From assembly GCA_031372065.1 (NCBI GenBank), contig JANMKN010000108.1, forward strand, positions 1-19,877: 19,877 bases of DNA, in the 5' to 3' direction. Under the pieces are notes generated by a model, which did no database searches, was not told the origin of the DNA, and worked only from the letters and a program-made list of their open reading frames with translations. The DNA is from Abditibacteriaceae bacterium. GTDB taxonomy: Bacteria > Armatimonadota > Abditibacteriia > Abditibacteriales > Abditibacteriaceae. Below, in pieces: positions 1 through 19,877 of this stretch. Within the stretch, counting starts at the first letter, position 1. Every line of letters starts with the position of its first letter. The position numbers and the translations under genes are program-made.

Positions 1-1887
1 AACCCAGAATGCCTTGCGACGCCAGTTTCTATAATCCCAGACATCAGCAGGGTCTTGGCCTTCGTCTCCTGCTTCGATTTTCGCTATCAGCGCTAAACGC
101 TCGCTTTCGTGTGCCGCCGTGCGCTGGGCTGCCATTTGCTGTTTTTGCGCCTCAATCGCTGCGAGTTTCGCGTTATACGCTGCCACCTCATTCTGTCTGT
201 GCAATTCGTCGGCAATTTCACCGGCGCGCGGATTGACTACAGTCACGTTCCACGTCCGTGGTGGCGTAAATTCCGGCACTGTCTCGTTTATGCGCCCTTC
301 GAGCCTCGCAGCTTCAACGCCTTCCATGCAAGCCTTTAATTCAGCATCAAACGAATGATAAACCTTTTCGGGATGCTGTGCCGTTTTATTGGCCGCTAAC
401 GGCTCTGCACGGCGCGTTTTTTCGATAGGTTGAAATTGGAACTGCCAAGTGAATAAAAGCGCGTGTATGGCCTGTAAATGACCTTGTGTTGCCGTGTATT
501 GGGCAGACCACGCATTGTGAAGCGCCGCTGAGAAATAACGGCCTTCTGTGCGCGGCGTGCCAGATGAAAAACACTCTCCATACTCGTTGAATGTGTGAAC
601 GCCGCCATATTGAATTAGGCGCTTGATAACGCCGCCTGTAAGGTCTTGGATTGCCGAAAATGTGATATAGCTGCTGCTTAATTCATCTTCAACAACGACA
701 CGGTTTGAGTGATCACTATCAGGCGTGCCACCAAACAAATAAACCCGAATCGCCTCAAAATACTCCGCTTGCGTGAATTGAGGATTATTCATCATATACG
801 ACGCCAGCGTAGTGCTACCGCAAGCAATGGCAACGAAATTCAGAAAATAAACCACTTCCTGAATGATTTCTACAACTTGACGAGTAGGGCAATATGTGTA
901 GCTTATTGGCGGTTCGTTTTGAAATTGTCCCTGCGGAAACGTCTGTTCTTCCGAAAATCCAGCAACTTCGATTTGATGTAACAGAAATCCGACTTTCATC
1001 ACGCATTGCCACCAAACGCGATAAATTTCCTTTAAGGCATACTGCCGATAAATGTTCATTCGCCGCTTTTGCGCAGCATCTATTGCGAGGTTCGGAATCC
1101 GAGTAGTGAGCGCCGTGTTTTGCTCCTCTATGCTGCCGTCAGGGTATGCCACCCATCCTGAGTGTGTATATTGCATCGTTTCTAACGTCGCTTGAAACCA
1201 CGCGAAACGAGTTAAAACAGCGCTGCCGAAATCTGTTAATTTGATTGCGCCGTTTTTCTCGAAATAATAATCATCTTCTCCTAAGACACCTTTAAACCAT
1301 TGCTTCCGCATACGACCTTTAACAGTTTCGCGCGCCACGTCCAAAACTATAAAAGCGTCTTTTATATAACCGTCTGGATTGCGCGCTGTAAGGTCATACG
1401 AGCGAAAACCCGTTTCGTTAGTAAAATCGTATGGGATGCCATAAAAACCTTGAATTGGCCGCGTTGGTTGTGGAATTAGCGGGCTATTCCGCGTGCTAAG
1501 AATAGCGTCATCGTTGACAATTTCAGGATGCGTATAATAGGGCGTCAAAACAACGCACGGCGTTGATTTTAATATGCCGTGTGCCTGTTCTACCAACCAC
1601 ACCACAACGAAGTGGATATAGCTATTCACATACAAAAGCGCCTCAGCATACGCCAGACGGTTCGCCGTGTCTACCATCGCCTCTGTGGTCGCTGGAATCG
1701 AAAACAAATGGTCATTGTAATTCAACTCAAAAACAGAGACATAACCATTATCATCCGGCAAATGCTCTGCCTGATAGCCTTTAAACCTGTCTCTGTAAGT
1801 GTGGGTTATCGGCGTATGATACACGCGAAACAGATATTGCGCTGTGGCAGTTGTAATGGTTGCAGGGTTTCCTGATGTTGTAGGCAT
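1..1887 (-). CDS. Large hypothetical protein, >=629 aa, 3' end outside window; N-terminal region paralogous to the 279-aa neighbour; possible minor virion protein
   Basis: Manual translation from ATG at 1887 (MPTTSGNPATITTATAQYLFRVYHTP...) stays open with no stop to position 1 (...WDYRNWRRKAFWV). It is absent from the ORF track because no stop lies inside the window. The function is inference. Confidence 0.9.
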   Translation of the reverse strand, partial: MPTTSGNPATITTATAQYLFRVYHTPITHTYRDRFKGYQAEHLPDDNGYVSVFELNYNDHLFSIPATTEAMVDTANRLAYAEALLYVNSYIHFVVVWLVEQAHGILKSTPCVVLTPYYTHPEIVNDDAILSTRNSPLIPQPTRPIQGFYGIPYDFTNETGFRSYDLTARNPDGYIKDAFIVLDVARETVKGRMRKQWFKGVLGEDDYYFEKNGAIKLTDFGSAVLTRFAWFQATLETMQYTHSGWVAYPDGSIEEQNTALTTRIPNLAIDAAQKRRMNIYRQYALKEIYRVWWQCVMKVGFLLHQIEVAGFSEEQTFPQGQFQNEPPISYTYCPTRQVVEIIQEVVYFLNFVAIACGSTTLASYMMNNPQFTQAEYFEAIRVYLFGGTPDSDHSNRVVVEDELSSSYITFSAIQDLTGGVIKRLIQYGGVHTFNEYGECFSSGTPRTEGRYFSAALHNAWSAQYTATQGHLQAIHALLFTWQFQFQPIEKTRRAEPLAANKTAQHPEKVYHSFDAELKACMEGVEAARLEGRINETVPEFTPPRTWNVTVVNPRAGEIADELHRQNEVAAYNAKLAAIEAQKQQMAAQRTAAHESERLALIAKIEAGDEGQDPADVWDYRNWRRKAFWV

Positions 1888-1918
1888 GGCGTTGGACTCT
1901 CGCAGGATAGACAATTTA

Positions 1919-1951
1919 AAATAGCCCGAAACGCAATGTTTCGGGCTATTT
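1919..1951 (-). terminator. Intrinsic terminator-like hairpin downstream of the 279-aa gene
   Basis: Perfect 14-bp inverted repeat aaatagcccgaaac / gtttcgggctattt with a 5-nt loop. On the minus strand the stem ends in TATTTT, 24 nt after the stop codon. Confidence 0.8.
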
Positions 1952-1974
1952 GCTTTAACAGTAACGTTACGGGT

Positions 1975-2814
1975 TTATGCACCCGGTAACATGGGGAACG
2001 ACGGCGGGCGCACTAAAATACGCTCCGCAGCCTGCAACGCGTTGTAAGTGTCCCAAGCTGCGGAAACGATAGCCGCAATTGCTGCCAACACATTCGCAGG
2101 ATGGTTGCCTTGCGTGTAACGATTCCACATACGCCACGCCTGACGCGCCCACTCATTCAACTGACGTTGCACGCCTTCTGCAATTTGGTTCATCGGAGAA
2201 GTGCGGGTTTTCGTGGCTTTGATGATGCGAAAATCTTGCGCGGCGATGGTTTCCACCACGCGCTCAGTCACAAAGCCATTGACAGAAAGCGGAGGCAACT
2301 TCATTACAAAGTTGTTATCGTTAAACGCCTTTGCGATGTTCTCTGTTAGAGAATCACCAGCGCCATACTGTCCAACTGGCGACACGCTGAAACGGGGCGG
2401 AATCGTTCCAGCGTTCAAGTAATCGGCGTATTCTTGCGCGCTCAACACATGGCGAAGATACGTTATGCCGGGTTTGCCCAACTGCGCGGCTTTTTCGATT
2501 GCTAAACAAACCTGTTCAGCAGTTGAACCATCTCCGACATCATAAGCGGCGTTGCCGGTTTCTGAGAGAGGCACGGAAAACGAGCTATAGCGCACTGAGC
2601 GGCTATTCGCGTCCAATTCTGTGAATGTGGCGCGCAAGAAATTCGTGGTCTGAAACGTCACCACGGCTAAGGCAGCCGCCAAGTCAAGCCCTAACTGTTT
2701 GGCAGCGGCGCGAGTAAAAGCGCCTTCCGGCGCCACCCGAAACACTACGCTGTGAGTGTCGCGAGAACCGCGCCCACCCTGAGACATTGCGAGTTTAAGT
2801 CTGTAATCTGGCAT
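1975..2814 (-). CDS. Hypothetical protein, 279 aa; candidate major structural (capsid-like) protein of the element
   Basis: Long clean ORF with Ala/Gly/Thr-rich soluble composition, followed by a terminator hairpin. It shares ordered motifs with the downstream ORF. The structural role is inference only. Confidence 0.85.
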   Translation of the reverse strand: MPDYRLKLAMSQGGRGSRDTHSVVFRVAPEGAFTRAAAKQLGLDLAAALAVVTFQTTNFLRATFTELDANSRSVRYSSFSVPLSETGNAAYDVGDGSTAEQVCLAIEKAAQLGKPGITYLRHVLSAQEYADYLNAGTIPPRFSVSPVGQYGAGDSLTENIAKAFNDNNFVMKLPPLSVNGFVTERVVETIAAQDFRIIKATKTRTSPMNQIAEGVQRQLNEWARQAWRMWNRYTQGNHPANVLAAIAAIVSAAWDTYNALQAAERILVRPPSFPMLPGA

Positions 2815-2982
2815 GATGAAAAAATAAACCGTCCTTCTGAAAATTTTTACGCCAAAATCTCAAGTAACGATTTCTCGAAATTTCTTTGCGTAACCTTGTG
2901 ATTTGCCGCCGCGCAGTTCCTCGGAAAATCGTTTTTCTCTGCGTCGTTGGTAGCAACAAACAATGATTTTTAATGAAAAATT

Positions 2983-3324
2983 CTATTGTTCGCCGCGTAA
3001 CAAGTAGGGATTAGAAACCAGTTTGAAACTCCACTTTGTTTCAGGCGTAAGCCCGAAAATCAGCTATTCCAAAATCGATCCTAATACCGCGCCTTCTGGT
3101 AACGTTACTGCCTTGCTGCGATGAACGTCGCCTGCAAGCGCTGAGTTTTTAGACCAAATGACGTAGTAATGAGAATTTTCTACAGAGTGAGGAAATCTCA
3201 CCGTTACGGTTGTCGCGTCCGGTGTCCACGTCACGCTATTTGAATCAACTAAAACGTCTTTGTCGAACGCGTCTGTAGGCTGTTCTAACGTTGCTAATTC
3301 AAAGAAGCGTGAGCGTTTGATCAT
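2983..3324 (-). pseudogene. Ig/FN3-like small protein interrupted by an in-frame TAG at 3064-3066 (86 aa to the first stop, 113 aa if read through)
   Basis: After TAG the frame continues LIFGLTPETKWSFKLVSNPYLLRGEQ* to TAG at 2983-2985. This matches the FN3-like GLxPxTxYxFxV pattern and the C-terminus of the upstream paralogue. Confidence 0.7.
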
Positions 3325-3374
3325 TGAAAATTGTTAGCGCGCTGTAGGCTTTTTAATGCCCACATACGCGTGTG

Positions 3375-3698
3375 CTATGCAGTCCAATCGTAATCAGCTG
3401 CGACGACGCGAAAACGATAAACATACCCTGCGTTAAAGTGGTTAGAAACGACGTGCCATTTTATGACAGGGTATCCATCGTAGGTCACATGGTCAACATC
3501 AGACGCGAGGAACGGGCCGTGCGTAGCAATAACGTTGTCGTTTACATCGCCAACTTCAAAACCGAAATGCGTCATTGCGTCATCGTAGACAAATGATGCG
3601 CGAAATGTGTCTTGCAGTGCTTCCATGTCCACGTCGCCCAAATCCGAACCCTCCTCCTCAAACGTTTGCATCTCAAAAAAACTTGAGCGTTTCAGCAT
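3375..3698 (-). CDS. Small acidic beta-rich protein, 107 aa, Ig/FN3-like C-terminus
   Basis: Strong SD (AAGGAGG) upstream of ATG. C-terminal AGYVYRFRVVA resembles FN3 terminal strands. The N-terminus MLKRSSFFEMQTFE is shared with the next gene. Confidence 0.85.
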   Translation of the reverse strand: MLKRSSFFEMQTFEEEGSDLGDVDMEALQDTFRASFVYDDAMTHFGFEVGDVNDNVIATHGPFLASDVDHVTYDGYPVIKWHVVSNHFNAGYVYRFRVVAADYDWTA

Positions 3699-3772
3699 TC
3701 TTTCAAACCTCCTTTTTTCAGCTTGCGCGCGTGTTTGGAGTGAGTTGGTGACATCAAACCAATGTGCGGGCG

Positions 3773-3800
3773 CTTCTCATCAATAGGCGTTTTAGCCGAA
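3773..3800 (-). other. Second, degenerate dif-like site in inverted orientation
   Basis: The minus strand reads ttcggctaaaa-cgccta-ttgatgagaag. It has the same central hexamer and flanking aa/ttg as the 3800-3827 site, giving an 11-bp perfect inverted repeat at 3781-3791 / 3809-3819. Confidence 0.5.
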
Positions 3801-3827
3801 CCTGACATAACGCCTATTGTGTCAGGT
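3800..3827 (+). other. dif-like XerC/XerD recombination site (candidate chromosomal dif or att junction)
   Basis: acctgacataa-cgccta-ttgtgtcaggt has two near-palindromic 11-bp arms around a 6-bp spacer. The inner cataa / ttgtgt matches the dif consensus inner cataa-N6-ttatgt. Confidence 0.75.
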
Positions 3828-3881
3828 CAATGATCAAAACAATCTTTAGGAATTTAAATTAAATAATGTATTCCTATAAAA

Positions 3882-3946
3882 TATTTTTATGTATTATTAA
3901 AATTAGAGATTTTTAAAATCATTTGAAATAATAATACATAAAAATA
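3882..3946. repeat. 18-bp perfect inverted repeat in a very AT-rich spacer
   Basis: tatttttatgtattatta (3882-3899) / taataatacataaaaata (3929-3946), enclosing the palindrome gatttt-t-aaaatc (3908-3920). Confidence 0.8.
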
Positions 3947-4011
3947 CGATATATGCTTCTTAATTCATATGTTCCGTTTACAGATATATAGTAGGATTGA
4001 GAAGAATGAGA

Positions 4012-5706
4012 ATGAGCAAGAACCTCTTTTTAGTCAACTACGAAAACCCTGAACTCCGAATAGCAGAAGTCCGCAATAGTCGGCTACACGATTTAGATGT
4101 GGAACGATTTGCTGGTGATCTTGGCAGTATTTATATGGCTGCCATTTCAAATGTTCTTTCTGGTATGGAGGCCACTTTTGTGGATATCGGGCAGAAGAAG
4201 AACGGCTTGTTGCATTTCAGAGATATTCACTGGTTTCCCACAGACCAATCTCGGTCCAAAGCTAACGTTAAAATTGAGAACCTCAAAGTTAATCAGCCTT
4301 TAATGGTTCAGATTGCACGGCCCGGTGTTGGAAACAAGGGCCCGCGACTGACAACGCGCATCTCATTGCCGGGACGTTTTATTGTCTTGGTTTTTCCGTC
4401 GGAGTCTGTTGGTGTTTCGCGCAAAATTGAGTCGGAAGCCGAACGCCATCGTCTTCGCCATCTTATCGAAAAAATTCGCCCTTTCGATTGCGGGTTAATT
4501 GTTCGCACTGAGGCTGAGGGTATTTCGTCAGAGGCTATCGAAAATGATCTCCAAAATCTTCTTGCACAGTTGCAGAATTTGAAGGTTCTATCTAAAACCG
4601 TTACACCTCCGAGCTGTTTACATAAGGATTTGGGTATTTTGGGTAAATTAGTTCGTGATCGCTTGTCCTTGGATACAGAGGCTATTTATATTGATGATGA
4701 AACACAGTTCCAATTTTGCTCCGAAATGATGAAGAATTTCATTCCTGAATTATTGCCGCGTTTACAACTTTATTCCGAAAAAAGGCCCATTTTTGAGAGT
4801 TTTAATGTTAATAAAGATTACCAGAAAATTTTTAGTGATACAGTGACTCTTCCCCACGGTGGCTCGTTGATAATCGAGGAAACCGAGGCCTTAACTGTAA
4901 TTGACGTTAATACCAGTCGCTTTACAGGTAAAGACCGGGTCGCAGAGACCATTTTGCAAACAAACTTGGAGGCCGTGGTAGAGGCTTCCACGCAAATTCG
5001 ACTTAGGAATATTGGTGGTGTAATCGTCATTGATTTTATTGATATGGAAAGGACTAAGGATCGCGTTCAGGTATTAGATGCTTTAGAGGCTACCTTAAAA
5101 TTGGATAGAGTTAAGACGCATATCGTTCAACTCTCGCCATCAGGCTTGGTGGAAATCACCCGCCGCCGTGAAGGGTTAACGCTGGAGCGTTCAATGTATG
5201 AGCTATGCTCTACTTGCAGTGGTTCAGGTAGGTTAAAGACTGCCGAAACAGTTTCAATAGACATTCGGCGGCGTCTTCGTGCTTTGATTAAAGCACCAGA
5301 GCAAACAATTTCAATTCTTACGCATCCAGAAGTCGCTGCTTCATTACTTGGTTATCAAACCGAATTTATATCGCAACTGGAAAATGAGACTTCAGGCCGA
5401 TTCGTGGTGAGGGTGGACGAAACCATGCACCGGGAGAGCGTCCTAATTGATTCATTCGCGCCAGATGCCCCTTTTGATGAGAATGTGATAGAACGCTGCA
5501 CTATAGGCACACACGATCAGCTTTATCCACCCCACGCGCCAGAATATGCGGTATGGCAGAATCTCTTAGTAAAATTGCCCAACATATTTCCTATTTCAGA
5601 AGGAGCTTCCCATGCCAATGAAATAGTTGTGTTAGAAATTATTCATATTGGCCGATGGTTTGCGACGGCCCGAATTGTGCGAGGTCTAACGAATCCGCAA
5701 AATTAA
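4012..5706 (+). CDS. rng: Ribonuclease G/E family (Rne/Rng) with probable C-terminal TRAM-like extension
   Basis: S1 region (GMEATFVDIG...GLLH), KGPRLTTRISLPGRF, catalytic IDVNTS and IDFIDM motifs, Zn-link CSTCSGSG. Start placed at ATG 4012 (MSKNLFLV); the ORF track starts at TTG 3997. Confidence 0.93.
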   Translation: MSKNLFLVNYENPELRIAEVRNSRLHDLDVERFAGDLGSIYMAAISNVLSGMEATFVDIGQKKNGLLHFRDIHWFPTDQSRSKANVKIENLKVNQPLMVQIARPGVGNKGPRLTTRISLPGRFIVLVFPSESVGVSRKIESEAERHRLRHLIEKIRPFDCGLIVRTEAEGISSEAIENDLQNLLAQLQNLKVLSKTVTPPSCLHKDLGILGKLVRDRLSLDTEAIYIDDETQFQFCSEMMKNFIPELLPRLQLYSEKRPIFESFNVNKDYQKIFSDTVTLPHGGSLIIEETEALTVIDVNTSRFTGKDRVAETILQTNLEAVVEASTQIRLRNIGGVIVIDFIDMERTKDRVQVLDALEATLKLDRVKTHIVQLSPSGLVEITRRREGLTLERSMYELCSTCSGSGRLKTAETVSIDIRRRLRALIKAPEQTISILTHPEVAASLLGYQTEFISQLENETSGRFVVRVDETMHRESVLIDSFAPDAPFDENVIERCTIGTHDQLYPPHAPEYAVWQNLLVKLPNIFPISEGASHANEIVVLEIIHIGRWFATARIVRGLTNPQN

Positions 5707-5781
5707 CTTTGCAAAATTCAAATATCTCACCACAATTCTAGGTGCCATCTGGCACGTCCACAGCTTAAACTACTCACCTCA

Positions 5782-6540
5782 ATGTCAAGTTTTCAATTTC
5801 AAGAAATCGCTGCTCATTATGATGACCTTATGGAAGTAGTGCCCTATGATTTTTGGGCCGAATATGTCGTGACGCTTTTTGAATTCGTTGGATATCAGCC
5901 ATATGAAGTTTTGGATTGCGCCTGTGGAACTGGCAATCTTTCGTTAGAATTGGCGAAACTGGGTTTGTCTGTTACAGGAATTGACTTGTCGGCGCCTATG
6001 ATTCAGCAAGCGCAAAAGAAGTCTACCCTTAGCGATGTTCTCCCTGAGATGCATTTTTTTCAAGGCGATTTGTCAAATTTTAACTTAGGAAAGACCTTTG
6101 ACAGTGCGACTTGCCTCTACGACAGTCTCAATTACATATTGGATAATCAAAGCATTACAAACGCCTTTTCCTGTATCCGAAAACATTTAAAAACAGGAGG
6201 AATTTTCGTATTTGACTTTAACTCTGTGTGGGCTTTTGAAGCCAATCTGTTCTCACAGAATTCGCGAAAATCATCCACACCGCTGCAATATAATTGGAAG
6301 GCGCGCTTTGATGAAAAAACACGCATTTGCACAGTTCAAATGCAATTTACTCGGAGAAATTTTGATGGAAGTCTCACAGAATTCTCCGAAATTCACCGTG
6401 AGCGTGCTTATACTATTCCTGAAATTGAGGATTTTTTAAGGAAAACCGATTGGCGATTGCTTCATGTGTTCGATGCCTACACTCTTAATCGTCCACACTC
6501 CCGATCTGAACGATGGTTTTTTGTCGTTCAAGCAGCTTGA
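5782..6540 (+). CDS. Class I SAM-dependent methyltransferase
   Basis: VLDCACGTG motif I, GIDLSAPMI, CLYDSLNY, LKTGGIFVFD. Confidence 0.92.
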   Translation: MSSFQFQEIAAHYDDLMEVVPYDFWAEYVVTLFEFVGYQPYEVLDCACGTGNLSLELAKLGLSVTGIDLSAPMIQQAQKKSTLSDVLPEMHFFQGDLSNFNLGKTFDSATCLYDSLNYILDNQSITNAFSCIRKHLKTGGIFVFDFNSVWAFEANLFSQNSRKSSTPLQYNWKARFDEKTRICTVQMQFTRRNFDGSLTEFSEIHRERAYTIPEIEDFLRKTDWRLLHVFDAYTLNRPHSRSERWFFVVQAA

Positions 6541-6641
6541 TTTTTATTAAACATGATTATTCGAAATAATTGTGTTAGGTTAAAATGAAATGTAAAAAAT
6601 CTGCTAAAATCTCTTTGAATCCAACAAAAGGACTATTTGAA

Positions 6642-7394
6642 ATGCCTGTTTACGGACGTTTTCTCATCAACAATGAGCCTCGCCATGCTGAAGTTGAGAA
6701 CAACACAGTTTATTTTGTGAATGATTTATTTGGCGGCGCAGAGCGCACGGGTGAAAGTGCGCCCTTGGAGGGACTTAAGGTATTAGCGCCAGTTATGCCA
6801 AAAAAGTTGTTTGCCATCGGCTTGAACTATGTAGATCATGCCAAGGAATCCGGCAAGCCCGTGCCCGATGTGCCCTTGATGTGGTTTAAGGCACCAACAG
6901 CAGTCATAGCACACAACGAAACTGTCGAAATCGCCTATCCCGACCACAATACGGATTACGAAGGCGAACTGACTATCGTGATCGGTAAAACATGCAAAGG
7001 CGCCACCGAAGAAAGCGCTTTGGATTATGTTCTGGGTTACACCATCGGGCAGGACATCAGCGACAGAAATATACAATACTCGGAATCGCAGTGGGCACGG
7101 GCCAAATCGTTTGACACTTACGCGCCACTTGGCCCGTTTATTCACACCGGACTCGACTCGACGAATCTGCCAGTCGAAACCCGTGTCAATGGCGAAATCC
7201 GACAGAATAGCAGCACTAATCAGCTTGTGTTTGGCGTAGCAAAATTGGTAGCGTTTCTTAGTGAAGCCATAACCCTCGAACCTGGCGACTGCATTATGAC
7301 TGGCACACCTTTTGGTGTTGGCCCACTCAAATCTGGCGATGTCATCGAAACTCGCATTGGCCCGATGGGGCCTTTGGTGAATTCGGTTCGCTAA
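6642..7394 (+). CDS. Fumarylacetoacetate hydrolase family protein
   Basis: IGLNYVDHAKE, DYEGEL, WARAKSFDTYAPLGP, TLEPGDCIMTGTP. Start moved to ATG 6642, which has AAAGGA upstream. Confidence 0.93.
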   Translation: MPVYGRFLINNEPRHAEVENNTVYFVNDLFGGAERTGESAPLEGLKVLAPVMPKKLFAIGLNYVDHAKESGKPVPDVPLMWFKAPTAVIAHNETVEIAYPDHNTDYEGELTIVIGKTCKGATEESALDYVLGYTIGQDISDRNIQYSESQWARAKSFDTYAPLGPFIHTGLDSTNLPVETRVNGEIRQNSSTNQLVFGVAKLVAFLSEAITLEPGDCIMTGTPFGVGPLKSGDVIETRIGPMGPLVNSVR

Positions 7395-7423
7395 AGCGGC
7401 TTTGCCCTGCACAGTTTCACGTT

Positions 7424-9163
7424 GTGACTAAAAACCCACGTTGGCTTTTACTCGTTGCTGCCCTACTCTTGTTTGGCACGTTGAATTATGCGCCTTTTTG
7501 GAATCCTGATGAAGGGCGATATGCGGCGGCGTCACTGGAAATGATAGGCGGCGTGCAAAACGGTCACGCCGATTGGGTGGTGCCCCATCTCAATACCATT
7601 CCGCGCTTAAACAAGCCGCCGCTGATTTACTGGCTGGCTGGCGGTGCATTCAAGCTATTCGGGCCATCCGAAGCGGCGGGACGCCTCGGCGCGGCAATAG
7701 CAGCTTTCGCAGTGTTGTTGATTCTCTGGACTTTGGGTCGTGCGATGTTCGACGAAAAGACAGGTATCGCGAGCGTCCTCATTTGGTCAACAGCCGCAGC
7801 ACCGGCGGCCATGGCGCACACTTGCAACACCGATATGTTGCTGGCGGGCAGCACGACAATTGTCCTGTGGGGTATCTGGCTGGCGATTGAAGATGATTCG
7901 GCGCGCTGGCGGGCTTATTATATTGCTGGCTTTGGCATGGGACTTTCGATGCTTGCCAAAGGGCCTGTAGGCGTCGCTTTGCCATTACTTATCGGATTTT
8001 TGTATATTGCATTTACAAAAAAATGGCAGCGCATTAATTGGTTAGGTTTCGTTATTGCCTTAATGATAACTGCGCTGATGTCTGCGCCTTGGTTTTTTGC
8101 GATAGAAAAAAGCCAGCCGGGATTTACCAAACATTTTCTCATCACCGAAAATCTGGGGCGTTTCGCCGGTGGCGAGGATTTTCACAAGAAAACACCATTT
8201 TGGTATTACATTCCTGTTGTAATCACGGGGCTGTTGCCGTGGACAGCGTTTTTAGGAACAGCCTTCGCTCGTTTGAAGTTATCAACAGACACAAAAGAAC
8301 GGCACGCGCAATGGTTTTTGTGGTTGTGGGCTTTAGTCATCATAGTCTTTTTCTCTAAGTCCAGCACCAAATTATTCACATACGTTTTGCCGGCTTTTCC
8401 CGCATTATGTTTGCTTTTAGCGCATGGCATTTTGCAATCGGTGAAAAGCATCAGAAAACCTGTCTTAATTGCTCTGTGGTTAATTGTCCTTGGCGCCATT
8501 GGCGGTTTGGCAGCCTTTCTTTTAGATGGAAAAACGTTGCCTCGCCATGAAGGAGCACTTTTCGTTCTCGCGATAAGCACTATTCTGATTGTGTCATCTT
8601 TAGCTATCACGCGATTTTGGCAACGTGACGAGATTTGGAAGGTAATTACGGCCCAATTTGCGGGCGCTGCAACGCTTTCGGTATGCTTATTCGTTTTCGC
8701 GGGCAAGTTGACTTTCTACGAAGACGCCTCGGCCATGTTTCGCGCTCTGGCACCTCACCTTACGAGTGATAGCAAAGTGATTCAAACCAGTTCATTTCAG
8801 CCAACAGCTATTTTCTACCTTGCGCGGCCTGTTTATTTCGTCAACTTCAATAATACATCAGGGTTGGAAGAAAACGCATTGAAAGCCTCCCCGCTTTTTC
8901 CAAAAGTTACATCGAAAGATGCCACAGGCACCAATTTGGATTTGAGTCGGTTTTTTCAGGACAAGTCACCCGTTTTTGTCATGCTACGTTGGCGTCGCGA
9001 TGATTATTCGGTGCCGGAGGGCACTTACACATGGGCACGCAATAACGATTATAAAATCGTGTCAAATCGCCCCTGTCCGAAGGATTTCCACTTCGATTAC
9101 ACTGCGCCGCGCAAAGCCGCCTTAGATACTAATCCTCTGCATGGTTTGCCGCCCGCGCCATGA
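7424..9163 (+). CDS. ArnT/PMT-like (GT-C) membrane glycosyltransferase
   Basis: PDEGRYA, VPHLN..PRLNKPPLIYW, LAKGPVG, PFWYY, KLFTYVLPAFP motifs, plus many transmembrane segments. Confidence 0.9.
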   Translation: MTKNPRWLLLVAALLLFGTLNYAPFWNPDEGRYAAASLEMIGGVQNGHADWVVPHLNTIPRLNKPPLIYWLAGGAFKLFGPSEAAGRLGAAIAAFAVLLILWTLGRAMFDEKTGIASVLIWSTAAAPAAMAHTCNTDMLLAGSTTIVLWGIWLAIEDDSARWRAYYIAGFGMGLSMLAKGPVGVALPLLIGFLYIAFTKKWQRINWLGFVIALMITALMSAPWFFAIEKSQPGFTKHFLITENLGRFAGGEDFHKKTPFWYYIPVVITGLLPWTAFLGTAFARLKLSTDTKERHAQWFLWLWALVIIVFFSKSSTKLFTYVLPAFPALCLLLAHGILQSVKSIRKPVLIALWLIVLGAIGGLAAFLLDGKTLPRHEGALFVLAISTILIVSSLAITRFWQRDEIWKVITAQFAGAATLSVCLFVFAGKLTFYEDASAMFRALAPHLTSDSKVIQTSSFQPTAIFYLARPVYFVNFNNTSGLEENALKASPLFPKVTSKDATGTNLDLSRFFQDKSPVFVMLRWRRDDYSVPEGTYTWARNNDYKIVSNRPCPKDFHFDYTAPRKAALDTNPLHGLPPAP

Positions 9164-10131
9164 ATAATTTGGTGAAATCTTGGCTGAAATCTCCTGCCGC
9201 TCGCTGGATTATTCGGTTGATTTTGGGCCTTGGCGTTGTCGTCTTCCTTTTGGCGCGAGCCAAACCAGAACATTTTTTGGGTGCTATCAGCAATATTTCG
9301 CCTCTGGTGCCCGTTGCTTCGGTGATGTTTTATTGGCTTTCACAATGTCTGAGCATTACTAAATGGCGAATGCTTTTGCAGGCGCGTGGCGCAGATTTTT
9401 CATATTTAGAGTGTGCCCGTCTCTACTTATTGGGAATGTTTTGCAGTTTGTTTTTGCCAACAACAATCGGCGGCGATGGTGTGCGCGCTCTGATTACAGG
9501 CCCGCGTTGTGGCGGAACAGCGGCGGCGGCATCTGCCATTTTAGTTGAACGCCTCACCGGATTAACAGCGCTGCTAACCATTGGCGCAGTTGGGATTGCT
9601 TTGTGGGGCACCAATTCATCATCGCTGGGAACTACCGTTTTACTGCGAATTTTCGGCGTCTTAGCGCTTGTTGCGCTGGCCTTTATCGTTCTGCGATTCA
9701 CCGCTTACCGTTTGGAAAATATAGTTACAGGCAGGACTAAAAAAATTGCAAGCAAATGGGCCGGCCTGCACCGCGAAATTGATTTCTACGCACAACGCGA
9801 ACGCTGGGCCACGCTGCTGATGGCTTTCTGCATTTCTTTTATTTTTCAAGCGGCGCAAGTAGCGATCAACATTTTTTTGGCACGCGCTGCCGGATTGCAA
9901 ACGCCCATCACAACGTTTCTGTGGCTGGTGCCCATGCTGTCTCTCACTTCCATGATTCCCATTGGAATTAGCGGTTTAGGCGTGCGCGAAGCCGCTGCGG
10001 TGGCGGCCTTGGGCAATCAAGCCCCACAAAGCACAATTTTGGCGTGGTCGCTGCTGTTACAAGCCACAGTTTGGTTAGCCAGTTTGCCCGGCAGTTTATT
10101 TCTTGGCGAATGGCGCCGCAGCCGTTTATAA
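9160..10131 (+). CDS. Lysylphosphatidylglycerol synthase TM-domain / flippase-like membrane protein
   Basis: LFLPTTIGGDGVR, ILVERLTG, IPIGISGLGVRE motifs. ATGA overlap with the upstream glycosyltransferase. Confidence 0.88.
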   Translation: MNNLVKSWLKSPAARWIIRLILGLGVVVFLLARAKPEHFLGAISNISPLVPVASVMFYWLSQCLSITKWRMLLQARGADFSYLECARLYLLGMFCSLFLPTTIGGDGVRALITGPRCGGTAAAASAILVERLTGLTALLTIGAVGIALWGTNSSSLGTTVLLRIFGVLALVALAFIVLRFTAYRLENIVTGRTKKIASKWAGLHREIDFYAQRERWATLLMAFCISFIFQAAQVAINIFLARAAGLQTPITTFLWLVPMLSLTSMIPIGISGLGVREAAAVAALGNQAPQSTILAWSLLLQATVWLASLPGSLFLGEWRRSRL

Positions 10132-10134
10132 AAC

Positions 10135-11841
10135 TCACCGATTGAGCCACAACAGTAAATCTTCACGCGATTTTGTGTTCAAAATGTCTTCTTTGCGGCA
10201 CCACGCGCGCCGTGCGGTCACAATTCCCAGCCGAACGTTATTGAGCATTCGGGTTGAATGCGCATCGGTGTTTATTGCCAGTATTACGCCGGCTTTACGC
10301 GCAGCGAAGGCGTTTTCATCGTTTAAATCCAAGCGCTCGCTACTGTTAATTTCCAAAGCTGTGTTCGTTTCACAGGCGGCCTCAATTAAAGCGGGAATAT
10401 TGACGGCATAACCGGGCCGCACGCCCAAAACGCGGCCTGTCGGATGCGCTACGATGTCCACAGCGGGATGCGACAAGGCTTTAATCATGCGCGCGGTTTG
10501 CGTGGCCTCATCTAAATTAAAACCAGAATGCACACTGGCAATGACGATGTCGAGTTCGTGCAAAATATCGTCGTCCAAGTCAAGCGTGCCGTCGCGCATA
10601 ATATCACACTCAATCCCGCGTAAGATTTTGACTTTTGGAAATTCGTTTTGCACTTCGGCGATTTCTATGGCTTGCTCGCGCAAACGCCGGGCATTCAAAC
10701 CGTTCGCCATTGCAAGAGCCTTGGAATGATCGGAAATGACGTGATATTCATAACCTCGCTCTTGTGCGGCTTCAACCATTTGCCATATCGTGTGCCGCCC
10801 GTCGCTCCATGTCGAATGCGCGTGCAACTCACCGCGAATGTCTTGTTGCTTGACCAAATCTGGCAAGCTACCTCGCATGGCAGCGAGCCATTCACCACGA
10901 TCTTCGCGCAATTCAGGTTCAATAAAAGGCACACCTAAAAACCGATAAATTTCGCGTTCCTCGGCACCGCCAACTCGCTGTTCATTTTCGAAAATTCCAT
11001 CGGGCCGCAGATCGAAGCCCAAATCGCCAGCACGTTTTTGCGCCTCGGCAAGATGCGCCGCTGATCCTGATTCAAAAAATAAGCGCGCTCCAAAATCATC
11101 ATGCGAAGCACATTTCAAATGAACTGCCACACCGTGACGAACACGGATAGTAGCGGAATTCGAATCCTGCTCCTCAATAACCAGCACTAATGGCAGATGA
11201 ATCAGCGATTCGATGGCATCATGAGGATTTTCTGTTTCGACCACGAGGTTTATATTGCCTGCCGTGTCGCAGCCGCGCCTAATGGAACCGGCAATGGCGA
11301 CGCGTTGGATGCCCGAAGAATTCGTCAAAGCATACGCTAAGGTGCCAGCCAAATTAAGTGCGTCGCTTAAAGGCAAACGGCGGCTCACTTGGGCCAGGCG
11401 CTCTAAGCCGGTTTGCAAATTTTTGATCGCGGCAGGCCCAAATCCGGCGATGCCTTTTAGACTATCATTTTCAATGGCGCCTTTTAAATCTTCAATGGAA
11501 GCAATTTGTGCTTCTTTGAACAGCGTGGCGACGCGCTTGGGGCCAAGTCCTGGAACGCGCAAAAGTTCAAATAATCCTTCGGGAAATTGTTCCCGGAAGC
11601 CTTCAAGCAATCGAACCTGACCTGTCGCAATAAATTCGCGGGCGATGGCCGAGGTTCCCTTCCCCAAGCCTTCAATCTTCTCCAGTTCACCTCGCTCGGC
11701 CACATCTTCGATAGCCTCGTCGTGATTTACCACAGACTCAGCAGCGCGTCGGAAGGCACGGATTTTAAAGGGATTATCGCCAGCCAGTTCGTGATAATCC
11801 GCTATACGGTCAAAAATTTCGGCTAAAGCAGCATTTTGCAT
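10135..11841 (-). CDS. polX: DNA polymerase X / PHP 3'-5' exonuclease (non-canonical polymerase active site)
   Basis: NPFKIRAFRRAA, HhH motifs IEGLGKG and VPGLGPKR, IEPELRED, and PHP motifs ELHAHSTWSDG, SDHS, AHPTGR, NTDAH. Confidence 0.94.
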   Translation of the reverse strand: MQNAALAEIFDRIADYHELAGDNPFKIRAFRRAAESVVNHDEAIEDVAERGELEKIEGLGKGTSAIAREFIATGQVRLLEGFREQFPEGLFELLRVPGLGPKRVATLFKEAQIASIEDLKGAIENDSLKGIAGFGPAAIKNLQTGLERLAQVSRRLPLSDALNLAGTLAYALTNSSGIQRVAIAGSIRRGCDTAGNINLVVETENPHDAIESLIHLPLVLVIEEQDSNSATIRVRHGVAVHLKCASHDDFGARLFFESGSAAHLAEAQKRAGDLGFDLRPDGIFENEQRVGGAEEREIYRFLGVPFIEPELREDRGEWLAAMRGSLPDLVKQQDIRGELHAHSTWSDGRHTIWQMVEAAQERGYEYHVISDHSKALAMANGLNARRLREQAIEIAEVQNEFPKVKILRGIECDIMRDGTLDLDDDILHELDIVIASVHSGFNLDEATQTARMIKALSHPAVDIVAHPTGRVLGVRPGYAVNIPALIEAACETNTALEINSSERLDLNDENAFAARKAGVILAINTDAHSTRMLNNVRLGIVTARRAWCRKEDILNTKSREDLLLWLNR

Positions 11842-11956
11842 TAATAATCAGTTCACTCCTTTCCGTTCTATGCGTCAAATTGATTTATTTAATCTGATTA
11901 TTGCTATCTGATTGTGTAAGTTTCATTGTCAGCATCAAGTTATCAGCACAAACCAA

Positions 11957-12997
11957 TTAAACCGGCCAGTCCAACTTTGCGTGCTTCAACTTTTCTGGTA
12001 GCATTGGCAAAACATCGTTGACAAAAGCACGGTAACATTCCTCATTCCAATAGCCAGCATTAACTTCGTCCGCCAAAACTTTTCTGGCCTGCTCATCATT
12101 CATGGCGGCACGCTGGTGTCGAGGCGAACGTAGTGCATCGTAAATGTGGGGAATGGCAAAAATCTGAGCCAAGCGAGGAATATCATCACCACTCTTTTGG
12201 TCGGGATAACCACTGCCATCAAGTCGCTCATGATGGCAGCGAATAATACCCAGTGCGGCACGCAGCCCGCTTACGGGTTGACACATTTGCCAACCACGCA
12301 GCGTATGGGCTTGCATCAACAGTGCTTCTTGCGGCGATAACAGCCCTTTTTTGCTGACAATTGCTCCGGGCACAACCGCCATACCAATATCATGCAGATA
12401 GGCTGCTTTTTCCAAGGAACCAAGCGCATAATCATCACATTGCAGAGCGGCGCCCAAATCAAAAGCCAATAAAGCAAGGCGTTGTCCGTGCTTTTCATTT
12501 GCTGGTAGCTGCTCTTCGATCCCACAAGCAACGAGTTGCAGAGACTTTATAGATAATTGACATTCCTGCCGATAGCGCTTCATGCGCAATAAATTGAGCA
12601 AGCGACCCGCTAAAGCCACCGAGCGGATTGGTTTCAAAATAATATCATCTGGTGCAAACGCATCATACTCGCGTTGCTCAATCGAAAAGTGTTCTTTGAA
12701 CACTTTTTCGCCTTCACTGGTATCCAGACTTAAATCCAACACTAATGCAACAAAAGTGGCATTGTGTTTCTCACTGGATTTGATGAAGTGACATAGCCGT
12801 GTTCCTCGCTGATCGGGAAGTCGAAACGCGCAGGCTACAATGTCAAAGAAGGATTTTTCCAGCAGTAAACCGGCTGTATGCGAGGAAGTTGCTGTTTCTA
12901 CGCGGTGCCCCAGTTTACGCAGCAATCCGGCGATGTCGTTGAGGAAATATTCGTCGGTGTCCACGACTAAAATGTCACCAGGCCGCTGTGCGCGCAT
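11957..12997 (-). CDS. Response regulator with receiver-like and HD-GYP domains (degenerate)
   Basis: ILVVD...KP receiver fold, LHDIG and HHERLDGSGYP. Start at ATG 12997 follows AAGGAG; the ORF track start at 13066 is probably too far upstream. Confidence 0.88.
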   Translation of the reverse strand: MRAQRPGDILVVDTDEYFLNDIAGLLRKLGHRVETATSSHTAGLLLEKSFFDIVACAFRLPDQRGTRLCHFIKSSEKHNATFVALVLDLSLDTSEGEKVFKEHFSIEQREYDAFAPDDIILKPIRSVALAGRLLNLLRMKRYRQECQLSIKSLQLVACGIEEQLPANEKHGQRLALLAFDLGAALQCDDYALGSLEKAAYLHDIGMAVVPGAIVSKKGLLSPQEALLMQAHTLRGWQMCQPVSGLRAALGIIRCHHERLDGSGYPDQKSGDDIPRLAQIFAIPHIYDALRSPRHQRAAMNDEQARKVLADEVNAGYWNEECYRAFVNDVLPMLPEKLKHAKLDWPV

Positions 12998-13098
12998 AGT
13001 TGTCTCCTTGAGCCACTCAGTTCTGCCGAAAGACAAAAAACTGCCCATCAAATGGACAGTTTGCAATACGAGAAGGGGAACTCTTAAGAGGAAATGAA

Positions 13099-13170
13099 TA
13101 GCGCCAAGGGGAGTCGAACCCCTCTTGCCAGATTGAAAATCTGGAGTCCTAACCGATAGACGATGGCGCC
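13099..13170 (-). tRNA. trnE: tRNA-Glu (anticodon TTC), CCA not encoded
   Basis: The minus strand reads ggcgccatcgtctatcggttaggactccagattttcaatctggcaagaggggttcgactccccttggcgcta. It has an acceptor stem, anticodon arm ccaga-ttTTCaa-tctgg and T-loop ggttcgactcc. Confidence 0.97.
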
Positions 13171-13203
13171 GAATTTTTGAACCAAAACGTTCCGGCCTGA
13201 AAA

Positions 13204-13232
13204 ATTATAGCGGGACAGCAGCGGCCTTGCAA
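13204..13232 (-). promoter_or_regulatory. Sigma70-type promoter of tRNA-Glu
   Basis: The minus strand has TTGCAA - 17 nt - TATAAT, ending 34 nt upstream of the tRNA 5' end. Confidence 0.85.
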
Positions 13233-13309
13233 GTGACAAATTTTCACTTTGCAAATAGGTGTTCAAACCAGATTTGCTTGCCCCCTCTTCCCTACTCGCC
13301 ACAATGCGG

Positions 13310-13339
13310 GCTACAAGAAACATTGTAGCTTCTTGTAGC
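13310..13339 (-). terminator. Hairpin downstream of the aldo-keto reductase, possible terminator
   Basis: gctacaagaa / ttcttgtagc 10-bp inverted repeat just after the stop codon. There is no clear U-tract. Confidence 0.4.
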
Positions 13340-13351
13340 TCTGAACGAGGC

Positions 13352-14407
13352 TTAGGCGGCAACTTTTAGTTGCTCTTCCCATGCTTCCAGAGTGTTCATT
13401 GGTTCGCCTTTGAAAGTGCCGATTTCTTCTTCGACGCCGAAGTTGATCATTTCCAGCTCAGAGATGCGCTGCAAATCTTCATCGGTTAAATCGGCTTTGT
13501 CTGGCGCAGCGGCGAATTCTTCGAGTTGCTGATAATCGTAGATGTTCGGCAAAACACTGGTCACACACGGTTCTGACAGGATAAATTTTATCGCTGCCTG
13601 CCCCAAAGCCATATTGCGACCTTCGGTGAGAAACTGAAGAGTTTCGATCTTCTGAAGGCCGTTGGTCAGCCACGATTTGGGCCGATGGCGGCGATGATCA
13701 CCAGCGGGAAAAGTTGTATCGGCTGTATACCGCCCTTCCAGCATACCGGACGAATGCGGAACACGCACTAATAGTCCAATTTCCTTTTCGCGGGCGTCGG
13801 GGAAAAAGGCATTGCCCGGATATTGTTCGAGCATATTGTAAATCACCTGCAAAACGGTGAATTTACGATGACGCATTGCGGCAATGCCTTCGGTGACCCA
13901 ACCATTGGCTGGGCCAAGTGCAACGCCATAATGCAGCACTTTGCCTTCATCCTTCAACTCTTCTAAAGTCGCCCACAAATCGTCATTTTGCACCGAATCC
14001 ATGCGGGCATTGTGAATTTGCCAAAGCGGAATGGCTTCCACACCGAGACGTTGCAAACTTTGCTCGCAAGCATAGCGAATAAACTCCGGCTCGAAGTTTT
14101 GCGGCAGTTCATTTTGGCCGCGCCGCGCTTCGGGAGGCTCGTTGTAAATGTCGTAGCCAAATTTAGTGGCGTAAACGACACCATCAGGATTGACGCCAAA
14201 GGCATCACGCAGCAGAGTTTCGCCACGTCCGTTGCCATAAGTGTTGGCAGTGTCGAAAAAAGTGATGCCCAATTCGCGCGCACGGCGCAGCATGGCAATG
14301 GCTTCGTCGTCGGTTTTCTCGCCCCACCAACTGGTGGCAACCGTCCACACGCCAAAGCCCACTTCGCTGACGGTCAAATCTGTGTTGGGAAATGTGCGGA
14401 ATTTCAT
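13352..14407 (-). CDS. Aldo/keto reductase family oxidoreductase
   Basis: [35 protein letters not shown]. The Asp/Tyr/Lys/His tetrad is present. Confidence 0.94.
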
Positions 14408-14411
14408 AACG

Positions 14412-14475
14412 GTGGTCAGTGGTCAGTGGTCAGAAGACAGAAAACTGACTCCCGAACACCGACCACTGAAAACTG
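14412..14475. repeat. Heptamer tandem-repeat imperfect hairpin
   Basis: (gtggtca)x3 at 14412-14432, followed by complementary-type heptamers aaaactg actcccg aacaccg accactg aaaactg at 14441-14475. Confidence 0.7.
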
Positions 14476-14476
14476 C

Positions 14477-14620
14477 TTACTTCGCAGCGCCGATCTTGGA
14501 CATCCTCGTGCCGCAGACTGCGCAGATGCCTTTGGCGATGGGTTTGCCATTCTTCATCGTTTCCATCTTTACGTCTTTCATCTCACGCTTTTCCTTGCAC
14601 TTCATGCAGTGACCTTCCAT
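14477..14620 (-). CDS. 47-aa basic Zn-ribbon protein (DUF5679-like)
   Basis: MEGHCMKCKEKREMKDVKMETMKNGKPIAKGICAVCGTRMSKIGAAK has two CxxC motifs and a perfect SD TAAGGAGG. It is below the ORF-track length cut-off. Confidence 0.9.
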   Translation of the reverse strand: MEGHCMKCKEKREMKDVKMETMKNGKPIAKGICAVCGTRMSKIGAAK

Positions 14621-14644
14621 TTGATTGCCTCCTTAAAGCAAATT

Positions 14645-15064
14645 TTACAACGCGTCGCTTTCAAAGAATTCGACAATTTCGCCGTCGGGGCCTTTGATGA
14701 AAGCGATCTTGGTTTTTAGGCCCATCTGAGTGAACGGTTCGGGAACTTTCGGTTCCAGCGTCACTTCGGCACCAGCGCTACGAGCGATTTCGACAGCAGA
14801 ATCCACATCGTTGGCGCGTAATGCAAAGTGCAAAATTGAGGCACGATTGTCATCGGGGCCGTTTTCGATGGCATCGCGCTCAAAAATTTCCAAATAATTG
14901 CCATCGCCAGTATCCAACATGACTGCGCGGCGCGGCGCTTCGCCCCAAGTAATTTTCTGGTTAAAGCCGAGGCCTTGCGTGTAAAACTGCAGCGAGGCCT
15001 CCCAATTTGCCGTGCGAATTGCAACGTGGTGAAAGCTGCATCCAGAAATGAGATTGTTTTCCAT
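14645..15064 (-). CDS. VOC / glyoxalase family protein
   Basis: FHHVAIRT..SLQFY..GLGF, YLEIF, ILHFALR, AFIKGPDGEIVEF. Confidence 0.92.
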   Translation of the reverse strand: MENNLISGCSFHHVAIRTANWEASLQFYTQGLGFNQKITWGEAPRRAVMLDTGDGNYLEIFERDAIENGPDDNRASILHFALRANDVDSAVEIARSAGAEVTLEPKVPEPFTQMGLKTKIAFIKGPDGEIVEFFESDAL

Positions 15065-15067
15065 AAT

Positions 15068-16384
15068 TTAGGAATTAACTATCTGCTCCGCGCCGATAGT
15101 TTCGCCAGTGCCGACAGGAAGCGTGTCCGATTTTGCTTCGTGTTCGCCGTAAACCGCATGAGCCGCATCTACACCAATGCCGCGTTGGAACTTATGGCCC
15201 ATTTCCCACAAGATAGAATCCAACGCCCCTAACAACAGTTCAATGTTGTCCCGATGTGCCGAATAGCCCATGGTGCCAATGCGCCAGATTTTGCCTTTCC
15301 CATCGCCCAAGCCGCCACTGATTTCGATATTGTGATCTTTCAGCAAACGGGCACGCACCGCCACATCATCAATGCCTTCGGGAATTTTCACGGCATTAAG
15401 CTGCCACAAGCGGTGTCCTTCCTGCGCATAGGCAGCCAAGCCCATTTCCTGCAAGCCGGCCATCAAAGCGCGCGAATGTAATTCATGGCGTGCCCAGCGA
15501 TTTTCCAAGCCTTCGACCAAAACCATACGCGCCGCTTCATACAAGCCAAACAGGGCATTAGAGGGCGCGGTGTGATGATAAGCGCGCCCGCCGCCGGTAT
15601 CCCCCCAATAGGTTTCCACCAGCGACATATCCAAATACCAACTTTGCACCAAATTTCCGCGCGCATTGCGGTCACGGATTTTTTGCATGGCGTTGTCGCT
15701 GAACGTAATCGGCGACAGGCCCGGAGGCGCGCCGATGCACTTTTGCGTGCCGGAAAAGCAAGCATCTACCTGCCATTTGTCAATGAGGACGGGGCAGCCA
15801 CCCAAACTTGTCACCGCATCGGCCACGACGAGCGCGCCATAACGATGAGCGATTTGAATAATTTCATCAATCGGCTGCAAAATTCCCGTGGAAGTTTCGG
15901 CATGAACCACCGCAACCACTTTGGGCGCTTTCATGCCTTTGAGCGCGGTTTCAATCTGCTCCGGCTCAAAAATGCGGCCCCACGGCATTTCGATGGCCGT
16001 CACTTTGGCGCCCATACGCTCGGCCATTTGCTTCATGCGGTTGGAGAAATAGCCAAAGACGCAAACCAGAACTTCATCGCCGGGTTCAATGAGATTGCAA
16101 AGCGCGGCTTCCATACCAGCGGTGCCCGTGCCGGAAACCGCACCCGTAATGCGATTGTTGGTTTTAAAAACGCGACGCAGCATGACGCTGATGTCGCCCA
16201 TGATGGCAAGAAAAGCCGGATCAAGATGGCCGAGCGTATTGCGCCCCATAGCGCTTAAGGCTTCGGGATAAGACGCGGATGGCCCCGCGCCCATCAAAAC
16301 GCGCGGCGGAATGGAAATTTCTGGAAATTCACACGGCGAATGGGTAATGCTCCCGTATTCGGCGTGACCGTTTTTCGTAGACAT
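15068..16384 (-). CDS. Alanine-glyoxylate / serine-pyruvate aminotransferase (class V PLP enzyme)
   Basis: LMGAGPS, GHLDP, SGTGTAGMEA, VHAETSTG, DAVTSLGG, PLP lysine in GTQKC, YHHTAP, WRIGTMG. Confidence 0.94.
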   Translation of the reverse strand: MSTKNGHAEYGSITHSPCEFPEISIPPRVLMGAGPSASYPEALSAMGRNTLGHLDPAFLAIMGDISVMLRRVFKTNNRITGAVSGTGTAGMEAALCNLIEPGDEVLVCVFGYFSNRMKQMAERMGAKVTAIEMPWGRIFEPEQIETALKGMKAPKVVAVVHAETSTGILQPIDEIIQIAHRYGALVVADAVTSLGGCPVLIDKWQVDACFSGTQKCIGAPPGLSPITFSDNAMQKIRDRNARGNLVQSWYLDMSLVETYWGDTGGGRAYHHTAPSNALFGLYEAARMVLVEGLENRWARHELHSRALMAGLQEMGLAAYAQEGHRLWQLNAVKIPEGIDDVAVRARLLKDHNIEISGGLGDGKGKIWRIGTMGYSAHRDNIELLLGALDSILWEMGHKFQRGIGVDAAHAVYGEHEAKSDTLPVGTGETIGAEQIVNS

Positions 16385-16535
16385 CGCTGATAACTTGGTG
16401 TAACACCTGCTCCTTTGCGGACGCCGCTCAGTATAGCAGCGCTCTGACTCAAAAATCCCACAAAAATTGTTATAAGTTGAAAGAACCGCCCTGCAAGCCT
16501 ACACTTTCGGGAATTAAAGGAGACGGAATTTATTC

Positions 16536-17003
16536 ATGGCAGCAATTGGACAAACCTTAACGCGCGAAAGTTATGACAGGCTTTCGAGCGAATTAAACGA
16601 ACTAAAAAAACAACGCGCTGAGGTCTCAGACGAAATTCGCGAAGCCCGCGAACAAGGCGATTTGCGCGAGAATTTTGCCTATCACGACGCCAAAAATCGT
16701 CAGGGAATGCTGGAAGCGCGCATTTCCTTACTGGAATCGCGCCTTGATGATGCCACTGTGCTGGAAGCAGGTGCCACTCTGGAACAAGTTGCCATAGGCA
16801 CTTCTGTTACAGTGAAACGCGGCAACGAAGATCGCGAGCGAATTTATGTCATTGTCACCGAGGACGAACTTGATTCCGTTGATCACGGCGCCACCGCCGA
16901 TTCGCCGATTGGCAGCGCTCTGATGGGCCAGCGCGTCGGGCAAACCGTCAAGGTCGAAGGGCCAAACGGCCCAATCAATTTTGAAATTCTCAAAATTAGC
17001 TAA
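16536..17003 (+). CDS. greA: Transcription elongation factor GreA
   Basis: LTRESYDRL..EL, EAREQGDLRENFAYHDAK, SPIGSALMG. SD AAGGGAG upstream. Confidence 0.95.
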   Translation: MAAIGQTLTRESYDRLSSELNELKKQRAEVSDEIREAREQGDLRENFAYHDAKNRQGMLEARISLLESRLDDATVLEAGATLEQVAIGTSVTVKRGNEDRERIYVIVTEDELDSVDHGATADSPIGSALMGQRVGQTVKVEGPNGPINFEILKIS

Positions 17004-17024
17004 AGCATAAGCAGCGCGGTTACC

Positions 17025-17078
17025 AAGCGAGGTCATGGGTTGCTGAGATAGCAAAAACAGCCCTTGGCCTCGCTTTTT
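17025..17078 (+). terminator. Intrinsic terminator after greA
   Basis: Long stem aagcgaggtcatgggttg / cagcccttggcctcgctt with G-U pairs, ending in a T run. Confidence 0.7.
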
Positions 17079-17197
17079 CAATACGCCATTTCATCTGACC
17101 ACAAAGCGGCTCTGCTTTCTCATGGCGTCAGGACGCTACCTTTGTTAAAATCGGCAATCGGTTTAAGCGACGTTTAAACACAGGAGACGTGTTTTTT

Positions 17198-18427
17198 ATG
17201 CGGACTTTCACATCGTCACAGAAGATTTTCAACACACTGTTTTTTACTTCCCTCGCTGGCGCGACTTTGCTCGTCGGCTGCAAGGAGCCAGCGGCTCCCA
17301 ATACCGCCAATTCAAATGCAGCGCCGACATCTGGCGGCGGCGATTCGATGAAAGCAAAAGTCTACGAAGGCGCCGACATTTTGCTTGGCGAATATGGTTC
17401 GATGACTGGTAGCACGGCAACATTCGGAAAAAGCTCCCATAACGGCATCAAGATGGCGCTGGACGAAATCAATGCAGCCGGTGGCGTTCTTAAAAAGCAG
17501 GTCAAAGTAACAGCCCTTGATGACAAAGGCGTCGCCGATGAAGCCGCAACGGTAGTAAAACGCCTGATAACGCAGGAAAATGTGCTGGTGATTTTAGGAG
17601 AAGTAGCTTCTTCGCGCTCTTTGGCTGCCGCGCCGATTTGCCAAAGCGCGGGAGTGCCAATGATTTCTCCTTCTTCCACTAACCCTGCTGTCACCGAAAA
17701 AGGCGATTTCATCTTCCGCACTTGCTTTATTGACCCGTTTCAGGGCACCGTCGGCGCCAAGTTCGCCAAAGAAACCTTGAAAGCATCTAAAGCCGCCGTC
17801 CTGACTGATGTAAAAAACGATTACAGCGTGGGTCTTGCGAAATTCTTTGAAGAAGAATTCATCAAAAACGGCGGGCAAATCGTAGCAAAATCTTCCTACA
17901 GCGAAGGCGACAAGGATTTTCACACGCAACTGACTGGCATCAAAGGAAAAAGCCCGGACGTGATTTACATTCCCGGCTATTACACCGACGCCGGCAACAT
18001 CGCAATTCAGGCGCGGTCTTTGGGTATGAAACAGCCGCTGCTCGGCGGCGATGGCTGGGATTCGGAAAAGCTGACAACCATTGGCAAAGGCGCAGTGCAA
18101 GGCTCTTATTTTTCTTCGCACTATTCCCCCGAAAGTAAAGACCCTCGCGTTATGAAATTCGTGGCGGATTATAAAAAGAACTACGGCGCGACGCCTGATT
18201 CGTTAGCCGCGTGCGCCTACGACGCCGCAAAACTCATGTGCGATGCCATCGAACGCGCAGGAAGCACTGACCGCGATAAAATCCGCGACGCCATTGCCGC
18301 CACCAAAGATTTTCCCGGTGTCACAGGTAACATCACCATTGATGCAAAGCGTAACGCCATCAAACCCGCTGTGATGCTGCAAGTCAAAGGCAACGAATTC
18401 AAATACGTTGCCACAGTAAATCCCTAA
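17198..18427 (+). CDS. livK: Branched-chain amino acid ABC transporter substrate-binding lipoprotein (LivK/LivJ family)
   Basis: Lipobox LLVGC, EINAAGGV, SPSSTNPAVT, FRTCFIDPFQG, GGDGWDS, GVTGNIT. ATG 17198 is better spaced from AGGAG than GTG 17189. Confidence 0.92.
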   Translation: MRTFTSSQKIFNTLFFTSLAGATLLVGCKEPAAPNTANSNAAPTSGGGDSMKAKVYEGADILLGEYGSMTGSTATFGKSSHNGIKMALDEINAAGGVLKKQVKVTALDDKGVADEAATVVKRLITQENVLVILGEVASSRSLAAAPICQSAGVPMISPSSTNPAVTEKGDFIFRTCFIDPFQGTVGAKFAKETLKASKAAVLTDVKNDYSVGLAKFFEEEFIKNGGQIVAKSSYSEGDKDFHTQLTGIKGKSPDVIYIPGYYTDAGNIAIQARSLGMKQPLLGGDGWDSEKLTTIGKGAVQGSYFSSHYSPESKDPRVMKFVADYKKNYGATPDSLAACAYDAAKLMCDAIERAGSTDRDKIRDAIAATKDFPGVTGNITIDAKRNAIKPAVMLQVKGNEFKYVATVNP

Positions 18428-18428
18428 C

Positions 18429-18487
18429 AAAGTTAAGAGTTTTGAGTTGCAATAGAATATCCGGAACAACTCAAAACTCTTAACTTT
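18429..18487 (+). repeat. 21-bp perfect inverted repeat between livK and livH
   Basis: aaagttaagagttttgagttg (18429-18449) / caactcaaaactcttaacttt (18467-18487). Confidence 0.9.
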
Positions 18488-18493
18488 CCTCCA

Positions 18494-19423
18494 ATGGAAA
18501 TCCTCCAACAAATCGTCAACGGACTGACGCAAGGCGCGATATATGCGCTGATTGCGCTCGGCTACACGATGGTTTACGGCGTATTGCGCCTAATCAACTT
18601 TGCGCATGGTGACGTGTATATGTTGGGCGCGTATGCCGGATTTTACTCGGCGGGTTGGCTGGGTTTGACTAAACGATTAAACACCGAAAATCCGGTTTAC
18701 GATTTTACACACTGGGTATTGGTTGCTCTGGTTTTCTTCGTCGCAATGCTATCTTGCGCGGTCATCGGTTTGGCGTTGGAACGCTTTGCTTATCGCCCCT
18801 TACGCAATTCACCACGATTGGCGGCGCTCATCACGGCCATTGGCGTTTCTCTACTTTTGGAAAATGGCGGGCAGGCCCTATTTTCGCCCGACCCGCAGCC
18901 GTTTCCAGCGCTTATTCCGGCCACAAACCTAATAGATCAGCCGAATTTCAACTTGACTCTGGTGCAAGTGACAATTATCGGCGTCGCATTTTTATTAATG
19001 TTGACATTGCAGTTCATCGTGACAAAAACCAAAATGGGCCGTGCCATGCGTGCCGTATCGTTAGATCGCAACGCGGCCTCGCTGATGGGGATTAACACCG
19101 ATGTCGTGATCGCTTTTACGTTTGCGCTTGGTTCGGCCTTGGCCGCAGCCGGTGGCGTGCTAAATTCGGTTTATACGCCAACGATTGACCCCTTGATGGG
19201 CCTGTTAGTGGGCCTGAAAGCCTTCGTCGCTGCCGTTTTGGGCGGCATTGGCAGCATTCCCGGCGCCGTTTTGGGTGGATTATTGATGTCCGGCGCTGAA
19301 ACGGCGGTGGTCGCTTACGGTTATTCGCAATATCGAGATGCTATCGCGTTTGCGATTTTGATTATCGTTTTGCTGGTGCGTCCGGCAGGATTGATGGGCC
19401 GCAATGTGGCCGAAAAAGTTTAA
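18494..19423 (+). CDS. livH: Branched-chain amino acid ABC transporter permease LivH
   Basis: QQIVNGL..GAIYALIALGYTMVYGVLRLINFAHG, GRAMRAVS, GLKAFVAAVLGGIG. Confidence 0.96.
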   Translation: MEILQQIVNGLTQGAIYALIALGYTMVYGVLRLINFAHGDVYMLGAYAGFYSAGWLGLTKRLNTENPVYDFTHWVLVALVFFVAMLSCAVIGLALERFAYRPLRNSPRLAALITAIGVSLLLENGGQALFSPDPQPFPALIPATNLIDQPNFNLTLVQVTIIGVAFLLMLTLQFIVTKTKMGRAMRAVSLDRNAASLMGINTDVVIAFTFALGSALAAAGGVLNSVYTPTIDPLMGLLVGLKAFVAAVLGGIGSIPGAVLGGLLMSGAETAVVAYGYSQYRDAIAFAILIIVLLVRPAGLMGRNVAEKV

Positions 19424-19440
19424 GTCCTGAAAACAATTGC

Positions 19441-19877
19441 ATGACCGCAAATTCCACCCAAAAATCTTTGCCCTATTGGACGGCAATCATGCCTCTACGC
19501 ATAGGTGGCGCAGCGGCAACTATGGTGGCCTTGATCGGGTTACAGCAACTTTTCCAGCAACGCCTCAACGATTATGTTTTACAAATCATCATTTTAGCGG
19601 GCATCAACGTCATTCTGGCCGTTAGTTTGAATCTGATTAATGGCATAACGGGCCAATTTTCACTGGGACACGCTGGTTTTATGGCTATCGGCGCGTATGT
19701 TGGCGGCTACGTTTCAGTTTTGGGCCAAGCCCGATTAGCCCTACCCCAACCTCTGATTTTCACTATTTCGCTGCTGGCTGCCGCGATTTTCGCAGGAATT
19801 GCTGGTTATGTTGTCGGTTTGCCCAGTTTGCGATTGCGCGGCGATTATTTAGCGATTGTCACGCTCGGCTTCGGCGA
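19441..19877 (+). CDS. livM: Branched-chain amino acid ABC transporter permease LivM (partial, runs off window)
   Basis: Manual translation from ATG 19441 gives ...ILAVSLNLINGITGQFSLGHAGFMAIGAY...LRLRGDYLAIVTLGFG. It is not in the ORF track. Confidence 0.94.
   Translation, partial: MTANSTQKSLPYWTAIMPLRIGGAAATMVALIGLQQLFQQRLNDYVLQIIILAGINVILAVSLNLINGITGQFSLGHAGFMAIGAYVGGYVSVLGQARLALPQPLIFTISLLAAAIFAGIAGYVVGLPSLRLRGDYLAIVTLGFG

Follow-up and report, generated by a model that had tools for sequence, protein, structure and literature searches.

We questioned what the four genes at one end of an Abditibacteriaceae contig represent, given that they stop at a short near-palindrome within the 19,877-nucleotide stretch analyzed here (the window). 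An earlier note had described them as co-directional orphan genes of an integrated element. All four (A to D; Table 1) lie on the minus strand, and none matched Pfam at E ≤ 1 or a PHROG below E 0.15, so that description held for all but the length of C, which is 86 aa in this assembly (3064-3324, with TAG as codon 87) and 113 aa only with readthrough. We conclude, with a probability of roughly 0.78, that the element is the integrated form of a small phage, one of a family with circular, probably single-stranded DNA genomes of about 5.3-6.8 kb, of which no published description was found. Positions 1-3827 make up the structural half of this prophage, whose total size is ~6.3-6.6 kb.

As the note had stated, the element ends at a dif-like 28-mer beyond which host genes begin, namely those for RNase E/G and a methyltransferase. 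This right attachment site is an 11-6-11 near-palindrome, ACCTGACATAA CGCCTA TTGTGTCAGGT, and was the sole match at ≤6 mismatches across the 6.1 Mb assembly. The left side that the note had proposed to look for was located on a second contig of the same genome, C215, which carries the other half of the prophage with both a Rep_trans rolling-circle initiator and attL. The two attachment sites are hybrid 11-6-11 sites with a common 6-bp core, and their halves occur once each in the genome. When the host arm of attL, the core and the host arm of attR are put together, they give the empty site of the same-genus genome G002, letter for letter. The empty site was also recovered from sequencing run X1, in which a 49-nt contig joins the attL flank to the host-side sequence of attR and differs from the window at two positions, as many as an empty site should show. 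The window contig (C126) shares no overlap with C215, and the remainder of gene A was not recovered from the assembly; their join follows from the logic of the attachment sites, the read-derived empty site and the gene order. No excised-circle joint of this element was seen among the sequencing-run contigs. IS and Tn3-like insertions lie immediately outside attL.

Table 1. Features of the element and its flank (window positions unless a contig is given).
Feature	Position	Strand	Description
Gene A, 5' part	1..1887	-	629 aa counted from ATG, truncated by the contig end; complete homologues have 727-790 aa
Perfect 14-bp inverted repeat	1919..1951	.	Between B and A; terminator-like
Gene B	1975..2814	-	279 aa; predicted alpha/beta core (about 1-195) and C-terminal helical hairpin
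Gene C	2983..3324	-	FN3-like; TAG at 3064-3066 in assembly
Gene D	3375..3698	-	107 aa, FN3-like; strong ribosome-binding site
Inverted partial copy of att core region	3770..3791	.	3781-3791 can pair with 3809-3819
attR	3800..3827	.	Element-side arm 3800-3810, 6-bp core 3811-3816, host arm 3817-3827
Host RNase E/G gene	3997..5706	+	Flank marking element end; empty site of G002 precedes orthologue
attL	G000:C215:2097-2124		Overlaps 3' end of Rep gene (C215:1198-2136)

No recombinase or integrase ORF was present in the assembled parts of the element, which leave a short gap unassembled, or in the ORF lists of its relatives. With no integrase of its own and with hybrid attL and attR sites that rebuild a 28-bp 11-6-11 host site, the element behaves as an IMEX. 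By its sequence the insertion site is dif-like, and it may be the chromosomal dif itself; there is a single copy in this genome and in G002 and three similar sites in G021, and the GC skew of two near-complete relatives did not give a clear terminus. Neither XerC nor XerD, the pair to which the earlier note had assigned the integration, matched over the cut-off in this 94% complete genome, although these cut-offs are themselves passed by just 3-4 of 14 control genomes. The data support an integrase-less small rolling-circle element at a dif-like Xer site and lend no support to integration by the canonical XerC/XerD pair. A gene for a 306-aa Xer-like recombinase adjoins the site, which lies just 3' of it, and the integrating enzyme is likelier to be this neighbor than XerC/XerD. 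The site resembles those of single-recombinase Xer systems (XerS/difSL, XerH/difH and XerA), in which, in the text available to us, one recombinase gene is linked to a near-palindromic site (PMC5357621). Unlike XerS and XerA, the 306-aa protein scores far under the XerS, XerA, XerC and XerD cut-offs and its site follows directly after the gene. The recombinase family occurs in 19 of the 27 genomes of the bacterial family, with 11-6-11 palindromes ≤40 nt past the stop codon at 5 of 27 loci scored; most of the closer orthologues had no site within 1.5 kb. Since the same core is found at both junctions, integration should be reversible, and the identical cores make a two-way exchange between double strands more plausible than the irreversible route of CTX. 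The inverted partial core copy next to attR recalls the CTX hairpin and could possibly form a hairpin in single strands; the fold of the predicted excised junction had z = -1.9.

The Rep encoded on C215 matched the Rep_trans profile (E 8.6e-5) and aligned with the Reps of four relatives at 31-33% identity (E 1e-47 to 3e-39). The search for relatives turned up ten loci, 3.5-6.8 kb in length, four of which are circular by exact terminal repeats of 98-127 nt; small circular contigs with homologues were among the things that the note had proposed to look for. Rep_trans, an FN3 gene, B and A lie on one strand in eight of the ten, and the order FN3-B-A is conserved across the relatives, with this block taking up about two thirds of each circle. 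Rep_trans was the top Pfam match of all eight Rep ORFs scanned (above the cut-off in three), and the pairing of such a rolling-circle initiator with a circle of 6-9 kb is shared with PhiCjT23/FLiP-type ssDNA phages. None of the ten loci had an att-like site at ≤6 arm mismatches. Four of six candidate ORFs scanned in the relatives matched CHAP/NlpC peptidases, and some relatives carry small hydrophobic ORFs (30-115 aa) that we read as holin-like; their presence in several relatives points to lytic release. The assembled parts of the window element encode no recognizable lysin. The genes are not core genes of the phylum: among 401 genomes, full-length B was present only in this genome and in one 6-kb circular contig, and three further genomes had a partial-domain fusion (two) or a weak fragment (one). 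Genome size, Rep type, coding on one strand and the lack of a packaging ATPase motif suggest that the genome is single-stranded.

Protein A was predicted to consist of an alpha/beta core, a four-helix bundle and a long helix, with a 16-residue N-terminal extension, and its model (pTM 0.73) has its elements in the same order as that of B. For B the model is poor (3 sequences, pLDDT 62, pTM 0.51); it places long helices between pairs of strands and does not show all-beta sandwiches. The two paralogue pairs proposed earlier fared unevenly. Paralogy of A and B was undetectable by sequence (BLASTP E 0.51, HHalign probabilities of 0.9% and 2.0%, HMM scores no better than shuffles), and a shared core is indicated by agreement of the predicted folds only, while C and D are partly alike, as described below. 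We regard B as a candidate major capsid protein and A as a putative minor virion protein acting at a vertex or in DNA delivery. The inverted repeat between the two genes would raise expression of B over A; similar B-A intergenic hairpins were seen by eye in relatives.

For both models, the top-ranked matches in BFVD were the same unnamed viral proteins of ~190-220 aa (A0A345N5J9, A0A3G2YTG3, A0A3G2YTQ4, A0A345N6D6, A0A345N420 and others), for which no name or function is given. The best E values were 6e-4 for B and 6e-3 for A, the BFVD proteins being shorter and 7-17% identical; B and its best match superposed with a TM score of 0.37-0.47 and an rmsd of 9. These accession blocks presumably stem from a circular-DNA survey. 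Among solved capsids no fold match was found for either model, in searches whose lists were taken up by helical parts and, for B, with a weak model, and the B profile matched no PDB sequence below E 0.05. Without a solved-structure match for the likely shell proteins, this may be a new kind of virus. The same result would suit a non-viral or helper-dependent rolling-circle element, an integrative plasmid or satellite in which B and A coat DNA or associate with the membrane and which spreads in vesicles or in the particles of another phage. Likewise, no match to A or B turned up in 50,697 phage records or in pattern scans of IMG/VR, and in two relatives cellular genes join the B core to a nuclease-type domain (MUG113/T5orf172), an arrangement equally in keeping with a DNA-binding domain and with a capsid. 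We nevertheless consider such an element decidedly unlikely, given the conserved FN3-B-A block, the cell-wall peptidase and small hydrophobic ORF of several relatives, ORF lists containing no mobilization or cargo genes, and the viral library as the source of the closest structural neighbors of A and B. If B is a capsid protein, the fusions are possibly a host defense.

The small proteins C and D, both hydrophilic, had been proposed to be Ig-like, and a family profile places them among FN3 domains. Neither matched FN3 as a single query, but each can be aligned with a family of small proteins, and the profile of that family, built from 10 sequences that include them, matched fibronectin (E 2.3e-9) and also FN3con. 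By BLASTP they have only their first 15 residues in common, an N-terminal strand-like segment. The sequence pattern of the FN3 proteins places their last strand at the N-terminus, which suggests donor-strand fibers anchored on A or B, in which each subunit would be completed by the N-terminal strand of its neighbor.

The internal stop in C, the insertions directly outside attL and the gap in gene A could also mean that the family is real and the window copy a decaying relic, which is compatible with the prophage reading and would change only the activity of this copy. In two other sequencing runs (both from one study, each represented by a single contig, at depths of 2.5 and 3.3), T replaces A at 3062, 3066 and 3078, such that codon 87 of C is a sense codon there; among the matches listed for X1, no contig covers 3059-3098. 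Rep and B are intact, the core is preserved in both attachment sites, and the empty site is present alongside the filled one, and we therefore hold a relic to be unlikely.

The prophage shares its lifestyle with known phages. PhiCjT23-like temperate Flavobacterium ssDNA phages are 6-8 kb circles with a replication-initiation-factor Rep, no integrase and 28-nt dif-like flanks (PMC9719478, in the text available), and the window element resembles them in each of these respects, with a Rep of Rep_trans type. In Enterogokushovirus prophages (Microviridae), the available text describes a small circle that integrates reversibly through a phage dif-like motif, with empty and filled sites coexisting, and that needs XerC and XerD (PMC7062461). 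The window element matches these in its small circle, dif-like motif and empty and filled sites side by side, and differs in having one Xer-like gene adjoining the site and neither XerC nor XerD over the cut-off. A very divergent member of the PhiCjT23/FLiP-type phages, microviruses or inoviruses, with a capsid missed through the poor B model, would account for genome size, Rep type and dif-type integration (PMC9719478; PMC7062461, available text). However, the PhiCjT23 capsid is a double jelly-roll, and A and B are predicted to be alpha/beta with helical bundles and yielded no match to it. That fold was absent from our fold-search lists, in which helical parts dominate and the B model is weak, but the predicted secondary structure does not fit it, and the better A model, with its common element order, had no jelly-roll match. 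Spikes are not reported as separate single-FN3 genes like C and D in the available text on PhiCjT23 (PMC9719478). The Microviridae VP1/F single jelly-roll was rejected on the lack of Pfam, PHROG and PDB matches and on the alpha/beta prediction.

Like the window element, CTXphi, VGJphi and TLCphi use host Xer (PMC5357621, available text). They differ from it in their Zot ATPase and probably in their transmembrane coat protein: the block contains no short transmembrane coat gene, the small hydrophobic ORFs of some relatives being candidate holins, and by a motif test only, ORFs of at least 60 aa in seven of eight relatives had no Walker A, the lone match being a chance, non-conserved one inside one B. 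A divergent member of a known group is thus very improbable. The RstA family of CTX is, like the Rep of the window element, of Rep_trans type.

For the prophage reading, the following cycle can be proposed. The Rep_trans initiator, assigned by profile, would nick a putative hairpin origin just upstream of rep and drive rolling-circle replication. Near its 3' end, rep on the double-stranded circle would contain a 28-bp copy of the host 11-6-11 site, whose 6-bp core, common to phage and host, would be where a tyrosine recombinase of the host swaps strands, as the observed junctions suggest. In the virion, B would form the major capsid and A would be a minor component, longer than B but sharing its predicted core, with D and C as FN3 appendages probably linked by donor-strand complementation; the CHAP/NlpC peptidase and hydrophobic protein of relatives would serve lytic release. 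We give slightly less than even odds to the fuller combination of a new ssDNA phage lineage with an alpha/beta capsid (B major, A minor) unseen in solved virions, donor-strand fibers of circularly permuted FN3 units whose N-terminal strand anchors on A or a long form of B, single-recombinase Xer lysogeny, and host capsid-domain/nuclease fusions.

The major bacterial ssDNA virus groups are defined by few virion types: filamentous, single jelly-roll and double jelly-roll. A family that joins a standard rolling-circle Rep to an unassignable structural block would add a virion type and allow some 'dark' circular contigs to be named. The Rep_trans and dif-type integration lifestyle is known; any novelty lies in the structural module, with its putative capsid role. 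What makes the case testable is the availability of a host genome, both junctions, an empty site and complete circles. If true, donor-strand FN3 fibers would be a new way of building a virus appendage, and the IMEX concept would be broadened by an element that exploits a single-recombinase Xer site.

The window spans the whole of its contig (C126), with no sequence left of position 1, and the 28-mer at 3800-3827 (attR) is its sole copy in the assembly (G000) at up to six mismatches. Since an earlier note had read window 1-3827 as a small, integrase-less virus at the host dif site, we sought a second att copy, a replication gene and an empty site in a related genome, and all three were found. 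The one Rep_trans match in G000 was a 313-aa Rep on contig C215, preceded from the contig start by short ORFs of 87 and 103 aa and a hairpin that we take to resemble a rolling-circle origin. Inside the 3' end of rep (C215 2097-2124, minus strand) lies attL, ACCCGATATAA CGCCTA TGTTGTAACCT, which shares its core with attR, ACCTGACATAA CGCCTA TTGTGTCAGGT. In G002, a genome of the same genus without the element, a tyrosine recombinase gene and the gene for RNase E/G flank a site that reads ACCCGATATAA CGCCTA TTGTGTCAGGT. Joining the left arm at C215 and the right arm in the window to the core that both junctions share thus gives the G002 site, and either half is single-copy in G000.

Past attL, C215 runs into part of what we take to be an IS and then a presumed Tn3-like transposon. 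The IS reading frame resumes on contig C307, directly after a gene orthologous to that of the G002 recombinase (92% identity), and C215 and C307 have 141 nt in common at the transposon end, itself a repeat. This IS, split by the Tn3-like transposon (C215:2136-6141 and C307:7703-8046), parts the recombinase gene from attL. Evidence independent of this overlap came from sequencing run X1, of which a 49-nt contig carries the C215 flank ahead of window 3799-3836 with two differences, the number separating the two left arms, and by our reckoning its ends fit 31-mers possible only from the empty site (the two differing letters are not given). Depths in X1, which may be the source sample, were 2.5 at the empty and 4.0 at the filled junction; this empty site may stem from excision or from never-infected cells. 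The assembled parts, between which no C126-C215 sequence overlap was found, sum to ~5.9 kb, and allowing for the part of A that is missing puts the whole element at about 6.3-6.6 kb. An ABC-transporter ATPase gene lies downstream of a methyltransferase gene in G002 (L014, contig C6) and upstream of the recombinase gene in G000 (C307/C126); the region around the site has therefore been rearranged. G002 also contains many apparent frameshifts, and window 3875-3953, in the intergenic stretch of the host ahead of the RNase E/G gene, holds an AT-rich 25-nt inverted repeat (88% complementary).

The four co-directional orphan ORFs described earlier (A, B, C and D) were indeed present on the minus strand within 1-3698, but C reaches its proposed 113 aa only with readthrough of a stop at codon 87. 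Contigs from two further runs, X2 and X3, each single, of low depth and from one study, have T instead of A at 3062, 3066 and 3078, turning this stop into a sense codon; X1 had no listed contig across 3059-3098. The stop may reflect an assembly error or a strain difference. The suggested paralogy of B and A found no support in sequence comparison.

Open reading frames of the element and cellular genes related to B
Feature	Location	Strand	Length	Description
A	window	minus	629 aa	ORF, open at contig end
B	window	minus	279 aa	ORF
D	window	minus	107 aa	ORF
L052	G021:C13, 7020-8078			B core fused to MUG113/T5orf172 nuclease-type domain
L053	G021:C11, 6621-7619			B core fused to MUG113/T5orf172 nuclease-type domain
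L018	G018:C92, 880-2205			B core fused to MUG113/T5orf172 nuclease-type domain

Among 1.84 billion representatives, A had 26 homologues at E<=0.001. Eight of nine looked up were on single contigs of 3.3-6.8 kb, and the ninth was on an 82.5 kb contig, the same length as the contig carrying a 53% identical B homologue. In the ten loci that we examined, nine of them metagenome contigs and one a contig of family genome G042, exact terminal repeats were present in four, and Rep, an FN3-like ORF, B and A lay on one strand in eight; the other two are 3.5-kb fragments with B, A and a candidate lysin. Rep_trans was the best Pfam match of all eight Reps, three above cut-off; four of these Reps share 31-33% identity with that of C215. 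CHAP or NlpC/P60 matches were obtained for four of six candidate ORFs (one above cut-off) and for none in the assembled parts of the G000 element. At the lysin position of locus L022 (2703-3218), a 172-aa ORF that has no Pfam match but is 37% identical to a homologue encoded on host contig C402 is possibly an unrecognised cell-wall hydrolase. We also tested the alternative that these are core genes of all relatives: of 401 genomes in the phylum, only G000 and G042 (on its circle) have full-length B, so the element genes are not core.

As regards the suggested entry at dif through host XerC/D, the site has a dif-like 11-6-11 (arm-core-arm) layout both filled and empty, and no G000 protein exceeded the cut-off for XerC or for XerD, the best scoring 200-208 bits, on C68. 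Relatives of the 306-aa recombinase adjoining the site occur in 19 of the 27 genomes of the family. Of 30 recombinase loci, 27 were scored for nearby 11-6-11 palindromes: a clear one lay <=40 nt after the recombinase stop in five (G002, G012, G021, G022, G023) and about 1 kb upstream in two more, while one of the three unscored loci had a perfect palindrome nearby. G021 has three such sites. Outside G002, the palindromes accompany a more distant paralogue, not the closest orthologue. The site is thus dif-like and tied to the 306-aa recombinase family; a function in chromosome-dimer resolution is putative. Judged from sequence, the identical cores at attL and attR favour a reversible double-strand exchange, and a hairpin route via an inverted partial core copy at 3781-3791 (z -1.9) is possible. 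The unnamed Xer-like family with near-perfect or perfect palindromes beside the gene at L074, L075, L076, L080 and L082 (genomes G023, G021, G012, G022 and G024) scores far under every curated Xer cut-off and is a candidate single-recombinase system. In G000 another member of the recombinase family, a second copy with 57% identity (C282:353-2922), directly follows a gene judged by eye to be a putative plasmid replication initiator.

The A-family model (query homologue P0004, 23 sequences) reached pLDDT 70.6 and pTM 0.73, and the B model (3 sequences) 61.7 and 0.51. In each model an opening strand-strand-helix-strand-strand leads into a second strand/helix unit, and helices complete the order. 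No convincing PDB match, and no double jelly-roll among the matches listed, came from either model, in searches dominated by helical parts and with a weak B model. Both placed the same unnamed ~200-aa BFVD proteins first, with nine accessions common to the two lists, and this joint ranking, the sole support, modestly suggests a common core of the predicted folds. From its size, its occurrence in all 10 loci, its place before a terminator-like hairpin and the lack of another candidate, we infer that B is the major capsid protein. Against this, cellular proteins that end in a MUG113/T5orf172 domain, one in G018 and two in G021, match residues ~14-215 of the B profile with their N-terminal part (about 46 bits). 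Such fusions are possibly domesticated viral proteins serving defence. One fusion gene adjoins an E2/ThiF/JAB gene, apparently of CBASS type, with Fic-like genes near.

The small-protein profile matches FN3 domains, and its match to the 100-residue FN3con stops at residue 88, ahead of what we take to be the last strand. Every small protein starts with a strand-like segment whose last residue is an invariant Thr; in some, a linker of no more than 5-6 residues comes next. A segment of this kind begins A in the window and in L023 and L024, with none on their B; in L025, L026, L027 and L029 an extended in-frame form of B carries it, and their A is without it. In L020 (the G042 circle) it begins a separate ORF (1277-1543) overlapping the first part of B in a different frame, and a programmed frameshift could fuse the two. 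Extensions of 16-17 residues were present in 7 of the 26 A homologues and of 3-11 residues in 11, with one ambiguous and seven fragments; GGAGG precedes the internal Met in three of five long B genes. FN3 and anchor N-termini resembled each other more within a genome than across genomes (47 of 40,320 permutations, 8 loci), with anchors picked by eye and L028, nearly a duplicate of L025, omitted; the D-A pair of the window itself had the lowest score in its row (-2). We lean slightly towards FN3 fibres with a donor-strand mechanism, which would be anchored via the N-terminal segment on A or B.

As described, PhiCjT23-type prophages (PMC9719478), gokushovirus prophages (PMC7062461) and the IMEX reviewed in PMC5357621 work in the same way as the G000 element, in which capsid hallmarks of Microviridae and Inoviridae were not detected. 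Charybdis elements, as reported, are without a recognisable Rep and have beta-sandwich hallmarks (bioRxiv 10.1101/2025.08.03.668216), and the G000 element therefore differs from them. Unclassified circles described in PMC7000223 may include BFVD neighbours of the A and B models. No description of this Rep/FN3/B/A gene set was found in the literature searched. A novel capsid fold together with donor-strand fibres is a tentative proposal. The element itself is real and the core idea of the earlier note holds: it is probably (about 0.78) a prophage belonging to a family of small phages that appears not to have been described.

Follow-up and report, generated by a model that had tools for sequence, protein, structure and literature searches.

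The closest described counterparts of the element considered here are small phages that enter the chromosome at dif, and they differ in how the attachment site of the phage is built. In Vibrio cholerae, TLCphi has a single attP in which one arm and the centre match dif while the XerD arm diverges (PMC5357621, PMC4246890), the key positions of the latter being T1 and G5 (PMC9226527). The enterobacterial gokushovirus prophages, such as EC6098, integrate and excise, and lysogens and empty sites coexist; EC6098 is a small circle that lacks an integrase and is bordered by two dif motifs in which the phage XerD arm varies, and gokushovirus dif motifs occasionally lie within the N-terminus of VP4 (PMC7062461). 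The inovirus XacF1 of Xanthomonas citri has its attP in a coding region, that of the putative regulator ORF12, which is split at dif integration, and its integration and excision are dynamic (PMC5666396). CTXphi is organised differently: its two full sites are separated by 90 bp, and their centres, of 12 bp and 5–7 bp, make recombination of the duplex impossible (PMC4246890, PMC5357621). In the XerS/difSL and XerH/difH systems, the recombinase gene lies beside its site (PMC5357621). These statements, and the comparisons that draw on them, follow portions of the cited papers.

The locus studied here belongs to a member of the Abditibacteriaceae and was analysed as one stretch of 19,877 nucleotides (the window). 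We consider it probable that the window contains the right junction of a rolling-circle element of about 6.7 kb, likely viral, which has a single attP inside its replication initiator gene (rep) and was integrated as double-stranded DNA at a probable dif site by a host tyrosine recombinase, while a hairpin beside the junction is probably a by-product. The relevant features of the window are:

Positions 1 to 1914, minus strand: the 5' 638 codons of a protein of about 780 aa, cut by the contig end and 47% identical to an ORF of the related circle L055.
Positions 1975 to 2814, minus strand: a 279-aa hallmark protein of a 171-cluster family, a candidate major capsid or structural protein.
Positions 3064 to 3324, minus strand: a small ORF of 86 aa from the first Met, homologous to the second 111-aa ORF of L055 (43% identity; E value 6.5e-22).
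Positions 3375 to 3698, minus strand: a 107-aa ORF, the first gene downstream of rep in the circle and in the same position as a 111-aa ORF of L055.
Positions 3692 to 3816, minus strand: the severed 3' end of rep, its last 38 codons counted from a Met at 3808, with a stop that overlaps the start of the 107-aa ORF.
Positions 3781 to 3791, plus strand: an inverted copy of 3809–3819, made of rep-tail codons and matching over 11 bp in attR and 9 bp in attP.
Positions 3800 to 3827, plus strand: attR, the regenerated probable dif site, with the left arm of the element (3800–3810), the hexamer CGCCTA (3811–3816) and the right arm of the host (3817–3827).
Positions 3997 to 5706, plus strand: the host RNase E/G gene of the right flank (Pfam RNase_E_G, E value 1.6e-91), syntenic in G002, a genome of the same genus.

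The element resembles TLCphi in that its attP is a single site of which one arm is good, the centre equals that of dif and the other arm, though degenerate, keeps T1 and G5; like TLCphi, it has no integrase of its own. It differs in that attP lies within rep, in having candidate structural genes of its own, and in its host recombinases, which the cut-off of the XerD model does not class as canonical XerC/XerD. With EC6098 it shares the small circle lacking an integrase, the two flanking dif motifs and the variable phage XerD arm; unlike the gokushoviruses, it has no Microviridae capsid match, its initiator is Rep_trans-like, its site lies in the 3' end of rep, and its host belongs to another phylum. 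As in XacF1, a coding-region attP is split, but the gene concerned is the replication initiator instead of a putative regulator, and no Zot/pI-like gene was found among the element ORFs. RstA of CTX is a Rep_trans-type initiator, and the element is like CTXphi in its initiator type and in having the central region repeated in inverted orientation near attP, but it has one site with a 6-bp centre plus a 9-bp stem without arms. In contrast to VGJ-type phages, its hexamer is identical in attL, attR and attB, without a centre mismatch next to the XerD arm. Finally, as in XerS/difSL and XerH/difH, the gene for a 306-aa tyrosine recombinase in G002 stops some 40 bp short of the site; this protein, however, scores better on XerC/XerD models than on XerS, and usually there are two paralogs.

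The original prediction placed a dif-type site at 3800–3827, bordering an integrated element, and this is confirmed by the opposite junction and by empty sites. attL was located at C215:2097-2124, where the left arm known from G002 is followed by the same hexamer and a different right arm. In G002, an empty site occupies the syntenic place before RNase E/G; it has the same hexamer and right arm as attR, from which it differs by two left-arm bases. A second empty site was found in run X1, in which a 49-nt contig joins the host flank of C215 to positions 3799–3836 with two differences, at a depth of 2.5 as against 4.0 for the attR contig. As the original prediction expected, both empty sites lack the inverted 11-mer. 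X1 may be the source sample, and its empty site therefore shows coexistence, not independent recurrence; it may derive from an uninfected strain rather than from excision. No circular or attP joint was present among the contigs of runs X1–X3, a search confined to contigs that does not establish absence.

Contig C307, which encodes a recombinase 92% identical to that of G002, overlaps C215 by 141 nt and restores the gene order of G002, whose upstream DNA maps to C227 and C307. The order is thus recombinase gene, Tn3 and IS remnant, attL, element, attR and RNase E/G. Within the element an assembly gap of about 0.75 kb, as estimated from L055, remains, so that the link between C215 and C126 rests on homology and not on one contig. 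A chance match of C215 inside an IS701-like remnant was considered at one stage, and was overturned by G002 and run X1. That remnant, between the recombinase gene and attL, contains a complete Tn3-family transposase and a resolvase (L048:2140-6141). On the other side, between the site and RNase E/G, positions 3875–3953 hold an AT-rich 25-bp inverted repeat (88%), and G002 is also AT-rich there.

As reconstructed from the junctions, attP is one 11-6-11 site with the host hexamer, one strong arm and one degenerate arm (left arm 15.5 bits, hexamer 6/6, right arm 1.0 bit, the host right arm scoring 17.5). It lies within rep. The Rep of C215 runs into attL, and in a virtual circle it continues in frame with window positions 3808–3692 to give a Rep of 344 aa, the lengths of homologs being 345, 345 and 338 aa. 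The same Rep tail is found in P0009, and the Rep of L055 matches window positions 3814–3701 at 66%. L055 also keeps 20 of the 22 arm bases of attP, its left arm being identical, and in both G000 (the host genome) and L055 the degenerate arm has T1 and G5; synonymous identity in these arms adds only modest information, since 101 of the 166 conserved rep codons are the same in any case. The Rep proteins of L053 and L054 have an unrelated tail, and the attP-bearing tail therefore looks like a branch-specific gain. The sequence P0010 terminates at the same junction point, which suggests a second prophage on its contig of 82.5 kb; judging by length, that contig apparently bears P0004 and P0014 too. 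As to its family, the C215 Rep matches PF02486 (Rep_trans; E value 4.7e-5) at a score under the Pfam gathering score, PF02486 is present in three of four close homologs, and there is a weak resemblance to an inovirus Rep.

The inverted repeat at attR is real and uncommon. As originally claimed, 3781–3791 are the perfect reverse complement of 3809–3819. The 55-mer at 3773–3827 folds as DNA with −9.9 kcal/mol (z −4.1; equalled by none of 200 shuffles) and its minus strand with −10.3 kcal/mol (equalled by 2/200), and this fold and the arm hairpin of 3800–3827 are indeed competing structures, with a pair probability of about 0.63 on the plus strand. Among 200,000 random 200-nt genome flanks, a perfect inverted copy centred on the hexamer occurs in 0.012% for a length of at least 11 bp and in 0.11% for at least 9 bp; any 9-mer of attP is found in 0.6% of 50,000 random flanks. 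The 19.9-kb window as a whole has four perfect hairpins of at least 11 bp and nine of at least 9 bp (loops up to 30). Two further inverted repeats were seen elsewhere in the window: a perfect hairpin at 1919–1951, between the genes of the 279-aa and 780-aa proteins, is probably a terminator, and a perfect 21-bp inverted repeat at 18429–18487 is flanked by two ABC-transporter genes.

The further step of the original prediction was that 3773–3800 forms a second, head-to-head dif-like site onto which a single-stranded genome folds with a short loop, giving an 11-6-11 substrate as in CTXphi and making integration irreversible. The arms of this supposed site score −12.4 and −7.2 bits, which 24% and 8% of genome 11-mers equal or exceed, whereas those of the real site reach 15.5 and 17.5 bits. 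The weight matrix was built from 26 arms of 13 sites in relatives, leaving out those of G000 and G002, and its scores are partly circular because the source pattern was built on the window's own site. The rebuilt attP fails to fold as an 11-6-11 duplex, with 2 of 11 pairs in the outer arm and 5 of 10 in the inner; the two sites overlap by one base (3800), and between the arms there is essentially no loop. The stem of attP has 9 bp, not 11, because the pairs 3781–3782/3818–3819 need host-arm bases that differ in attP. The inverted copy is also missing from L055, the sole attP-bearing homolog examined, the three other relatives having no clear site. The hexamer of L055, CTCCTG, differs from that of G000 at two of six bases and has no stem across it; four of its six in-register pairs are kept, one by a compensatory change, and the mismatches adjoin the strong arm at two positions.

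Integration through such a folded single strand, with the hairpin as recombinase substrate, is in our judgement very improbable. It would agree with the arm orientation, which is that of a folded site, with a 9-bp stem that covers the whole hexamer, with the Rep_trans-like initiator and with the four pairs and compensatory change of L055. Against it are the mostly unpaired arms, the background-level scores of the copy, the one-base overlap, in place of the two full sites that CTX keeps 90 bp apart (PMC4246890, in the part consulted), and, in L055, the stemless hexamer mismatched beside the strong arm. Moreover, a canonical 6-bp centre, identical to that of the host, is already present in the duplex attP, which therefore does not need folding, unlike attP1 of CTX. 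Judged by its sequence, 3781–3791 is not a recombinase site, and irreversible integration is not supported. A single-stranded phase, also part of the original prediction, is made plausible by the Rep_trans-like initiator of the element; the hairpin adds nothing to the case.

A regulatory hairpin peculiar to this element, for instance masking attP in a single-stranded phase, aiding the origin or adjusting how rep is coupled to the next gene, appears improbable as well, although stem pair probabilities are 0.55–1.0 on both strands of the virtual attP, such a hairpin is rare by chance, and the coupled start codon of the next gene lies only 75 nt further on. The hairpin is missing from L055, and the Pro and Ser codons shared with it are explained by coding constraints. 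The bases that lengthen the stem in G000 lie inside a two-codon insertion without counterpart in L055, and they match the host arm. Local template switching is a source of inverted repeats of this kind, and the hairpin may have been born in this lineage by such a switch or by chance. A switch would have occurred in the prophage, which fits the comparison of the two sequences, a comparison that does not give the direction of change. The hairpin next to attR is, then, probably a by-product and not a recombination substrate.

The site at attR is the best two-arm match in G000 (33.0 bits, the next scoring 21.7), and related sites occur in 12 of the 24 family genomes searched. Its probable identity with dif, the chromosome-resolution site of the host, is supported by the polarity of KOPS octamers in two relatives, counted in 20 sampled 15-kb stretches per genome with the motif of E. 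coli and a far boundary chosen after viewing. In G004, the octamers number 22 on the plus and 3 on the minus strand in six stretches left of the site and 4 and 17 in seven stretches right of it, seven distant stretches being mixed (15/12). In G009, the counts are 8 and 0 in nine stretches and 4 and 15 in eleven, with the switch at the site. Both genomes belong to genus g2, in which the site adjoins a paralog of the recombinase, and the count for G000 itself gave only three octamers. GC skew located no termini.

As to the enzyme, none of five genomes has a protein above the curated cut-off of the XerD model, although only 4 of 14 controls pass it; the best score in G000 (C68) is 208 bits, compared with 329.6. 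The 306-aa recombinase is present in 19 of the 31 genomes of the class, often with a paralog, and is conserved in all 16 other genomes of genera g1 and g2; in G009 and G016, a paralog adjoins the site. These data make the lineage-specific tyrosine recombinase a candidate for a non-canonical Xer system. The target might instead be the cognate site of an adjacent recombinase of mobile type and not a chromosome-dimer dif. This reading draws on the lack of a protein above the XerD cut-off in 5/5 genomes and on the occurrence in G012, G021, G022 and G023 of several paralogs per genome whose sites are perfect palindromes; it is unlikely in view of the single best site in G000, the flip of KOPS polarity at the family site in both near-complete relatives, and the retention of the recombinase in 16/16 other genomes of g1 and g2. 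We retain dif as the probable target.

Several observations concern the surroundings of these genes. Among the recombinase loci (G000:C307:6785-7702, G002:C6:15068-15988 and L057-L086), one paralog is linked to RNase E/G in several genomes. Near-perfect palindromic 11-6-11 sites occur at L076, L077, L078, L082, L084, L045 and L046 (G012, G021-G024), several of them located 14–166 bp beyond a recombinase paralog, and the hexamers of three such sites in G021 differ; such pairs of palindromic site and paralog would possibly be single-recombinase mobile modules. In G000, two weaker dif-like sites (15.5 and 16.7 bits) bracket a 212-aa ORF in the manner of a pdif module (G000:C116:238-972), and a dif-like site of 21.7 bits follows a 150-aa ORF (C151:3322).

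The gene content of the element is best read from its relatives. L055 is a complete circle of 6705 bp with homologs, in the same order, of six element proteins whose genes are here divided between C215 and C126. Among other relatives, L054 and L052 are circles of greater divergence and L053 is a fragment; site scores in L052 and L053 are within those of shuffled controls, and the best site of L054 (10.6 bits, 5-bp spacer) is ambiguous. L052 (G042:C44) is a circular contig of 5984 bp, binned with a genome of genus g2, that has the gene order of the element, a divergent Rep and no dif-like site. The intergenic regions L048:470-780 and L055:4090-4314 contain conserved hairpins and, upstream of a 103-aa gene, share about 20 nt of sequence; these are a candidate promoter or replication origin. 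The ~780-aa protein has five homologs of 740–790 aa, and C215 encodes two small basic ORFs. The 107-aa ORF has no Pfam or PHROG match and no tblastn match to L055 at an E value of 0.01. No minus-strand sigma-70-like promoter was found at positions 1850–4050, which is weak evidence.

The 279-aa family comprises 171 clusters at 50% identity. The predicted structure of the protein (pLDDT 96.6) matches 13 unnamed viral-protein models at E values of at most 0.001 (best E value 3.3e-8 and TM 0.51, both from the first model). These BFVD entries may come from known unclassified circular genomes. Genomes of that description have been reported, in the part of the source consulted (PMC7000223). No PDB match was obtained by Foldseek at E values of at most 0.001 or by sequence search, the best VIA hit (Z 7.5) covers the C-terminal helices only, ESM Atlas gave no usable match, and INPHARED has no match for the family. 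Searches of Pfam, PHROGs, NCBIfam and PDB returned no capsid match, and the 279-aa protein has no profile or fold match to a Microviridae capsid. No match to a Zot/pI-like ATPase or a small pVIII coat gene was found among the element ORFs scanned (at least 70 aa), and the complete circle L055 has, besides Rep, no ORF of Zot/pI size.

An unclassified rolling-circle element of about 6.7 kb that is likely viral accounts best for these results, and its gene content makes a virion and a single-stranded genome plausible. That it is an integrative rolling-circle plasmid or satellite without a virion of its own, using the same att mechanism, seems rather doubtful. The missing capsid match, the lack of an IMG/VR relative by the patterns used and the isolated copies of the 279-aa gene in G018 and G021 would agree with a plasmid or satellite, but the 279-aa fold matches 13 viral-protein models, three complete circles of 6.0–6.7 kb have a common gene order, L055 and L052 contain an ORF that is amidase-like by eye, and no mobilisation gene was seen.

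With a single protein as query, two of the 31 class genomes yielded Rep, and with an alignment as query 1 of 401 phylum genomes did; the 279-aa family was found in 4 of 401 phylum genomes. Isolated chromosomal genes of this family (G018:C92:16001-16690, G021:C11:94947-95558 and G021:C13:29349-29960) are accompanied by no other element genes or dif junctions; the two copies of G021 lie in similar islands near a tyrosine recombinase. IMG/VR yielded no relative of the element with three alignments, and a GTDB scan with the large ORF found nothing. The attP pattern matched once in L127, a 207-kb contig of which 221 nt were viewed, and this match was treated as chance.

Taken as the likely viral element described above, the replicon would integrate as follows. 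The replicative double-stranded circle would recombine with dif through its single attP, as in TLC-type and gokushovirus elements, the exchange being catalysed by a host tyrosine recombinase. Because both junctions keep the same 6-bp centre, the reaction should be reversible. Since attP lies inside rep, integration swaps the tail of Rep and cuts rep from the four genes downstream: the last 38 residues of the integrated Rep would be replaced by 7 host-encoded ones, and the four genes, the first of which is probably translationally coupled to rep, would lose the rep transcript. Integration would in this way act as a switch. More tentatively, and with somewhat less than even confidence, we propose that unclassified small circular, probably ssDNA phages with a capsid of unsolved fold infect Abditibacteriota, and that one branch, having acquired a rep tail that contains attP, exploits a dif recombinase specific to the lineage, its integration being a shut-down by clipping of Rep and uncoupling of the structural operon.

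In the portions of the literature searched, we found no paper on phages of the Abditibacteriaceae lineage, nor any describing a rolling-circle rep whose 3' end contains a dif-type attP. The present results remove a supposed second case of integration by folded single-stranded DNA. They assign a host family, the Abditibacteriaceae, and a life cycle to a family of small circular elements that otherwise appeared in this analysis only as metagenomic contigs, and the recombinase adjoining the site provides a non-canonical dif system that can be tested. Should the 279-aa protein be the capsid, its virion fold would be one without a solved relative. The lasting value lies in the element itself, an unclassified small circular and likely viral IMEX of the Abditibacteriaceae with its attP inside rep.
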